From Candidatus Woesearchaeota archaeon (lineage in GTDB: Archaea > Nanobdellota > Nanobdellia > Woesearchaeales > ARS49), in contig JBBILB010000006.1 of NCBI GenBank assembly GCA_037445145.1, positions 2,064 through 66,063 of the forward strand: a stretch of 64,000 bases of DNA. Direction: 5' to 3'. The position numbers and the translations under genes were made by a program. Below the pieces are notes generated by a model that saw only the letters and a program-made list of their open reading frames with translations, ran no database searches and was not told where the DNA came from. Of the stretch, positions 1 through 64,000 are shown one piece after another (position 1 is the stretch's first letter; each line of letters begins with the position of its first letter).

Positions 1-319
1 GAACGCAGGAATAACTTTTGGAATGATGCAAATCGGGGCTTTGAGGTGGGTTTTTGTCGCTGTCGCCCTGGCTGTTGCTGTCGCGATTGCTTGGTCGTGC
101 AGGCACAAAAAGATTGTTTCGCACTTTCTTGCATGGGGATTAATTATGGGCGGAGCAATCGGCAATGCCTTGGACAGGATTTTTATCGGCACAGTGACTG
201 ACTTCGCCCATGTTGGCATCAAGAACTTTGACCTTGCCTGGCCTGCCTTCAACATTGCAGACTCCGCACTGACCATCGGCGCGATAATAATCCTCTGGCA
301 TTCTTTGAGGAAAGAATAG
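1..319 (+). CDS. lspA: Signal peptidase II (LspA family), 5'-truncated by the window edge
   Basis: NAGITFG (frame open from base 2), GGAIGNALDR, VTDF and FNIADS motifs; both catalytic Asp present. Confidence 0.9.
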   Translation, partial: NAGITFGMMQIGALRWVFVAVALAVAVAIAWSCRHKKIVSHFLAWGLIMGGAIGNALDRIFIGTVTDFAHVGIKNFDLAWPAFNIADSALTIGAIIILWHSLRKE

Positions 320-321
320 GA

Positions 322-825
322 CTACGCCCCTGTCTGCCTGACAAGGTCGTCGATGAACTTGTTGCATTTTGCTTCTGTTTTCCTGCCGCGGAATCCCGCA
401 AGGTCATTCAGCACGTCGAGAAAAGAGAGCATTTCTGTCCTTGACTGCTGGTAGCTTCCTCCAAGCGCAAACTTCAGTATTGTGTCATATTTCATGGGCA
501 GGAAAAGCTGCGGCCCGTCAAGCCCTGTTGATTTTGCGCACTTGTCATCTGCACAGAACCACCACGGATCGTCAATAATCCATGTGTGGCGCATGCTGTC
601 CTCTGCGAAAGAAAACCTTGTGGGAATCTTTCCGCACCCGCCTTCGCACTTGAAAACAGGGGTGAAGGAGTTCAATGCCTTTCTCACCCGGCTGGTTTCG
701 TTATGCAGGTATGGCGCAGTGAGCTTTTGGTGCATGTAAGCAAGGTATGGATAGTCTGTCAGCGCAATAAGGGCAATGCTTTTTCCATGGTACTGCCCGA
801 ATGGAAATTTTGTCTCGCCAACCAT
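322..825 (-). CDS. Hypothetical protein with N-terminal FPFGQYHG (DUF3820/ExoX-C-like) motif and Cys pairs
   Basis: 167 aa ORF; FPFGQYHGKSI, CEGGC...CADDKC. Confidence 0.55.
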   Translation of the reverse strand: MVGETKFPFGQYHGKSIALIALTDYPYLAYMHQKLTAPYLHNETSRVRKALNSFTPVFKCEGGCGKIPTRFSFAEDSMRHTWIIDDPWWFCADDKCAKSTGLDGPQLFLPMKYDTILKFALGGSYQQSRTEMLSFLDVLNDLAGFRGRKTEAKCNKFIDDLVRQTGA

Positions 826-913
826 GGGGGTGGTGGAATGGGTTTGTTGTTATAAAACTAGCGCTCAGGAGAGAGTTATGTTTTTATACAAGAAGCGCAT
901 TTTCAGGAAAATC

Positions 914-1387
914 ATGCAGGTAACAAGAATCTTTATTGTTTTGGCAGTATTGCTTGTGCTGGTTCCTTTTGCTTCTGCAACACTGATTTGGAAGGTTTCA
1001 ACAAGAGGAAGCCATATGACTGGCGGAATAATTATGACAGCGCAGGAAGCGCCAATAGTCAAAATCGCACAGCCAAATGGGACAACAATTGCAGGTCCTG
1101 CAAGGATAAGCAATGGTGTTCTTGACATCTCAGAGCCTGCTATCAGAAGGCCTGCCAGTTGCGTAAGCGGGACAACGTGGTGCGAGGACAATGTTTTTGT
1201 AAAATGCGTTGGGGGAGTATGGGTAACTGTTGAGAAATGCAAAAATTCTGAAGTGTGCACTCCAGACGGGTGCAAAATGTTCAGGTGGTCAAGGTATCCT
1301 TATGTGAAAATAACACCTCCAACAAAGGCGCCTGTCAGGTGGGCAAACATTACAAGATACGAAATGCATGGACAGGTCGGCATTTAA
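914..1387 (+). CDS. Secreted protein with a small Cys-rich module
   Basis: Signal peptide ending ASA; C-terminal cluster of six Cys; TATA-like TTTATA upstream; ATG at 914 preferred. Confidence 0.6.
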   Translation: MQVTRIFIVLAVLLVLVPFASATLIWKVSTRGSHMTGGIIMTAQEAPIVKIAQPNGTTIAGPARISNGVLDISEPAIRRPASCVSGTTWCEDNVFVKCVGGVWVTVEKCKNSEVCTPDGCKMFRWSRYPYVKITPPTKAPVRWANITRYEMHGQVGI

Positions 1388-1458
1388 AGAGTAAAGTATT
1401 TATACTGATCAAGGATTTTATGAGCCAACAAGTAATGATTCGAACGAGGTGAAGTTTT

Positions 1459-1848
1459 ATGGACGAAGTTCGAGGGATTGCATTGTCAATTCTGGGAATA
1501 GTTGCGATTATTGGCGTGGTTGGGCTTGTGCTGTTGTTTACAGGCGCCACGGGAATGGGATTGTATGGTGGGGAAATGAGGCAGGGAGAGTCATACCTGA
1601 GGCCTGTGGGAGAAGAGCCTGCAAGGTACACGAGCCCTGTGCCTGTCTCAGAAGGAGGCACTTATTACCAGCACAGGCAGGGCTGGGAAGGTCTTGAGCG
1701 CGATCCGTGCCCGGACAACAAGTACCCTGTTGCAACTACTGCAAACGCTGCAGGAGCAAGGGATGACTGCGTGCCAAGCACGATAAAGTATGGAATTGTG
1801 TGCTGCATGCCTGCAGGAAGGGCTTACGCAGAGGGCATGTACGAATAA
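1459..1848 (+). CDS. Pilin-like membrane-anchored protein, array copy 1
   Basis: MDEVRG|IALSILGIVAIIGVVGLVLLFTGATG leader; C-terminal C..C..CC; GAGGTGA at 1446. Confidence 0.75.
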   Translation: MDEVRGIALSILGIVAIIGVVGLVLLFTGATGMGLYGGEMRQGESYLRPVGEEPARYTSPVPVSEGGTYYQHRQGWEGLERDPCPDNKYPVATTANAAGARDDCVPSTIKYGIVCCMPAGRAYAEGMYE

Positions 1849-1850
1849 GA

Positions 1851-1885
1851 ATTTTTTTTATTATTTTCTTTTGTTTTTTTTTCTT
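1851..1885 (+). terminator. Oligo-T archaeal terminator; similar tracts at about 2583, 3237, 3840 and 4899
   Basis: T-rich tracts directly after the stop codon of each array gene. Confidence 0.6.
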
Positions 1886-2069
1886 CGAAAGTAAACTTGA
1901 GCTGTGTGCGAAGTTAAACTTCAACTATGGCTATGTATCTGCGCCTGTAAGGCGCCTAATTGGTAGTGCGCTCATACTGCTGTTCTTCACTCATACTGAA
2001 GTTCTTTTTCCAGAAACATTTATATATGAGCTTGTTCTGACTAAACTCATTAAAATGAGGTGAATTATA

Positions 2070-2573
2070 ATGGCAGAAGAAGGACGAGGAATCGCACTGG
2101 CAATTCTTGGAATAGTTGCTGTTATTGCTGTTGTGGGTCTTGTGCTCTTGTTCACAGGAGCAGCAGGCAAAGTGGCATATCCTGGGATTGCAAAGGTTTA
2201 TGGAGGAGTCCACGCAGGAGAGGAATTTCCTTATTTGACTGACAGGACGCAGGGAGGATTCCCGCAAACAGCAGGAAATCCTGATGCAGTGTATTATCCG
2301 CAAGGCTTTTACACCGAGAAGCCGGTAGGGATTGCGTTGCAGGAGGACGCGCAACTCTATGGCACAAGCGCAAGCGGGACAAGGGAGTACACCTCGTTCC
2401 AGAGGCAGCCGTACTTTGTGCCAAGCGGTCAGGACTGCTATGAGGAAGATGGGCGTGTTGGGTTCAGGTGCCCGCAGGGGACAACCTGCATTACAAACAT
2501 TCACATTGCAGAAGGTGGCGGCTGGATTCCTGCGCCACAGCATCCGTGCTACATTAGGGCAAGCCAGGAATAA
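2070..2573 (+). CDS. Pilin-like membrane-anchored protein, array copy 2
   Basis: MAEEGRG|IALAILGIVAVIAVVGLVLLFTG leader; 4 Cys; TTTATATA at 2019, GAGGTGA at 2057. Confidence 0.75.
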   Translation: MAEEGRGIALAILGIVAVIAVVGLVLLFTGAAGKVAYPGIAKVYGGVHAGEEFPYLTDRTQGGFPQTAGNPDAVYYPQGFYTEKPVGIALQEDAQLYGTSASGTREYTSFQRQPYFVPSGQDCYEEDGRVGFRCPQGTTCITNIHIAEGGGWIPAPQHPCYIRASQE

Positions 2574-2689
2574 AGCCTGACATTTTTTTCCTTTTTTATA
2601 TTCATATTCTTTTTGACAATCAAAATATTTATATAGGAGTAAAATAACCTCTCACGTAATACTCACATATAAAAACGAGGTGATAGTAA

Positions 2690-3226
2690 ATGGCAGAAGA
2701 AGGACGCGGAGTTGCACTTGCAATTCTGGGAATAGTGGCCGTCATTGCAGTGGTCGGACTTGTGCTGTTGTTCACAGGAGCAACAGGAAAGTTCTCAGGC
2801 GGCGCAGTTGGGCTTCCCAAGGTTTACACAAGGCAGTCTGAAGTTGCGGTCGCATCAGGCCCTGCAAATGTCGAGAACCCATATTATGGATATGAGTACG
2901 AGACTTACGGCGGAATAACCCAGTCCCGCGAGGCAACTGCAAAGGACATAGCTGCCGGCGGAGCATGGGACCCGACAAAGGTTTACGGAGACGCGACATG
3001 GGATGCAGCGACAGAGCCAGGTATTGGAGGAGCTCCATCGCTTTATGACACGACACAATCGCCGACATACAAGCGCGCCCCGAGCCACATCGTAAGCGGA
3101 CAGGCAGATGTCTGCGGCATGTGCCCGTATGGAAGCGTATGCATCACTGATGAGCGCAGTATTCCGACAGGCGCAAAGCAGGTCTCGGGATACCCGTACT
3201 GCTTCATAATCGGCACAACAGTCTGA
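2690..3226 (+). CDS. Pilin-like membrane-anchored protein, array copy 3
   Basis: Same leader; 4 Cys; TTTATATA at 2628, GAGGTGA at 2677. Confidence 0.75.
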   Translation: MAEEGRGVALAILGIVAVIAVVGLVLLFTGATGKFSGGAVGLPKVYTRQSEVAVASGPANVENPYYGYEYETYGGITQSREATAKDIAAGGAWDPTKVYGDATWDAATEPGIGGAPSLYDTTQSPTYKRAPSHIVSGQADVCGMCPYGSVCITDERSIPTGAKQVSGYPYCFIIGTTV

Positions 3227-3350
3227 GAATAAAACCTTTTTTTTTCTTTTTTTTTCTCATTCTAATACTCAGTAGCATAAAGTTTATATAGTAGTTAAAT
3301 ATCATACAATTGTATACTGGAATGATACCAACAAAAGAGGTGATTATATA

Positions 3351-3830
3351 ATGGCTAATGAGAAAGGAGTTGCTTTGGCGATTCTTGGCATAGTCGCCCT
3401 TATAGCTGTTGTTGGGCTTATCCTGCTCTTTTCAGGTAAGCTGACAGGAGAGGTCACGCAGCCGGCAACATACGGCGGCTATGGTGCCAACAAGCTGTAT
3501 GGCAACTGGGACAAGGTCCAAGAGGAGGCTCCCCGCGGTGCAGTGGTTGCGCAGGCAGATTACAAGGGCGGAGGGGCAAGCTACCCGTATGAGGGCAACT
3601 GGGTCAAGGGAGTGCCGTACACGCCTGAAGGAATCCCTGTTGCTGTTGTGGGCGGAAATGAGGCAACGTATCGCCAGCCAAGTAGGCAGACAACCTGCCC
3701 GCCAGGGATGGCGCGCATGGGAGTCAGGCAGATGCAGACCTTGAGCGATGAAGAGTTCGCGCTCTGCATCCCGGGCAACTTTGACGACGGCAGCATGTGC
3801 TGCCCTGTTGCAAAGCTCGCAACAAGGTAA
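3351..3830 (+). CDS. Pilin-like membrane-anchored protein, array copy 4
   Basis: MANEKG|VALAILGIVALIAVVGLILLFSG leader; C..C..CC; TTTATATA at 3283, GAGGTGA at 3337. Confidence 0.75.
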   Translation: MANEKGVALAILGIVALIAVVGLILLFSGKLTGEVTQPATYGGYGANKLYGNWDKVQEEAPRGAVVAQADYKGGGASYPYEGNWVKGVPYTPEGIPVAVVGGNEATYRQPSRQTTCPPGMARMGVRQMQTLSDEEFALCIPGNFDDGSMCCPVAKLATR

Positions 3831-3891
3831 AACAAAACATTTTTTTTTCTTTTTCTTTTGTTAGTTTTAACTTTATAAGAAAAGGTGCAGG

Positions 3892-4431
3892 ATGAGAGTC
3901 CAGACCGCGCTTACTGCATTATCAGTAACAGTGCTTATGCTTATAACTTGCCTTATTGCGCTGACCGGAATACAGCTCGGCATTGGCAATGCGGCAAGCG
4001 TTGGCAGTTATTATCTTGGAATTTCACAGCACGGCTATGTTTTGCGCGAGGTTTTGCCTTACACAATCCCTGATGTTGACCCTGAGGACCCTGCCTGTTA
4101 TGTCAATGCAATAAATGCGTGCGCAAGGCTTAATGCCGGCGAGAACTACATTTCGTGCGTTGACCGCGTTGCCATTGAGTGCGGGGCGCCTGAAACACAG
4201 GGAATGACGTGCTACCTGCCTGCTGGATTTGAGCTCAAGTACAGGACTAGCAGGGAGTGCGAGTACAATGTTGCTCTTGAGTGCAGTATGCGCTGCCCTC
4301 CTGCATTGCTTAAGGAGTGCAGCAGGCTCTCAAAGGGCAGGTGCAGCCTCATTGGCGGCAAGTTCCAGTCTGTTTATGAGCAGACAAAATATAAAGGTTA
4401 CCCTGCTGTCCAGCAGAGCGTGCTCAGCTAG
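3892..4431 (+). CDS. Membrane-anchored Cys-rich protein with four Cx7C motifs
   Basis: N-terminal hydrophobic helix; CYVNAINAC, CVDRVAIEC, CEYNVALEC, CSRLSKGRC. Confidence 0.65.
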   Translation: MRVQTALTALSVTVLMLITCLIALTGIQLGIGNAASVGSYYLGISQHGYVLREVLPYTIPDVDPEDPACYVNAINACARLNAGENYISCVDRVAIECGAPETQGMTCYLPAGFELKYRTSRECEYNVALECSMRCPPALLKECSRLSKGRCSLIGGKFQSVYEQTKYKGYPAVQQSVLS

Positions 4432-4484
4432 CACAATGTTTATATACACGTATGCTTATGAATAACCAAAGAGGTGATAATCGT

Positions 4485-4895
4485 ATGGAAGAAGCAAGAG
4501 GAGTTTCGCTTGCAATCCTTGGCATTGTTGCAGTCATTGCTGTTGTGGGCCTTGTGCTGTTGTTCACAGGAGGCACTGGAACAATGGTTTATCCCGGGAT
4601 TGCAAAGGTCTACCCCGGAAAGGTCGTGAAGGGGGAGACAGGCCAGGGATTCCCGTATTTGGGCGGAGGCGAGTATGTTGCAGAACAGCGCGGCTCGTGC
4701 CTGCCCGGCGAGGTTTTTGTGCAAAGGGGAGGTTCTTATGGCAAGAGTTATGACCCGAACACCTGCAGGGGCGGAGAGATGCGCATAGAGATTTATCACA
4801 GGAACAACAAGTTCTTCGGCGCTCCTGACCAAACTGTTGTGGTTGATGGCTGGTGCTGCACGATTCCGGGATACCAGCCTTATGGCGAAGAATAA
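4485..4895 (+). CDS. Pilin-like membrane-anchored protein, array copy 5
   Basis: MEEARG|VSLAILGIVAVIAVVGLVLLFTG leader; C..C..CC; TTTATATA at 4439, GAGGTGA at 4471. Confidence 0.75.
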   Translation: MEEARGVSLAILGIVAVIAVVGLVLLFTGGTGTMVYPGIAKVYPGKVVKGETGQGFPYLGGGEYVAEQRGSCLPGEVFVQRGGSYGKSYDPNTCRGGEMRIEIYHRNNKFFGAPDQTVVVDGWCCTIPGYQPYGEE

Positions 4896-4970
4896 TCCTG
4901 TTTTTTTGTTTTTTTCTCATTCTTTAGTGGTGTGAAATGCTTTTATACGTAGTTTTGGCTTTACTGGGCA

Positions 4971-6764
4971 ATGGCTGAAGCAAAGGCAGGGGTTGTGTGC
5001 GAGGTTTCGTGGGAGGTTTGCAACAAGGTTGGAGGCATTTACACTGTTGTGGCTTCCAAGGCTGCAGAGATGGTAAGGCGGTATGGCGACAAGTACTTCT
5101 TGATAGGTCCTTATTTTCCTGCAAAGCTGATGGGCACTTTTGAGGAATCAGTGCCTCCTGAGGGATGCAAAAAGTGCTTTGAGGAACTCAAGAAGGAGGG
5201 CCTGGAAGTCCACGTCGGCACATGGCTCGTGAAAGGCAGCCCGAGGGTTATCCTTGTTGATTTTGCAAATTACACCAAGAACAAGGACGGCATAAAGCGC
5301 CAGCTGTGGGAAGGTTATGGCATTGATTCCCTGAATACGGAATGGTTTGATTTTGACGAGCCCGTGGTGTGGGCTTGGGCTGTGGGCAGGATAATACAGG
5401 AAATGCAGCACGTGTGGAAGGACGGGATTGTTGCGCATTTTCATGAATGGCTTGCAGGAGCAGGGCTTTTGTACCTGCACAAGAACAAGGTTCCTGCAGG
5501 CACTGTTTTCACAACCCATGCCACAACAATCGGCAGGGCATTGTCAAGCGCGGACATTAACATTTACCAGCAGCTTGGCAGGATAAACGCTGATGAGGAG
5601 GCAAAAAAGCGTGGTCCTGGTGTGTGGGCAAAGCATTTGCTTGAGAAGGCGTGCGCAAAGAGCGCTGGCGTTTTCACCACTGTCAGCGAGATCGCCGGCA
5701 TTGAGGCGGAGAAATTCCTTGGCAGGAAGCCTGATGTCCTGCTTTTCAACGGGCTTGACATGGACAAGTTTCCCACGTTTGAGCAGGCTTCCATGAGGCA
5801 CAGGCTGTTCAAGGCAAGGATTAAGGAGTTTTTGATGTATTATTTTTTCCCGCACTACCCGCTTGACCTTGACAACACGCTTTTTTATTTTCTTGCAGGA
5901 AGGTATGAGTTCAGGGACAAGGGGATTGACATTTTTATAAAGGCGTTGGCAGAGCTTAATGAGCGCCTGAAAAGGCAGAAGGACAGCAAAACTGTTGTGG
6001 CTTTCATCTGGGTTCCCGGCAACATCAGGGCTATAAGGCCGCAATTGCTTGAGAACAAGACGTATTACAATGACATCAGGGATTCTGTTGAGGACATTCG
6101 TGATGACTTGAAGAACAGGGTGCTTTACCTGCTTTTAAGCGGAAGGGAGATAACAAAAGAATCGCTGCTTGAACCTGAGTTTTGGCAGGACCTGAAGCCA
6201 AAGCTCAGGCGGTTTTTGGGCAGGAAGGGATATCCTGCCCTGAGCACGCACGAGCTTTATGATGAGGGCAAGGATGCTATAATGAGTGCCCTGCTTGCTT
6301 CAGGGCTTGACAACTCGCCTGATGACAAAGTAAAGGTCGTGTTTTACCCCATTTATCTTACCGGCGCTGACGGCTTGCTTGACACGAGCTATTATGAGTC
6401 AATGCAGGGCTGCCACTTGGGGGTTTTTCCGTCATATTACGAGCCGTGGGGGTATACGCCCCTTGAGGCAGGCGCTCTTGGGGTGAGTTCTGTCACGACA
6501 GACCTTGCAGGCTTTGGAAGGTATATTCAGGCGGAATGCAGGCAGGGAAAGTATCCTGGAATTTTTGTGCTCAAGCGCTTCGGCAAGGCGGATGACGAGA
6601 TAATCAGGGACCTTGCTGGCATGATGGAGGAGTATGCGTATTTCACCACGCACGAACGTGTTGAGAACAAGATAATGGCTCAGAGGGTTGCCGCGACTGC
6701 TGACTGGAAGTTTTTTGCCGACAGGTATGTTGAGGCGCACAACAGGGCATTGGAAAGAATTTAG
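4971..6764 (+). CDS. Glycogen synthase, GT3 family
   Basis: EVSWEVCNKVGGIYTV, HFHEW, AGRYEFRDKG, GVFPSYYEPWGYTPLE motifs. Confidence 0.9.
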   Translation: MAEAKAGVVCEVSWEVCNKVGGIYTVVASKAAEMVRRYGDKYFLIGPYFPAKLMGTFEESVPPEGCKKCFEELKKEGLEVHVGTWLVKGSPRVILVDFANYTKNKDGIKRQLWEGYGIDSLNTEWFDFDEPVVWAWAVGRIIQEMQHVWKDGIVAHFHEWLAGAGLLYLHKNKVPAGTVFTTHATTIGRALSSADINIYQQLGRINADEEAKKRGPGVWAKHLLEKACAKSAGVFTTVSEIAGIEAEKFLGRKPDVLLFNGLDMDKFPTFEQASMRHRLFKARIKEFLMYYFFPHYPLDLDNTLFYFLAGRYEFRDKGIDIFIKALAELNERLKRQKDSKTVVAFIWVPGNIRAIRPQLLENKTYYNDIRDSVEDIRDDLKNRVLYLLLSGREITKESLLEPEFWQDLKPKLRRFLGRKGYPALSTHELYDEGKDAIMSALLASGLDNSPDDKVKVVFYPIYLTGADGLLDTSYYESMQGCHLGVFPSYYEPWGYTPLEAGALGVSSVTTDLAGFGRYIQAECRQGKYPGIFVLKRFGKADDEIIRDLAGMMEEYAYFTTHERVENKIMAQRVAATADWKFFADRYVEAHNRALERI

Positions 6765-6791
6765 TTTTTGCCGGGGGTTTTTTTGGTTGGA

Positions 6792-8291
6792 TTACTTGAG
6801 AAGCCCTGGCTCCATTTCTTTCGGCCTTGGGATGCCCATCAGTTGCAGGACTGTTGGAGCCACGTGATAAATGGCAGGACGCTTTATTTTCCTGAGCCTG
6901 TGCTTTTCCGGCGAGATGATTATGAAAGGCACCTTGTTTGTTGTGTGAGCAGTGCATGCTGAGCCGTCGGGATAAAGCATTTCCTCTGCGTTGCCGTGGT
7001 CTGCTGTTATAACAACTTCATAGCCGTTGTTCTGGGCTGTTGCGACAACGTACGCGACGCATTCATCAACTGCTTTTATCCCCCTGACTGTTTCAGGTAT
7101 TTTTCCGGTGTGGCCGACCATGTCAGGGTTTGCGTAATTAATGAGGATAAATGCGTATTTTTTGCTGTTGAGTGCCTCAATTGCTTTTTTTGTTATTGCG
7201 TATGCGCTCATTTCTGGCTTCTTGTCGTATGTTGCCACTTTTGGGCTTGGAATGAGCAGTCTGTCTTCTCTGCTGAATATTTTTCCGCTCAGGCCGTTGA
7301 AGAAGTACGTGACGTGAGCCCATTTTTCTGTTTCTGCAAGCCTGAACTGCCTGACCCCCTGCTTTGAGATTACTTCGCCAAGGGTGTTGTTGATGTATAT
7401 TGGCGGGTATGCGACAGGCGCTTTTATTGCAGGATCGTACTGTGTGAGGCAGACAAAGTGAAGGCGGGTTATTTTTTTGCGTTTGAACTTGTTGAATCTT
7501 CCCTGAACGAATGCCCTTGTGAGCTCGCGCGCCCTGTCTGAGCGGAAGTTGAAGAATATGATGCTGTCATTCTTTTTGACAAGCCCTGCGGGCTCAACAA
7601 CAGAGGGGTAGATGAACTCGTCTGTTTCCCCGCGCGTGTATGCCTCGAGCACTGCCTCCTCTGCTGTCCTGTGAGCATACCCTTCTCCTTCAACCATTGC
7701 AGCGTAGGCCTTGTGCTCGCGGTTCCACCTGTTGTCGCGGTCCATTGCGTAATACCTTCCGAGGACTGTTGCGATTTTCCATTCCTTGCTGTATTTTGCG
7801 AGCTCCTTTTCCACCTGCCTGACGTATTTGAGGGCGCTTTTTGGGGGCACGTCCCTACCGTCTGTTATTGCGTGAACATACAACTCCCTTACTTTTTGTT
7901 TGTGCGCCAGTTTTATGAGCGCGAACAGGTGCTGGATATGAGAGTGCACGCCTCCGTCGCTTATGAGGCCGAGCAAATGCACCCGTTTGCGCTTCATTGC
8001 CTGCAGCAACACCTTGTTTTCGTAAAAAGAACCATCTTTTATTGCATCGGTTATTCTTGCAAGGTCCTGCTTGATGAGTCTTCCTGCGCCAAGGTGGAGG
8101 TGCCCGACTTCTGAGTTGCCTATGTAGCCGGGCAAAAGCCCGACCGCGGTGCCTGAGGCGTCAAGCATTGTGTGCGGGTTGTCATTCCATAATGTCTCAA
8201 TGTGTTTTGGCCTTGCGAGTGTTATTGCATTTCCGGTCCCTGGAGGCGCGATTCCCCAGCCGTCAAGCACTATGAGGCAGGCGGGCTTCAT
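6792..8291 (-). CDS. gpmI: 2,3-bisphosphoglycerate-independent phosphoglycerate mutase (bacterial type)
   Basis: LDGWG, GNSEVGH, SDGGVHSH, DGRD, AETEK, NPDMVGHTG, TADHGNAE. Confidence 0.95.
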   Translation of the reverse strand: MKPACLIVLDGWGIAPPGTGNAITLARPKHIETLWNDNPHTMLDASGTAVGLLPGYIGNSEVGHLHLGAGRLIKQDLARITDAIKDGSFYENKVLLQAMKRKRVHLLGLISDGGVHSHIQHLFALIKLAHKQKVRELYVHAITDGRDVPPKSALKYVRQVEKELAKYSKEWKIATVLGRYYAMDRDNRWNREHKAYAAMVEGEGYAHRTAEEAVLEAYTRGETDEFIYPSVVEPAGLVKKNDSIIFFNFRSDRARELTRAFVQGRFNKFKRKKITRLHFVCLTQYDPAIKAPVAYPPIYINNTLGEVISKQGVRQFRLAETEKWAHVTYFFNGLSGKIFSREDRLLIPSPKVATYDKKPEMSAYAITKKAIEALNSKKYAFILINYANPDMVGHTGKIPETVRGIKAVDECVAYVVATAQNNGYEVVITADHGNAEEMLYPDGSACTAHTTNKVPFIIISPEKHRLRKIKRPAIYHVAPTVLQLMGIPRPKEMEPGLLK

Positions 8292-9160
8292 AGTGCACCG
8301 GCTATTATCCCCGAAACATCAATTTTTGCCGCGGGGTTTGGTATCGTGTTTGTCGTTATCACATGCGCACCCATTTTTTTGAGTTTTTGTAGCGCATTTT
8401 TGACAAAAACGCCGTGGATTCCTATGCAGGTTATTTTTTTTGCGCCGAATTTTTTGAGCTGTTTTATGGGCTCAAACATTGTGTGGCCTGTGCTTATGAT
8501 ATCGTCGACAATGACGACATCGCGGTTCCTGAATTTTGCAGGGTCGCCGTGAACAATTATTCGGACTTTTGTTGCAGAATAGCGCTTCTTGAGCAGTATC
8601 ATTGATTCCTGCCCTACTCTGTCAGCGATTGTCTTTGCCCACTGGGATGACTCAATGTCAGGACCGATGATTATTGCAGTCGGGCAGTGCTTGCTGATGT
8701 ATTGTGCAATTGCGGTGTCTGCGCTTATGCCTCTTGCTTTTGTCCTGAAGATGTCCTGCAGGCGCTTTATGCGGTGAAGGTGCGGGTCTACTGCAATGAC
8801 TCGGTCTGCGCAGTCAAGCATTCTTGCCATTACTCTTGCAGAAACGCACTCGCCGGGATGGAACATCTTGTCCTGCCTCATGTATGCGAGGTATGGGGCG
8901 ACAAGCGTGACTTTTGCGGCGCCGAGCTGTTTTGCTGTGTGGACTGCGAATACAGACTCAATGATGTTCTTGTTGGGATTTGGCATGAGGCCGTTGACAA
9001 TGACTGCGTGCTTTCCTGTAACGTCTTCTGCAATGCGTACCCTCAGTTCTCCGTCGGGAAAGCTTGAGAGCTGCAGTTCTGTGTATTTTGCGTTCAGCTT
9101 TCGCGCTACGCTTTTTGCAATGCCCTGCGAATTGCTGCCGCCGATAACGACTGTTTTCAT
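8288..9160 (-). CDS. prs: Ribose-phosphate pyrophosphokinase
   Basis: FPDGE, PYLAYMRQDK, VDDIISTGHT. Confidence 0.93.
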   Translation of the reverse strand: MKTVVIGGSNSQGIAKSVARKLNAKYTELQLSSFPDGELRVRIAEDVTGKHAVIVNGLMPNPNKNIIESVFAVHTAKQLGAAKVTLVAPYLAYMRQDKMFHPGECVSARVMARMLDCADRVIAVDPHLHRIKRLQDIFRTKARGISADTAIAQYISKHCPTAIIIGPDIESSQWAKTIADRVGQESMILLKKRYSATKVRIIVHGDPAKFRNRDVVIVDDIISTGHTMFEPIKQLKKFGAKKITCIGIHGVFVKNALQKLKKMGAHVITTNTIPNPAAKIDVSGIIAGAL

Positions 9161-10425
9161 GGCAATACCCTTCCGGCGTATTTTGCTTTCCTTCCGAGCT
9201 CTTCCTCAATCCTGAGCAGCTGGTTGTACTTTGCCAGTCTTTCCCCCCTGCAGGGCGCGCCTGACTTTATCTGCCCTGATGCAATTCCGACGGCAAGGTC
9301 TGCGATGAATGAATCTGTTGTCTCGCCTGACCTGTGGCTTGCCATTACCTTCCAATTGTTGTCCATTGCGAGCCTTGCCGCATCTATTGCTTCCGTAATC
9401 GTGCCTATCTGGTTTATTTTGAGCAGCAATGCCGTGCAGCTTTGGTGCACGAGCGCTGTGCGTATCCTGTCAGGGTTTGTGCACAACAGGTCATCGCCGA
9501 CTATTTGCGCCCTTTTTCTTGCTTGCCTTGTGAGTTTTGCAAAGTCTTCAAATGCGTCCTCGTGGAAGGGGTCTTCTATTGAGAGCAGGGGGTATGCTCC
9601 TATTATCTCAATGTATTTTTCCATCAGGTCATAAGAGGTGAGCTCTTCGCCTTCCACGTAGTATTTTTTGTTCCTGTAAAAGGTGCTTGCTGCAGCGTCA
9701 ATTCCTAATGCGACTTTTTTCCAGTAGCCGAGGTTTTGGACAGCGTCTGCAATGATGTCAAGGGGCTCAAGCATGCAGGTCATTGGAGGCGCAAAACCGC
9801 CTTCGTCGCCGACGTTTGTTGCTGTTTTTCCAAAATTCTCCTCAAGCAAATTCCTTAGTTCGTGGTATACTTCTGCGCCTATCTGCATTGCCTCTGAGAA
9901 TGTTTTTGCCCCGACTGGGAAAAGCAGGTATTCCTGGAAGTCAAGCCTGTTCCCTGCGTGCTTTCCGCCGTTGATTATGTTGAATGCGGGCACTGGCAGT
10001 ATTGGTTTTTTGGTGCCGTAAAGTGAAGCGATGTGCGCATAAAGGGGGATTTGCTTTTCTTTTGCTGCAAGCCTGCAGCACGCCATGCTCACTGCAAGTA
10101 TTGCGTTTGCGCCGAGCTTTGCCTTGTTGTGCGTGCCGTCAAGCTCAATCATTGTCTTGTCAATGAGTTCCTGGTCTGCGGGATTCTTGCCTATCAGCTT
10201 TTTCGCAATGATGGTGTCCACGTTTTGCACTGCCTTGAGGACACCCTTGCCTGAGTATCTTTTTCCGCCATCCCTTATCTCAAGCGCCTCGTGGACTCCT
10301 GTGCTTGCCCCTGATGGCACGCTTGCGCACGCTTTGTTTTTTGCGGAATGCACAGTAACCTCGACTGTCGGGTTGCCTCGCGAGTCAAGAATTTCCCTTG
10401 CAGTAATCTGCTTTATTGCTCCCAT
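9157..10425 (-). CDS. eno: Enolase
   Basis: DSRGNPTVEV, PSGASTG, GDEGGFAP, SHRSGET, KYNQLLRIEE. Confidence 0.97.
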   Translation of the reverse strand: MGAIKQITAREILDSRGNPTVEVTVHSAKNKACASVPSGASTGVHEALEIRDGGKRYSGKGVLKAVQNVDTIIAKKLIGKNPADQELIDKTMIELDGTHNKAKLGANAILAVSMACCRLAAKEKQIPLYAHIASLYGTKKPILPVPAFNIINGGKHAGNRLDFQEYLLFPVGAKTFSEAMQIGAEVYHELRNLLEENFGKTATNVGDEGGFAPPMTCMLEPLDIIADAVQNLGYWKKVALGIDAAASTFYRNKKYYVEGEELTSYDLMEKYIEIIGAYPLLSIEDPFHEDAFEDFAKLTRQARKRAQIVGDDLLCTNPDRIRTALVHQSCTALLLKINQIGTITEAIDAARLAMDNNWKVMASHRSGETTDSFIADLAVGIASGQIKSGAPCRGERLAKYNQLLRIEEELGRKAKYAGRVLP

Positions 10426-10479
10426 TTCCACCACTTTTTAATAGACGAGAAACAGGGGGATTAGTATATAAATGCTTCG

Positions 10480-11253
10480 TCAGCCTATGTAGCTCGTGTC
10501 CTTGTGCCTGCGGAGCTTTGCGAGGGATTTTACCTGCTTGATGGCAGGGTTTTCTGCGATTTTCTGCTCTAGCTGGGCAAGCTCTTTTTCGAGCTGCTTC
10601 ATCCGCAGGTTGAGGCTGAGTTTTGTGTTGAGGACTTTCAGAAGTTCCCTTGCGCCGGCAATGCCCAAATACATGGGGTGCCCGTATGTTTCTGCAAGCA
10701 GTGATACTGCCTCAATGTTTTTTCTTTTTGCAAGCCCGAGCAACACTCCCGAGACTCCGACTATTGGTCCGACGGTGCCGTAGAGGTTGTTGTTCAATTG
10801 TGTGCTTTTCTGGTATTTCCTGACTATTTCCCTGCTGTTTCCTGTCAGAAAGACCTGCGGTGTTTTCGGGACATGCTTCATTGCAATTCCGCCAAGGGTT
10901 ATGATTTCCCTGCAGTTGAATTCCCTTGCCATTTCAAGGACTGTGTCTGAGAACTGGTAGCAGGACTGCTCGTCCAATGGCTGGACGTCTCCTGCGAGCA
11001 GGAGCAGGTCCGGCTTTCCTTTTCTCTGCTTTGCAAAAATTTCTATCGCCGGCAGCTCGACAAGGTTTTCCTCGTTGACAAATACTGAGTGCGGGAAGCC
11101 GTATGAGTGGAATTCCGCAATTTTTCTGGCTTTTGTCTCGTCTATTATGAGGTCAAGTGCGAGCTTGCCGACATTTCCTATCCCTGGCAGGCCTTCAATG
11201 AGTATCGGGTTTTTCAATGCAGGCTTTTTTGTTGTGTAATTGAGATTCCACAT
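10480..11253 (-). CDS. PAC2-family proteasome assembly chaperone
   Basis: IEGLPGIGNVGK motif; conserved position after nop10; ATG at 11253. Confidence 0.88.
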   Translation of the reverse strand: MWNLNYTTKKPALKNPILIEGLPGIGNVGKLALDLIIDETKARKIAEFHSYGFPHSVFVNEENLVELPAIEIFAKQRKGKPDLLLLAGDVQPLDEQSCYQFSDTVLEMAREFNCREIITLGGIAMKHVPKTPQVFLTGNSREIVRKYQKSTQLNNNLYGTVGPIVGVSGVLLGLAKRKNIEAVSLLAETYGHPMYLGIAGARELLKVLNTKLSLNLRMKQLEKELAQLEQKIAENPAIKQVKSLAKLRRHKDTSYIG

Positions 11254-11254
11254 C

Positions 11255-11428
11255 TCACAGCAGCCCCTGTTTTTTGCGCTCTTCTTCTTTTGCCTTTCTC
11301 CTGTACGCGCAGTACTTGTCCTCTGGCGAGTATCTTGCTGGCGCAACAGGCATTGTTTTGAGCGTGCACCCGCATTCTTCTGCCATGGTGTGCTTCTTGC
11401 AGGTTGTGCAGTATCTTATTTCCTTCAT
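11255..11428 (-). CDS. nop10: H/ACA RNP protein Nop10 (57 aa, below the ORF-track cutoff)
   Basis: Manual translation MKEIRYCTTCKKHTMAEECGC...PARYSPEDKYCAYRR; start overlaps the aIF2-alpha stop. Confidence 0.88.
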   Translation of the reverse strand: MKEIRYCTTCKKHTMAEECGCTLKTMPVAPARYSPEDKYCAYRRKAKEEERKKQGLL

Positions 11429-12207
11429 CAGCTGTGCTCCGCGCGCACGAATTCTGCTGTCATCTTGTGCGCCTTTGCGGCTTCAAGGACTGCATCAACT
11501 GCTGTTTTGAGCTTTTTTTCCGCTTCCTTGTAGTCGTTTGATGTTATGGAAATGTGGTAGGTTCCTGCGCCCTTGTAGCGTATTACTGGCTTTCCGGGTG
11601 TTTTTTCCGCTTTTTGCAGTGTTTCTTTCACGAGCTCAATGCCGTTTGGCGCGTACGACAGCAACGTGATGTCTCCATCAACCGTGACTTCCTTTGGCGT
11701 TATGCGCTGTTTTATTGCTGTTGTTATGTCTGCCGCGATTTTTTTGTCTATGAGTGTGCTGAGGTCAAGCCTGTCCTGCGCAACTTCCTCAAATGCGGGG
11801 AAGAGCCCGCCGTATTTTGGCACAAGCTCCTTTGTGAGCGCGAGATAGATTTCTTCCGGCTTTTTCAAGTGCTGTTTTGCCGCGTGCTCAACTATTTTTT
11901 CGGCAAGCTGTTCCTGTTTTATCTGGTTGAGCTTTTGGCGCTTCTGGTTTTCGTTGACCCTCCTGAGCGACAGGTCTATGTGGCCTTTCTCTGGATTTAC
12001 CCTGAGGACTTTGCACACTATTTTTTTGCCTTCCTTGACAAAGTCGCGTATGTTTCTTATTCTTCCCGGTGCGACTTCAGAGATGTGTATCATTCCTGTC
12101 TTGCCGTACTCGTCAAGCGAGCAGAAGACTGAATGGTATTGGACCGCGGTTACCGTACAAAGAACGAGTTCGTCCTCCTGCGGGAGACCTGTCTTTTTCA
12201 GCAGCAT
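11428..12207 (-). CDS. eif2a: Translation initiation factor aIF2 alpha
   Basis: S1 domain HISEVAPGRIRNIRD, KGHIDLSLRRV. Confidence 0.95.
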   Translation of the reverse strand: MLLKKTGLPQEDELVLCTVTAVQYHSVFCSLDEYGKTGMIHISEVAPGRIRNIRDFVKEGKKIVCKVLRVNPEKGHIDLSLRRVNENQKRQKLNQIKQEQLAEKIVEHAAKQHLKKPEEIYLALTKELVPKYGGLFPAFEEVAQDRLDLSTLIDKKIAADITTAIKQRITPKEVTVDGDITLLSYAPNGIELVKETLQKAEKTPGKPVIRYKGAGTYHISITSNDYKEAEKKLKTAVDAVLEAAKAHKMTAEFVRAEHS

Positions 12208-12497
12208 TATCTCCTGTCTACCTCGGTTATTTGATAATGGAGCGTTATCTTTCTTCCGTCTGTGCTTGCGCCTGTTACTTCGCTTTCTGCGATGGTTTTG
12301 TGGCCGCTGACGAGTCTTACCGGCAAATTGCCGAATCTTTCCATCAGGAATTCCTCAATGCCGCCGTCAAGGGACCTTAGCGTGTTTGGGCTGATTCTTG
12401 CCTCGTGAAGCGGGATTGCCACTTCTAGTTTTGTGCCTTGCTTTACTCTTTTTGCGTCTTTTTCGTGAAGCAGGTATGTTCTGATTAGCTTTATCAT
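12207..12497 (-). CDS. Hypothetical protein inserted between rps27e and aIF2-alpha
   Basis: 96 aa ORF with start/stop overlaps to both neighbours. Confidence 0.6.
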   Translation of the reverse strand: MIKLIRTYLLHEKDAKRVKQGTKLEVAIPLHEARISPNTLRSLDGGIEEFLMERFGNLPVRLVSGHKTIAESEVTGASTDGRKITLHYQITEVDRR

Positions 12498-12688
12498 TCA
12501 AGCACTTCCAGGACGCGCGCCTTTACTTTGCTCTTTCCGCCTGTTGGCTCTGCAAGGAATTTTCCGCAGATAAGGCATTTGATGAGAGTTGATGCCCTGC
12601 CGAACATTATCTGTTCGTTCTTGCACTTTGGGCAGCGTATCTTGATGAATTTTGAGCTTGTTTCTTTCAGGGCTTTCGGGGTTCTCAT
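12494..12688 (-). CDS. rps27e: 30S ribosomal protein S27e
   Basis: SKFIKIRCPKCKNEQIMF...CLICG...PTGGK. Confidence 0.95.
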   Translation of the reverse strand: MRTPKALKETSSKFIKIRCPKCKNEQIMFGRASTLIKCLICGKFLAEPTGGKSKVKARVLEVLE

Positions 12689-13002
12689 ATGAATTCCACC
12701 TTTCTTGCCCTGAATCCCCTGTCTTGGGTGTGGGCTTTCTTGCAAATGCTGCACTCAAAGCGCAGGTCTGTTTTTTTTGAGGTCTTTTTTCCTGCCATTT
12801 TCCACTTGCTGATTGCCGGTTTTGAGTACTTTCCTGCGTTTCCAAAGCCGATCCTGCCCCTTTTTTTTGCGCGCAGGTCCTTGTTTCCTGCTGCGAGCGG
12901 GTGGGCTGAGAATGGTGTCTTTCCTTTGTTATGCACGACCTTGTGTTCTGTGTGCTTTTTGCACTTGGGGCAGTACTTGTTCCTTGATTTTGGTAGCTTC
13001 AT
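12685..13002 (-). CDS. rpl44e: 50S ribosomal protein L44e
   Basis: YCPKCKKHTEHKV...KKTDLRFECSIC. Confidence 0.93.
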   Translation of the reverse strand: MKLPKSRNKYCPKCKKHTEHKVVHNKGKTPFSAHPLAAGNKDLRAKKRGRIGFGNAGKYSKPAISKWKMAGKKTSKKTDLRFECSICKKAHTQDRGFRARKVEFI

Positions 13003-13086
13003 GGTATTTTCCTTCCTCGCGAGAATAGACGTAAGCACAAATGGTTCATTTATAAAGATTGTGGTGCTGGCTGCCTGCTGCAGGGG

Positions 13087-13758
13087 TTATTCCTGCACTT
13101 CCACTGCGCTTCCCTTTTCTATGAGTATGTCGGCTATGTCTGCAGGCAATTGCTCCTTTTGTTCTGGCTGGAATGGTCCGTAAAGCTCCAGTTCCTTGCC
13201 GACAAATTGGTCAACCTGCTGGGTGAATTTGACTGTTTTTGTTGCTGGCGCAGGAGGTGGTTCAAGGGGTTGCACGACTGCTTGCGGCTGTCCTGCGAGT
13301 TTTTGGCATTCAGGCAGGCTGATTGATGGCTCATTCAGTGAGAGCACGCTGTAGAGCACGCTGCTCCTGAAGCTGTCAAGCACTGACACGATGCTGTCAA
13401 ACAGGTATCTTTCGTGGACCAGGAGGGGTGTGGTGTCTATGATGTTGCTTTTTGTCCTGCTTCTGTTCAGCGCCATGTCTGTTATTTTTTTCTCTCTGCG
13501 CTCGTAAAGCTCCCTGACTATTTTCCTGATGTTTACCAATTGCACCTGCGTCTTTTCCCTTTCTTCAAGCGAGAAGATGTCCTGCTTTCTTTCTGCCTCG
13601 TCAAGGATTTTCTGCTTTTCCCGCAAATAATTGAGGACGTCAAGCAGGAAGCCTTCATTGAGCTGCTGCAGTTCCTCGCGGGATTTTTCGCGCCTTAGCA
13701 TTTCGTAAAGCGTTTCGTAAGTGACTGCCACTTCCTTTTGAGAATCTGATTCTTCCAT
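13087..13758 (-). CDS. GINS complex subunit (Gins51-like)
   Basis: REKSREELQQL, LYERREKKI, C-terminal B domain FVG...YGPF...DILIEKG. Confidence 0.8.
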   Translation of the reverse strand: MEESDSQKEVAVTYETLYEMLRREKSREELQQLNEGFLLDVLNYLREKQKILDEAERKQDIFSLEEREKTQVQLVNIRKIVRELYERREKKITDMALNRSRTKSNIIDTTPLLVHERYLFDSIVSVLDSFRSSVLYSVLSLNEPSISLPECQKLAGQPQAVVQPLEPPPAPATKTVKFTQQVDQFVGKELELYGPFQPEQKEQLPADIADILIEKGSAVEVQE

Positions 13759-13838
13759 TTCCCCCACGGCAGTGAAACTGAATTGGTGTATTTATAGTTA
13801 TCTGAACTGCAGTTGATATGATTTCCCTTGACCGCAAA

Positions 13839-13916
13839 CCTTGAGGTTTGCACGAACGAAGTGAGTGCAACAAGAGGCTTAGCCGGACCGCGTTTCAGGC
13901 GCCTTGATGGAGTTTT
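13839..13916 (-). repeat. Intergenic repeat family 3, copy 1 (overlaps the pduO 3' end)
   Basis: Matches 34999-35066: CCTTGARGTTTGC...GTGCAAC...GGACCGC...TTCAG...CTTGATGGAGTTTT. Confidence 0.7.
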
Positions 13917-14517
13917 GGTCTTGTTTGTCTTGCTGATTGCCTGATGAATTGTCTTCTTTAAAGTACTTGTATATTGGCTGCTGTTCTGGTGCTGCGAATT
14001 CCTTGTTTGCGTATCTTGCCATCACGTAGAGGAGGTCTGAGAGCCTGTTCATGTATCTTATTATTTCAGGGTTGAGGGGGTATTGCTGGCTGAGCGCGAC
14101 AATCAGGCGTTCTGCTCTCCTGCAGACTGTCCTTGCAAGGTGGAGGAACGTGCTTGCCTGTGTACCTTTTGGCAGGATAAATGATGAGGGCGGGGTGAGC
14201 ATTGCGTCAAGCTCGTCAATGTGCTGCTCAAGTTCCCTCACTTGCTGGGGTGATGTCTGAGGGAGCTTTCTTGTTCCTGTGCTTGCCTTGCTCGTGAACC
14301 AAGAGAGCTCTGCTCCAAGGGTAAAGAGGTCGTGCTGGGCTTTCTCCACTATTTTCTGGAGTTTGTCGTCGGTTATGAAGCCAAGCGTCACGCCGAGGAC
14401 GCTGTTGAGCTCGTCAAGGGTGCCTGTTGCCTCTATGCGCAGGTCGTTTTTTGAGACGCGTTCCCCTCCCACGAATCCTGTCTTTCCTTCATCACCTGTT
14501 TTTGTGTAGATTTTCAT
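13879..14517 (-). CDS. pduO: ATP:cob(I)alamin adenosyltransferase, PduO type
   Basis: KIYTKTGDEG, GTLDELNS, ARTVCRRAER, NRLSDLL. Confidence 0.93.
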   Translation of the reverse strand: MKIYTKTGDEGKTGFVGGERVSKNDLRIEATGTLDELNSVLGVTLGFITDDKLQKIVEKAQHDLFTLGAELSWFTSKASTGTRKLPQTSPQQVRELEQHIDELDAMLTPPSSFILPKGTQASTFLHLARTVCRRAERLIVALSQQYPLNPEIIRYMNRLSDLLYVMARYANKEFAAPEQQPIYKYFKEDNSSGNQQDKQDQNSIKAPETRSG

Positions 14518-16673
14518 GGCTGCATCGGCGTCCCGCACACTTGGCATATGTTGCCTCTTTGCGAGAACTGCATTGCGGCACCGCATTCATCGCATCGGAC
14601 AAACGGGTTTTCTTGTGCTTGGCCTGTGGTCTTCTGCTCGTGTTTTCTTGTGCGGGCAATGTTTATTACCTGCTGGTCAAGGCTTTTGTCGCGGTACACG
14701 GTCAGTCCCTTGCAGCCGAGCTTGTGCGCAAGAATGAAGCCCTGTGAGACGTCCAGCAGGCTTGCGTCAGCAGGGAAGTTTATTGTCTTTGATATTGCGT
14801 TGTCAACGTGCTTTTGGAAGGCTGCCTGCATTCTTATGTGCCACTCAGGGGGGATTTCCTGCGCCGTGACGAAAATGCGCTTGACATCATCAGGAATCTC
14901 GGGAATGTGCTGGATTCCGCCACGCTCTGCTATTTCGCGCATTAATTGGTCTGAGTAAAAGCCGCGCTGTTTGGCAATCTTTGAAAAGACCTTGTTGACG
15001 TAGATGAGATCCGTGTCGCCCATCACGTTCTTGACGTATGAGATTGCAAAGTTCGGCTCAATGCTTGGGGAGACATCAGCTATCATGCTTATTGTCCCTG
15101 TTGGGGCTATCGTTACCAGAGAGGCATTTCGCAATGGCAGACTGCGTTGTGCAAAGGTGCTGTCCGCCCATGCAGGGAATGTTCCGCGCTGCTCTGCAAG
15201 GGCAATGCTTTTCGCGATTGCTTCTTCTTTTACGAATTTCATTATGCGCTCTGCCCATTTCAGTCCTTCCTCTGAGTTGTAAGGCACACCCATGTGGTAT
15301 AGGACATCTGCAAACCCCATTATCCCAACCCCGATCTTCCTGGTTGCCTTGCTTGCCTTCTCAATTTCAGGCAGGGGGTACTTGTTGACGTCAATGACGT
15401 TGTCAAGGAAGTGGACGGCATCATGCACGAGCAGCCTGAGCTTTTCCCAGTCAAACCCGTCATTTTTTACGCAGGAGAGCAGGTTTATTGCACCGAGGGG
15501 CGCTGACTCGTAAGGCATCAGCGGCTGGTCTCCGCAGGGGTCTGTTGCCTCAATCTCGCCAAGCCCGATGAGCGGGTTGTGCTGGTTTATTCTGTCAAGG
15601 AAAACAAGCCCCGGGTCTCCGCGCTGCCAGGCAAGCGCAACGATGTTGTCAAAGACGCCTCGTGCTGAGAGCGTTGTCACCGCCTGCTTTGTCCTTGGGT
15701 TTATTATGCTGTATTCGCGGTCGTTAACCACTGCGTCCATGAACGTGTCTGTGACGCCCACGGAGAGGTTGAAGTTTGTGAAGCTCTTGCCGTCTGCCTT
15801 CAGGTTGATGAATTCAAGGATGTCCGGGTGGTCAACGCGGAGTATGCCTATGTTTGCGCCCCTCTGAACTCCGCCTTCCTTTATTATGTTTGTTGATGCG
15901 TCAAAGAGGCGCATGAATGCCGTGGGTCCTGTTGACTGCCCCTGGCTTGTTGCAATGATGTCGTGCTTTGGCCTTAGCCTTGAGAACGAGAATCCTGTGC
16001 CGCCGCCTGTCTTGTGTATCATTGCTGCGTGCTTTAGGGCGTCAAAGATGCTTTCTATTGAGTCCTCGACAGGCAGGACGAATGAGGAGACCAGTTGCTG
16101 CACAGGCGTTCCGGCGTTCATCAGGGCGGGCGCGTTTGGGAGGAATTCAAGCCTGCGCATCCGGTCGTAGAACTTTTGCGCTGCTGCCTTGACATCGCCG
16201 CCGTAGAATGCCTCTGCTTGGGCAATGTTTGCTGCAACCCTTTTGAACATTTGCGAAGGCGTTTCAAGCAGCCTGCCTTCGGCGTCCTTCCTGAGGAACC
16301 TTTTTTCAAGCACTTTCAGCGCATTGAGGGATAGATCTGTTTCCTCGTCAGTCATTCCCTGCAGTATTGTCTTTTTGAGATTTCTTAGTTCTGTGCGTTT
16401 TTGCCTGTACAGGATGTATGCCTTTCCTATCTTTGCCTCCCCGCTTGAGATGAGGACTTCCTCAACTACATCCTGTATTTCCTCAACTGTCGGTATCTTG
16501 TCCTTGAACCTTGCCTCGAGGAGTTCCACAACCCTGTCGGAAAGCGCTTTTGCAAGAGGCATGTTTGGGCTTCCGACCGCCTGTGATGCCTTGAAAATTG
16601 CAGTGACTATTTTTTCCTGGCTGAAGTCAACAACGCGCCCGTCCCTTTTTGTTATTTTTGTGAGAAAAGTCAT
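14514..16673 (-). CDS. Class II (B12) ribonucleotide reductase paralog with ATP cone and altered active site
   Basis: ATP cone (ITKRDGRV...VEEIQDVVE); GGGTG, APTGTIS, ISKTIN, KGLTVYRD present; LVSSFV, TDPCGDQ and ESAPLG replace the canonical Cys motifs. Confidence 0.88.
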   Translation of the reverse strand: MTFLTKITKRDGRVVDFSQEKIVTAIFKASQAVGSPNMPLAKALSDRVVELLEARFKDKIPTVEEIQDVVEEVLISSGEAKIGKAYILYRQKRTELRNLKKTILQGMTDEETDLSLNALKVLEKRFLRKDAEGRLLETPSQMFKRVAANIAQAEAFYGGDVKAAAQKFYDRMRRLEFLPNAPALMNAGTPVQQLVSSFVLPVEDSIESIFDALKHAAMIHKTGGGTGFSFSRLRPKHDIIATSQGQSTGPTAFMRLFDASTNIIKEGGVQRGANIGILRVDHPDILEFINLKADGKSFTNFNLSVGVTDTFMDAVVNDREYSIINPRTKQAVTTLSARGVFDNIVALAWQRGDPGLVFLDRINQHNPLIGLGEIEATDPCGDQPLMPYESAPLGAINLLSCVKNDGFDWEKLRLLVHDAVHFLDNVIDVNKYPLPEIEKASKATRKIGVGIMGFADVLYHMGVPYNSEEGLKWAERIMKFVKEEAIAKSIALAEQRGTFPAWADSTFAQRSLPLRNASLVTIAPTGTISMIADVSPSIEPNFAISYVKNVMGDTDLIYVNKVFSKIAKQRGFYSDQLMREIAERGGIQHIPEIPDDVKRIFVTAQEIPPEWHIRMQAAFQKHVDNAISKTINFPADASLLDVSQGFILAHKLGCKGLTVYRDKSLDQQVINIARTRKHEQKTTGQAQENPFVRCDECGAAMQFSQRGNICQVCGTPMQP

Positions 16674-17188
16674 ACTGGTGCTGAAGCAGTTATTTTTCTG
16701 GCTCTTCCCCCTGCACCCTTCTGGGAGGCGGACTTATTAAACTTTGCTGCTTCCCGTGCCGCTTCAACAAACTGTCTGGCTTCTGTGAAGCGTTTGTAGA
16801 CTGATGCGAACCTGACATATGCGACCTCGTCCATTGCCTTTAGTTTTTCAACAACCATGTCGCCTACGAGCCTGCTTGGTATTTCTGTCCTGTCCATCTG
16901 CCTTAGCTGCAGTTCTATGTCGTTGACTGCGCGCTCAATCCTTTCCATTCTCACAGGTCTTTTTTCGCAGGCCCTGAGGATGCCTCTCAGGAGCTTGGTG
17001 CGGTCAAACGGCTCGCTCCTGCCGTCTTTTTTTATGATTGAGAGGCCGAGGATTTCAACGTGCTCTTTTGTGGTAAAGCGTTTTGCGCATTTGGTGCACT
17101 CTCTTCTGCGCCTTATTGAGCTGTTGTCAGAGGCAGGCCGGCTGTCAAGGACGCTTGTTTCGTGGTGCTGGCAGTAGGGGCATTTCAT
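16670..17188 (-). CDS. nrdR: Transcriptional repressor NrdR
   Basis: MKCPYC...VLDSR...IRRRRECTKCAKRFTT zinc ribbon, ATP cone, AYVRFASVY. Confidence 0.96.
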   Translation of the reverse strand: MKCPYCQHHETSVLDSRPASDNSSIRRRRECTKCAKRFTTKEHVEILGLSIIKKDGRSEPFDRTKLLRGILRACEKRPVRMERIERAVNDIELQLRQMDRTEIPSRLVGDMVVEKLKAMDEVAYVRFASVYKRFTEARQFVEAAREAAKFNKSASQKGAGGRARKITASAPV

Positions 17189-17229
17189 TTTGGTTTGCAG
17201 TTAACAGTTGGCTGTAAACTGTGTGCTTT

Positions 17230-20043
17230 TTACGAGCATCCTGTTGTTGAGCCGCAGTTTATGCATTTGTAGCACGTGCCGCTTCTTATTGTGAAGTGTC
17301 CGCAGCTTGGGCATGGCGGCGCGTCTGCTGAGAGGCTTTTTGCGAGCGAGCTTGCATCATTTGGAAGAGAGTGGTTTTGTGCAGGCAGTTTTTGAGATGC
17401 CGGCTCTGTTTTTTGGGCTTTTGCAGGCGGCGGCACGTGCGCAAGGTCTGTCCTGTTGAGGTATTCCATTCCAAGCACTCTGAAGACAAAGTCAACAAGG
17501 CTTGTGCTTGTTTTTATGTTGGGGTGGGTTGTTATTCCTGACGGCTCAAAGCGTGTGAAAGTGAATAACTCAACGAATTTTTCCAGCGGGACTCCGTGCT
17601 GGAGCCCTATGCTGACTGCCTGTGCAATGCAGTTCATCAGACTTCTCATTGGAGAGCCTTCCTTGTGCATGTCTATGCTGAATTCGGCGAGTGAGCCGTC
17701 AGGGAACTCGCTTGTTCGTATAATCAGGCGGTTTCCTGCGACAACAGAGTCAACTGTTATTCCGGTGCGCCTTTGCGCAAGGGTTTTTGCGTCTGCGACG
17801 GCTGGCTTTTTTTGCTGTGCGCTTCCGCCTGCTGTGAGGGGCTGTGAGAGCTTGCACCCGTCCCTGTAGACAGAGACTGCCTTCAGCCCGAGCTTCCAGC
17901 TTTCAACGTAAATTTTTTCTATTTCTTCTACTGTTGTTTCGTTTGGCAGGTTTACTGTTTTTGATAATGAGCCTGAGAGGAATGGCTGGATTGCGGCCAT
18001 CATCCTTATGTGCCCCATGGGGCTTATGAAGCGCTTTCCGTTTCCGCACTTGTTTGCGCAGTCAAACACTGCAAGGTGGTCTTCCTTTATGTGCGGAGCG
18101 CCTTCCATAGCGCCTGTTTCAAGGACGTATGCCTGTATTTCCTTGACCTGCTGTTCTGTGTACCCGAGTCTTCTTAATGCCTTTGGCACGCTTTGGTTGA
18201 TTATCTTGAAATAACCGCCGCCGGCGAGTTTTTTGTATTTCACAAGTGAGAAGTCAGGCTCTACCCCTGTTGTGTCGCAGTCCATGAGGAGCCCTATTGT
18301 TCCTGTTGGCGCGAGCACTGTCACCTGTGCGTTCCTGAAGCCGTATTTTTCGCCGAGCTCAACTGCGTTGTCCCAGTCGTCTCTTGCTGCCTTGAGCAGG
18401 TCTGGGGGGCAGTGCCTTACGTCTATCTTGTATGCTGCGTCGCGGTGCTTTCTTATGACGCGGAGCATTGGTTCCCTGTTTTTTTGGAATCCTGCGAATG
18501 GTCCCTTGACTGATGCCAATTCTGCCGAGACGCAGTATGCGTGGCCGGTCATTATTGCTGTCAGTGCTCCTGCTATTGCGCGGCCTTTGTCTGAGTCATA
18601 AGGCACCCCGAGCACCATTAACAGCGCTCCAAGATTTGCATATCCCAGGCCGAGGGCGCGGAAGTTGTGGGTGTTTTCAGCGATTTGCCTTGTTGGATAG
18701 CTTGCGAAGTCAACAAGTATTTCCTGGGCTATGAGGAATATCCTGCACGCGTGCCTGTATGACTGGATGTCAAAGGTGCCGTCCGCGTTGAGGAATTTCA
18801 TGAGGTTTATGCTTGCGAGGTTGCAGGATGAGTCGTCAAGGAACATGTATTCCGAGCAGGGGTTGCTTGCCTTGATGCGGGCCGTGTTCGGGCAGGTGTG
18901 CCAGTCATTGATTGTCGTGTCAAACTGGACGCCGGGGTCTGCGCACACCCATGCCGCGCGGCATATTTGCTTCATGATGTCTCTTGCGTCGTATTCCTTA
19001 TGCACTTCTCCGGTTGTGCGGTAGCGGGTTTTCCATTTTCCGCCTGTGAGGTATGCCTGCATGAATTCGTCGGTTATGCGCACTGAGTTGTTTGAGTTCT
19101 GCCCTGCGACTGTAAGGTATGCCTCGCCGTTGAAGTCTGCGGAGTATCCTGCTGCGACCAGCGCCTTGACCTTTTTTTCCTCTTCCACTTTCCAGTTTAT
19201 GAATTCAAGGATTTCTGGGTGGTCAAGGTCGAGGCAGACCATTTTTGCCGCCCTGCGCGTTGTTCCTCCTGACTTCATTGAGCCTGCTGCACGGTCAAAG
19301 ACAGCAAGGAACGTCATGAGCCCTGAGCTTGTGCCTCCTCCTGCGAGCTTTTCGTACTTGCTCCTTAATGCTGAGAAGTTTGTGCCTGAGCCGGAGCCGT
19401 ACTTGAACAATTTTGCTTCGCTTTTGACAAGGTCAAAGATGCTGCCCAGGTCGTCTTGTATTGACTGGATGAAGCATGCAGAGCACTGGGGCCTTGCGTA
19501 CGCGCTTGTTGTTTGTTGCAATGATTGCGTGTCAAAGTCCCAGTACCAGTTCCCTCCTGTGCCGGTGATGCCGTACTGGTGGTAAAGCCCGCAGTTGAAC
19601 CAGACAGGCGAGTTGAATGCGCCTTTTTGGTTTATGAGCATGTGGGCAAGCTCCATTTCGAATGCGTCTGCGTCTTCTGTTGACTGGAAGTATCCCAATG
19701 CCTCTCCTGCAAGGCGTATTGTGTTTGAAATCCTGAAAACAACCTGTTTTACGCTTGTTTCGTGGCCTGTGCCCGGCACTCCTGCCTTTCTGAAGTATTT
19801 TGAGACAAGGATGTCAGTTGCGAGCTGTGTCCAGTTCTTTGGCACTTCTGCCCCTTCCAGCTTGAAGACAACCTTTCCGTCAGGTTCTGCTATCACAGAG
19901 GAGCGCTTTTCATACTCTACCTCGTCCAGCGGGTTTACGTCTGGCTTTGTGAAATGCCTTTTTATTTTAAGGCGCGTGTCATTGAGTTCAATCTCTGATG
20001 TATGCAATATGTCCTCTACTGCCCTTTCGCCATTAGAAGCCAT
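17230..20043 (-). CDS. nrdJ: Class II adenosylcobalamin-dependent ribonucleotide reductase with C-terminal TSCPD-like domain
   Basis: FNSPVWFN, QCSACFI, ASNPCSEY, SSCNLASINL, APTGTIG; terminal CPSC...GTC..CINC...GCS. Confidence 0.95.
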   Translation of the reverse strand: MASNGERAVEDILHTSEIELNDTRLKIKRHFTKPDVNPLDEVEYEKRSSVIAEPDGKVVFKLEGAEVPKNWTQLATDILVSKYFRKAGVPGTGHETSVKQVVFRISNTIRLAGEALGYFQSTEDADAFEMELAHMLINQKGAFNSPVWFNCGLYHQYGITGTGGNWYWDFDTQSLQQTTSAYARPQCSACFIQSIQDDLGSIFDLVKSEAKLFKYGSGSGTNFSALRSKYEKLAGGGTSSGLMTFLAVFDRAAGSMKSGGTTRRAAKMVCLDLDHPEILEFINWKVEEEKKVKALVAAGYSADFNGEAYLTVAGQNSNNSVRITDEFMQAYLTGGKWKTRYRTTGEVHKEYDARDIMKQICRAAWVCADPGVQFDTTINDWHTCPNTARIKASNPCSEYMFLDDSSCNLASINLMKFLNADGTFDIQSYRHACRIFLIAQEILVDFASYPTRQIAENTHNFRALGLGYANLGALLMVLGVPYDSDKGRAIAGALTAIMTGHAYCVSAELASVKGPFAGFQKNREPMLRVIRKHRDAAYKIDVRHCPPDLLKAARDDWDNAVELGEKYGFRNAQVTVLAPTGTIGLLMDCDTTGVEPDFSLVKYKKLAGGGYFKIINQSVPKALRRLGYTEQQVKEIQAYVLETGAMEGAPHIKEDHLAVFDCANKCGNGKRFISPMGHIRMMAAIQPFLSGSLSKTVNLPNETTVEEIEKIYVESWKLGLKAVSVYRDGCKLSQPLTAGGSAQQKKPAVADAKTLAQRRTGITVDSVVAGNRLIIRTSEFPDGSLAEFSIDMHKEGSPMRSLMNCIAQAVSIGLQHGVPLEKFVELFTFTRFEPSGITTHPNIKTSTSLVDFVFRVLGMEYLNRTDLAHVPPPAKAQKTEPASQKLPAQNHSLPNDASSLAKSLSADAPPCPSCGHFTIRSGTCYKCINCGSTTGCS

Positions 20044-20090
20044 TTTTTTGTCCCTCTTTTTTCTGTTTTTTTATTTGCTGGTTGTTCAAA

Positions 20091-20108
20091 ACCACAACAA
20101 GTAGTGGT
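20091..20108. promoter_or_regulatory. NrdR box-like palindrome upstream of nrdJ
   Basis: ACCACAACAAGTAGTGGT resembles the NrdR consensus acaCwAtATaTwGtgt; weak second site CCACTAACAGTATGAA 32 bp away. Confidence 0.7.
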
Positions 20109-20143
20109 TATCGTCTGTTCTTGCCACTAACAGTATGAATTAG

Positions 20144-20151
20144 TATTTAAA
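20144..20151 (-). promoter_or_regulatory. TATA box of the nrdJ operon
   Basis: TTTAAATA on the - strand about 100 bp upstream of the nrdJ start. Confidence 0.5.
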
Positions 20152-20345
20152 CATTGTTTAACTGGAAAATAGATAACTGGATTATGATAATAAGAGAAAT
20201 GGTGTTGCTGACTCCTTTAAGCGCCTGGATTATGCTGACTTTTTAGGAGTTCCCTATAAAATAATAGGAAAAAATATAAAGACTCTCGTTTGGAAGTTCA
20301 GACAGACGAAGGAAAATTTTTTAAAAATTTAGAGGATTTATTAAT

Positions 20346-21378
20346 ATGATTATTAAACCTGAAAAACTAGAAAAAAGAGACACTATTGCATTTGTTGCTC
20401 CAGCAAGTGGTTTAGCTGCTTTAGTTCCACACAGGTTAAAGACTGCCAAATCATATTTTGAGAAAAAGGGATATAAAGTTAAGATATATCAATCAGCTTT
20501 GAAAAATGAAGGATTCAGTTCAACATCTCCAGAAGAGCGAGCAAAGGATATTAATGAAGCGTTTAAAGATCCGAAGGTTAAAATGATAATCTCAACTATA
20601 GGAGGAAATTCTTCTCATCAAATATTAGAATTTTTAGATTTTGATTTAATAAAACAAAATCCTAAAATATTTGTAGGCTATTCTGATATTACTTCATTGC
20701 ACTTTGCTTTTCATGTTAAATCAGATTTGGTTACTTTCTACGGACCTACTGCAATTGCCGAGTTTGGAGAATTTCTTAATTTTGAGGAATATACTGAAAA
20801 ATATTTTTTTAAAGCAGTTGCTTCGAATTCTCCAATCGGGATAATAACTCCATCTTCTAGATGGACCGATTGTAAAAAAGCAAACTGGCTCAAAAAAGAA
20901 GATTTAAAGTTAAAAAGAAAATATAGGGAAAATAAAGGTTATGAGTGGTTAAGAGAAGGAAAAGCCGCTGGAAAAATTATTGGTGGGTGCATTACTTCTA
21001 TGATGCATACAAAAGGAACTAAATATTGGCCAGATTTTTCAAATAAAATGCTTTTTTTAGAAACTCCTGAAGGAGAATTTTTTTTTTAGAGGAGAGTCTT
21101 TAGCAAATATTGACGGATACATGGCGGATTTAAAACTTTTAGGAATTTTCGAAAAAATAAAAGGACTAATTTTTGGTAGAGGATTTGGATATACTAATGA
21201 GGAAATAGAAAAACTAAAAAAACTAATACTATTCCATACAAAAGATTTTAATTTTCCAATTTTATACGGTGCAGACATAGGACATACAGATCCTAAGATA
21301 ACCATCCCAATAGGAGTAAAAGTTAGTTTAAACTCAGAAAATAATCATTTTTCAATAGATGAGTCTGGAACAAGATAA
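20346..21378 (+). pseudogene. S66 peptidase (LD-carboxypeptidase/MccF family) split by a frameshift in a T10 tract
   Basis: VAPAS, STIGG, GYSDIT, LFLE in ORF1; GHT in ORF2; deleting one T at 21078-21087 fuses them into 343 aa; AT-rich. Confidence 0.85.
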
Positions 21379-21498
21379 TCAAAAGTAATCCCTCTTTATT
21401 TTATTAAAAATCGTGGTGTACCCGCCATCGCCGAATTCTGAACTCAAAATTTCTACGAAATTTTGCCACGCCTTGCAGGCTTTCACTTCGTTCAGGAC

Positions 21499-21585
21499 GC
21501 CTAACAGCGATTAAGAGGGAAAATCCTACGAATTTTCCCCAAATTTCAGCTACGCTGAAACTTCTCTTAATCGCATATGTTTAAT
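21499..21585 (+). mobile_element. attC-like integron cassette recombination site
   Basis: GCCTAAC-A-GCGATTAAGAG...CTCTTAATCGC-ATA-T-GTT with two internal hairpins, downstream of an AT-rich gene. Confidence 0.5.
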
Positions 21586-21590
21586 GCAGT

Positions 21591-24185
21591 TTATTTCTTC
21601 CTGTGCATCCAGTAGAGGTAAATGCCAAGTGCTATCAGTGCAATGACTGCAATGGCATAGAATACCTTGTCAAGTACAGGTGTTTTTGCCTGTGGCTTAA
21701 CCACGATTATTGGCTCTTGCTTGTAAGTTTCTGCGGGCGGCTCTTCTGCGGCTGCCTTTGGCAGGGGCTTTGGCGTGTAAATGCAGTCCTGCTCTGTCTT
21801 TGGCTTTAGTTTTGTTGTTCCGCAGGAATTCAGGTCGGTGCATTCCCTTGTCTGCTTTGTGTTCACGCATTCGCTCCAGTCATCGCACACCCAGTTTTCA
21901 AAGCAAGAACCAACGGTTGTTGTAGTGTTGAGGGGCCTGTAAACCCCGCCGCTTCCGCCTCCTCCGCTTCCTCCGCCGCTTCCGCCTCCGCCTGCTGACT
22001 GGACTGTTGTCTGCTCGGTTACGGTCAGGTTGATTTGTGTGCCGTTTACGTTATTGTAGGACAAGTTTGCCGTGTTGTTGATTGTTGTGTCGGCAAGCGC
22101 CAATGGCAGGTTTACTGTTATGTTCACGACAATTGTCTGGTTTGCTGTCAGGTTGCCGAGCGCAAATGTGTTGTTTGTCCCTGATACGGGCGTTGGCTGG
22201 GCGCTGTCAAAGACAACCCCTGCCGGATAAATGTCAATCAGGGTGAGGTTGCTTACGTTTGTTATTGTTGGGTCAAGGTTTGTGATTGCTATTGTTATTG
22301 TGTATATGAGTGGGTTTGCCACTGTAATCGGATCTGAGCTGTCTGTCTTTGTCAAATTCAGTGTCAGCCCGCCTTCTGTTGTTGAGAACGTTGTAAAGTG
22401 GGACACGTTGAAGACGTATCCTGCTGTTGGGCTGCCGCTGAGCGGTGTGCACGTGCCTGCAGGGCAGTTCTCAAAGCTGCCGTCGTCGTCCCAGTCAACA
22501 AGCAGTCTTGGTGTTGTGTAATTGAGCCCGAAAAGAGTTATTATTCCTGTTATGTTAAGGTACGGCAGTGCTGTGCTGTTGAGGTGTGCCTTGTTATTTG
22601 AAATATTCAGTTTCGGCTTGTTTATTTCGTCAGAGCCGTTGATTTCAAAAGTGCCCGGAATGTTGAGCGTTCCTGAGGGCATTGTGAATGTTGTGTTAGT
22701 GAAGTTGTTTCTTGTTTCTGCTCCTGCGATTATCCACGAGAGCGTGTTGTTAATCACTGTCCTGGTGAATACTGTTCCGTTGGAAAGCACCAGTTGTATC
22801 CCTATTGCATTTGCACCTGTTGCTGTGATGTTGTTTGACTGGAAGATGTTGTATGATGATGACTCAGTGTAAATTCCCCTTGCAGCCCCTGAACCGCTGA
22901 ACAGCAACGTGTTGTAAGTCATGTTTGTCCTGTTCTGGCGCGTGAAATTGGCCACGTATGTTGCATTGTCGCTGTTGACCTCAATCCTGTTGTTTTCAAA
23001 AACACAGTATTCGCCCTCTGCATACAGCCCGCCGAGCGTTGTGTTGTTTATTGTTGCATTGTTGCCCCTGGCTGTTGACCCTGAGCCGTGCACATATAGC
23101 CCTATGCTGGAAACGCCAACCGGCGTGTTGCTGATTGTTACTGTGTTGTGCATAACTGTTGCATTTGCTTCCACATCATTCTCGTGATACACAGATATGC
23201 CTCTAATTGATGTGAACAACGGGTCAGCTATTGCGCCGATGATTGTAACCACATTGTTCACGATTCTGGGCAGCAGGAGGTAATTTGCAGAAATCCCTGT
23301 TGCAGAGCTGGTCGGCGACGTGATTGTTATTGTGTTGTTTTCAACATGGTTTGTGGTGTTGTGATAAACACCAAGGTCATCAACGCCACTCAGGTAAATG
23401 GCGGTTGCCGAGCCATAGTTTGAGGATGAGAGGTTGTTGTCTGCAACAATGTTGTTGTTTGCGCCATACCTCACGTATATTCCCGGATAAGCAGCGCTTC
23501 CGCCGAAGTTTATGGTATTGTACTTTATAACCGAGTCGTTGGAGTGCACAAAAATGCCCCTGAGGTATTTTGTTCCTGCAACATCTGTTATGTTGTTGTT
23601 AAGGATGCTGTTTGCATTTGCAAGTGTGCCGAGGTATATTCCCGTGCCGTTTTGGCCTGTTATTGTGTTTCCAACAATTGTGTTGTTTATTGAGCCGCCC
23701 GTGAGGTAGATTCCGTGATCATTGTTTGAATGGGTTATTGTTATTGTGTTGTTTTCTATTGTGTTGTTGTGCGAGATGACTCCTGTTTCTGACTCAAGCA
23801 CAATGCCATAGCCTCCGCCAACTGTTGAGTTGAGCCGGATTGTGTTGTTGTAAACATAGCTCAGGTTAACATTTGTAAGATAAACACCTGTATTGGTTCC
23901 TGATGCGGCAATATCCCAAATAATGCACCCCGTGACTGTTATGTTTTTTTGGTTTGTTGCATAAATGGCATTAATGCTTCCATTGGAGTATATTGTGAAC
24001 CCTTGGCAGTCAAGTGTTGCATTGCTTGCATTTATGATTATGCAGTCGGCATTGGCAATTATGTCATTTGCAAGAGTGCTTGAGTCATTGATTGTCACAG
24101 GGCAGCTTGTTATGCTGAATGCAAAAACATAATTGGCAAAACATGCCAAAAGAAGAACACAAATTACGGGGACTGCCTTTCTCAC
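21591..24185 (-). CDS. Cell-surface protein: beta-helix repeats, DUF11-like domain, Gly linker, Cys/Trp module, C-terminal TM anchor
   Basis: Signal peptide, many NN(T/N)I repeats, LTKTDSSDP, GGGGS linker, CFENWVCDDWSEC, TM followed by RKK. Confidence 0.8.
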   Translation of the reverse strand: MRKAVPVICVLLLACFANYVFAFSITSCPVTINDSSTLANDIIANADCIIINASNATLDCQGFTIYSNGSINAIYATNQKNITVTGCIIWDIAASGTNTGVYLTNVNLSYVYNNTIRLNSTVGGGYGIVLESETGVISHNNTIENNTITITHSNNDHGIYLTGGSINNTIVGNTITGQNGTGIYLGTLANANSILNNNITDVAGTKYLRGIFVHSNDSVIKYNTINFGGSAAYPGIYVRYGANNNIVADNNLSSSNYGSATAIYLSGVDDLGVYHNTTNHVENNTITITSPTSSATGISANYLLLPRIVNNVVTIIGAIADPLFTSIRGISVYHENDVEANATVMHNTVTISNTPVGVSSIGLYVHGSGSTARGNNATINNTTLGGLYAEGEYCVFENNRIEVNSDNATYVANFTRQNRTNMTYNTLLFSGSGAARGIYTESSSYNIFQSNNITATGANAIGIQLVLSNGTVFTRTVINNTLSWIIAGAETRNNFTNTTFTMPSGTLNIPGTFEINGSDEINKPKLNISNNKAHLNSTALPYLNITGIITLFGLNYTTPRLLVDWDDDGSFENCPAGTCTPLSGSPTAGYVFNVSHFTTFSTTEGGLTLNLTKTDSSDPITVANPLIYTITIAITNLDPTITNVSNLTLIDIYPAGVVFDSAQPTPVSGTNNTFALGNLTANQTIVVNITVNLPLALADTTINNTANLSYNNVNGTQINLTVTEQTTVQSAGGGGSGGGSGGGGSGGVYRPLNTTTTVGSCFENWVCDDWSECVNTKQTRECTDLNSCGTTKLKPKTEQDCIYTPKPLPKAAAEEPPAETYKQEPIIVVKPQAKTPVLDKVFYAIAVIALIALGIYLYWMHRKK

Positions 24186-24258
24186 TACTAATCACCTCTT
24201 CTTTATAAGGCTATTAATAGGAAGGGTATTTAAATATTGCCCCTGATTCTTTCAGCAC

Positions 24259-25077
24259 ATGGAGGGAATTCATGTTTTTGGGTTTAATCTTGCGCACACT
24301 CTTGATTCTGGGCAGTTTTTCAGGTGTCATTTGCACGATGGCTGGTATTACATAGTGTCCCGGGAAAAGGTTTTCAGGGTAAGGCAGGAAGCTGACAGGT
24401 TGTTTTTTGAGGGAGCTTCTGAGCGCTTTGTGCGTCATTTTTTTGGGCTTGATGAGGATTATTCTCGGATTATGCGCGAATTGTCAAAAGATCCTGCGCT
24501 TAGGATTGCAATTAAGAAATATCCTGGATTAAGGCTTATCAGGCAGGACCCTTGGGAATGCACTGTTGGCTTTCTTTGCTCGCAGTTCTCAAACATAAAG
24601 AAGATTAAGAAAAATATGGACTGTATTGCTGAGAAGTTCGGCTCTCCTGTTTTTTTCAAGGGCAAGAAGTTTTACACTTTTCCTTTGCCCGGCTCGCTTA
24701 ATGATGTTGCACTGCTGAAAAAGTGCGGTGTTGGCTTCAGGGCAAAATACATTGTTGGAGTTAATTCGAGAGTCAGTGATGCATGGTTTGCCCGGCTGAA
24801 AACTCTCCCTTATGAAAAAGCAAAAGAGAGATTAATGGCGCTTCCTGGTATTGGTGAAAAGGTTGCTGACTGCATTTTGCTGTTTGCTCTTGGATTTACA
24901 GAGGCGTTTCCTGTTGATGTGTGGATGGAAAGGGTGATTAAGGAGCAGTATCTTGGGACAAAAAACACAAAATTGAAAGACCTTGCTGATTTTGGAAGGG
25001 AGAAATGGGGCAGAATTGCAGGATATGCACAGCAGTACTTGTATCATTGGAGGCGTTTGCATGGTAAATCACGCTGA
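24259..25077 (+). CDS. 8-oxoguanine DNA glycosylase (OGG1-like, HhH-GPD)
   Basis: TLDSGQFFR, RQDPWE, LPGIGEKVADCILLF, FPVDVW, AGYAQQYL. Confidence 0.9.
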   Translation: MEGIHVFGFNLAHTLDSGQFFRCHLHDGWYYIVSREKVFRVRQEADRLFFEGASERFVRHFFGLDEDYSRIMRELSKDPALRIAIKKYPGLRLIRQDPWECTVGFLCSQFSNIKKIKKNMDCIAEKFGSPVFFKGKKFYTFPLPGSLNDVALLKKCGVGFRAKYIVGVNSRVSDAWFARLKTLPYEKAKERLMALPGIGEKVADCILLFALGFTEAFPVDVWMERVIKEQYLGTKNTKLKDLADFGREKWGRIAGYAQQYLYHWRRLHGKSR

Positions 25078-25711
25078 GATTGATATTGTGCTGAGGAAAT
25101 TGCTTAAGTCGCAGGGCTCTTCAACAATGCTCAACAGGTTGGGCAAAAAGCATGACCCGTTCAGGGTGTTGATATCAACTATTCTCAGCGCGCGTGCAAA
25201 GGACGAAGTTACAGAGGCGGTTTCTGCTGACTTGTTCAGGAAGTATCCGCGTGCTGAAAAGCTGGCAAAGGCTGACAGGAAGGATGTTATCAGGATTATC
25301 AGGAGGATTGGGTTTTATAACACAAAGTCAAGGAATATCATTAATGCTGCAAAGATGCTTGTCAATAAGTTTGGTGGAAAAGTGCCGAAAGATATGGAAA
25401 GGCTTCTTGAGATTCCGGGCGTTGGAAGGAAGGTTGCGAACTGCGTGCTTGTTTATGCTTATGGCGTGCCTGCACTGCCTGTTGACACGCACGTGCACAG
25501 GGTTTCTAACAGGCTTGGCTGGGTTAAGACAAGGACTCCTGAAGAAACAGAGCTTGCCCTTGAGAGAATTGTTCCGCGGAAGCACTGGCTGGTTGTCAAC
25601 GAGGCGTTTGTTTCGCACGGGCAGGCAATTTGCGTTCCAGTATCGCCTTTTTGCTCAAAATGCCCAATAATTAAATACTGCAAGCGCATTTCTGTTGTGA
25701 AATCGAGGTGA
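25061..25711 (+). CDS. nth: Endonuclease III
   Basis: ILSAR, PGVGRKVAN, VDTHVHR, C-x6-C-x2-C-x5-C Fe-S motif. Confidence 0.93.
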   Translation: MVNHAEIDIVLRKLLKSQGSSTMLNRLGKKHDPFRVLISTILSARAKDEVTEAVSADLFRKYPRAEKLAKADRKDVIRIIRRIGFYNTKSRNIINAAKMLVNKFGGKVPKDMERLLEIPGVGRKVANCVLVYAYGVPALPVDTHVHRVSNRLGWVKTRTPEETELALERIVPRKHWLVVNEAFVSHGQAICVPVSPFCSKCPIIKYCKRISVVKSR

Positions 25712-25715
25712 GAAT

Positions 25716-26321
25716 ATGGAATTTAGGGTATGGATTTCGCTGGCAGGTATTTTTTTGCTGTTCCTGATTGCAGGATTTGTTTTTGTTGTGAGGGCATTGT
25801 TCAGGATGAGTGTTTTGCAGTGGGCGCACCACCACAAGGCGCAGGTGAAGGATGAGGCAAAATGGGTGTGGCTGCTTACGTTCCTCCTGACTGTTGGCGT
25901 TGGTGTTGGGGAGTATGTCAAAGCAGGCAATCCTGTGATGTCTGCAAAGTACACTGCAATGACTGTTATCGGGCTTGTGCTTCTTTTGCTTGGTTTTTGG
26001 GTTTGGGCAAGGGCAATGGATGCGCGCAGGCAGTATTTCTGGTTCTTGCAAGTATTGGCTCCAAAGGAGGAACTGCCGCCGTATTCCACAAACGGCATTT
26101 ATGCCACAGTAAGGAATCCGCGGGACCTTGGGCTTTTGCTCGTGGTTTCGGGCATTGCGTGCGCGCTTTCGCTGAAGTTCATGCTGATGTTCGCAGTGCT
26201 CCTGCTTTTTGCGATCGCATACAGGGTGAGCTCGCGCGACAGGGTCTTGATTGAGAAATACGGCAGGGAATACGCGAGTTATATGGGCAGGACAAAAAAA
26301 CTAATCCCATACGTGTACTGA
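25716..26321 (+). CDS. ICMT/PEMT-family membrane methyltransferase-like protein
   Basis: Multiple TM helices; GIYATVRNP, YGREYASY..RTKKLIP. Confidence 0.7.
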   Translation: MEFRVWISLAGIFLLFLIAGFVFVVRALFRMSVLQWAHHHKAQVKDEAKWVWLLTFLLTVGVGVGEYVKAGNPVMSAKYTAMTVIGLVLLLLGFWVWARAMDARRQYFWFLQVLAPKEELPPYSTNGIYATVRNPRDLGLLLVVSGIACALSLKFMLMFAVLLLFAIAYRVSSRDRVLIEKYGREYASYMGRTKKLIPYVY

Positions 26322-26336
26322 GCGGGTGAAGATTTT

Positions 26337-26591
26337 ATGGAACAGCCGTATTCAGATATTGACAGGCAGGAAAGTGAGTTTGAAATAAAGTACAAGAGGC
26401 TTCTTTCTGGTGTCGGGCATGGGAAGATTGGCGCTGACAATGCTCACGTGATGCTTATGCTTGATTATGCAAAGCTGAAAAACAACCCTGACGCGTCTCG
26501 GGTGCCTGACTGCGAAAGGGCTCCGCAAGAAATAAGGTATGACCAGAAATATCAGCCGCAGTTCCTCGGGGAGGACTCAAAGGCAAAATAG
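26337..26591 (+). CDS. Hypothetical protein
   Basis: 84 aa ORF with GGGTGA SD. Confidence 0.45.
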   Translation: MEQPYSDIDRQESEFEIKYKRLLSGVGHGKIGADNAHVMLMLDYAKLKNNPDASRVPDCERAPQEIRYDQKYQPQFLGEDSKAK

Positions 26592-26701
26592 CCTGAAAAG
26601 GAGCCAAAGAAGGATGAGCCTGCGCCAAGGCAGGAATAAACCACTGGTCACTGGTCAGGGATACTGAGGTTTTTTAAGCAATGCTGTTGTTTTGGGCTTT
26701 G

Positions 26702-27460
26702 ATGCTGCGCAACACGTTTCTTTTTTTGCCAAAAGTTGGATTGGCAACAGAGCAGAAAATCTGGGCTCAGGGGATTTCTGACTGGAATGCCTTTGTTGAG
26801 GCAAAAAGAGTTAAGGGCTTTTCTGCCGGACGCAAGGAGCAGGCAAATGCAAGGATTCATGAGTTCAAAACAGAGCTTTGGAATGAGAACCTGAATTATT
26901 TGTCAAAGAGTTTGCCTTTGTCAGAGCATTGGCGGCTGTATGACCACTTGAGGGATGATGCTGTTTTTCTTGACATTGAGACAAACGGCTATTATGGTGC
27001 AATAACTGTTGTTGGCTTGTATGACGGCAATGAGACAAGGACTTTCATTCGCGGCTACAATCTTGACCGCATTCTTATTGAGAAGGAATTGCAAAAGGCA
27101 AAAATGATTGTGACATTCAACGGCTCTTCTTTTGATTTGCCTGTGATTGAGAGGTTTTTCGGGTTGAGGTTGCACAAGCCGCACATTGACTTAAGGCATG
27201 TTTGCTCCCGCATCGGGCTTGCTGGCGGGCTGAAGGCGATTGAAAAGCAGCTGGGCATCAGCAGGGATGCTTCTGTTGAGGGAATTTCAGGGAGTGATGC
27301 TGTTTATTTGTGGGAGCAGTTCAGGGCAACAAGGGAAACTGATTATTTGAACATGCTCATCAGGTACAATGAGGAGGATGTTGTGAACCTGAAGCCCTTG
27401 GCTGATTATGCTGTAAGGGAGTTGTGGTCGCAAACCTTTATAAACAACAGGGAGGAATGA
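26702..27460 (+). CDS. RNase H-like (YprB/DEDD) exonuclease
   Basis: FLDIET, TFNGSSFDLP, GGLKAIE, YNEEDV. Confidence 0.85.
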   Translation: MLRNTFLFLPKVGLATEQKIWAQGISDWNAFVEAKRVKGFSAGRKEQANARIHEFKTELWNENLNYLSKSLPLSEHWRLYDHLRDDAVFLDIETNGYYGAITVVGLYDGNETRTFIRGYNLDRILIEKELQKAKMIVTFNGSSFDLPVIERFFGLRLHKPHIDLRHVCSRIGLAGGLKAIEKQLGISRDASVEGISGSDAVYLWEQFRATRETDYLNMLIRYNEEDVVNLKPLADYAVRELWSQTFINNREE

Positions 27461-27960
27461 TTTCCATGCCGGTTTATTCGCAGGAACGGGTAAGGACAGC
27501 GCAGGAATCCTTCAGGAACTTGGGCTACAGGAACTGGAGGGTTGAATTGCTTGGCAGGAGCTTTAATTTCTTTGAAGTGCCGCAGGGCAGGAATCCTGCT
27601 CTTCCATGTTTTGCGCTTGTTCTTGCGGGTAGGAGGGGCGAGGATTACGTTATTGGTGTGAGCGACCTTGTGGATGAGATATTTAGGCCGTTATGGGCAT
27701 TCCACGAGTATGTTGAGACTGTTGAGCCTGGCGCTGACAACAAGATAAGGTGCATTGATGCCCTGAAGCAGGAGATTGATGCTTCCAGGGTGATGCTTGC
27801 GTCTGCCGGCCAGTTTCCAAGATACGTTGAGGCAAGAAAACAGTTCTTTGAAAACATTATCAAGTATGTCAGGGGCAGGCTAAACCATTACAATGCATGC
27901 GTGGTTCCTGAGTTTGAGGAAAGCCTTGAGCACCTTGTTTTGCTAAAGGCAGGTTTATAA
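27457..27960 (+). CDS. Hypothetical protein
   Basis: ORF coupled to the upstream gene; AFHEYVE motif. Confidence 0.55.
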   Translation: MISMPVYSQERVRTAQESFRNLGYRNWRVELLGRSFNFFEVPQGRNPALPCFALVLAGRRGEDYVIGVSDLVDEIFRPLWAFHEYVETVEPGADNKIRCIDALKQEIDASRVMLASAGQFPRYVEARKQFFENIIKYVRGRLNHYNACVVPEFEESLEHLVLLKAGL

Positions 27961-27984
27961 ATACTGTTCTGCAACTTTTCTGCC

Positions 27985-28698
27985 ATGAAAACATTATTCA
28001 TACCTGCGCGCAGCGCAAGGAAGGTAAAGATTCCTTCTGCTGTTCTGAAAAAGCTGCCAGAAAAGGTTGGAATAGTTGCAAGCATTCAGTTTGCACACCA
28101 GGTTCCTGCGATTGTCAAGCAGGTTCCCGGCTCAATTGCGGGCGGGCAGGTGCTTGGGTGCAATGCTGCAATGGCTTTGAGGTTAGCCGGCAGGGTTGAT
28201 GCTTTTTTGTTTGTCGGCTCTGGCGTCTTTCATCCGATAAATGTTGCCTTGCAGTCAAAAAAGCCTGTTTTTTGCTTTAATCCTTACACTAATGATTTCA
28301 GGGAGCTTGACAGGAAAGAGGTTGAGGCGTATGAGAAAGCCAAAAAAGGTGCAATTCTGAAGTTTTTGAATGCAAAGAGTGTTGGGATTATTGTCAGCAC
28401 AAAGCCTGGGCAGAAGAATTTGCAGAGGGCTTTGCAGCTGAAGAAAAAAGCAGATAAGGAATACTTTATTTTTGCTTGCGACATGTTTGATTTCAAATAC
28501 TTGGAGGACTTTAACTTCATTGACTGCTGGGTTAACACTGCCTGCCCAAGGCTTGATGACCAACGCGCAGGCATTGTGAACATAAACGACTTGGTTGCGG
28601 CAGGCATTGTGAGATTCCAGCACGTTCCAGAAGGGTATGAAGTGCCTATTTTTATGGGGACTAAGGGTTTGGCAATAAATGGGTTCTGGGAAAGATAA
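27985..28698 (+). CDS. dph2: Diphthamide biosynthesis Dph2-like protein lacking the N-terminal domain
   Basis: GQVLGC, GSGVFH, STKPGQ, NTACPR. Confidence 0.8.
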   Translation: MKTLFIPARSARKVKIPSAVLKKLPEKVGIVASIQFAHQVPAIVKQVPGSIAGGQVLGCNAAMALRLAGRVDAFLFVGSGVFHPINVALQSKKPVFCFNPYTNDFRELDRKEVEAYEKAKKGAILKFLNAKSVGIIVSTKPGQKNLQRALQLKKKADKEYFIFACDMFDFKYLEDFNFIDCWVNTACPRLDDQRAGIVNINDLVAAGIVRFQHVPEGYEVPIFMGTKGLAINGFWER

Positions 28699-28701
28699 TA
28701 A

Positions 28702-28951
28702 TCATTTTTTCTTGTAGATATTTTTTCTGTGGCCAATAGTTATTTGATCTTATTGAGTCCTGGAGATATATCTGCAATTATCCGGTAATCACCAACTCTT
28801 AGCTTGTAGTCTGTTCTGTATTTAAGCCTCTCAAAGAAACGAAATGGGTTTTCTTTTGATGATACTATTTTGCTAAAAATCCGTTCTTTCAGGTGCTTTG
28901 GAAGATATCAAGAAAGTCTATTGCTTCAACGTCAAAATTAAGTTCGTATAT
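28702..28951 (-). pseudogene. RelE/ParE toxin pseudogene
   Basis: Fragments YELNFDVEAIDFL / LPKHLKERIFSKI...YKLRVGDYRIIADI / IGHRKNIYK in shifted frames; start reads ATA. Confidence 0.75.
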
Positions 28952-29055
28952 TAAGGCCGAGCCTCTTGCGCGCATCAGCCTCTGTTAGAAACTTTCCGCG
29001 CCTCATTCTTTCCCGTGCCTTCTCGATCGATTCTATTATCTCCTTGCTCAATTCA
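28938..29055 (-). pseudogene. Antitoxin C-terminal remnant
   Basis: ELSKEIIESIEKARERMRRGKFLTEADARKRLGL directly upstream of the relE remnant. Confidence 0.6.
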
Positions 29056-29211
29056 GGCTGTTTCCTGCAGGTCTTTGCCGTTAAGCGTGAGCACTGCCGG
29101 CCGCATAAACCCCTGGCAGCCGCCAAACCCCAAGTCTGATGTGTAGCGCAGGCTTGCATTTGAGAATGTTTTTCCCGGAACATCAACAGTAAGCCCTGTG
29201 TAGCGTTCCAT
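29053..29211 (-). CDS. Possible 52-aa hypothetical protein
   Basis: Manual translation MERYTGLTVDVPG...DLQETA; AT-rich box upstream. Confidence 0.3.
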   Translation of the reverse strand: MERYTGLTVDVPGKTFSNASLRYTSDLGFGGCQGFMRPAVLTLNGKDLQETA

Positions 29212-29259
29212 AACCCTGTGGTTTTTACCGGTTATTAATAAAAATTCACCCGTGCTGGC

Positions 29260-30204
29260 TCAGGTCGTTATTTTCACTGCTTCAGAAACACTTGCTTTTG
29301 TGAGCGCCGTGCCTATGCCATAGCCGATGTTCTGGCTGGTTAGCCCTGTTAGTTCCTCAAAGAATGTCTTTTTTGGCCGGTATTCGTAGAGTTCTGCAGT
29401 GATGTTGAGCTGCTGTTCAATGTATCTTACTGCGTCGTCCTTGCTGCCGATTGCGTCAACAAGCCCGTTTTCCTTTGCCTGCTTTCCTGTGAACACAAAA
29501 CCGTTCGCCAGCGCTCTTGCTTTTTCAACAGGGAGCTTCCTGTTTTCTGCGACTGCGTTTATGAATTCCTCGTGGATTTCGTCAAGCAGTTTTTGGAACA
29601 ATGCCATTTCCTCGGGTGTCATTTCTTTCCATCTTGAGCCCGCGTCCTTGTACTGGCCTGAGACAAGCCTGCGGTACGTGACATTATAGTCCTTGAGCAG
29701 GCCTGCGAATTCAAGCCTTGAGCCGGTGACGCCTATGCTTCCTGTCATTGACATTTTGCTCGCAAATATGTAGTCTGCTGCTGATGCAACCCAGTATGCT
29801 CCTGACGTGCCTGTTTCGCGGATTACTGCAACAACGGTTTTGTTCGCGTTTTTTACTGCTGTTGCTATTTCTTCTGTCGCGACAGGGCTTCCTCCAGGGC
29901 TGTCTATCTCGAGAAGTATTGCCTTTATCTTGCTGCTCTTGTCAGCGTCTTTTATCCATTCAACTATTTTTGCTGATTCTGTGCCCTTGTCCCCAACCAG
30001 GTCGTGGTTTTCGCCTGTTGTGAGAACGCCTTTTATCGGCACCACTGCGACATTGCCGAGGACTACGTGCTCGCCCGGCAGGAACATTGCGATCGCGAAG
30101 AACAGGATGATGATGAAGAATATTATGCTTACGAGCGCTCCAAATACCGCCCCTATCACCCTGAAAAACCTCACAAAGCGGCTGTCTCCCTCTTTTCTTG
30201 CCAT
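29260..30204 (-). CDS. sppA: Signal peptide peptidase SppA (S49)
   Basis: IDSPGG, SGAYWVAS, TGSIGV, SGQYKD. Confidence 0.92.
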   Translation of the reverse strand: MARKEGDSRFVRFFRVIGAVFGALVSIIFFIIILFFAIAMFLPGEHVVLGNVAVVPIKGVLTTGENHDLVGDKGTESAKIVEWIKDADKSSKIKAILLEIDSPGGSPVATEEIATAVKNANKTVVAVIRETGTSGAYWVASAADYIFASKMSMTGSIGVTGSRLEFAGLLKDYNVTYRRLVSGQYKDAGSRWKEMTPEEMALFQKLLDEIHEEFINAVAENRKLPVEKARALANGFVFTGKQAKENGLVDAIGSKDDAVRYIEQQLNITAELYEYRPKKTFFEELTGLTSQNIGYGIGTALTKASVSEAVKITT

Positions 30205-30285
30205 GTTTTTGCGAGGCGCGGGTTTTGTTTATAAATTTTGCTTACCCAAAAGCTTTTAAACAGACTTCTGCCATTGTTGGTATTT

Positions 30286-30633
30286 ATGGAGTTTAAGAAG
30301 CCGCTCAGCGCAGAGGAAAGGCAGCAGCAGATGGAGGAAGACATCCGGAGGACTCCTATTCCGCGCGGCAGGCAGGTCATTGGCATCTGCATTCAGCGCG
30401 TTGGCGGCTCAAGGATGAAGGTAAAGTGTTTGGATGGCAAGGAAAGAATCTGCCGCATTCCCGGGCGCCTGAAGAGGAAATTGTGGATTCGCGAGGGTGA
30501 CGTCCTTTTGATTGAGCCGTGGGAATTGTCAGGCGATGACAAGGGCGATGTTGTGTTCAAGTACAAGCCCCACCAGGCAGATGTGTTGAGGAAGAAAGGA
30601 TTGCTGAAGTCGCTTGAGGCAGAAGAGTTCTAG
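30286..30633 (+). CDS. eif1a: Translation initiation factor aIF-1A
   Basis: CLDGKERICRIPGRLKRKLWIREGD. Confidence 0.93.
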   Translation: MEFKKPLSAEERQQQMEEDIRRTPIPRGRQVIGICIQRVGGSRMKVKCLDGKERICRIPGRLKRKLWIREGDVLLIEPWELSGDDKGDVVFKYKPHQADVLRKKGLLKSLEAEEF

Positions 30634-30702
30634 CGTCACTACTCCAGAATAGAAAACTATTTATAGTGACCCCGTTCTTTTTGGAATATTTACAGTGAGG
30701 GG

Positions 30703-31161
30703 GTGTATGATATGGGATTTGGGCGTTTGTTGTTAATAATGGGTGTTCTTGTATTGAACTTTATTGGCGCCATTTTTCTTGAGACAAAGATGGCAGAGTA
30801 TGCTGTTCTTGAGCTCGTGATTATTGTTGTGGCAATACTGCTTTCAATCATTGCGCTTATTGGCATTGCTGCTGAGTCAAGGTGGGCGTGGCCTTTTGTC
30901 ACTATCTTGTTTGCCCTGATGCTTGCGAACTCAGTGTTCCTCTTCGTGACAGTCGGCGCGTTTGTCACATTCGTGCTGATGCTGATAGTCAACATTTTCG
31001 GCATGCTCGTGTCAGTGCTTTCGATTGAGGACTCTGGCTCTGCAATGCCTGCCTCTGTTGCTTCAGAGGCTCCTGCGATTGAGACTTACACAGAAGAAAC
31101 TCCTGCGCAGGTGACTTACAAGGCTCCAAAGGCAAAGAAGGCAGGGAAGAGAAAGAAGTGA
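30703..31161 (+). CDS. Four-TM membrane protein
   Basis: Four hydrophobic segments and a basic tail. Confidence 0.65.
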   Translation: MYDMGFGRLLLIMGVLVLNFIGAIFLETKMAEYAVLELVIIVVAILLSIIALIGIAAESRWAWPFVTILFALMLANSVFLFVTVGAFVTFVLMLIVNIFGMLVSVLSIEDSGSAMPASVASEAPAIETYTEETPAQVTYKAPKAKKAGKRKK

Positions 31162-32655
31162 TTATTCAATAATTACCCCATTGAACTTGAAGCCGTCGTG
31201 AGTGGTGAGCTTTTCAAGGGTTGTGTATTCTATTTTTGGTGTCACTTCAAGCATCAGCCTTCTCAGGGCTTCGCTGACTTTGCTTTCTGCCTTTTGCCTT
31301 GTTGTTTTTGGCGCTATGCGGATAATTAATTGTGATTTTCTCGCTATGACCTGGCATTCTGCTATTTCAGGAAGCTTGAGCAGTGCGTCCCTTATTGCAA
31401 CAAGGTTTATTCTTGCGCCTTTTACTTTTGCCTCAACAATTCCTGTGAGCCTTAACTGTGCTTCTGTGTCCTTTATTCTGCTGATGTTGAAGATTTTTTC
31501 AACGCCAAGGCCGCACTTTGGGCACTTGTCTGCTCTTATTTTTTCGCAGGTGTCTCCGACAAAGTAGCCTTCGAGCAAGGTTCCTGCTCCGTCAATGTTC
31601 CATATTGCGGTGTAGCCGCCCTGCTCCTTTGGTGTGAACTTCCAGTCTTCTATCCACCCGCCTTTTTCCCTTCCTTCTGCAGTGACAGTCATTATTATTG
31701 TTGAAAGCGGCGCAATGTGGTGGAATCCTGTTCCCGGACTGCATTCCGGCAGGAGGTCTTCCTTGAATTCGCTTGCTCCGAAGAAGTCAAGCACTACTGC
31801 CTGTTTTACACCGAGTTTTTTTGCCATTTCCGCTATTTTTTGGCGCTCCCCTTCGTGCATTTTGTCAGCTCCGTTGATGAATAATGCATTTGGCTGCAGT
31901 TTTGCCTTTTTTTCCTGCGCCACCTCAAGCCAGCGGTTTCTCAAGTAAGAGCTCATTCCTGCGAAAATGTTTGCCCTGAATGTTTCTGCCATTTCAACAA
32001 GGCGCTCTGTTGGAATGGCCCCTCCTGCTGCTGTGCAGAGGTTGAGGTCTGCTGCAATGTCAAGCGCTGTGTGCACTGCGTGCCAGCCAAGGTGCGGGGC
32101 GTAAGGGAAAAGGTTCATTCCAACAAGCAGTTCTTCTGGTTTGGAGTTGCTGATTATGAGTTGTGAGGCGATTTCAAGTATTTTTTGCATTGTTTCTTTT
32201 TGTTTTGCAGTGATGAATACAGGGGTTGGCTTTCCGCTTTCTGTTCCTGCGCTGAATGCAGGCATTTTCGGCGTGAAGAACTCCCTGATTTCCTTTTCAA
32301 CTGCTTTTTTCCCTGTCAATAGCTTTAATGACATTGCGAGGACTGCTGCGCTTTCCTGCTCGTGCATGAAGTTTTCGTATGCTGTGAATGCCTGCGAAGG
32401 GTGCACTTTGACAATAAAATCCTCAGGGTGCTCCTTGTAGTATGCCTTTTTCAATAATGGCAGCCCGAGTTTTTGCCAGTCTTCCACTTTTTCAATCTTG
32501 TAAATGTCAACATTGTGCTGTTTGAAGAGTTCCCTGTATGCTTTCACGTGCGGCAGCAGGCATCTTACTGTTGCCTTGAAGCGTTGTTGCTGGAGTCGCT
32601 CAATTGTTTCCCAGCTGATGTGTTTTAATTGGTACAGGGTGAGGTATTCTTTCAT
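31162..32655 (-). CDS. PaaK/ANL-like adenylate-forming ligase (divergent)
   Basis: LPLLKK, P-loop-like SAGTESGKP, FFGASE, YFVGD, KVKG. Confidence 0.6.
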   Translation of the reverse strand: MKEYLTLYQLKHISWETIERLQQQRFKATVRCLLPHVKAYRELFKQHNVDIYKIEKVEDWQKLGLPLLKKAYYKEHPEDFIVKVHPSQAFTAYENFMHEQESAAVLAMSLKLLTGKKAVEKEIREFFTPKMPAFSAGTESGKPTPVFITAKQKETMQKILEIASQLIISNSKPEELLVGMNLFPYAPHLGWHAVHTALDIAADLNLCTAAGGAIPTERLVEMAETFRANIFAGMSSYLRNRWLEVAQEKKAKLQPNALFINGADKMHEGERQKIAEMAKKLGVKQAVVLDFFGASEFKEDLLPECSPGTGFHHIAPLSTIIMTVTAEGREKGGWIEDWKFTPKEQGGYTAIWNIDGAGTLLEGYFVGDTCEKIRADKCPKCGLGVEKIFNISRIKDTEAQLRLTGIVEAKVKGARINLVAIRDALLKLPEIAECQVIARKSQLIIRIAPKTTRQKAESKVSEALRRLMLEVTPKIEYTTLEKLTTHDGFKFNGVIIE

Positions 32656-33248
32656 TTTATCAGCCGCGCAATTTGTTTCATTACCTTGTTCTGGAATGCG
32701 AGCCAGCCTTTTTTGTTATTTGTTCCTGAATAAAACAAGGGCTTTCCTGTTTTTATTTTTATGCACTTGAACCTGTACATCTTTGGAAGCAGGTTTTGCC
32801 TTGGCCACCACTCGAAAGTTCCTTTGATTCTTATGGGTATTACTGGCAGGTTGGTTTTTGATGCAATGACTCCAAGCCCTGTGTGGGTGCATTTTTGTAT
32901 TTTGCCGTCGGGCGAGCGTCCGCCTTCGGGAAAAAGCAGTAAAGAGTTTCCTGCGGTTAGTGCTTCCAGAGCCTTTTCCACGCTGCCGTTTGTTGGTATT
33001 TGTTTGAGTATTGTCAGGAAAAGGAATTTTCTGAACCATGTTCCTTTTTCAAGCCATTCTCTTGATTGTATGCTTCTTATTCGTCTTGGGCTGTGCCATT
33101 GGGTGAAGTAAAACACCAAGGGCCCGTCTATGTAGCTGGAATGGTTTGCAACAAGGATTGCAGGTCCTGGTGGGATGTTTTCAAAGCCTTTTGCGTCCTT
33201 GACATAAAGCTTTAGCAATGGAACCATTACCCACTTAAGTATGCACAT
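32652..33248 (-). CDS. 1-acylglycerol-3-phosphate acyltransferase (PlsC family)
   Basis: NHSSYID and FPEGGRS motifs. Confidence 0.88.
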   Translation of the reverse strand: MCILKWVMVPLLKLYVKDAKGFENIPPGPAILVANHSSYIDGPLVFYFTQWHSPRRIRSIQSREWLEKGTWFRKFLFLTILKQIPTNGSVEKALEALTAGNSLLLFPEGGRSPDGKIQKCTHTGLGVIASKTNLPVIPIRIKGTFEWWPRQNLLPKMYRFKCIKIKTGKPLFYSGTNNKKGWLAFQNKVMKQIARLIK

Positions 33249-33340
33249 TTCACCCTCCTTCTCGACAAAATTCTGGCAGGCGGGTATAAAAAGGTTTTTG
33301 TGGAAAAGTATTTAAAAGCAGTTTTGCCTTTTTTTGTTTA

Positions 33341-34588
33341 ATGCGCGTGAAGGAAGTGGTTAATTGGGCTATGTATGACCTTGCGAATACTGCTTTTTCC
33401 GCGCTTTTCGTGACTTTCTTTTTTCCGAAATACATTGTTCAGTTCTTGGGCGGCAACAAGTTCCAGGTGGGTCTTGTTTTTGGGCTGTCAATGCTTTTGG
33501 TCGGGCTTTTGGTGCCTTTGATTGGCGCGTGGTCTGACAGGATTAGGAGGAGGATGCCTTTTATTGCTGTCTTCACTGTTTTTTGCTGTGTTTCAACACT
33601 GCTTGTTCCTTTTGTCGGCCTGAAGCCTGCTCTTTTTTTGGGGCTTTTGGCCAATTTCTTTTATCACGCAGCCCTTACGACGTACAATGCGCTTATTCCA
33701 ATGCTTGGCAGTCCTGAGGAGCACGGCAAAATCTCAGGCATAGGCGTTGCGCTTGGGTACCTTGGCACTCTTTTGAGCCTTGGCATTGCCGCGCTTGTGC
33801 TTAACCGCCTTGGCTGGGAGACTTTGGAGGGCACAAAGGCGGTGTTTATTGTGACTGCCGTGTTCTTCTTTGCGTTTTCCTTGTTCCTTTTCTTTGGCGT
33901 CAGGGAGCGGGGCAACAGCGTGAAAGAGCCGTGGCATGCTTATACCCATCACGCTCTCAGCGATGTGCTTGCAACGCTAAAGCATTTGAGAAGGCACAAA
34001 GGGCTTATTCCCTATCTGGTAATCATTTTCATGTTTGTTGATGCTGTGACTGCCGTTATTGTGTTCCTTTACTTGTACGGCAGGAGTGTTATTGGGCTTG
34101 AGACTCAGGCGTTCATGGTTGTTTATGCCTTGTTTGCGCTTTCTGCTGTTGCAGGAAGCTATTATGTTGGCAGATTGTCAGACAGGATTGGCCCGAAAAA
34201 GACGTTGATGCTTGCGGGTGCTTCGTGGCTTGTTGTGCTTGGGGTTTTGCTTATGGTGCAGTCCCTGCCGATGTTTGTTTTTGCAGGGCTTTTGGGCGGT
34301 GTTGCAATGGGCGCTGTCTGGACTGCGTCAAGGCCTTTGCTTATCGCCTTGAGCCCCAAGAAGGGTGTTGGGCAGTTTTTCGGGTTTTCAGAATTGGCCA
34401 ACAAGCTTTCAGGGGTTCTTGGCCCTATTGTTTACGGCTTTCTGGCAAATGCTTATGGCGACAATGTGGCAATTGCATCCCTGTTTGTGTTTTTCATCGT
34501 TGGAATGTTCTCGTTATGCTTTGTGCCGGATGTGAGGAATGGAAGCCGCGTGATTGTCGGCTTGAAATGTCGGAAACCACATTCTTAA
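33341..34588 (+). CDS. MFS transporter (UMF1/BtlA-like)
   Basis: WAMYDLANTAF, GAWSDR, GRLSDRIGPK; about 12 TM helices. Confidence 0.88.
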   Translation: MRVKEVVNWAMYDLANTAFSALFVTFFFPKYIVQFLGGNKFQVGLVFGLSMLLVGLLVPLIGAWSDRIRRRMPFIAVFTVFCCVSTLLVPFVGLKPALFLGLLANFFYHAALTTYNALIPMLGSPEEHGKISGIGVALGYLGTLLSLGIAALVLNRLGWETLEGTKAVFIVTAVFFFAFSLFLFFGVRERGNSVKEPWHAYTHHALSDVLATLKHLRRHKGLIPYLVIIFMFVDAVTAVIVFLYLYGRSVIGLETQAFMVVYALFALSAVAGSYYVGRLSDRIGPKKTLMLAGASWLVVLGVLLMVQSLPMFVFAGLLGGVAMGAVWTASRPLLIALSPKKGVGQFFGFSELANKLSGVLGPIVYGFLANAYGDNVAIASLFVFFIVGMFSLCFVPDVRNGSRVIVGLKCRKPHS

Positions 34589-34624
34589 TCCGTACTGAAG
34601 CAGGGAGATTGCGAATGGCGGTTT

Positions 34625-34711
34625 CCGAGCATGCTCAAGAACCACTTGCATTTATCTAAAACGCAGGATCTTGTTGTTCAGGATACTTGCTCTAGCAAGT
34701 GGTTCTTGACA
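34625..34711. repeat. 15-bp perfect inverted repeat preceded by CCGAGCATG
   Basis: TCAAGAACCACTTGC (34635-34649) pairs with GCAAGTGGTTCTTGA (34695-34709). Confidence 0.75.
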
Positions 34712-34762
34712 AGATAAAAGCTTAAATATACCAAACATTACTGTTGTTGCTGGTTGAGAGGG

Positions 34763-34909
34763 ATGGTTGAGAAGAAGAAGTTCAGGTGCGGCACGTGCAA
34801 CTGGAAGTTCTCAAGGAATTACGTGCCTCAATTGTGCCCTTATTGCGGCAAGGCGACTGTTGAGGAGGACATAAGCCCTTCTGCTGACAAGTTGGTTCAG
34901 AATTTGTAG
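34763..34909 (+). CDS. Small zinc-ribbon protein (48 aa)
   Basis: Manual translation MVEKKKFRCGTCNWKFSRNYVPQLCPYCGK...; SD and TATA upstream. Confidence 0.7.
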   Translation: MVEKKKFRCGTCNWKFSRNYVPQLCPYCGKATVEEDISPSADKLVQNL

Positions 34910-34919
34910 TAAAGGTGTC

Positions 34920-34990
34920 TTCTATTATTTCTCCGGACTCGCGCGACATTACGGAGTAAGGAGTGCATGAGTGAGGAGTGTCTTGTTGCG
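34920..34990 (-). repeat. Structured repeat family 1, partial copy
   Basis: Contains GACACTCCTCACTCAT plus the hairpin/CGGAG module shared with 38030 and 56112. Confidence 0.75.
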
Positions 34991-34998
34991 CCGCAGCG

Positions 34999-35066
34999 CC
35001 TTGAAGTTTGCGCAGTGCAACGAAAGGCTCAGCTGGACCGCAGTTCAGCATGCTTGATGGAGTTTT
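34999..35066 (-). repeat. Intergenic repeat family 3, copy 2
   Basis: Matches 13839-13916; starts at the upstream stop codon. Confidence 0.7.
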
Positions 35067-36183
35067 ATCCCGCTGCCGCAGTTGTATTCGTTGCGTTTGT
35101 CTCGAGGTCCTTGTATGTTATTCCAACGAGGTTATTGATGTTCCTGAAAACGAACGTGCCGTCGTCTTCCTGCGTGCCGACTTCCTTCCAGGCTTCTGCG
35201 AGCTGTGCGTACTCGCCTGCCTCCTTGTCAAGAAGGAGTGTTGGGACAAGTTTTATTCCGTACTTGCTTACAAGGTCTCTTCCTGCTTTTGTTGAGATGT
35301 CTGCTGTCTTTTCCGCCTTGAAGACCATTCCAAAGCCCTGCGCGAGCACTTCCTTGTGGAGTGATGCGTTGTAGCATTCCTTGCAGGACTTGTCAGTGAT
35401 GTAAGTGAGCGTCACAAGCCCGTGCACCTTGTTGTCAGGCAGGCCCTTGTATGGTGGAGGGGTTTGCCTGAACACAAGCATTCCGTTGTCTTCCTGCGTG
35501 CCGACTTCTGGCCAGACTTCTGCCACGACCCTGTACTCGAGCGCTTCTGGCGAGAGTATCATTGTGGGTATTTTTTTGATTCTGTATTTTTCTATCATTG
35601 TCAGCGCTTCTGGTGCTGACAGGTCAACATTCTGCTCTGAAACAACAAATATTCCTGCTCCTTTGAGCTGGCTTCCGGACTGTGTTATGTCAAAGCACAG
35701 CGGGCAGCTTGAGTCTGTTATGTAAGTGACTGAGACCCTGCCAATGACCCTTTTGTCTTTTGTGCTGTAATACGGGGCAGGGGTTTCGTTGAAATAGTAC
35801 GCGTTGCCTTTTTGCTGGAATCCTGGCAGTGAGAGGCCTTCTGTGTCGCCCGTGATTATTGCTGCCGGCAGTCTTGCAAGAGAGTATTCCTCAATTAGTT
35901 TTTTCCCTTCTGTCGTGTTGTATTCAAAATAAGCTTCTGTCACGTTTACGTTTGGCAATTGCCTTACTGCCTCTGCGAATGCCGTGCTTGAAAGGCATAC
36001 GTCGCATTTGGGCGGAGTGACCACTGTGACTGTGAGCTGTACCTTTTTTTGGGGTTCAGGCGCTGGCGCCGGCTTCTGCCAGTAAATCTTATAAGCCAAC
36101 AGCAGTGCCACGACAATTAGCGCGATGAGAAGGCATGTGTTGAGCGTTCTTATGTTGATTGTGATTTTCCTGCCTTCTGCCAA
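35065..36183 (-). CDS. Membrane-anchored protein with three thioredoxin-like CxxC repeats
   Basis: N-terminal TM; CDVC, CPLC, CKEC each followed by a cis-Pro-like Y.I..(L/I/V)PT motif. Confidence 0.7.
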   Translation of the reverse strand: MAEGRKITINIRTLNTCLLIALIVVALLLAYKIYWQKPAPAPEPQKKVQLTVTVVTPPKCDVCLSSTAFAEAVRQLPNVNVTEAYFEYNTTEGKKLIEEYSLARLPAAIITGDTEGLSLPGFQQKGNAYYFNETPAPYYSTKDKRVIGRVSVTYITDSSCPLCFDITQSGSQLKGAGIFVVSEQNVDLSAPEALTMIEKYRIKKIPTMILSPEALEYRVVAEVWPEVGTQEDNGMLVFRQTPPPYKGLPDNKVHGLVTLTYITDKSCKECYNASLHKEVLAQGFGMVFKAEKTADISTKAGRDLVSKYGIKLVPTLLLDKEAGEYAQLAEAWKEVGTQEDDGTFVFRNINNLVGITYKDLETNATNTTAAAG

Positions 36184-36275
36184 TATTTCACCCTTTGTCT
36201 GAATGCTTTGGGTGATGTTTATAAACTTTGTGCATTGGTGTAATCTTTATATACAGGGCGCATTCTCTTTTGGGC

Positions 36276-37979
36276 ATGGACAAGGATGTTGAGGCTTTGG
36301 CAAGGAAGCACGCGCTTGCGAATGCAGTGCGTTATGATGGCAAGGCAAACTTTGGCGCGGTTCTTGGAAAGCTTCTTGCTGAAATGCCAGGCATCAAGAA
36401 TGAATTGAAGACCTTGAGCAGCGGGATTTCTGCTGTTGTTGAAGCAGTGAACAGGATGAGCCCTGACGAGCAGAGAGCTGAGCTTGAAAAGACAGCGCCT
36501 GAGCTTCTTGAGGTGAAGAAGAAAGAGGAAGCGCGCGGCTTGAAGGAATTGCCAAATGCAGAGATGGGCAAGGTTGTTATGCGCATTGCGCCTTCCCCTT
36601 CAGGACCTTTGCATATCGGGCATTCCATCGTGCTCAGCCTTAACTCGGAATACTGCAGGAAATACAACGGAAAGCTCATTTTGAGGATTGAGGACACGAA
36701 TCCGGAGAACATTTACCCCCTTGCGTACAAGATGATTGAGGGTGAAGCGCAGTGGTTGACAAAAAACAATGTTAAAGAGGTGCAGGTGCAGTCTGACAGG
36801 CTTCACACGTATTATGATTATGCCGAAAAGCTTGTGGCAATGGGGAAGGCGTATGTTTGCACGTGCAATCCTGACCTTTTCAGGGAATTGATGCAGCGGA
36901 AAAAGGCGTGCAAGTGCCGCGGTCTTCCGCTGAAGGACCAGCAATTGCGCTGGGACAAAATGTTTTCCGGATACGAGCCGGGAGAGGCGGTGTTGAGGAT
37001 TAAGACAGACATAAATGACCCTAATCCTGCAATGCGGGACTGGCCTGCAATGCGGATTAACCACCACACGCACCCAAGGACAGGCACCAGGGAAAGGGTT
37101 TGGCCTCTGATGAATTTTTCTGTCGCCATTGACGACCATGAGTCTGGAATTACGCACACTGTCAGGGGGAAGGACCACAAGGATAATGAGAAGCGCCAGA
37201 AGCACATCTTTGATGCTTTTGGCTGGAAGATGCCTGTGCATTTGTACATTGGAAGGATTAATTTTGAGGGGTTTGAGTTGTCAACAAGCAAGACAAGGCA
37301 GGCAATTGAGCGCGGCGAATATTCAGGCTGGGATGACGTGCGTTTGCCTTTTATGGCTGCTTTGCGCAGGAGGGGTTACCAGCCTGACGCGTTCATACAG
37401 TTTGCTGTTGACATGGGCCTTGGCGAGAATGACAAGACAGTTGCGATTGGGGAATTTTTCAAGATTATTGATTCGTACAACAGGCGCATCATTGAGCCGA
37501 TTGCGAACAGGTATTTTTTTGTTAGTGATCCTGTTGAGGTGAGGATTGTTGGAGCGCCGAGGCAGGTTGTTGAGCTTGACCTGCATCCGGACCATAAGGA
37601 CCGCGGAAAGAGGCGGTTTGAGACTTGGGAAACATTTTACATTGCAAAGGATGATGCTGACGCGCTGGAGGACAAAAAGGTCTACAGGCTTATGGAGTGC
37701 GGTAACTTCATAAAGGAAGGCGGCAATTTCAGGTATCATTCAAGGAATGTTGAGGAATATCGCGAGAAAGGCGCAAGGATTATGCACTGGCTTCCGGTCA
37801 GCAAGGATTTGGCAAAGGTTGAGGTCCTAATGCCTGACGGCTCAAAGAGAAACGGTCTTGGCGAGGCAGGCTTGAAAAAGCTTCCTGAAGGGGCGATTGT
37901 GCAGTTTGAAAGGTTTGGGTTTGTCCGCCTTGACAAAAAGCAGGGCGACAAATTGTGTTTCTGGTTCGCGCACAAGTAA
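36276..37979 (+). CDS. gltX: Glutamyl-tRNA synthetase (archaeal type)
   Basis: RIAPSPSGPLHIGH, EDTNP, LSTS, QFERFGF. Confidence 0.95.
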   Translation: MDKDVEALARKHALANAVRYDGKANFGAVLGKLLAEMPGIKNELKTLSSGISAVVEAVNRMSPDEQRAELEKTAPELLEVKKKEEARGLKELPNAEMGKVVMRIAPSPSGPLHIGHSIVLSLNSEYCRKYNGKLILRIEDTNPENIYPLAYKMIEGEAQWLTKNNVKEVQVQSDRLHTYYDYAEKLVAMGKAYVCTCNPDLFRELMQRKKACKCRGLPLKDQQLRWDKMFSGYEPGEAVLRIKTDINDPNPAMRDWPAMRINHHTHPRTGTRERVWPLMNFSVAIDDHESGITHTVRGKDHKDNEKRQKHIFDAFGWKMPVHLYIGRINFEGFELSTSKTRQAIERGEYSGWDDVRLPFMAALRRRGYQPDAFIQFAVDMGLGENDKTVAIGEFFKIIDSYNRRIIEPIANRYFFVSDPVEVRIVGAPRQVVELDLHPDHKDRGKRRFETWETFYIAKDDADALEDKKVYRLMECGNFIKEGGNFRYHSRNVEEYREKGARIMHWLPVSKDLAKVEVLMPDGSKRNGLGEAGLKKLPEGAIVQFERFGFVRLDKKQGDKLCFWFAHK

Positions 37980-38029
37980 ACAGCATTAAGAGATTGTGCA
38001 AACTCCAATAAGTGCCTGCGGGCGATAGC

Positions 38030-38193
38030 GACACTCCTCACTCATGCACAACGAACTCCGTTCTGTTGTGCGGGTTCGGAGAGCATAATAGAATAAGATT
38101 TTCCATCATTATTGGTATCTGCGACTGTAAGGTGTTGAGAAAGCGGAGCTTCTTAACATGCTCGGCAATCTGCGGATTGCCGACAAGCCCGTT
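38030..38193 (+). repeat. Structured repeat family 1, full copy (candidate ncRNA or MITE)
   Basis: Reverse complement of 56112-56274 with compensatory stem changes. Confidence 0.8.
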
Positions 38194-38248
38194 TTAGTAG
38201 TTGTTGTGTGCGCTATATTTATATATCCCAAATCAAATAATCCTGCCC

Positions 38249-38413
38249 ATGACTATTGTTGTAAAGGCGAAAATCAAGGAAATAGCTGGCACGTTTAATG
38301 TTTCAGGGGATTTTCCTGATGCCCTTGCGAAGAAGGTTGAGCAGATGGTAAGGGACGCGATTGAGCGCGCGAGGGCAAACAACAGGAAGACTGTGATGCC
38401 GAAGGACCTCTGA
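38249..38413 (+). CDS. Short histone-fold protein (DUF1931-like, 54 aa)
   Basis: VVKAKIKE...NVSGDF...AIERARANNRKTVMPKDL; TTTATATA upstream. Confidence 0.8.
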   Translation: MTIVVKAKIKEIAGTFNVSGDFPDALAKKVEQMVRDAIERARANNRKTVMPKDL

Positions 38414-38416
38414 GAA

Positions 38417-38944
38417 TTATTCTTTTTCTATGATGCTTAGTTTTGCGCGTATCCTGTCAAGCACTTTTTTTGTCTGCGCAAGGGCTTTTTTCGGGTACTT
38501 TTTGCTTTTGCTTATTTTTTTGTAAATGCGCTCTGCTCGCTCAAGCGACTTCCTGACGAGTTGTATCTGTTCTGTTTTTGATGGCTCTGCAGTGAATGCG
38601 CTTTCAAGCATTCTCAATTTTTTCGCGCGCATATCGTGGAGCGTCTCGTATTTTGCAATTTTTTCCTCAAGCTCCTTTATGCGCTCATTTATGTCCTTGT
38701 GCATGATGTCCTCTTTCTGCTGGTGCTTCAGTATTCTCTGCTCTTTTTTTATTGCGTCGCTTATGCTACGCTCAAGGTTTTGCACGTAATTTTTCATTGA
38801 TTTCGTGCTGATTTTCTTGAGCCTTGAGAGTTCTGTCCTTACTTTTTGCTTTGCGAACTGGCGCTCATCGTAGTGCTTTAATGCCCTGCCGAGATAAGAC
38901 AGCATCAGGCGTGCGCTTCCAAGGTCATATTCCCTGGAAATCAT
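38417..38944 (-). CDS. Basic coiled-coil hypothetical protein
   Basis: 175 aa, K/E rich, coupled to the upstream gene. Confidence 0.6.
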   Translation of the reverse strand: MISREYDLGSARLMLSYLGRALKHYDERQFAKQKVRTELSRLKKISTKSMKNYVQNLERSISDAIKKEQRILKHQQKEDIMHKDINERIKELEEKIAKYETLHDMRAKKLRMLESAFTAEPSKTEQIQLVRKSLERAERIYKKISKSKKYPKKALAQTKKVLDRIRAKLSIIEKE

Positions 38945-39444
38945 GGTGCAAAGCGCCTTCTCCTTGGCATTGGCGGAGGCGGAGGCCCTGGCGGCGGCAT
39001 TACCGGCGGCAGTGAAGGCGGCGCTCCGGGCCCGAGCTGGGGCTCGCTTATTGACAATGGCTCCTTTACAGTGACTCCTTTTCCAAGGTCTTCGCGCAAG
39101 TCCTTGACCAGGTCAGCGACCGCAACTATTCCCTGCGCTATCTCTGAGTTCTGCTCGAGAATCCTGTTCATTTTTTCAACAACAGGGTGCATTTTTTCCT
39201 TGAAGCTCAATCCGCCCTCCTCTATCTGAAGGGAGGTCATTGCCTCCTCAAAAATGCTGAGCAGTTTGTCAAGCTTGGTGTTAAGCTCAATGAGCTGGAC
39301 TCCTAGCTTTTTGCTTGGCGTAATCTCAAATTCCTTGAGCTTTCTCAGTTCGTCCTTTAATTCTGAAATTTCCTTCTGCGGCAGGATTTCGTAATCCTCG
39401 CCCTCTTCAGGAATATCCCCCTTTGGTGTTTCTTCGTCAGCCAT
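38941..39444 (-). CDS. Coiled-coil protein with Pro-rich C-terminus
   Basis: 167 aa; GGTGA SD; poly-Pro tail. Confidence 0.65.
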   Translation of the reverse strand: MADEETPKGDIPEEGEDYEILPQKEISELKDELRKLKEFEITPSKKLGVQLIELNTKLDKLLSIFEEAMTSLQIEEGGLSFKEKMHPVVEKMNRILEQNSEIAQGIVAVADLVKDLREDLGKGVTVKEPLSISEPQLGPGAPPSLPPVMPPPGPPPPPMPRRRRFAP

Positions 39445-39558
39445 TAAGTATCACCCGCTTTGCGTCTTTGACCAGCAAGAGAGGTATATAAACATTTCGT
39501 CAAAGGGCGGTGATTACTCTCCGCAAGGTTTATAAATCGCCGGCTATTACGGGCAGCC

Positions 39559-40092
39559 ATGTACGAAATCCCAAACGTGCTTGAGCCAAAGGAAGAGGTA
39601 TTGTGGAACAGCAAGCCGAAATATTCTGCTTACATGCTGTCAGGCATTATTGGCAGCATTATTGCAGGCGGGCTTGTTGGAGTGTTCTGCGGAATGTTCT
39701 CAAGCTCGGTTGTTATTGGCATTATTGCGGGCATTGTCGTGCTTGCTGTCGTGCTCGTGATAGTCAACATGGCTTACAACCGCACGCATTACGCAATCAC
39801 GAACAAGCGCGTGATTTTCCAGTCAGGCATTATTGGCAGGGACTTCAAGTCAATTGATTATGACAGGATTCAGAATGCCTCTGTAAATGTCGGCCTTATT
39901 GGCGTGATGTTCAAGGTGGGCAACATCCATGTATTTACAGGCGAGATGGAAACAGTTAATACCGGCAAGACATCGCACATGCGCCCGAAGTATGACTCTT
40001 TCCAGTACGTTCCTGAGCCGTACAATGTCCTGAAGGTGCTGCAGCAACACTTGTCAAGGAGAAAGGAGCGCTTGTACGGCGGAAAGGCGTAA
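39559..40092 (+). CDS. Membrane protein with bacterial PH domain
   Basis: Two TM helices then YAITNKRVIFQSGIIG. Confidence 0.75.
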   Translation: MYEIPNVLEPKEEVLWNSKPKYSAYMLSGIIGSIIAGGLVGVFCGMFSSSVVIGIIAGIVVLAVVLVIVNMAYNRTHYAITNKRVIFQSGIIGRDFKSIDYDRIQNASVNVGLIGVMFKVGNIHVFTGEMETVNTGKTSHMRPKYDSFQYVPEPYNVLKVLQQHLSRRKERLYGGKA

Positions 40093-40191
40093 GTGTTCCT
40101 GGCACTTTTGGGCAATAACCTTTTATACCCTATATCCATTATATCCCCTGAAACGAGCGTTCAAGTGACTGCTGTGAGAGAGGCGCCATAA

Positions 40192-41043
40192 ATGCCAGCG
40201 GAAGAGCTTCCTTTGGAGATGCGCATAGACTTGGAGATTCGCGATGTTCTAGTCAGGTACAGGACAACTGCTTGGGACATCATGGAAAAGGACATTCTTG
40301 ACGGAATTATGAGGCATAAGTGGTGTTGTTCGCGCAAAAGGGGTTCTGATATTGGCGAGTCATGTGCTTTGAATGACTGGCTTTACATCATGCAGGGCAG
40401 GTGTTTGAGGCCTGAACCGTCTGAAGCAGAGGCAAATTCAGAGCGTGTGTTCATGAGGCTTCTCAGGTATTACGACGTTTATGCATTGAAAGTCATGGCC
40501 GAACGCGCTGATGACCTGAACAAGCACTTGTGGTACGCTTCTGAGGATGCAGGAAAGGATATCGGCAGGAGTGCCGCGCTTGATGATTGGATAAGTAAGT
40601 ACACGTGGTATCTTGGCAACAAGGAACTTATGGAAATAGAATATTCTTATAAGCGGGGAGAGTTCAGGGAGGACGAGCTTGACCTGTACGAGTTCGTGAG
40701 GACTCACAGGGCTGAGATTGAGGAATACCAAAAATCCTGGCAGAGAAAGATAAAATCTGGGAAGCGGATTACGCTTCTTGATGCGACAAAGCTGTTGTTC
40801 TTAAAGAAGCAGTCAGTAAATCCCCTGCGGGACATAAGCACTCAGGTGGGGGAGATTAGGAGAGAGATTGAGCGCCATCAGGCAAATGATGAGGAGACGC
40901 GAATACGTATTGCGCGCAACATGGCTGCTGGCTGGCGGGACAGGAAAGTCAAGGCAATTGAGTACATAATCACAACCCATTCTGACAGGATTCTCAGATA
41001 CCTGAATGAGGCTCCAAAGCATGAGTACGCAATGGTTAGCTGA
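40192..41043 (+). CDS. Hypothetical protein with repeated DUF4032-like motifs
   Basis: HKW..S...GSDIG...ALNDW and HLWYASE..GKDIG...ALDDW. Confidence 0.6.
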   Translation: MPAEELPLEMRIDLEIRDVLVRYRTTAWDIMEKDILDGIMRHKWCCSRKRGSDIGESCALNDWLYIMQGRCLRPEPSEAEANSERVFMRLLRYYDVYALKVMAERADDLNKHLWYASEDAGKDIGRSAALDDWISKYTWYLGNKELMEIEYSYKRGEFREDELDLYEFVRTHRAEIEEYQKSWQRKIKSGKRITLLDATKLLFLKKQSVNPLRDISTQVGEIRREIERHQANDEETRIRIARNMAAGWRDRKVKAIEYIITTHSDRILRYLNEAPKHEYAMVS

Positions 41044-41078
41044 ATTCTTTCTGACAAAAGCCAAGTTTGGTGGGAAAT

Positions 41079-41162
41079 CCGACCGCGGTCTGTGACTTAT
41101 TTTTTTTCCCGCATTAGCAGGAAGAGAAATAAATCACCTGAACGAAGCTCAGGCGCGGTCGG
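41079..41162. repeat. Structured repeat family 2, copy 1
   Basis: Outer stem CCGACCGCG/CGCGGTCGG enclosing three hairpins; similar to 46287-46373. Confidence 0.7.
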
Positions 41163-41220
41163 CTTGGTGTGCGCATTTTTTTCAAAAACGTTTTAAATCA
41201 AGCCAGTGCACTATTGTGGT

Positions 41221-42357
41221 ATGTTGGCAAAAAGGACAAAGTGGCATTCGTGGAGTGCTGGAAGGCTGGCAAAAGGGTGTAGGCTGTGCGTGGAGGGAAG
41301 GAAGCTTGTGCTTTTCGTGACCGGCTTGTGCGGGCAGAGGTGCTTTTACTGCCCTGTGAGCGAGCACAAGTTCGGAAAGGACGTGGTTTACGCGAATGAA
41401 TGGCAAATCTTGGCTCCTGACAATCCTGTTGAGCTAATTAAGGAGGCTGAATTGACAGGCGCAAAAGGGGCGGGGATTACTGGCGGAGACCCGTTGGTCA
41501 ATGTTGACAGGTGCGTTGCTTACATAAGACTGCTCAAGGAAAGGTTTGGAAAGCAGTTCCACATCCACCTTTACACTCCTTTGAAGCTTGTCACGCAGGA
41601 AAGGCTTCAGAAACTGTACGAGGCAGGGCTTGACGAGATTCGTTTTCACCCGAACCTTGATGATGACTCGTTATGGGAAAGGTTGAATCTTGCGAAGCAG
41701 TTTGACTGGGATATTGGTGTTGAGATTCCTGTGATTCCGGGCTATGAGCAAAAGACAAGAAAGCTCATTGACTTCATTGCGGGAAAGGTTGATTTTTTGA
41801 ACCTTAACGAGCTTGAGCTCTCTGATACGACTGCAGGGCATTACCAATTGCACGTCAAGGGCTTCAAGCCAAAGGATGAATTGAGCTATGGTGTTCTTGG
41901 GAGCGAGGAATTGGGGATGGTCTTGCTTGATTATGCTGCCAGGAAGGGGCTTGCTGTGCATTTATGCACTGCAAAACTAAAGGATGCTGTGCAGCTGCGC
42001 AACAGGATAAGGTTAAGGGCAAAGCGTGTCGCGCTCAGGACAGACGTTGTGACAAGGGAAGGCACTTTGATTAGGGGGTGCGCTTATCTGCCAAAGCTCG
42101 CGCCTGGAACGGGCTATCACGAGAAACTGCTCAAGGTTGACAAAAAAGTTGCGCTGGAAAAGCTCAGTTCGGTCAGGGAGAGGGCCGCAAGGCTTGGCGT
42201 GAAAACTGTCCTTGATGACAAAAAGCTGCGCCTGCTGATGTCAGCGAAAACAATAAGGAAAGAGTCAAAAAGGCTCAAGCTTCTCGGCCTTGTGCCTGCT
42301 GTTGTTGAGGAATACCCCACTGCTGATGCCTTGGAAGTTGAAGTTGAGTTTGTGTGA
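41221..42357 (+). CDS. Radical SAM protein (conserved archaeal family)
   Basis: CGQRCFYC, GITGGDP, HIHLYT, LDEIRFHP. Confidence 0.88.
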   Translation: MLAKRTKWHSWSAGRLAKGCRLCVEGRKLVLFVTGLCGQRCFYCPVSEHKFGKDVVYANEWQILAPDNPVELIKEAELTGAKGAGITGGDPLVNVDRCVAYIRLLKERFGKQFHIHLYTPLKLVTQERLQKLYEAGLDEIRFHPNLDDDSLWERLNLAKQFDWDIGVEIPVIPGYEQKTRKLIDFIAGKVDFLNLNELELSDTTAGHYQLHVKGFKPKDELSYGVLGSEELGMVLLDYAARKGLAVHLCTAKLKDAVQLRNRIRLRAKRVALRTDVVTREGTLIRGCAYLPKLAPGTGYHEKLLKVDKKVALEKLSSVRERAARLGVKTVLDDKKLRLLMSAKTIRKESKRLKLLGLVPAVVEEYPTADALEVEVEFV

Positions 42358-42410
42358 TTCGCAATGCTTAAATAACAGTTCTGTCGCGCCTGTTTTTTGA
42401 GGTGGTTGTT

Positions 42411-43025
42411 ATGAAAGCTCTTATTGTTTACGCGCATCCGAACAATCCTGAGGAGAGCCACGCGTCGTTCACTCTGAAAGAAATGACTGCTGCTCTTGAC
42501 AAGGCAAAGATTGAGTATGAGCCAATTGACTTGTACAAAATAAGTTATGACCCTGTTTTGCACGAAAATGAGCATCGCGAATGGGGAAAGGGCGAAATGA
42601 GCCAGCAGAACAGGGAGTTCCAGGAAAAGATTAAGTCGGCTGATTCTCTTGTTTTCATTTATCCTGTGTGGTGGGGTGGCATGCCTGCAATCCTCAAGGG
42701 CTTTTTTGACAAGGTTTTCACGACAGGCTTTGCTTTTAGTTATGAGCAGGGCGGACTGCTTAAGGGAAAAAAGGCTGTTGTGATGATGACTATGGGAGAG
42801 GCAGACAAGCTGCCTGTCAAGATGATAAAGGATTACATTCTTGATTCTTGCGGTATTGAGGCAAAAGTGTTCCTTGTCGGCAATGCGCACGGCCTGAATG
42901 ATGAAAGAAAGGCAATGATACAGGCAAACGTGAAAAAGGCAGTGCGTTTTCTGAAGAAAAGGGAAGAGCAGGCTCCGCAAGCGCCTGTTCAGCATCCACA
43001 GCCTCAAAGCCCTCCGCCTGCGTGA
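42411..43025 (+). CDS. NAD(P)H dehydrogenase, flavodoxin-like fold (MdaB/KefF family)
   Basis: IVYAHP, YPVWWGGMPAILKGFFDKV. Confidence 0.88.
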   Translation: MKALIVYAHPNNPEESHASFTLKEMTAALDKAKIEYEPIDLYKISYDPVLHENEHREWGKGEMSQQNREFQEKIKSADSLVFIYPVWWGGMPAILKGFFDKVFTTGFAFSYEQGGLLKGKKAVVMMTMGEADKLPVKMIKDYILDSCGIEAKVFLVGNAHGLNDERKAMIQANVKKAVRFLKKREEQAPQAPVQHPQPQSPPPA

Positions 43026-43322
43026 TTATTTCATCATTTTGTAAAGCGCATTTATGAGCAGGACCCCTCCGATTGAGCCTGTGGCAAAGTGGTAGAAGGT
43101 GAACAGCGCGCCTTTAAGGAATGTCGTGCAGCCGGGATCGTACAAGCAGGGCTGTTCCTCCTGCAATGGCGGCCTCTGTTTTATTTTCGCGGCGATTTTG
43201 TTCAGCCTGCCAAGCCATTCTATGTAGCCGCCGACGGGTAAATAATTGTACCACCGGATATCAAGGGAGTCACTGCCAGAAACTCTTTGGTCAATGCTGA
43301 TTTGTCCCCACCCATTATTGTT

Positions 43323-44948
43323 TTATCCGAAGTCTTCGTGTGGCGCGTGGGGCGTTCCTGCTCCTGATTCTTTCTTTCCGCCTGCTATGACGTCGTCAAT
43401 CCTGAGTATCATCTGGGCAACTTCGCTTGCGCTGGAAATGGCTTGCGTCTTTATTCTTAACGGCTCTATGACTCCTGCTGCCCAGCTGTCAACGATTTTT
43501 CCCTTGAACACGTCAACCCCTGCCCATTTTTGCTTTTTGTCGTGGGCTGCCTTTATTTCCGTGAGTATGTCTATGGGGTCGAGGCCTGCATTTTCTGCAA
43601 GTGTTCTTGGTATTACTTCCATTGCGTCAGCAAAGGCTGTGACGGCAAGTTGTTCCCTTCCTGACAGGGAGTCAGCGTATTTCCTGAGTCCTCTTGCAAC
43701 TTCTATTTCCGGCGCTCCTGCTCCTGCCACGACCTTGCCGCTCTTGAGGGCGGCTGCAACGTCGCCTATTGCGTCTGTCATTGTACGCTTGAGCTCGTCA
43801 ACCACGTGGTTTGTGCCGCCCCTGCACAGTATTGTTACTGCCTTTGGGTTCTTGCATCCTGTTACAAAGGTCATCTCTTCTTCGCCTATCTTTCGCTCTA
43901 TGACGTGCCCTGCCCTTCCAAGCTCTTTTGCGGTCAGGGAATCTAGGTTGGTGACTATTGCGGCTCCTGTTGCCCTTGCAAGGGCGTCCATGTCTGACTT
44001 CTTGACCCTTCTTGCGGCATAGATTCCTTTTTTCGCAAGGAAGTGCTGGGCAATGTCGTCAATTCCTTTCTGGCAGAACACGACGTTTGCCCCCGACTTC
44101 GCGATTTTGTCAACCATGTCGCGGAGCATTTTTTCCTCCTGCTCTATGAATTCCTGCATTTGCAAGGGGTTTGTGATTTGTATTTTTGCGTCAATCTCAG
44201 TGTCCTTTATCTCTATGGCTGAGTCTATCAGCGCTATTTTTGCGTCGTGGATGTCTTTTGGCATTTCAGGATGGACTGCTTCCTTTTCCAGTACAACACC
44301 CTCAATGAGTTCTGTGTCCTCGATGCAGCCGCCGACGCGTTTCTCGAGCTTGATGTTGTCCTTGTCAAACACGACTTGTCCGTCTTCTTCGCCAACGACT
44401 CTCTTGACTGCCTTGACAGCGATTTCGCCGAGCATTTCCTTTGCAAAGGAGGCGTTCTTGCTGGCGATTGCGGTCATTGCAATTTTTCTTAACAAAGCAT
44501 CATCTTTTGCAGTGGCTGGCTCTGCAATGCTGTTCAGGATTTCAATTGCCTTTTCTTCTGCCATGCGATAGCCGCGGGCTATCATTGTCGGGTGCACTTC
44601 CTTGTCGAGCAGGGTTTCTGCCTGCTTCAGGAGCTCGCCTGTTATGACAACAGCCGTTGTTGTTCCGTCGCCCACTTCCTCTTCCTGTGTTTTTGCGACT
44701 TCAACAACCATTTTTGCTGCAGGGTGTTCTATCTGCATTTCTTCAAGTATTGTGACTCCGTCATTGCTTACCGTGACGTCGCCAAGGGAGTCAACAATCA
44801 TCTTGTCCATTCCTTTTGGTCCAAGTGTTGTGCGCACTGTCTCTGCCACAAGCTTTGCAGCCATGATGTTGTTTCTTTGTGCATTCCTTCCTGTGGTTCT
44901 TTGCGTGCCTTCCGGCAGGATAAAGATTGGTTGTACTTGGCTTGCCAT
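43323..44948 (-). CDS. ths: Thermosome (group II chaperonin) subunit
   Basis: [31 protein letters not shown]. Confidence 0.96.
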
Positions 44949-45073
44949 TTTTGTTCACCCCCTTATTTTAGTAGAACATTTGAAACCCCATTGCGGGTTG
45001 CTTATAAAGCTTGTGCTTCACTTGGCGGTGCGCATCAACAGCTTAATAAAAGCCATTGGTTCTCCCTTGTTGT

Positions 45074-45925
45074 ATGGGTGAGGGCGCAACAATTTCAGAG
45101 CTGGCAGTAATTTCTGGAGATGCCGCGCTGGGTGAAGGTGTTGAGGTCGGGCCCTTCAGCGTGATAGAGGGCAGGGTAAGCATTGGCAATAACACCCGCA
45201 TAGGTCCTCACTGCTATATCCGTGAGGGCACTAATATTGGTTCTCGGTGTGTTATTGGGTCTGGCGCAAAGATTGGTATTTTCCCAACGGGCTTTCCTGT
45301 TGACAAGGACACAGGGGTTTTGATTGGCGACAACGTGGAGGTTGGCGAGAATGCAACGATTGAGCGCGCAAGCAGGGCTGGAGCAAAGACGCAGATCGGG
45401 GGAAACAGCCGGATTCTGCCCGGCGTTCATGTCGGCCACAACTGCACCATCGGATCTTATGTATTTCTCACGAATGGTGTTAAGCTTGCCGGTTACGTCA
45501 CGATTGGCGATGGTGCAAATCTTGGCGGAAATGTTGGCGTGCACCAGCATGTTTCGATTGGCAGGCTTGCTTTTGTGGGTGGTGGCACAAATGTCAGCAA
45601 GGATGTTGTGCCTTATGGCTGGCTCGCTGACGGCAGGCACCCGCGGGTTTGGGGCTTGAACGAGATCGGCATGAGCAGGGCAAAGATTTCTTCTGAGCAG
45701 GTGAGGCGCATCCAGGACGCTTACAAGATTATGCGCAATGGCACTACCTTGGAGGATATTGCGCAAAAGCTTGAAGGTCTTAAGACAGATGAGGCAAAGG
45801 AGCTTGCTGATTTCCTGAAAGGCTCAAAACGGGGGTGTTATGTCGTGAGGAGTTCGCGGCTTATTAACCCGACAAGATTTTACAAGAATGCTGGTGATTA
45901 CCACAGCAACAGGGGACTGAGATAG
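45074..45925 (+). CDS. LpxA-like left-handed beta-helix acyltransferase
   Basis: Hexapeptide repeats; [26 protein letters not shown] and an LpxA-like helical C-terminus. Confidence 0.8.
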
Positions 45926-45932
45926 TCATTTG

Positions 45933-46211
45933 TCAGAACTCAAACTCAAGGGCTGCTTCGAGTGATTCTATGTCGGAATCTTCTTCTGGCCTGCTTTCGG
46001 GGACAGGGCGCTGTTCTGGAGCCCTGAACCTGTTGGCGACCACTTTCTTATAGCCCGGGTCTGCCCTTAATTCCTTCTTTATCTGGGCTATCATCCGGCG
46101 GTAATCTTTCCAGTTGCTTGCGATTTGTGATGCGGATTCGCAGAGTGCAATGTAATAACAATACTGTTCATGATAAGTCAAGGGTCTTATTGTTGCTGGT
46201 TTTTCTTCCAT
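45933..46211 (-). CDS. Hypothetical protein
   Basis: ORF with GGTGA SD. Confidence 0.5.
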   Translation of the reverse strand: MEEKPATIRPLTYHEQYCYYIALCESASQIASNWKDYRRMIAQIKKELRADPGYKKVVANRFRAPEQRPVPESRPEEDSDIESLEAALEFEF

Positions 46212-46286
46212 CTTCACCCACCTCACACAGGGATGGGTATAGTATGGGCTTATTTAAAGATTTGCACAAGATGGTTCATCTGTATT

Positions 46287-46373
46287 GTGCCGCGGTCCGT
46301 GGGACTGGTTTTTCTCTCCCCGCAATAGGCAAGGGGCGAGTAAAACCGTTTGAGCGAAGCTCAGGCGCGGCAC
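46287..46373. repeat. Structured repeat family 2, copy 2
   Basis: Outer stem GTGCCGCG/CGCGGCAC; shares CGAAGCTCAGGCGCGG with copy 1. Confidence 0.7.
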
Positions 46374-46438
46374 TGGGCAAGAGGCTTTGCATCAGCACCC
46401 CACAAGACTTTTATAGCAGGCTAGCTGCGGCAGTTAAA

Positions 46439-46984
46439 ATGATAATCACAATCTCTGGGACTCCGGGGTCTGGGAAGAGCACGATTGCCAAGATGCTTGC
46501 AAAAAGGCTTGGCTTTAATCATTATTCTGCAGGAGACTTTATGCGCGCAATGGCGGTTGAGCGCGGAATCACGCTTGAGGAGCTGACAAGGATTGCGCTT
46601 TCTGACAGGAGCATTGATGACGTGATTGACAAGAGGACTGTTGAGCTCGCGAAAAAGGAGGACAACTTTGTGATTGACTCAAGGCTTGGCTGGAAGTTCA
46701 TCCCGAATGCGGTGAAGATTTTGCTTACGATAAAGCCGGAGGTTGCTGCGAAAAGGGTTTTTGCCCAGCGCAGGTCTGATGAAAAGGAAAACACCACGCT
46801 GGAAAAGACAAAGGAGAACATGCAGAACAGGCTCAGGGCGGAAATAAAGAGGTACCATGACCTGTACAAGGTTGACTACACTGACGCAAAGAACCATGAT
46901 TTTGTTGTTGACACGTCCTGCCTGACCCCTGAGCAGATTATTGACAGGATTATGGCGTTTTTGAGGAAGAAGGGAAAGCTTTAA
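46439..46984 (+). CDS. cmk: Cytidylate kinase (archaeal type)
   Basis: ITISGTPGSGKST, SAGDFMR, IDSRLG. Confidence 0.88.
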   Translation: MIITISGTPGSGKSTIAKMLAKRLGFNHYSAGDFMRAMAVERGITLEELTRIALSDRSIDDVIDKRTVELAKKEDNFVIDSRLGWKFIPNAVKILLTIKPEVAAKRVFAQRRSDEKENTTLEKTKENMQNRLRAEIKRYHDLYKVDYTDAKNHDFVVDTSCLTPEQIIDRIMAFLRKKGKL

Positions 46985-47010
46985 TAATAGCATTCCAGCG
47001 CTTTTCTCCC

Positions 47011-47754
47011 ATGCCGATCAAGCCAAATGATTTTGTGGAGCTGGAATATACGGGAAAGCTCAAGGACAGCGGTGTTGTCTTTGACACGACTGATGAGAAG
47101 GTTGCGAGGGAGCACGAGCTTCCCAAGGCGCAGTACGGTCCTGTTGTGGTTGTAATAGGCCAGGGGCAATTGCTGAAGGGTCTTGAGGAGCAGATTATCG
47201 GAAAGGATCCCGGCACTTACAGGATTGAGCTTTCTGCAGAGAAGGCTTTTGGGAAAAAGAATGCAAAGCTCATTCAGATGATTCCTGCAAGCAAGTTCAC
47301 GCAGCAGAAAATCCAGCCGGTTCCGGGACTGCAGTTGAACATTGACGGGATGCTTTGCACAGTGAGGCAGGTGACTGGCGGAAGGGTGATGGTTGACTTT
47401 AACCACCCATTGGCAGGCAGGGATGTTGTTTACGAAGTCAAGGTCAAGGGAATTGTTTCTGACAAGAAGGAGCAGCTCAAGGCGGTGCTTGCTATGCTCC
47501 TGAACATTGCTCCTGAAAAGCTCGGGCTTGAGGGCTCCAAGGCAAAAATCGTGCTCAAGCAGGAATCGCCAAAGGAAATTTTGCTAGAACTCCAGAAAAA
47601 GATCAAGGAGCTTACTGGGATTGACGCTGACATTGCAACAGCGCCGCCCGCTGAGAAAAAACAGGAGCAGAAGGCAAAGCATTCACGGGTGGAAGGGGGT
47701 GACCGGCCGACAAAGCCGGCGCTGCCGGCTGAAGAGAAAAAGGCAAAGCAGTGA
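47011..47754 (+). CDS. FKBP-type peptidyl-prolyl isomerase (long archaeal/SlyD-like)
   Basis: VFDTT, AFG, VDFNHPLAG. Confidence 0.92.
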   Translation: MPIKPNDFVELEYTGKLKDSGVVFDTTDEKVAREHELPKAQYGPVVVVIGQGQLLKGLEEQIIGKDPGTYRIELSAEKAFGKKNAKLIQMIPASKFTQQKIQPVPGLQLNIDGMLCTVRQVTGGRVMVDFNHPLAGRDVVYEVKVKGIVSDKKEQLKAVLAMLLNIAPEKLGLEGSKAKIVLKQESPKEILLELQKKIKELTGIDADIATAPPAEKKQEQKAKHSRVEGGDRPTKPALPAEEKKAKQ

Positions 47755-47758
47755 TTTC

Positions 47759-47980
47759 TTACTGATTCATTTGCTTTAGGACAATCTCAAGCAGTTTCCT
47801 GCTCGGCTTTGCCCTGTGGTTGCCAAAGTAATAATAGCTAACGATTGAGTCTTTCTGGAGATCAGGATAATACAATTGCATGCCTTCAAATGCTTCCTTG
47901 CTGTCATTGAATCCTGCAAACAGTAATTCCTTCCCTGAAGGCCAGTCAAATGTGCAGGTTGTGATATAGGGTATTGTCAC
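47759..47980 (-). CDS. Small hypothetical protein
   Basis: 73 aa ORF filling an intergenic gap. Confidence 0.4.
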   Translation of the reverse strand: MTIPYITTCTFDWPSGKELLFAGFNDSKEAFEGMQLYYPDLQKDSIVSYYYFGNHRAKPSRKLLEIVLKQMNQ

Positions 47981-48022
47981 AAGCTTACGTGGCTGCTTTT
48001 TTGCATTGTATTCGCTTGTTTC

Positions 48023-48325
48023 TTACACAGGCAGCTCTATGTTTGCAGGAATGCTTATGGTGTTTGGGCGGCATCTTATTGTGCCTGCCTTTTTCCGGGC
48101 GCCGTCGGGGAAGTTGTACGTCACGAACTCATTGCCGTCAAAGAGCACCTTGTGGAAAAGCAGCATTTTGTCAAGGTGGATGTTCCTGCGCAGGTGCTTT
48201 AGCTGCCTTGTAAGGAATTCCCTGATTTCCCAGCCTGCAAGGTTTTGTATTTCGTATTCCAGCCTCACGAATTCACCAAAAAAAAGCCGGCATAACATAA
48301 ATGCGGCGGAGTGTTTTAACTCCAT
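48023..48325 (-). CDS. Hypothetical protein
   Basis: 100 aa ORF divergent from ftsZ. Confidence 0.5.
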   Translation of the reverse strand: MELKHSAAFMLCRLFFGEFVRLEYEIQNLAGWEIREFLTRQLKHLRRNIHLDKMLLFHKVLFDGNEFVTYNFPDGARKKAGTIRCRPNTISIPANIELPV

Positions 48326-48386
48326 TACAATAAAGCTTATATATTATAATAAAGCAGGCAGTTTTTAGTGGTTGAGGTGAACATAC

Positions 48387-49508
48387 ATGGACTTTGCAAG
48401 ACCAAGTAGTTCTGCTGCATCGAACGACCCAAAGCTCACCCAGCGAAAGCCACAGGTTCAGTCTGCTGCTGATGCTGAGCTTGAGGAAATGCTGTCAAGA
48501 CAGCGCGCCACAATCAAGGTTGTGGGCTGCGGCGGAGGGGGCAATAACACCATCAACAGGATTACAGAAGTGGGAATTCAGGGCGCTGAAACAATAGGCA
48601 TTAACACAGACGCGCAGGACCTGCTTTACACGACTGCTGACAGGAAGATTCTCATCGGAAGGGAAACTACAAAAGGGCTTGGCGCCGGCTCTGACCCCAA
48701 GCTTGGTGAGGAGGCCGCAAGGGAAAATGAGCATGACATAAAGAATGCTTTGCAGGGTGCTGATATGGTTTTTATCACGTGCGGGCTTGGCGGCGGGACA
48801 GGGACTGGAAGCGCTCCGATTGTTGCTGACGTTGCGAAGAAGATGGGCGCGCTTACTGTCGGTGTTGTGACGATGCCTTTCACGATGGAGGGCAACAGGC
48901 GCTACGAGAATGCAGTCATTGGGCTTGAGAAGCTTGAGCAGTTGGTTGACACGCTCATAGTTATTCCGAATGACAAATTGCTTGAGCTTGCCCCTGATTT
49001 GCCTTTGCACACCGCGTTTAAGGTTGCTGATGAAATCCTGACAAATGCTGTCAAGGGAATTGCAGAGCTTGTCACAAGGGCAGGGCTTGTCAACCTTGAC
49101 TTTGCAGACATCCGCGCCGTGATGAGGAACGGCGGTGTTGCCCTGATTGGAGTTGGCGAGAGCGACAGCGAGAACAGGGCTACAGAGTCTGTTGAGAAGG
49201 CAATCTCAAACCCGTTGCTTGATGTTGACATTACAGGAGCCACTGGCGCATTGATAAACATTTCCGGCTCAAAGGATTTGACGCTTAATGAGGCGCGCAA
49301 GGTTGTTGAGACGGTGTCAAGCAGGCTGTCAGAGGATGCTAAAATCATCTGGGGAGCGCAGATTTATGAGGACTTGGGAAGCGTGCTCAAGTGCATGCTC
49401 ATCGTCACTGGCGTGAGGAGCCCGCAGATTTTTGGAAGGACAAAAACCCTTTTGAGCGAGGAAAAGAAGGAGATAGAGAACGAGCTTGGCATAGAGTTTG
49501 TGGACTGA
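48387..49508 (+). CDS. ftsZ: Cell division protein FtsZ
   Basis: [23 protein letters not shown]. Confidence 0.97.
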
Positions 49509-49761
49509 TTTATTTTATTATTTTTAGTTTGATAATATCACGGAGCTTTACAAGCCCGGAGGCAAAACGATTGTTGAAGGTATTCTCATTTATTCTGCGC
49601 TGCTGAATGAGGTGAGGAGCAAACGGGGCGTGGCGGAGGGCGGTGACGAGCCGAATTTGCAGCGAGTGTCTCTGTGCGAAGCACCCTTATCAGGAATATT
49701 TTGCTCCGGATGAAGTCTTTTCTCGAAACTTATATAAAGCGAATGCTGATTTTTCGGGTTT

Positions 49762-50109
49762 ATGGATGAGGAAAAGAAGCCTGAAGAGAGAGGAAGCGGG
49801 ATTCCAACACAGCCCTCTGAGCCCATAATGCCTTCAGAGGTTCCTGCTGAGGTTCAGAAGGAGCCTGAGCAGATCGCCCAGGCGACGCAGGTTTTTGTTC
49901 CAAAGAAGTCTGCTGCGGGAGCGGAGGCAAAGCCGTCAAGGTGGTTGAAGCTAAGGGAGTTTTTTGTTGAGTGCAAGAGGGTTCTCAGGGTGACAAAAAA
50001 GCCTGACGCTGTGGAGTTCAAGACCATAGTCAAGATTTCAGGCATAGGAATCGCGGCAATCGGGCTTATCGGCTTCCTTGTGCATTTCATTAAGGAGCTG
50101 ATGTTCTGA
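49762..50109 (+). CDS. secE: Protein translocase SecE/Sec61 gamma with N-terminal extension
   Basis: ECKRVLRVTKKP..EF followed by TM; ftsZ-secE-spt5-L11 synteny. Confidence 0.9.
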   Translation: MDEEKKPEERGSGIPTQPSEPIMPSEVPAEVQKEPEQIAQATQVFVPKKSAAGAEAKPSRWLKLREFFVECKRVLRVTKKPDAVEFKTIVKISGIGIAAIGLIGFLVHFIKELMF

Positions 50110-50235
50110 ATACAAACCCGGCGGCCGGGTTATGCCAGCAGGGGTTGCTTACCGCAACCTTTTTAAAGGGGTGGCCGGTATCCTTTTTATTATTCTTAGC
50201 AAAGAGAAATTCTGAGCTAGGGTAAAGAGAAAAAA

Positions 50236-50781
50236 ATGGCAGACGAAAAGGCAGTATCAACGCACATCTTTGCGCTTAGGACTACTGCTAACCGCGAGGA
50301 CCAGGTTATGGATTTTGTGGTGAGCAATGTGAAGAAGCGCAACCTTGAGGTTTTTGCAGTCATAAGGCCGCACGGCATGCGCGGCTATATTTTCCTTGAG
50401 GCGGCTGACAGGCAGAATGCAGAGCAGGCAGCATTCAACGTGCCGTACGCGCGCGGAATCCTGCCAAAGGAGATTGAGTACCAGGAAATAGAGCATATGC
50501 TGGAGCAGGTCAAGCGCGAGGTTGACATCAGGAAGAATGACATTGTTGAAATCATTTCAGGGCCGTTCAAGCGCGAGCAGGCAAAGATAACCAGGATTGA
50601 CAAGGCAAAGGAGGAGGTTGTTGTTGAACTGCTCGGCGCGGCAGTCCCCATCCCAATCACGGTCAGGATGGACGCTGTGAAGGTCATAAGGAGGGAGACA
50701 GCAGGCGGGGAGAAGGAAGAGGGGGCGGAAGAGGAGCCGGAGGCGCCAAGCGGGGGTCCTCTTGGTCCGCTTGGACCATAA
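50236..50781 (+). CDS. spt5: Transcription elongation factor Spt5
   Basis: NGN domain (RGYIFLE) and KOW domain (VEIISGPFK). Confidence 0.94.
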   Translation: MADEKAVSTHIFALRTTANREDQVMDFVVSNVKKRNLEVFAVIRPHGMRGYIFLEAADRQNAEQAAFNVPYARGILPKEIEYQEIEHMLEQVKREVDIRKNDIVEIISGPFKREQAKITRIDKAKEEVVVELLGAAVPIPITVRMDAVKVIRRETAGGEKEEGAEEEPEAPSGGPLGPLGP

Positions 50782-50815
50782 GGCTTAAAAGCAGTTCACA
50801 GGTTGCGTGAATAAT

Positions 50816-51601
50816 ATGGCAAAGCAGAGCATAGAACAGCTCGTTGAAGGCGGAAAGGCAACAGCAGCGCCGCCGCTCGGCCCTGCTCTTGGGCCTCTCG
50901 GAGTCAACATCGGGCAGGTAATTTCCGAGATTAACAAGAAGACAGCTGCCTTCAAAGGCGTGCAGGTTCCTGTAAAAATCATTGTTGAGACAACTGATAA
51001 GTCGTTCACGATTGAGGTCGGCACCCCTCCTGTTTCTGCTCTGATAAAGAAGGAGGCAGGAATTGAGAAAGGCTCTGGAGCGCCCAATGTTGACAAGGTT
51101 GCAGACCTGAAGATAGAGCAGATTATCAAGATTGCAAAGATGAAGGAAGAGGGTCTGCTCGGCAGGGATATGTTCTCAAAGGTCAAGGAAGTCATTGGCA
51201 CGTGCAACTCGATGGGCGTGCTCGTTGAGGGCAAGGAGCCAAGGGCAATAATTGCGGAAATTAACAAAGGGGCTTATGCTGCTGAAATCAAGGCAGAAAA
51301 GACAGAGCTTTCAGCAGAGGAGCTCAAGGAGATTGAGGCAGAGAAGGCGCGCCTGCAGGAGGAGATCACAAAGAGGCGCGCAGAGCTGGAAGCCCTTGCA
51401 AAGAAGATAATTGCGGAAATGACAGGCAAGCCGAGGGGGGAAATCAAGGCAAAGCTTGTCGAGGCAAAGATTCCGGCTTTGCTCATCGATGAATTGCTGC
51501 CAGTGGAAGGCGCGGCCGCAGCTGCGGGCGCGCAGGGCGCAAAGCCGGCACCGGGCGCAGCGCCAGCAGCCGCAGAGAAGAGGCCAGAGGCAAAGAAGTA
51601 G
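50816..51601 (+). CDS. rpl11: 50S ribosomal protein L11 with long C-terminal extension
   Basis: GGKATAAPPLGPALGP, VIGTCNSMG; about 100 extra residues. Confidence 0.92.
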   Translation: MAKQSIEQLVEGGKATAAPPLGPALGPLGVNIGQVISEINKKTAAFKGVQVPVKIIVETTDKSFTIEVGTPPVSALIKKEAGIEKGSGAPNVDKVADLKIEQIIKIAKMKEEGLLGRDMFSKVKEVIGTCNSMGVLVEGKEPRAIIAEINKGAYAAEIKAEKTELSAEELKEIEAEKARLQEEITKRRAELEALAKKIIAEMTGKPRGEIKAKLVEAKIPALLIDELLPVEGAAAAAGAQGAKPAPGAAPAAAEKRPEAKK

Positions 51602-51634
51602 ATTTAAATACCAGAACCTTTGTTCTTGGGAGGC

Positions 51635-52186
51635 ATGGCGAACTGGAAGCGCGTGCTTACGTGGATTATTGCAATAATTTTTCTGGTCGCGCTTGTTTAC
51701 GGCGGTTTTCAGGTGTTCAGCGAGAAGGTATTCCCTCCTGAACTGATGGTTGACGCGATGGAATTAAGGGCGACAAATGACACTGTTGCGCGCGCAGAAT
51801 TGATAACAAAAATGGACAAGTCGGTGAATCTGCTGGAAAGCGCAGGCATTAGCGCGCAGTGGGCTTCATTGTCTGCATGCGTTGCCGCGAACTCGTGCAA
51901 CCAGGATGATTATTTTGACTTTTTGCTGATGGTTGCTGTTGAGAGGCCAAAGGAAGTGCCCCGTGCGGACCTGATTGTCAATGCAATAACCGCGAACAGG
52001 TACTGGGGCAATTCAGAGAAAATAATAGAGTTCTCAAATGCATTGAGCGAGGCAAACAGGCAGGTTGAGGAGCTTAATTTGCGCACGATAAGGAACAAGT
52101 GGCAGGAAATAATCCAGTGCGACGGAAAGTGCGCGAACTTCCATGACTTGTTCTTTGAATTGATAAGGTTGCTTCTGGCAGTGTAA
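51635..52186 (+). CDS. Membrane-anchored hypothetical protein with duplicated W..(I/L)..C...C motif
   Basis: N-terminal TM; QWASLSACVAANSC and KWQEIIQCDGKC. Confidence 0.6.
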   Translation: MANWKRVLTWIIAIIFLVALVYGGFQVFSEKVFPPELMVDAMELRATNDTVARAELITKMDKSVNLLESAGISAQWASLSACVAANSCNQDDYFDFLLMVAVERPKEVPRADLIVNAITANRYWGNSEKIIEFSNALSEANRQVEELNLRTIRNKWQEIIQCDGKCANFHDLFFELIRLLLAV

Positions 52187-52214
52187 GGATTTTTAAACAC
52201 TGGCAGTTCTTACC

Positions 52215-53159
52215 ATGATGATGTTTGAGCTAAAGCCGATCCCGAATGTTCCTGAATTCAAGGAAAAGTTTGTTGAGAGGTATTCAAAGCTCACTAATTG
52301 GGATGAGTACAAAAAGTACACATTGAGTTTTCTTCGCAAGAGCATTAGGGTTAATACTTTGAAAAAGCCTGTCAGCGAGGTAACGAGGCGGCTTGAAAAG
52401 GACTGGCATTTGGAGCAGATTCCGTGGTGCAGCGAGGGGTTTTACATTGAGAGCAGGCACGGAAGGCTTGACGTGGGCAACACTGTTGAGCACTGCCTTG
52501 GGTATTATTACGTGCAGGAGGCTGCGTCAATGATTCCGCCCCGTGTTTTGGACCCAAAGCCGGGCGAGCGCGTGCTTGACATGGCGGCCGCCCCTGGCTC
52601 AAAGGCGTCTCAAATTGCCCAAATGATGAATAATGAGGGAATTCTTGTTGCAAATGATGTTGCTGGCGTCCGACTTGCTGCACTGGGGATTAACCTGCAG
52701 AGGTGCGGCGTGCTTAATGCAATAACAACCCAGATGAAAGGTGAGCAGATTAAGGGGATGGAGTTTGACAAAATTCTTCTTGATGCTCCTTGCTCTGGCA
52801 CTGGCACGATAAGGAAGAGTATCAAGACAATACTTATGTGGAATCCTGAAATGATAAAGCGGCTTGCTGCAACTCAGAGGAAGATGCTTATTGCGGCGTA
52901 CGGCCTGCTTGCCAAGGGCGGAACTCTTGTTTACTCAACATGTTCCACAGAGCCTGAGGAGAACGAGGCAGTAGTTAGTTATTTGCTTGACAATACTGAT
53001 GCAAGACTGATGCCTATTGAGCTGAATATCAGGCGCTCCTCTGCAATAACAGAATTTGAGGGCAAAAAATACCGAAAAGAAGTTAAAGACTGCCTGCGCA
53101 TATGGCCGCAGGACAATGACACAGAGGGTTTTTTTGTCGCTAAAATCGTGAAACCATGA
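52215..53159 (+). CDS. RsmB/NOP2-family RNA m5C methyltransferase
   Basis: QEAASM, DMAAAPGSK, DAPCSG, YSTCS. Confidence 0.93.
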   Translation: MMMFELKPIPNVPEFKEKFVERYSKLTNWDEYKKYTLSFLRKSIRVNTLKKPVSEVTRRLEKDWHLEQIPWCSEGFYIESRHGRLDVGNTVEHCLGYYYVQEAASMIPPRVLDPKPGERVLDMAAAPGSKASQIAQMMNNEGILVANDVAGVRLAALGINLQRCGVLNAITTQMKGEQIKGMEFDKILLDAPCSGTGTIRKSIKTILMWNPEMIKRLAATQRKMLIAAYGLLAKGGTLVYSTCSTEPEENEAVVSYLLDNTDARLMPIELNIRRSSAITEFEGKKYRKEVKDCLRIWPQDNDTEGFFVAKIVKP

Positions 53160-53347
53160 AAACGCTTTGCAAGCTGCTGGCATTGTACACGTTCCTTGTG
53201 GTATTCCTTGTTGTGCTTTTTGCGTCAGCGATTTATTACGCAAGCCCGACGAGGGCTGACATTTACAGCATGCTTCTTTCAATCGCGATGTTCTCGCTGA
53301 TTCCTTTTGGCATTCTCTTTTTGCTCTGGAAGCACCACAGGCACTAA
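53156..53347 (+). CDS. Small two-TM protein
   Basis: 63 aa, start overlaps the upstream stop. Confidence 0.5.
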   Translation: MKTLCKLLALYTFLVVFLVVLFASAIYYASPTRADIYSMLLSIAMFSLIPFGILFLLWKHHRH

Positions 53348-53390
53348 GCTTTATAACGGCCAGCGTATTTTGTTTTTGCAGTGATGCCTT

Positions 53391-53840
53391 ATGGGGCAGG
53401 CAATAGTTGTTCCAACTCGCAGAGCTGTTGTTGAATCAGTTTCCAAGACTATTGAAGAAGCGAGCAGGGAGTCTTTTGTATACGTACGGTCTGATTCAAA
53501 GGAGTATCTTGCGCGGACTATTGCGATGAGTTTTTGGGAGAGGGTTCCGCGGGATTTGGACAAGTATGTTTGCCGGCTTCTTCGCACCCTTCCGGAAGAC
53601 AGGCTTAAGAAATATGACGTTTTAAGGAGAGTTGGCGACATTATTGTCTGCTTCTACGAATTTCTGGGGCTGAACTCTTTTATTGCAAATACTGGAATTG
53701 CCCAGTGCTGTTATTATGATGCAGCGTGCATTGGAAAAAAGCTTGATGAGCGTGAGGCGCCTGTGCTTGAGTTAATTGCGGAGAATTTTGATGATTACTC
53801 AAATGTCCTTCGCGGAATGCGCGGAAAGCTTGTCGCTTAA
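53391..53840 (+). CDS. Hypothetical protein
   Basis: 149 aa ORF. Confidence 0.5.
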   Translation: MGQAIVVPTRRAVVESVSKTIEEASRESFVYVRSDSKEYLARTIAMSFWERVPRDLDKYVCRLLRTLPEDRLKKYDVLRRVGDIIVCFYEFLGLNSFIANTGIAQCCYYDAACIGKKLDEREAPVLELIAENFDDYSNVLRGMRGKLVA

Positions 53841-53860
53841 TTATTCTGGAGTGGTAATAA

Positions 53861-54889
<1,029 letters not shown>

Positions 54890-54925
54890 CAAGTATTAAA
54901 TAAGGGTTAAGTCTGAAAGGGGATT

Positions 54926-56095
54926 ATGATTCCAACTCTGAGGGACTTGCCTGTTCGTGCTGGCAAGAAGGTTCTTGTCCGCGCTGACCTTAATGTACCT
55001 TTGAAAGATGGCTGGATTTTGGATGATACGAGGATTAGGGAGTCTTTGCCAACAATACGGTATCTTCTGAAGAAAAAGGCAATTGTCCTTTTGCTGTCCC
55101 ATCTTGGAAGGCCTGATGGCGTTGATGAATCATTGCGAATGGACCTTGTTGCTGAGCGGCTTGAGAAGCTCCTGAAGCGCCATGTGCTGAAGCTTGATGA
55201 CTGTGTTGGCGCAGAGGTTGATGATGCCGTGAATGAAATGCATTCCGGCGATGTTGCCGTGCTTGAGAACGTGAGGTTCCATGCAGAGGAGGAGGCAAAT
55301 GATGATTCTTTTGCTCGCGCCCTGGCAGAGCCTGCTGACTTTTACGTTAATGATGCATTTGGGAGCTCTCACAGGGCGCATGCAAGCATTGTTGGAGTGC
55401 CAAAATACCTGCCTTCTTGTGCCGGGCTTTTGCTGGAAAAGGAAATTTCGATGCTTTCCGAGGCTTTGTTCCCGAGAAAGCCTTTTGTTTTGGTTCTTGG
55501 CGGCGCAAAAGTGGGTGACAAGATTGGGCTGATTGGGAATCTTGCGAAAAAAGCAGACAAAATCCTTGTTGGGGGAGCAATGATGTTCACTTTCCTGAGG
55601 TCTCTTGGCAAAAGTGTCGGGCAGAGCCGGCTGGAGAGGGACAAAATCAGCGAGGCAAAGCGGCTTTTTGGAAAGTTTGGCAAAAAAATCGTGCTTCCTG
55701 TTGATGTTGTTGTTGCCTTAAGGGCTGATTCAAGGGCAAAATCAAGGATTGTTTCCTGCGACGCAATGGCAAAGGGGATGACTGGTCTTGATATTGGTCC
55801 CAAGACGACAAGATTGTTTGAGAATGAGCTTAGTAAGGCAAGGACTGTTGTGTGGAACGGCCCGATGGGAATGTTTGAGCTTGCAAAGTTTGCCAGAGGC
55901 ACAAATGATATTGCCAGGTTTATTGCAAATCTGAGGGCGACCACCATTGTTGGCGGCGGTGATACTGTTGCTGCTGTCAAGAAGCTTGGGCTCGCAAAGA
56001 AGTTCTCACATGTTTCCACAGGTGGCGGGGCTTCTTTGGAATTTTTGGAAGGGAAAGAACTGCCCGGAATTGCCGCGCTGGAAAAACAGAAGTAA
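54926..56095 (+). CDS. pgk: Phosphoglycerate kinase
   Basis: RADLNVP, SHLGRP, NDAFG..HR, WNGPMG, STGGGASLEF. Confidence 0.96.
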   Translation: MIPTLRDLPVRAGKKVLVRADLNVPLKDGWILDDTRIRESLPTIRYLLKKKAIVLLLSHLGRPDGVDESLRMDLVAERLEKLLKRHVLKLDDCVGAEVDDAVNEMHSGDVAVLENVRFHAEEEANDDSFARALAEPADFYVNDAFGSSHRAHASIVGVPKYLPSCAGLLLEKEISMLSEALFPRKPFVLVLGGAKVGDKIGLIGNLAKKADKILVGGAMMFTFLRSLGKSVGQSRLERDKISEAKRLFGKFGKKIVLPVDVVVALRADSRAKSRIVSCDAMAKGMTGLDIGPKTTRLFENELSKARTVVWNGPMGMFELAKFARGTNDIARFIANLRATTIVGGGDTVAAVKKLGLAKKFSHVSTGGGASLEFLEGKELPGIAALEKQK

Positions 56096-56111
56096 CTTGA
56101 ATAAAACCAAT

Positions 56112-56282
56112 AACGGGCTTGTCGGCAATCCGCAGATTGCCGAGCATGTTGAGAAGCTCCACTTCCTCAACACAGTACAGTCGCGGTACCAATAATAATG
56201 GAAAATCTTCTTTTATTATTTTCTCCGAGCTCGTGCTGCTGAACGGAGTCCGCAGCACATGAGTGAGGAGTGTCTTGTTGCG
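56112..56282 (-). repeat. Structured repeat family 1, full copy
   Basis: Reverse complement of 38030-38193. Confidence 0.8.
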
Positions 56283-56337
56283 AGCGAAGCGAGCTAATTG
56301 GAATTAGTGCTGATTGGCGAAGTTGATTTGAAAGGCG

Positions 56338-57591
56338 TTAAAGAAGTATCGTGACGTCTTTTCCTGTGACTGTTTTTATGTTTGCCTCGAGCTTTGTTTT
56401 CATTTGTTCGAGATTGATTTTTTCAGCGTCTTTTTTGAGCCGGGCAAGGCGCTGTCCTGCGAGCTGTGCATTGCGCAGTGTTTCCTCGCGCAGCTTCTGC
56501 ACCCTGACCAGCGTTCTTGTTGCGTCGCAGTTTTCCACTGCTCTGTAGGCGTCTTTTTCCGCCTTTGCGAGCTGGCCGTATTCGCGGAGCCAGTTGCCAA
56601 GGTTTTGCTTGTCAAGGAATGCCATTGCGTCAAGGACGTATTCCTTTTTGTCGCCGAGCGGAAGCCTGTCGAACCTGAGCAGCCTTTTGATGTCCTCCAC
56701 CGCCTCAAGGATTTCGAGATGTAAATCCTCAGTGAGTGTTGCGACAGGGTCTCTAAGGTATTTTTCGACAAGCCTGACATTCCTTGTTGCCATCCTGTGG
56801 AATTTTCTCAGCGCAGGGTCAAAGTTTTTGAACACTTCCCTGATTTTTTGCTCGTGCGCCTTTACTTTTTCCCTTGCCTCGCTTGTTTTTTTGAGCGCTT
56901 CAAGCCTTGCAGGGTCTTTCAGGAGGCGCTCCTCTTCTGCATTGAGCATTTGCACTGATTTTTCAGCCTCATTGAGGTGCTTTTCAAGCTCTGCAATTTC
57001 CTGCATAAGCCCCGCAAGCTGTTTTTGGCGCGCAGCAATAATTCCTGCCTCGTTTTTCAATAAGTCATAATCCTTCGTGCTTGCCTGGGCGTGCGCCTGC
57101 CTGACTGTTTCTATTTCGCGCTCTATTTCAGCGAGCATTGCGGTGATTTCCTTTGTCTCATTGGCAAAGAATTCCTGCAGTATCTGGAAAGGCCTGAGTA
57201 TTCCTTTTGTGAATTCTGCTGCGTCTTTTGTGTGCTTGTCAAGGAACAAGGGGAGCTGGCTTGCATCATCTGGAATGATTGTTTCATTGAGGTATTGGGA
57301 AACCCTTCTTGTGTATTCCTCCCTGTTGCCTGTCATGTAGTCCTTTGCCCTGTCAGGAATGTTTGGGTTCAGGAGCTGGGCTGACTGCAGGGCACTGACT
57401 TTTTCTTTGATTTCAGCAGTTATCTGACTTATTCTGGTTTTTGACGATGAAATCTGCTGGGAAACTTTTGTTTTCAATGGCTCCTGCGTGCCTGCGAGCC
57501 AGCTTTCAAAGTCAGAGAGTTTTACTGCAACAGGGCCTTCCTTTACTGCTTGGGCACCATAACCAAACAGCGCCTTCAAAAATCTCAGCAT
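56338..57591 (-). CDS. Coiled-coil hypothetical protein
   Basis: 417 aa helical K/E/L-rich ORF. Confidence 0.65.
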   Translation of the reverse strand: MLRFLKALFGYGAQAVKEGPVAVKLSDFESWLAGTQEPLKTKVSQQISSSKTRISQITAEIKEKVSALQSAQLLNPNIPDRAKDYMTGNREEYTRRVSQYLNETIIPDDASQLPLFLDKHTKDAAEFTKGILRPFQILQEFFANETKEITAMLAEIEREIETVRQAHAQASTKDYDLLKNEAGIIAARQKQLAGLMQEIAELEKHLNEAEKSVQMLNAEEERLLKDPARLEALKKTSEAREKVKAHEQKIREVFKNFDPALRKFHRMATRNVRLVEKYLRDPVATLTEDLHLEILEAVEDIKRLLRFDRLPLGDKKEYVLDAMAFLDKQNLGNWLREYGQLAKAEKDAYRAVENCDATRTLVRVQKLREETLRNAQLAGQRLARLKKDAEKINLEQMKTKLEANIKTVTGKDVTILL

Positions 57592-57652
57592 ATTCTCGGT
57601 AAATTGCGAAAGGTTTTTATAGCTTCGCAGCAGGTAGGCATTCTGGGGTGGT

Positions 57653-57967
57653 TTGGTGAAAAAGAGGGTGTTTACGAGGAAGTCCCAGAAAGAGGGCGCT
57701 CTTCAGCAGGTTCGCGCGCTTTTTGACGCTGCAGCAATTATCTTCCCGAAAAATCCTGCTGAGGCAAACAGGTTAACAGCAAAGGCGCACAGGGAGGTAT
57801 TGCGCTCAAAGCTGAAGCTTCCTGCGGTGCTTAAGAGGAGGTACTGCAAGTCCTGCAAGGCTTTCTGGGTGCCGGGAAAGACAGTGCGTGTCAGGGTGGG
57901 AAAGGGAAGGGTTGTTTATTCGTGCCTGTCGTGCAGGAAAATACAGAGGATGCCGTTAAAATGTTAA
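57653..57967 (+). CDS. rnp4: RNase P protein Rpp21
   Basis: KRRYCKSC...PGKTVRVR...CLSC...RMP. Confidence 0.85.
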   Translation: MVKKRVFTRKSQKEGALQQVRALFDAAAIIFPKNPAEANRLTAKAHREVLRSKLKLPAVLKRRYCKSCKAFWVPGKTVRVRVGKGRVVYSCLSCRKIQRMPLKC

Positions 57968-58014
57968 CCTATTTAACAAAAGAGGAGATAATGTTAACCT
58001 ATTTAACAAAAGAG
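57960..58014. repeat. Two 25-bp direct repeats, period 30 bp
   Basis: AATGTTAACCTATTTAACAAAAGAG at 57960 and 57990. Confidence 0.85.
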
Positions 58015-58095
58015 TCAAGTTATATAGGTTAAAATCAAAAGCTTTATATACCTTTAGTGTTAAACTGACTAACAGAAGCTTGGGGGGACAATTAA

Positions 58096-58374
58096 GTGAA
58101 AAAAGAGGGTGTTGAGGCAAAGGACTACAGAAAATACGTAGCCAAAGTTATCTTCACTTATTCCACAGAGCACTTGCTGAAAAAGGACAAGGTCAGGTTC
58201 TATTATGCCCTGAAGGGTCGTGACGGCAAGACAGGCATTGTTAAGCGGTGCAAGATAGAGCAGCTCGGAAGGACTGTTTTGCTTGTCCCTGAGAAGTTTG
58301 CTTCTGAAGTTGATGATTTTCTGAGGTATTGGAAGTGCGAATACCAGCAAAGGAGGGTGCTAGTAGAACCATGA
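58096..58374 (+). CDS. Small basic protein (possible ferredoxin-like/Cas2-like fold)
   Basis: KVRFYYALKGR...LGRTVLLVP...FLRYW; TATA at about 58043. Confidence 0.5.
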   Translation: MKKEGVEAKDYRKYVAKVIFTYSTEHLLKKDKVRFYYALKGRDGKTGIVKRCKIEQLGRTVLLVPEKFASEVDDFLRYWKCEYQQRRVLVEP

Positions 58375-59348
58375 AGACAGAAACAAAGCTGGCACTGACA
58401 GTCTTCCTTTGCGCAGCGCTCATTGCAGCTGCATTGACAATCAGGGACATGAGCATTACAGGCCTTGTTACAGAGGGCATAAACATTCCTCCTGAGTATT
58501 CAGCAGCACCACTTTCAACCCATTCTGACACTGCCCTTACAATTGACCTTTCAAAGTATTTCACAGACCCTGATGGAGAAGCTCTCACGTTCCTCGCAAC
58601 AAATGAGGACCATGTAAACGTTGCTGTTGATGGCAGTATTATTACTTTTGTCCTTGCGCGTGGCTTTATTGGCGCAGTGCTTATACTTGCAGGCCTGCTT
58701 GCTTTGATGTCCTTGCTTGCCGGCAGGGAGAGGAGGATGCTGAAGCGCTGGAGCCTGCCTGTTGATGCATTGCTCTTAATATGCCTCTTGCTGGCAGTCT
58801 GGCATTACTTGTCGTGCAAGGAATTGCTGCTGGTTGAGACAATTGCGCTTGGCGTGCTTGCCTTGTTCGTGATTACTCTCAGGGCTGCTGACTATGTTGC
58901 AGCAAGAAGGCTGTCTGAGGAATCAACAGCACCAATTATTGAGCCTGGCGAAATGCCTGAAGTCCCGTCGTCAGAAGAGGAGGTTCCAGTGCCTGAGCCA
59001 GAGGAAATTCCTGTTCCAGAGCCGGAGGAGGCGCTAATGCCTGAAGAAATACCGGTGCGGGTTGAAAAGCCAGAGCTGGAAAAGAAGCCGGAAATGCCGC
59101 CGGAGCGCCCGGGAATGAAAAAAGTGTATGTGCCGATGCTTGAAGAAGTTGTGAAAAAGAGGAAGCAGGCAAGGAAAGTCATAATCACCAGTCCAAGGGA
59201 GCAGAAGCGCAGGAGGCAGCTGAAAGTAAGGGTTGCCCCGCCTGTTCTTGAGGAGGAAATGCGCGACTGGCGCGAGGTTGTCAAGAGGACAGGAAAGACG
59301 TTGAGGAAGCTTGACAGCACTTTGAGGAGGCTGAAGAAAAAGAAGTAA
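58371..59348 (+). CDS. Membrane protein with partial cadherin/Ig-like domain, TM bundle and Pro/Glu-rich tail
   Basis: DLSKYFTDPDGEALTF; EE(V/I)PVPEP repeats. Confidence 0.6.
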   Translation: MKTETKLALTVFLCAALIAAALTIRDMSITGLVTEGINIPPEYSAAPLSTHSDTALTIDLSKYFTDPDGEALTFLATNEDHVNVAVDGSIITFVLARGFIGAVLILAGLLALMSLLAGRERRMLKRWSLPVDALLLICLLLAVWHYLSCKELLLVETIALGVLALFVITLRAADYVAARRLSEESTAPIIEPGEMPEVPSSEEEVPVPEPEEIPVPEPEEALMPEEIPVRVEKPELEKKPEMPPERPGMKKVYVPMLEEVVKKRKQARKVIITSPREQKRRRQLKVRVAPPVLEEEMRDWREVVKRTGKTLRKLDSTLRRLKKKK

Positions 59349-59577
59349 TTAACCAAAAAACGATGGGGGTGTAAAGAATTGATTTTGCATAGCGCAAGTA
59401 AGGTAAAGTCCTGCCTTTTTGAAAATTCACAGGTTTTATCACGGAATTTTTCATATGCTCCTCCTCCCCCTAATTCATATGATGAAAGATATGAAAAAAA
59501 TTATTACAAAAACTATTACAATTCATAGTAACATTTATATAGGAAAAAGTGCTGAAAGAGCGTAAAAAGAGGAATTA

Positions 59578-59772
59578 ATGGCAATAATCAGGAAATTGCA
59601 GAGGACTAAGAAAGACCAGTATACTTTGACAATCCCGAAGATGCTAGTTGAGCTTCTCGGCTTGAAGGAGCAGGACGTGATTGAGTTCCAGCTCAAGGGC
59701 AATGAGCTTGTCCTGAAGAAGTCAGAAGACGAGTTTGTCCAGCTCAGGAAGAAGCGGGGTGGTAAGCAATGA
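59578..59772 (+). CDS. AbrB/MazE/SpoVT-family DNA-binding protein
   Basis: RKLQ...QYTLTIPK...LGLKEQD.IEF. Confidence 0.85.
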   Translation: MAIIRKLQRTKKDQYTLTIPKMLVELLGLKEQDVIEFQLKGNELVLKKSEDEFVQLRKKRGGKQ

Positions 59773-62700
59773 ACCGCAAGCTTGCCGTCCTGCTGATGGT
59801 TGCAGTGTTTGCAATGATGGCATTTGCTGTCCTGAAAGGCAGCCGTATGCCAACGGGATTTGCTGTTGATGCTGAAATATCCGAGAATTCGGCGCCTCTG
59901 TGGGTTGCAAATTCCACAACGTTTGATGTAAGCAGCGGAAGCCAGCTCGTATTGCGCCTTAATGAATTGTTTGTGGACCCGGAAGGGGAAGAACTGACAT
60001 TTATTGCCACAGAGTCAGAGAACCTGACAATTGATTTGCAGGAAAGCATACTAACCATTACTCCAGATGCAGGGTTTGCAGGCGAGCGTGTTGTGAGCAT
60101 TATGGCTTCTGATGGCTCGTCTGTCACAACTGCCCGCATCAGGATTAGCGTGGTTGGCGCTGCAATGCCAGAGCCGGTGCCAGAGGTTCCAGAGCCTGTG
60201 ATTAATGAAACCGCGCCTGTAATTAATGAGACTCTGCCGCAGGAGCCTGTTTTGAATGAGACACTGCCTGAACTCAATGAAACAATGCCTATGGGAAGGA
60301 TTGTTGCGCTGAATGAGGCTGTAAAGGACGAGGCAGGAAGTGTTGTTGGAAAGAAAGTCAGCGATGAAGAAGACTATGAAACATTCTTCACTTTTGTCGG
60401 AACAGAAAATGGCAGGTTTGTTGTCAGGTTCTACCATAACGCAAGCCAGCCATTGCCTGTGTGGGTTGAGGGCAATGTAAGTGCTGAGATAAGCACGGAA
60501 AATGCAGATGCCTTTGTTGAGGTTAATTTGAGTGTTCCATTAGGCGTGTCAGGCAATATTCCGCTGTTCAGGCTGCATGTTGGAGAGGAATCTGAAATAT
60601 TTGAGTTTGGCGCCCAGCAAGGAATACAGGAAGGCGGCCGAATCATGGCAACCTGCAATTCCTGCGATGAATGCACAACGTGTGCTGCAACGCCCGGAAA
60701 CACCTGCCAGCTGACAGGAGCAATTACTTCCACAGGAACTTGCATTACTGTTGGCGCTGACAATGTAGTGATTGATTGTGCTGGAAACACAATCACTTAC
60801 GGCACTGGTGGAGCAAGCAATGCGCACGGTGTTGCTGCAAGTAACAGGGTTGGCGTTACTGTTCAGAACTGCCTTATCCGTGACACGAACTCAGGAGGCA
60901 GTTATGGATACGCAGTCAATTTGACAAACACGACAAACAGTTATGTGCTGTATAACACGCTTGTTTCCAATGGTTCTTCATACTCGCACACAGTCCACCT
61001 TTACAGGAATGCAAGCTCTAACACGATTGCGTACAACAACATAACAGCCTGGTCCACAGGAGGTAGCAATTATGCTGTTTACTTGTATCTAGACACTCAC
61101 AATAATCTCGTGGAGAACAATTCCATACTAGTCAGGGGAGGAGGCTATTCCAATCGCGGAGTTTATGTGTATCACTATGTTGAGAATAACACAATCAGCA
61201 ACAACACCATTCTTTTACTAGGCACTACTTATAACAATGATGGTGTCGTGATAAATGATTATGCAAAAAACAACATTATTGTTAACAACAACATCACCGC
61301 ATTAGGACCTCTCAGTTATGGTGATGATGATGGAATAGTTATACAAAGTGTAGCGACAGGAACTGTCATTGCAGGAAACACAATATTCACAAACGGCAGT
61401 TATAGTAATCATGGAATCTATATTTCCTCGTATTCCCAGAATGGCACGGTTGCAAACAACACAATTGTTGCAACAGGTGTAACCGATAATAACATAGGCA
61501 TACGAATCACCACCTCTTCGCAGAACTATTCTATTGATAATAACAACATAACAACTAAGGGCGCATACGGTAATTATGGGATATATCTTGAAAGCAGCTC
61601 GCATAACTGCAGAATAACCAATAATGTAATTGCCACAAATGGAACTTCTTATTCGAATAAAGGAATTTATGTCACATCTAGCAGCAACATAAGCATTATT
61701 AACAACACAGTCAGCACAAGAGGAACTTACGAAAACCACGGAATTTTGCTCTCAACAACAAGTACCAACTCTGTTGTGTTCAATAATTCAATAAGGACAA
61801 ATGGAAGCAGCACGTATAATGATGGTATTTTGGTTTCCAGCAATTCTGACAATAACAGCATTGCTGACAATAATATATTAACAGCAGGCATTGACAGTCA
61901 AGGTATTAATATTCAGTCATCCCAAAACATCAGCCTTTCAGGAAACATTGTGAATGTTACAGGCAGCAGCGATGGCTTGTTTGTTTACGGCACACAGCCA
62001 ATACACTTTGTCACGCACGAAATAACAACCTCTAACACCATTAATGGCACGCCCATTTATTATTATGGTGGAAGGGGTGGCTCTCCTGCCTGCCCGAACA
62101 ATCAGGTGCTGGATAATCCAAGTGCTGCACAAATAGTAATGATTGGGTGCAATAACATAACCCTCACCAATTACAATGCTTATGAGCCAGTGACTCTTGT
62201 TAATTCCTCAAAAATCACTGTTGATTCTGTCAGGTTCTCTGGAAGCAGGTATGGGATAAGGTTGTTATTTGGAAGCTCTGACAACCTGGTGAATAACAGC
62301 AACATCAATGCCTCAAACACAACATTTAATGAGCAATATGCTGTTTGGATTATTGGCGCAGGAAACAACACAATAACGAACAACAACATAAGCGCAATAG
62401 GACAGCAGAACTATAACAAGGCAGTATTGTTGCAGGCTAACGCAAATTACAACAACTTCACAGGCAACACAATTGTAACTTATGGAACATCTGACAATTA
62501 CGGCATTCAGATAGAAGCCTCAGGAGGAAATGTTTTTGCAAACAACATCATCATGCCAAGAGGAAGCTCGTCAAGCAATTATGGCGTGTATCTTTATTCT
62601 GGCGCGTCAATGAACGTGCTTAACAATAACACAATAATAACAAACGGAACAGGTTACAATTCTGGCATTTATGCATACTATTATGCCCAGAACAACACTA

Positions 62701-64000
62701 TTGCCAACAACACAATACACGCTAGCGGAACAAGCACTAGCAATTACGGAATCCGCATTGATTCAGTCTCAGGGTTTAACAACATCACAGGCAACAATAT
62801 CAGGACATTGTCTCCAAGCTACAACGAGATTGGGATATACTTGTATTCCACAATACACAGAACACTTATTGCAAACAACAACATAAGCACAACAGGCACA
62901 AACGACAATTATGGAATATACATCAATAACGCGATTTACAATACCACAATAGCAAACAACACAATCTTCACAAGCGGCAGTGGGAGTGGTAATACAGGCA
63001 TTTATGGAACCGCAACAATTATTGATACAATTATTGAGAACAACACAATCAATGCCACAGGCGGCACAAACGCTAATTACGGAATTTATCTTGCTTCAAC
63101 CGCAAACCTCAATACAGTAGGAGGAAACACGATAAGCACAAACGGCACAGATACAAACATAGGTGTTTATCTCAGCAGTGCCAACTCAAACAGGATAATC
63201 AATAACACAATACGCACGCGGGGAACATCGTATGCAAATTACGGGGTTTATCTCACAACAACTTCAAACTACAACCAGGTCCACAATAACACGATAATAA
63301 CAAACGGGACAATAACCAATTACGGCATTTATCTTAGCACTTCAGATGCCAACAATGTATCTGACAATAACATAACAACAATTGGTACAGACAGCATTGG
63401 AATCAACATTGCTTCTTCGCAAAACAACAGCTTCTCAGGCAACAACATCATCAGTGAAGCAAATGCGCTGTCAGTCAGCGGAACAATAATTACCCATTAC
63501 ACCACGAACTCAATTTCGGCAGATAATTACAAGAATGATAGCCCAATTTATTATTATGGCGGTGCAGGGGACTCTCCTGCGTGCCCGAATGACCAAGTGC
63601 TGGACAACCCATTAGCAGCCCAAATTGACTTCCTTATGTGCAGGAATATTACCCTGCAGAACTTTGTGGTTTACAAGCATATTACGCTTGTTAATGTCTC
63701 AAACAGCACTATTGCGTACAATAACATTACAGGCAGGCACGGTGTGCTTGTATTGTTCAACAGCACAGGAAACAATGTCAGCTATAACAACATTTACATC
63801 ACAAACACGACATTTAGCGACGTGTATGGTGTTCTTGTGGGATACAATTCCAGTAAGAACATAGTTTCATCAAATATAATAACATCAAGAACAGCAACGT
63901 CATCAAACGTTGGTATTTTTGTGTATTATTCTGACAGTGTCAATGTTACAAACAACAACATAAGCATAAACGGCACAACAGGCAATTACGGAGTCTTGGT
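59769..64000 (+). CDS. Giant surface protein (Ig-like domain, PE linker, long beta-helix repeats); runs off the window, so absent from the ORF track
   Basis: ATG overlaps the abrB stop; MNRKLAVLLMV...PTGFAV...FVDPEGEELTF; Asn/Thr-rich repeats; duplicated PIYYYGG.G.SPACPN.QVLDNP in frame at 62052 and 63543. Confidence 0.85.
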   Translation, partial: MNRKLAVLLMVAVFAMMAFAVLKGSRMPTGFAVDAEISENSAPLWVANSTTFDVSSGSQLVLRLNELFVDPEGEELTFIATESENLTIDLQESILTITPDAGFAGERVVSIMASDGSSVTTARIRISVVGAAMPEPVPEVPEPVINETAPVINETLPQEPVLNETLPELNETMPMGRIVALNEAVKDEAGSVVGKKVSDEEDYETFFTFVGTENGRFVVRFYHNASQPLPVWVEGNVSAEISTENADAFVEVNLSVPLGVSGNIPLFRLHVGEESEIFEFGAQQGIQEGGRIMATCNSCDECTTCAATPGNTCQLTGAITSTGTCITVGADNVVIDCAGNTITYGTGGASNAHGVAASNRVGVTVQNCLIRDTNSGGSYGYAVNLTNTTNSYVLYNTLVSNGSSYSHTVHLYRNASSNTIAYNNITAWSTGGSNYAVYLYLDTHNNLVENNSILVRGGGYSNRGVYVYHYVENNTISNNTILLLGTTYNNDGVVINDYAKNNIIVNNNITALGPLSYGDDDGIVIQSVATGTVIAGNTIFTNGSYSNHGIYISSYSQNGTVANNTIVATGVTDNNIGIRITTSSQNYSIDNNNITTKGAYGNYGIYLESSSHNCRITNNVIATNGTSYSNKGIYVTSSSNISIINNTVSTRGTYENHGILLSTTSTNSVVFNNSIRTNGSSTYNDGILVSSNSDNNSIADNNILTAGIDSQGINIQSSQNISLSGNIVNVTGSSDGLFVYGTQPIHFVTHEITTSNTINGTPIYYYGGRGGSPACPNNQVLDNPSAAQIVMIGCNNITLTNYNAYEPVTLVNSSKITVDSVRFSGSRYGIRLLFGSSDNLVNNSNINASNTTFNEQYAVWIIGAGNNTITNNNISAIGQQNYNKAVLLQANANYNNFTGNTIVTYGTSDNYGIQIEASGGNVFANNIIMPRGSSSSNYGVYLYSGASMNVLNNNTIITNGTGYNSGIYAYYYAQNNTIANNTIHASGTSTSNYGIRIDSVSGFNNITGNNIRTLSPSYNEIGIYLYSTIHRTLIANNNISTTGTNDNYGIYINNAIYNTTIANNTIFTSGSGSGNTGIYGTATIIDTIIENNTINATGGTNANYGIYLASTANLNTVGGNTISTNGTDTNIGVYLSSANSNRIINNTIRTRGTSYANYGVYLTTTSNYNQVHNNTIITNGTITNYGIYLSTSDANNVSDNNITTIGTDSIGINIASSQNNSFSGNNIISEANALSVSGTIITHYTTNSISADNYKNDSPIYYYGGAGDSPACPNDQVLDNPLAAQIDFLMCRNITLQNFVVYKHITLVNVSNSTIAYNNITGRHGVLVLFNSTGNNVSYNNIYITNTTFSDVYGVLVGYNSSKNIVSSNIITSRTATSSNVGIFVYYSDSVNVTNNNISINGTTGNYGVL

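What the first reader, a model, noticed from the sequence alone, without database searches (positions are those of the whole stretch)
14514..16673. Intact class II RNR paralog that keeps the radical Cys but has lost all redox cysteines: candidate new B12 radical enzyme
Seen: full-length 719-aa ORF with ATP cone and conserved scaffold motifs (GGGTG, APTGTIS, ISKTIN, KGLTVYRD). LSACFV reads LVSSFV (Ser197, codon TCA). TNPCGEQ reads TDPCGDQ, with Cys380 kept and N and E both replaced by D. ESCNLG reads ESAPLG (Ala391). The C-terminal zinc ribbon has only CDEC/CQVC, without the extra GxC and terminal Cys that the neighbouring NrdJ carries. NSPT reads NAPA, and loop 2 QGG.RRGA reads EGGVQRGA. Established: class I/II RNRs need the C225/C462-type pair, the N437/E441-type residues and C-terminal shuttle Cys for reduction; mutants lacking the pair stall after water loss and give 3'-keto-2'-deoxy products. 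Inference: coordinated loss of four redox Cys with retention of the thiyl Cys and conservative N/E-to-D swaps looks like selection rather than decay. It could be a redox-neutral radical dehydratase or rearranging enzyme on a nucleotide or sugar phosphate, an RNR using a small-molecule reductant, or a pseudo-enzyme.
Basis: partly seen in the sequence, partly recalled or inferred. Interest (0 to 1): 0.92.

Follow-up and report, generated by a model that had tools for sequence, protein, structure and literature searches.

The report
B12 ribonucleotide reductase without redox cysteines
A tiny archaeon keeps, under strong selection, a copy of the vitamin-B12 enzyme that makes DNA building blocks from which exactly the four electron-carrying cysteines have been removed, so it must do something other than the textbook reaction.

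Summary
Window 14514-16673 (minus strand) encodes an intact 719-aa ATP-cone class II RNR (NrdJ) homolog. It keeps the thiyl Cys380. It has Ser197 and Ala391 in place of the active-site Cys pair, Asp378/Asp382 in place of Asn/Glu, and a C-terminal zinc ribbon that lacks only the two shuttle Cys.

It is not decay:
- 28 sequences (66-100% identical) share the pattern.
- dN/dS is about 0.04-0.07, the same as a canonical NrdJ and enolase in the same genomes.
- The active-site segments are as invariant as those of the canonical NrdJ.

The gene is the positional ortholog of a canonical nrdR-nrdJ-pduO gene in a related archaeon. It is translationally coupled to nrdR and to a PduO adenosyltransferase, and it lies downstream of a cone-less canonical NrdJ.

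An independent, larger family of NTP-type NrdJ-like proteins in related archaea (Nanoarchaeota/Woesearchaeota by source names) has reached the same Ser/Asp-Cys-Asp signature. That family also has no tail Cys, and in one family of genomes it lies beside PduO and thymidylate synthase genes. Every genome checked also has a canonical RNR.

The function remains unknown. My best reading (0.5) is a still-catalytic AdoCbl thiyl-radical enzyme that finishes without protein thiols. The main rival (0.3) is a non-reducing regulatory partner of the neighbouring NrdJ. I found no description in the papers searched.

The parts
14514..16673 (-). 719-aa NrdJ-like protein (P0001) without redox cysteines
   Evidence: ORF; Pfam ATP-cone + RNR lgN + RNR barrel; best solved relative T. 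maritima NrdJ
16389..16658 (-). ATP-cone domain (residues 6-95)
   Evidence: Pfam PF03477, E 8e-23
16128..16139 (-). Apical phosphate loop P-N-A-P (residues 179-182); canonical NDP reducers have P-N-S-P
   Evidence: Translation; clade has Thr 22, Ala 4, Ser 2 at residue 181; motif meaning from Schell 2021, PMC8365446
16083..16085 (-). Ser197 codon TCA in place of the first active-site Cys
   Evidence: Ser in 28 of 28 clade members, Cys in 92 of 92 others
15855..15881 (-). Loop 2 KEGGVQRGA (residues 265-273); canonical KQGGKRRGA
   Evidence: Q266->E in 22 of 28 and R270->Q in 26 of 28
15525..15545 (-). Finger-loop motif TDPCGDQ (residues 377-383): thiyl Cys380 kept, Asn->Asp378, Glu->Asp382
15498..15503 (-). 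Ala391-Pro392 in place of the second active-site Cys and its Asn
14535..14594 (-). C-terminal zinc ribbon CxxC-x12-CxxC (Cys694, 697, 710, 713); the two shuttle-Cys positions are Gly707 and Gln718
   Evidence: roles of the six Cys from Loderer 2017, PMC5704485
16670..17188 (-). nrdR (172 aa); its stop overlaps the start of the NrdJ-like gene (ATGA)
   Evidence: Pfam Zn_ribbon_NrdR + ATP-cone; junction sequence
17230..20043 (-). Canonical 937-aa NrdJ without ATP cone, with TSCPD domain and 6-Cys tail; first gene of the cluster
13879..14517 (-). PduO-type cob(I)alamin adenosyltransferase; likely start ATG at 14517 overlaps the stop of the NrdJ-like gene (ATGA). The longest ORF reaches 14586
   Evidence: Pfam PF01923, E 2e-58, from residue 26 of the long ORF; junction sequence
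20092..20107 (.). 16-bp palindrome CCAC-N8-GTGG, 64 bp upstream of the long nrdJ; resembles an NrdR box (consensus recalled)
   Evidence: present upstream of the long nrdJ in 6 of 7 related genomes, missing in G203, which also lacks nrdR

Best explanation
The gene encodes a selected derivative of a dimeric, ATP-cone-bearing, NDP-type class II ribonucleotide reductase. The whole thiol electron relay was removed: two active-site Cys and two tail Cys. The radical-initiating half was kept: thiyl Cys380, finger loop, distal phosphate loop, the beta-J segment KGLTVYRD, ATP cone and zinc ribbon.

I think it most likely still binds AdoCbl, supplied by the translationally coupled PduO adenosyltransferase, and a ribonucleotide. 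It would then generate the Cys380 thiyl radical and abstract the 3'-H. Asp382 would act as base on the 3'-OH, and Asp378/Ser197 would assist loss of the 2'-OH. The enzyme would then finish without protein thiols.

My first choice (about 0.25-0.3) is return of the hydrogen from Cys380 to C2'. That is a redox-neutral dehydration to a 3'-keto-2'-deoxynucleotide. My second choice (about 0.2) is reduction by a diffusible donor.

It works in deoxynucleotide supply, co-expressed with a cone-less canonical NrdJ under NrdR.

Shown: intactness, selection, conservation of the active-site region, operon structure, convergence. Inferred: AdoCbl use, radical chemistry, substrate, product.
For: - Thiyl Cys380 is kept in 28 of 28 clade members, in the five other non-canonical representatives aligned, and in all 45 non-canonical sequences.
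- The substituted residues are fixed, not drifting: S197 28/28, D378 28/28, P392 28/28, D382 26/28, A391 26/28. Across all columns, 36% are invariant and 57% have at least 26 of 28 identical.
- 175 of the 214 columns that are at least 95% conserved in 92 canonical NrdJ are kept. The non-conservative changes cluster at the active site and loop 2.
- Across the same six genomes, the fraction of invariant columns matches the bona fide canonical NrdJ: finger loop 0.79 vs 0.79, phosphate loop 0.88 vs 0.85, residues 191-300 0.79 vs 0.77. The ATP cone is less conserved, 0.55 vs 0.64.
- dN/dS is 0.067 at the median and 0.042 and 0.059 in the two unsaturated pairs. The canonical NrdJ gives 0.069 and enolase 0.078.
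- An independent P[SGA]GR-type lineage has the same signature: 43 of 45 non-canonical sequences have D-C-D and 39 also have Ser197. A tree built without the active-site columns separates the two lineages, and the AU test rejects one clade, p 0.0007.
- The PduO adenosyltransferase overlaps the gene's stop. It lies directly downstream in 7 of the 8 clade genomes examined besides the window's own; in the eighth, G206, the gene is split over two contigs and PduO follows its 3' part. It also follows the odd gene in 5 of 6 loci of the independent lineage. In three of those genomes the other NrdJ lies on another contig (G548, G532) or about 11 kb away (G170).
- The AlphaFold2 model is confident (pLDDT 86.6) and matches T. 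maritima NrdJ, TM 0.82-0.84 by target length.
- From recall, not from a call: E. coli and L. leichmannii RNR mutants lacking the bottom-face cysteines still carry out 3'-H abstraction and water loss and give 3'-keto-2'-deoxynucleotides.
Against: - No biochemical, structural or expression evidence exists.
- AdoCbl-contact residues could not be checked, because no coordinates or residue list were available.
- The PduO linkage is inherited from the canonical ancestor arrangement (G220: nrdR, canonical nrdJ, pduO). It is therefore not specific evidence for a new function.
- A 3'-keto-2'-deoxynucleotide is chemically labile and has no known metabolic use (recalled). No conserved reductase or other partner enzyme lies nearby: the neighbours are ATR, Gins51, ThyA/ThyX and DHFR.
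- N->D, E->D and C->S are the most conservative single-step substitutions, so part of the 'convergence' could reflect structural constraint after loss of function.
- The gene always co-occurs with a canonical RNR and often lies right behind a cone-less one. That also fits a partner-subunit role.
- The beta-phosphate-contacting Ser of the P-N-S-P loop is relaxed in the clade: Thr 22, Ala 4, Ser 2.
Confidence: 0.5

Rival explanations
1. Non-catalytic partner subunit (alpha-prime). The protein has lost reductase activity. It serves as an ATP-cone-bearing regulatory or scaffolding partner of the adjacent cone-less canonical NrdJ, giving it dATP/ATP control. This would resemble ATP cones carried on a separate subunit in some class I RNRs, or the inactive yeast Rnr4.
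For: - All four redox Cys are gone.
- Lundin 2015 lists the proton- and electron-donating Cys as present in all three RNR classes (PMC4390871), and it is absent here.
- All nine non-canonical proteins scanned keep an ATP cone. The upstream canonical partners scanned have none: the 937-aa NrdJ of the window, G067 665 aa, G566 643 aa.
- A canonical NrdJ lies directly upstream in all 9 clade genomes (the window's own and 8 others). It is cut by a contig end in G202, and in G206 the odd gene is split over two contigs. A canonical NrdJ also lies directly upstream in G067 and G566, the 3' end of an RNR gene lies upstream in G045, and a second RNR gene lies within about 3 kb in G402 and G304.
- Every genome scanned with the RNR barrel family has another RNR gene: G000, G201 and 9 genomes of the other lineages.
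- The cluster appears to be under NrdR.
Against: - A dead site should relax, but the finger loop, phosphate loop and barrel core are as invariant as in the canonical NrdJ of the same genomes, and the ATP cone is the less conserved part.
- The thiyl Cys is never lost in any of the independent lineages.
- The replacement residues are themselves fixed and recur independently.
- The window's own genome also has a canonical NrdJ that carries its own ATP cone.
- The long NrdJ is only about 27-29% identical to the protein, which makes a heterodimer through the usual helix bundle less obvious.
Confidence: 0.3
2. A true ribonucleotide reductase that takes its reducing equivalents from outside its own cysteines. 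The donor could be a small molecule (formate as in class III, or sulfide in a sulfidic subsurface habitat). It could also be thiols delivered in trans, from the 6-Cys tail of the neighbouring NrdJ or from a thioredoxin, into the cavity left by Cys->Ser and Cys->Ala. This partly overlaps my second choice under the best explanation. It is listed separately because its product would be an ordinary dNDP.
For: - The context is purely deoxynucleotide synthesis: nrdR, canonical nrdJ and ATR here; ATR, ThyA+DHFR or ThyX in the independent lineage.
- The radical-initiating and nucleotide-binding parts are conserved.
- Class III RNRs show that formate can replace the thiol relay, and a Cys-free formate mechanism was proposed for a proto-RNR (PMC4390871).
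- Loderer 2017 reports electron transfer by the Cys-rich tail between subunits (PMC5704485 abstract).
- Three thioredoxin-family genes are present in the genome.
Against: - Even class III enzymes keep one bottom-face Cys; here none is left, and no other conserved Cys replaces it. Cys401 is inherited and also occurs in canonical relatives.
- Adding a second carboxylate (N->D) is not what one expects for binding an anionic reductant such as formate (inference).
- No PFL-like and no formate/nitrite transporter gene was found in the window's genome, which is estimated 100% complete.
- It is never the only RNR in a genome.
Confidence: 0.15
3. A decaying pseudogene, an assembly or read artefact, or a chimeric MAG contig.
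For: All sequences come from metagenome assemblies, and the only sequencing run that holds the stretch may be its own source.
Against: - The 719-codon frame is intact, with no N in the window.
- The same pattern is found in 27 further database clusters from several sources.
- It is also found in 8 other genome assemblies with conserved synteny.
- dN/dS is 0.04-0.07.
- The changed codons differ from Cys codons by at least two bases.
Confidence: 0.02

Closest known systems
Thermotoga maritima class II RNR NrdJ (PDB 1xje, 3o0o and others)
   Same: Closest solved relative by sequence (E 1e-116) and by fold (Foldseek TM 0.82-0.84 by target length, 36% identity). Shares the thiyl Cys on the finger loop, the APTG phosphate loop, the beta-J motif and the dimeric NDP-type architecture.
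   Different: T. maritima has the Cys pair, Asn and Glu at the aligned positions. The window protein has Ser, Ala, Asp and Asp. It also has an ATP cone and a zinc-ribbon tail that are not matched in the crystallised chain.
Canonical ATP-cone NrdJ with a Cys-rich zinc-finger tail (NrdJd of Stackebrandtia nassauensis, Loderer 2017; nearest relatives P0029-P0036 and G220, 55-60% identical)
   Same: Same domain order and same zinc-ribbon position. The gene order is also the same, nrdR-nrdJ-pduO, in G220. The clade nests inside this group in two trees.
   Different: The canonical proteins have six tail Cys. In the S. nassauensis enzyme, four were assigned to zinc and two (Cys933, Cys945) to the electron shuttle. 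The clade keeps the four zinc positions and lacks exactly the two shuttle positions. It also lacks the active-site pair.
P[SGA]GR-type ATP-cone NrdJ-like family of Nanoarchaeota/Woesearchaeota found here (P0295, P0374-P0426 and others)
   Same: Ser at 197, Asp-x-Cys-x-Asp on the finger loop, second Cys lost, ATP cone kept. Lies beside a PduO adenosyltransferase and often behind a canonical cone-less NrdJ.
   Different: Separate origin: NTP-type apical loop, 43-49% identity, AU test p 0.0007. It has no C-terminal zinc ribbon at all. Position 391 is mostly Gly, and position 392 is mostly still Asn. As far as my searches show, it is also undescribed.
Active-site mutants of E. coli class Ia R1 (C225S, C462S, N437, E441) and of L. 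leichmannii RTPR (recalled, not from any call)
   Same: They lack the same residues. As I recall, they still perform 3'-H abstraction and water loss and yield 3'-keto-2'-deoxynucleotide, which breaks down to base, pyrophosphate and a furanone.
   Different: Those are laboratory mutants that inactivate themselves. Here the changes are natural, combined, conserved and selected.
Inactive RNR paralogs: yeast Rnr4 and herpesvirus R1 homologs such as M45 (recalled; M45 appears only in a search listing)
   Same: RNR-family proteins that lost catalytic residues and were kept for a non-catalytic role.
   Different: The radical Cys and the whole active-site region remain under the same constraint as in an active enzyme. 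No partner binding is shown.
Class III RNR (formate as reductant) and AdoCbl-dependent diol dehydratase
   Same: They show, respectively, that ribonucleotide reduction can run on a small-molecule reductant and that AdoCbl radical enzymes can dehydrate vicinal diols without net redox (recalled).
   Different: No glycyl-radical domain and no bottom-face Cys. The fold is RNR, not that of diol dehydratase. These are analogies of mechanism only.

Membership tests
Class II ribonucleotide reductase (NrdJ) | Ten-stranded alpha/beta barrel with finger loop; RNR sequence family | tested here: met
   Pfam PF02867 E 6e-126 and PF00317; AF2 model pLDDT 86.6; Foldseek top hits are T. maritima NrdJ
Class II ribonucleotide reductase (NrdJ) | Radical (thiyl) cysteine at the tip of the finger loop | tested here: met
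   Cys380 aligns with the Cys of TNPCGE; 28 of 28 in the clade
Class II ribonucleotide reductase (NrdJ) | Active-site cysteine pair that reduces the substrate | tested here: not met
   Ser197 and Ala391; 0 of 28 clade members have Cys at either position, against 92/92 and 91/92 of the others
Class II ribonucleotide reductase (NrdJ) | Conserved Asn and Glu on the finger loop (N-x-C-x-E) | tested here: not met
   Asp378 and Asp382; Asn and Glu in 92 of 92 others
Class II ribonucleotide reductase (NrdJ) | C-terminal shuttle cysteine pair that re-reduces the active site | tested here: not met
   Gly707 and Gln718 at the two shuttle columns; the four zinc-ligand Cys are kept 28/28. Roles taken from Loderer 2017
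Class II ribonucleotide reductase (NrdJ) | Binds and uses adenosylcobalamin | not testable with these tools
   Indirect only: coupled PduO adenosyltransferase; beta-J motif KG.TVYRD conserved; no residue list or coordinates at hand
Class II ribonucleotide reductase (NrdJ) | Apical phosphate loop P-N-S-P (NDP) or P-[ASG]-G-R (NTP) | tested here: inconclusive
   P-N-A-P in the window; the clade has Thr 22, Ala 4, Ser 2 at the Ser position. Schell 2021 describes the N, S and P positions as fully conserved in NDP reducers
Class II ribonucleotide reductase (NrdJ) | Scores above NCBI's equivalog cut-off (TIGR02504 NrdJ_Z) | tested here: met
   672.6 bits against a cut-off of 399.95. Pipelines therefore name it an RNR, as sources did for P0004 and P0005. 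This is a naming test, not a test of function
Class II ribonucleotide reductase (NrdJ) | Reduces ribonucleotides to deoxyribonucleotides | not testable with these tools
   Needs an enzyme assay
Inactive RNR partner subunit (pseudo-enzyme) | Relaxed constraint on the former active site | tested here: not met
   Active-site segments are as invariant as in the canonical NrdJ of the same six genomes; the replacement residues are fixed
Inactive RNR partner subunit (pseudo-enzyme) | Stable complex with an active paralog | not tested
   The two chains exceed the 1000-residue limit of complex prediction, and a pass would rest on likeness to solved dimers. Only adjacency is shown
Class III RNR (formate-dependent) | Glycyl-radical domain and one bottom-face Cys | tested here: not met
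   No such domain in Pfam; Ser197
NCBIfam NF005401 'ribonucleotide reductase-like protein' | Score above the family cut-off of 906 bits | tested here: not met
   285.6 bits

The most novel reading that the evidence does not exclude
The Ser/Asp-Cys-Asp NrdJ-like proteins are catalytically active AdoCbl thiyl-radical enzymes. This covers the zinc-ribbon clade studied here and the larger tail-less P[SGA]GR-type family in related archaea. They would run nucleotide chemistry without any protein thiol. One possibility is a new redox-neutral ribonucleotide 2'-dehydratase. The other is a new RNR subclass fed by a diffusible reductant (formate or sulfide), close to the Cys-free 'proto-RNR' chemistry proposed on theoretical grounds. 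The signature would then have evolved at least twice, next to canonical NrdJ genes.
Probability: 0.5. Interest if true: 0.92.

Novelty: new variant of a known kind. Interest (0 to 1): 0.8.

Why it matters
Ribonucleotide reduction is the only known de novo route to DNA building blocks. A review lists the proton- and electron-donating cysteine as present in all three RNR classes (PMC4390871).

Here a natural, strongly selected family keeps the radical machinery and has removed every redox cysteine, and the pattern recurs independently. That points to one of three things:
- a first non-reductase chemistry on the class I/II RNR scaffold;
- a thiol-independent way to make deoxynucleotides;
- a new type of regulatory RNR subunit.

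Each can be tested directly with a recombinant protein.

There is also a practical consequence. These proteins pass the curated NrdJ equivalog model and are named reductases in databases. Counts of RNR genes, and of NDP plus NTP reductase pairs, in these small-genome archaea may therefore be inflated.

Tried and rejected
- Pseudogene or read error: rejected.
- A compensating cysteine elsewhere: rejected. The only additional clade-invariant Cys is Cys401. It lies 10 residues past Ala391, and it also occurs in 7 of 92 canonical relatives and in G220.
- PduO adjacency as proof of a new function: weakened, because the canonical G220 gene has the same neighbour.
- Metagenome scan for more clade members: returned none, best 57% identity.
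- The genome-contig scan gave one clade member, L006. Sampling 200 genomes of the order gave none. Relatives of L006's genome gave the rest.
- NrdR-box search with a wrong spacing (CAC-N10-GTG) found nothing and was corrected to N8. The palindrome upstream of the other canonical NrdJ (contig C10) has N6 spacing and was not counted.
- Expression: no RNA holder listed.
- Formate route: no PFL-like and no formate/nitrite transporter match in the window's genome. This is weak evidence only.
- AdoCbl-contact residues: no residue list found in PMC9669993 and no coordinates are available, so not tested.
- Complex prediction: not used. The chains of interest exceed 1000 residues together, and a dimer would pass by likeness to solved RNR dimers.
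- PduO was not found within the roughly 1.5-kb flanks of the P0281-like genes of G402, G304 and G324.
- Prior description: searches, and passages of the Burnim preprint, gave no paper on NrdJ homologs lacking the cysteine pair. Subscription journals and supplementary files were not visible, so this is not proof of absence.
- Papers, what I saw. Passages found by term search: 10.1101/2022.04.23.489257, PMC5704485, PMC8365446, PMC4390871, PMC9669993. Abstract start in a listing only: PMC8465479.
- Recalled, from no call: T. maritima and E. coli residue numbers, the behaviour of C225S, C462S, N437 and E441 mutants and of 2'-halo substrates, the NrdR-box consensus, diol dehydratase chemistry, Rnr4.
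- Caveats on counts. The clade was defined by identity and motif after inspection. The AU-test group was named after a first tree had been seen. Both trees used the 'quick' method. dS is saturated (above 1) in most pairs, so the two low-dS pairs are the reliable ones. Sequences of 900 aa or more were dropped before the count. G202 showed only one match at the threshold, so its second canonical NrdJ was 'not found with this query'. G422 looks like the same genome as G202 and was not counted again.
- Genomes flagged unpublished (G132, G112, G183, G121; G215) enter only the tallies of those two calls. No sequence or claim rests on them.

Full report
WHAT IS THERE

Window 14514-16673 holds an uninterrupted 719-codon ORF on the minus strand. 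Pfam finds an ATP cone (residues 6-95), the RNR all-alpha domain (113-190) and the RNR barrel (from 195). The closest solved protein is the dimeric class II RNR of Thermotoga maritima, by sequence (E 1e-116) and by fold. The AlphaFold2 model has mean pLDDT 86.6 and pTM 0.84, and its Foldseek top hits are 1xje, 3o0q, 3o0n and 3o0o with TM 0.82-0.84 by target length.

In the HMMER alignment:
- Ser197 lies on the Cys of LSACFV.
- Asp378, Cys380 and Asp382 lie on the N, C and E of TNPCGE.
- Ala391-Pro392 lie on the C-N of EACNLG.

The codons are TCA, GAC, TGC, GAC, GCG and CCC. TCA and GCG are each at least two changes from a Cys codon.

The C-terminus reads CDEC-x12-CQVC. Loderer et al. 2017 studied the six-Cys tail of a canonical NrdJ. 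They assigned four Cys to zinc and two (Cys933, Cys945) to the electron shuttle (PMC5704485, passages). In my alignment the clade keeps the four zinc columns (28 of 28 each) and lacks exactly the two shuttle columns, which are Gly707 and Gln718 in the window. So all four cysteines of the thiol relay are gone, and the radical Cys and the zinc site remain.

IT IS A CONSERVED CLADE UNDER PURIFYING SELECTION

Of the 120 best relatives among 5.8 billion proteins, 28 (the query included, 66-100% identical) carry Ser197, Asp378, Cys380 and Pro392. Position 382 is Asp in 26, Gly in 1 and Glu in 1. Position 391 is Ala in 26 and Ser in 2. Of the other 92 (59% identity or less), 91 are C/N/C/E/C/N and one has Phe for the second Cys. 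The 28 form one clade (SH-aLRT 100) nested among canonical ATP-cone NrdJ with zinc-ribbon tails (quick tree).

Only 15 columns are fixed differently (85% or more on both sides) between clade and canonical sequences. They include residues 197, 378, 382, 391, 392 and 395 at the active site and residue 270 in loop 2. Of the 214 columns that are at least 95% conserved in the 92 canonical proteins, 175 keep the same residue in the clade. There is no compensating cysteine. The only extra clade-invariant Cys, Cys401, also occurs in 7 of 92 canonical relatives and in the canonical G220 protein.

Eight further genome assemblies carry the gene (74-85% identical) with the same motifs. Pairwise NG86 dN/dS has a median of 0.067. 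The two unsaturated pairs give 0.042 and 0.059. Controls in the same genomes give 0.069 for a canonical NrdJ, 0.078 for enolase and 0.155 for the long NrdJ.

Across the same six genomes, the share of invariant columns is the same for this protein and for the canonical NrdJ:

| Region | This protein | Canonical NrdJ |
|---|---|---|
| Finger loop | 0.79 | 0.79 |
| Distal phosphate loop | 0.88 | 0.85 |
| Residues 191-300 | 0.79 | 0.77 |
| ATP cone | 0.55 | 0.64 |

The former active site is therefore still under full constraint.

GENOMIC SETTING

The gene order on the minus strand is:
- a canonical 937-aa NrdJ (17230-20043; no ATP cone, TSCPD domain, six-Cys tail);
- nrdR (16670-17188);
- the Cys-less gene;
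- a PduO-type cob(I)alamin adenosyltransferase (13879-14517);
- then gins51 and housekeeping genes.

The nrdR stop and the gene's start overlap as ATGA. The gene's stop and the likely pduO start overlap in the same way.

This order is kept in the 8 other assemblies. G203 lacks nrdR. In G202 the long nrdJ is cut by the contig end, and in G206 the gene is split over two contigs.

A 16-bp palindrome CCAC-N8-GTGG lies upstream of the long nrdJ in 6 of 7 genomes. It is missing in G203, the genome without nrdR. It resembles an NrdR box; that consensus is recalled.

The window's genome (0.9 Mb, estimated 100% complete) has three RNR-barrel genes. The third is a canonical ATP-cone NrdJ on contig C10, next to a CobA/BtuR-type adenosyltransferase. 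L006's genome has the same three.

In genome G220 (found among the relatives of L006's genome) the best hit is a canonical NrdJ, 60% identical, with SACFVV, NPCGEQ, ESCNLG and a six-Cys tail. It sits in the order nrdR-nrdJ-pduO. The Cys-less gene is therefore the positional ortholog of a canonical, NrdR-linked NrdJ. Its PduO neighbour is inherited.

THE SAME SIGNATURE AROSE A SECOND TIME

Among the 150 best 50%-identity representatives, five others are non-canonical. Following them revealed a large family. Sources name its members as from Nanoarchaeota or Woesearchaeota. Its features are:
- an NTP-type apical loop P-[SGA]-G-R (meaning from Schell et al. 2021, PMC8365446, passages);
- an ATP cone;
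- no Cys in the tail.

Of 97 sequences shorter than 900 aa around P0295, 45 are non-canonical. Of those 45, 43 have Asp378-Cys380-Asp382 and 39 also have Ser197. Position 391 is mostly Gly, Ser or Val. Smaller groups show other combinations: the P0202 group S/D/C/E, and the P0281 and P0241 groups S/S-or-T/C/E. All of them keep the thiyl Cys.

A tree built without the active-site, loop and tail columns places the window's clade with P-N-S-P zinc-ribbon NrdJ (99) and the other family with P-G-G-R NrdJ (94). The AU test rejects a single clade, p 0.0007. That group was named after a first tree had been seen.

In six loci of this family (five genomes of one family plus G045):
- a PduO adenosyltransferase follows the gene in 5;
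- then comes ThyA plus DHFR in 3, or ThyX in 2;
- a canonical, cone-less, six-Cys-tailed NrdJ lies directly upstream in G067 and G566;
- the 3' end of an RNR gene lies upstream in G045.

All nine genomes of these other lineages that I scanned have a further RNR gene.

WHAT IT MOST LIKELY DOES

Shown:
- an intact, selected protein with a fully constrained active-site region;
- it lacks what the canonical mechanism needs for the reductive half-reaction, namely the cysteine pair that reduces the 3'-ketodeoxynucleotide via a disulfide radical anion (abstract of PMC8465479), the Glu base and the tail shuttle;
- it sits in deoxynucleotide-synthesis gene clusters beside a canonical NrdJ.

Inferred: it still binds AdoCbl and a nucleotide and forms the Cys380 thiyl radical.

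By analogy with laboratory mutants lacking the bottom-face cysteines (recalled), the default chemistry of such a site is 3'-H abstraction and loss of the 2'-OH. With no thiol on the lower face, the hydrogen could return from Cys380 to C2'. That would give a 3'-keto-2'-deoxynucleotide without net redox. Asp382 would be the base, and Asp378/Ser197 would assist the leaving group. They might do so through a bound metal, as in diol dehydratase; that part is speculation. Alternatively a diffusible donor completes the reduction.

I give 0.5 to 'still a thiol-independent radical enzyme'. Within that, the dehydratase is slightly ahead of the diffusible reductant.

The main rival (0.3) is a non-reducing partner of the adjacent cone-less NrdJ that brings an ATP cone. 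For it: the recurrent tandem arrangement, and the fact that the gene is never the sole RNR. Against it: the undiminished constraint on the active site, the never-lost thiyl Cys, and the fixed, recurrent Asp residues.

A true reductase fed from outside gets 0.15. An artefact gets 0.02.

Weak points:
- PduO linkage is ancestral.
- N->D, E->D and C->S are the most conservative substitutions.
- The keto product is labile, and no partner reductase is conserved nearby.
- The Ser of the P-N-S-P loop is relaxed (Thr 22, Ala 4, Ser 2).
- No PFL-like or formate-transporter gene was found in the genome.
- There are no expression or biochemical data.

COMPARISON AND NOVELTY

By fold and sequence this is a member of the NrdJ family, and it passes NCBI's NrdJ_Z equivalog cut-off (672.6 against 399.95 bits). 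That is why databases name such proteins reductases. It fails three tested defining features of a class II reductase: the Cys pair, Asn/Glu, and the shuttle pair. It should not be filed as an ordinary RNR.

Six literature searches, and passages of the large RNR phylogeny preprint, gave no description of such proteins. Subscription journals and supplements were not visible.

I rate it a new variant of a known kind with unknown function. Interest is high because it recurs, is selected, and can be tested with one recombinant protein.

Noticed in passing
window 16670-17188 and 20092-20107; L220:8302-8949: An archaeon of very small genome carries the bacterial-type repressor NrdR. An NrdR-box-like palindrome CCAC-N8-GTGG lies upstream of the long nrdJ in 6 of 7 related genomes. 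G203 lacks both nrdR and the palindrome. G220 has two such palindromes upstream of nrdR.
   Followed up: partly
own genome contig C10 (L002:356-874 and L002:937-3024, minus strand): A third NrdJ (canonical, ATP cone, short GGCPxxxCPF tail) lies next to a CobA/BtuR-type adenosyltransferase. This 0.9-Mb genome therefore keeps three NrdJ-family genes and two different cobalamin adenosyltransferases.
   Followed up: partly
L258-L263 (G067, G566, G548, G170, G532, G045); proteins P0295, P0374-P0426: A large tail-less P[SGA]GR-type NrdJ-like family has Ser/Asp-Cys-Asp and an ATP cone. It is followed by PduO and ThyA+DHFR or ThyX. P0293 keeps both Cys but already has Asp-Cys-Asp and no tail, so it may be an intermediate form.
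   Followed up: partly
P0202 and P0271-P0277; P0281/P0283 (L233, L235, L236); P0241/P0268: Further small groups of NrdJ-like proteins have other non-canonical active sites (S/D/C/E, S/S-or-T/C/E). None has a Cys tail, and all keep the thiyl Cys. In G402 and G304 the gene lies within about 3 kb of a roughly 890-aa RNR gene.
   Followed up: partly
window 24259-25077 and 24983-25711 (+): Two overlapping ORFs carry OGG_N and HhH-GPD domains respectively. This may be one 8-oxoguanine DNA glycosylase gene split by a frameshift, or two genes.
   Followed up: no
window 20346-21089 (+): The LD-carboxypeptidase (Peptidase_S66) ORF matches only 33 of the 120 positions of the C-terminal domain profile. 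It may be truncated or frameshifted.
   Followed up: no
window 21591-24185 (-): An 864-aa Asn/Thr-rich right-handed beta-helix protein has a Gly-Ser linker and a C-terminal hydrophobic stretch. It is probably a surface protein. It is much less conserved among the related genomes (44-69% over partial lengths) than its neighbours.
   Followed up: no
P0064, P0367, P0395, P0430 and many 50% representatives of 1000-1900 aa: Many NrdJ relatives carry inteins (PF14528, PF14890). In the alignment one insertion falls directly before the thiyl Cys column.
   Followed up: no
G148:C1:140102-145931: Three NrdJ-like matches lie in tandem within 6 kb in one genome of the same order.
   Followed up: no
NCBIfam NF005401 (PRK06948): NCBI maintains a subfamily model named 'ribonucleotide reductase-like protein'. 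The window protein scores far below its cut-off (285.6 against 906), and none of the 14 control genomes reaches it. I did not look at what those proteins are.
   Followed up: no
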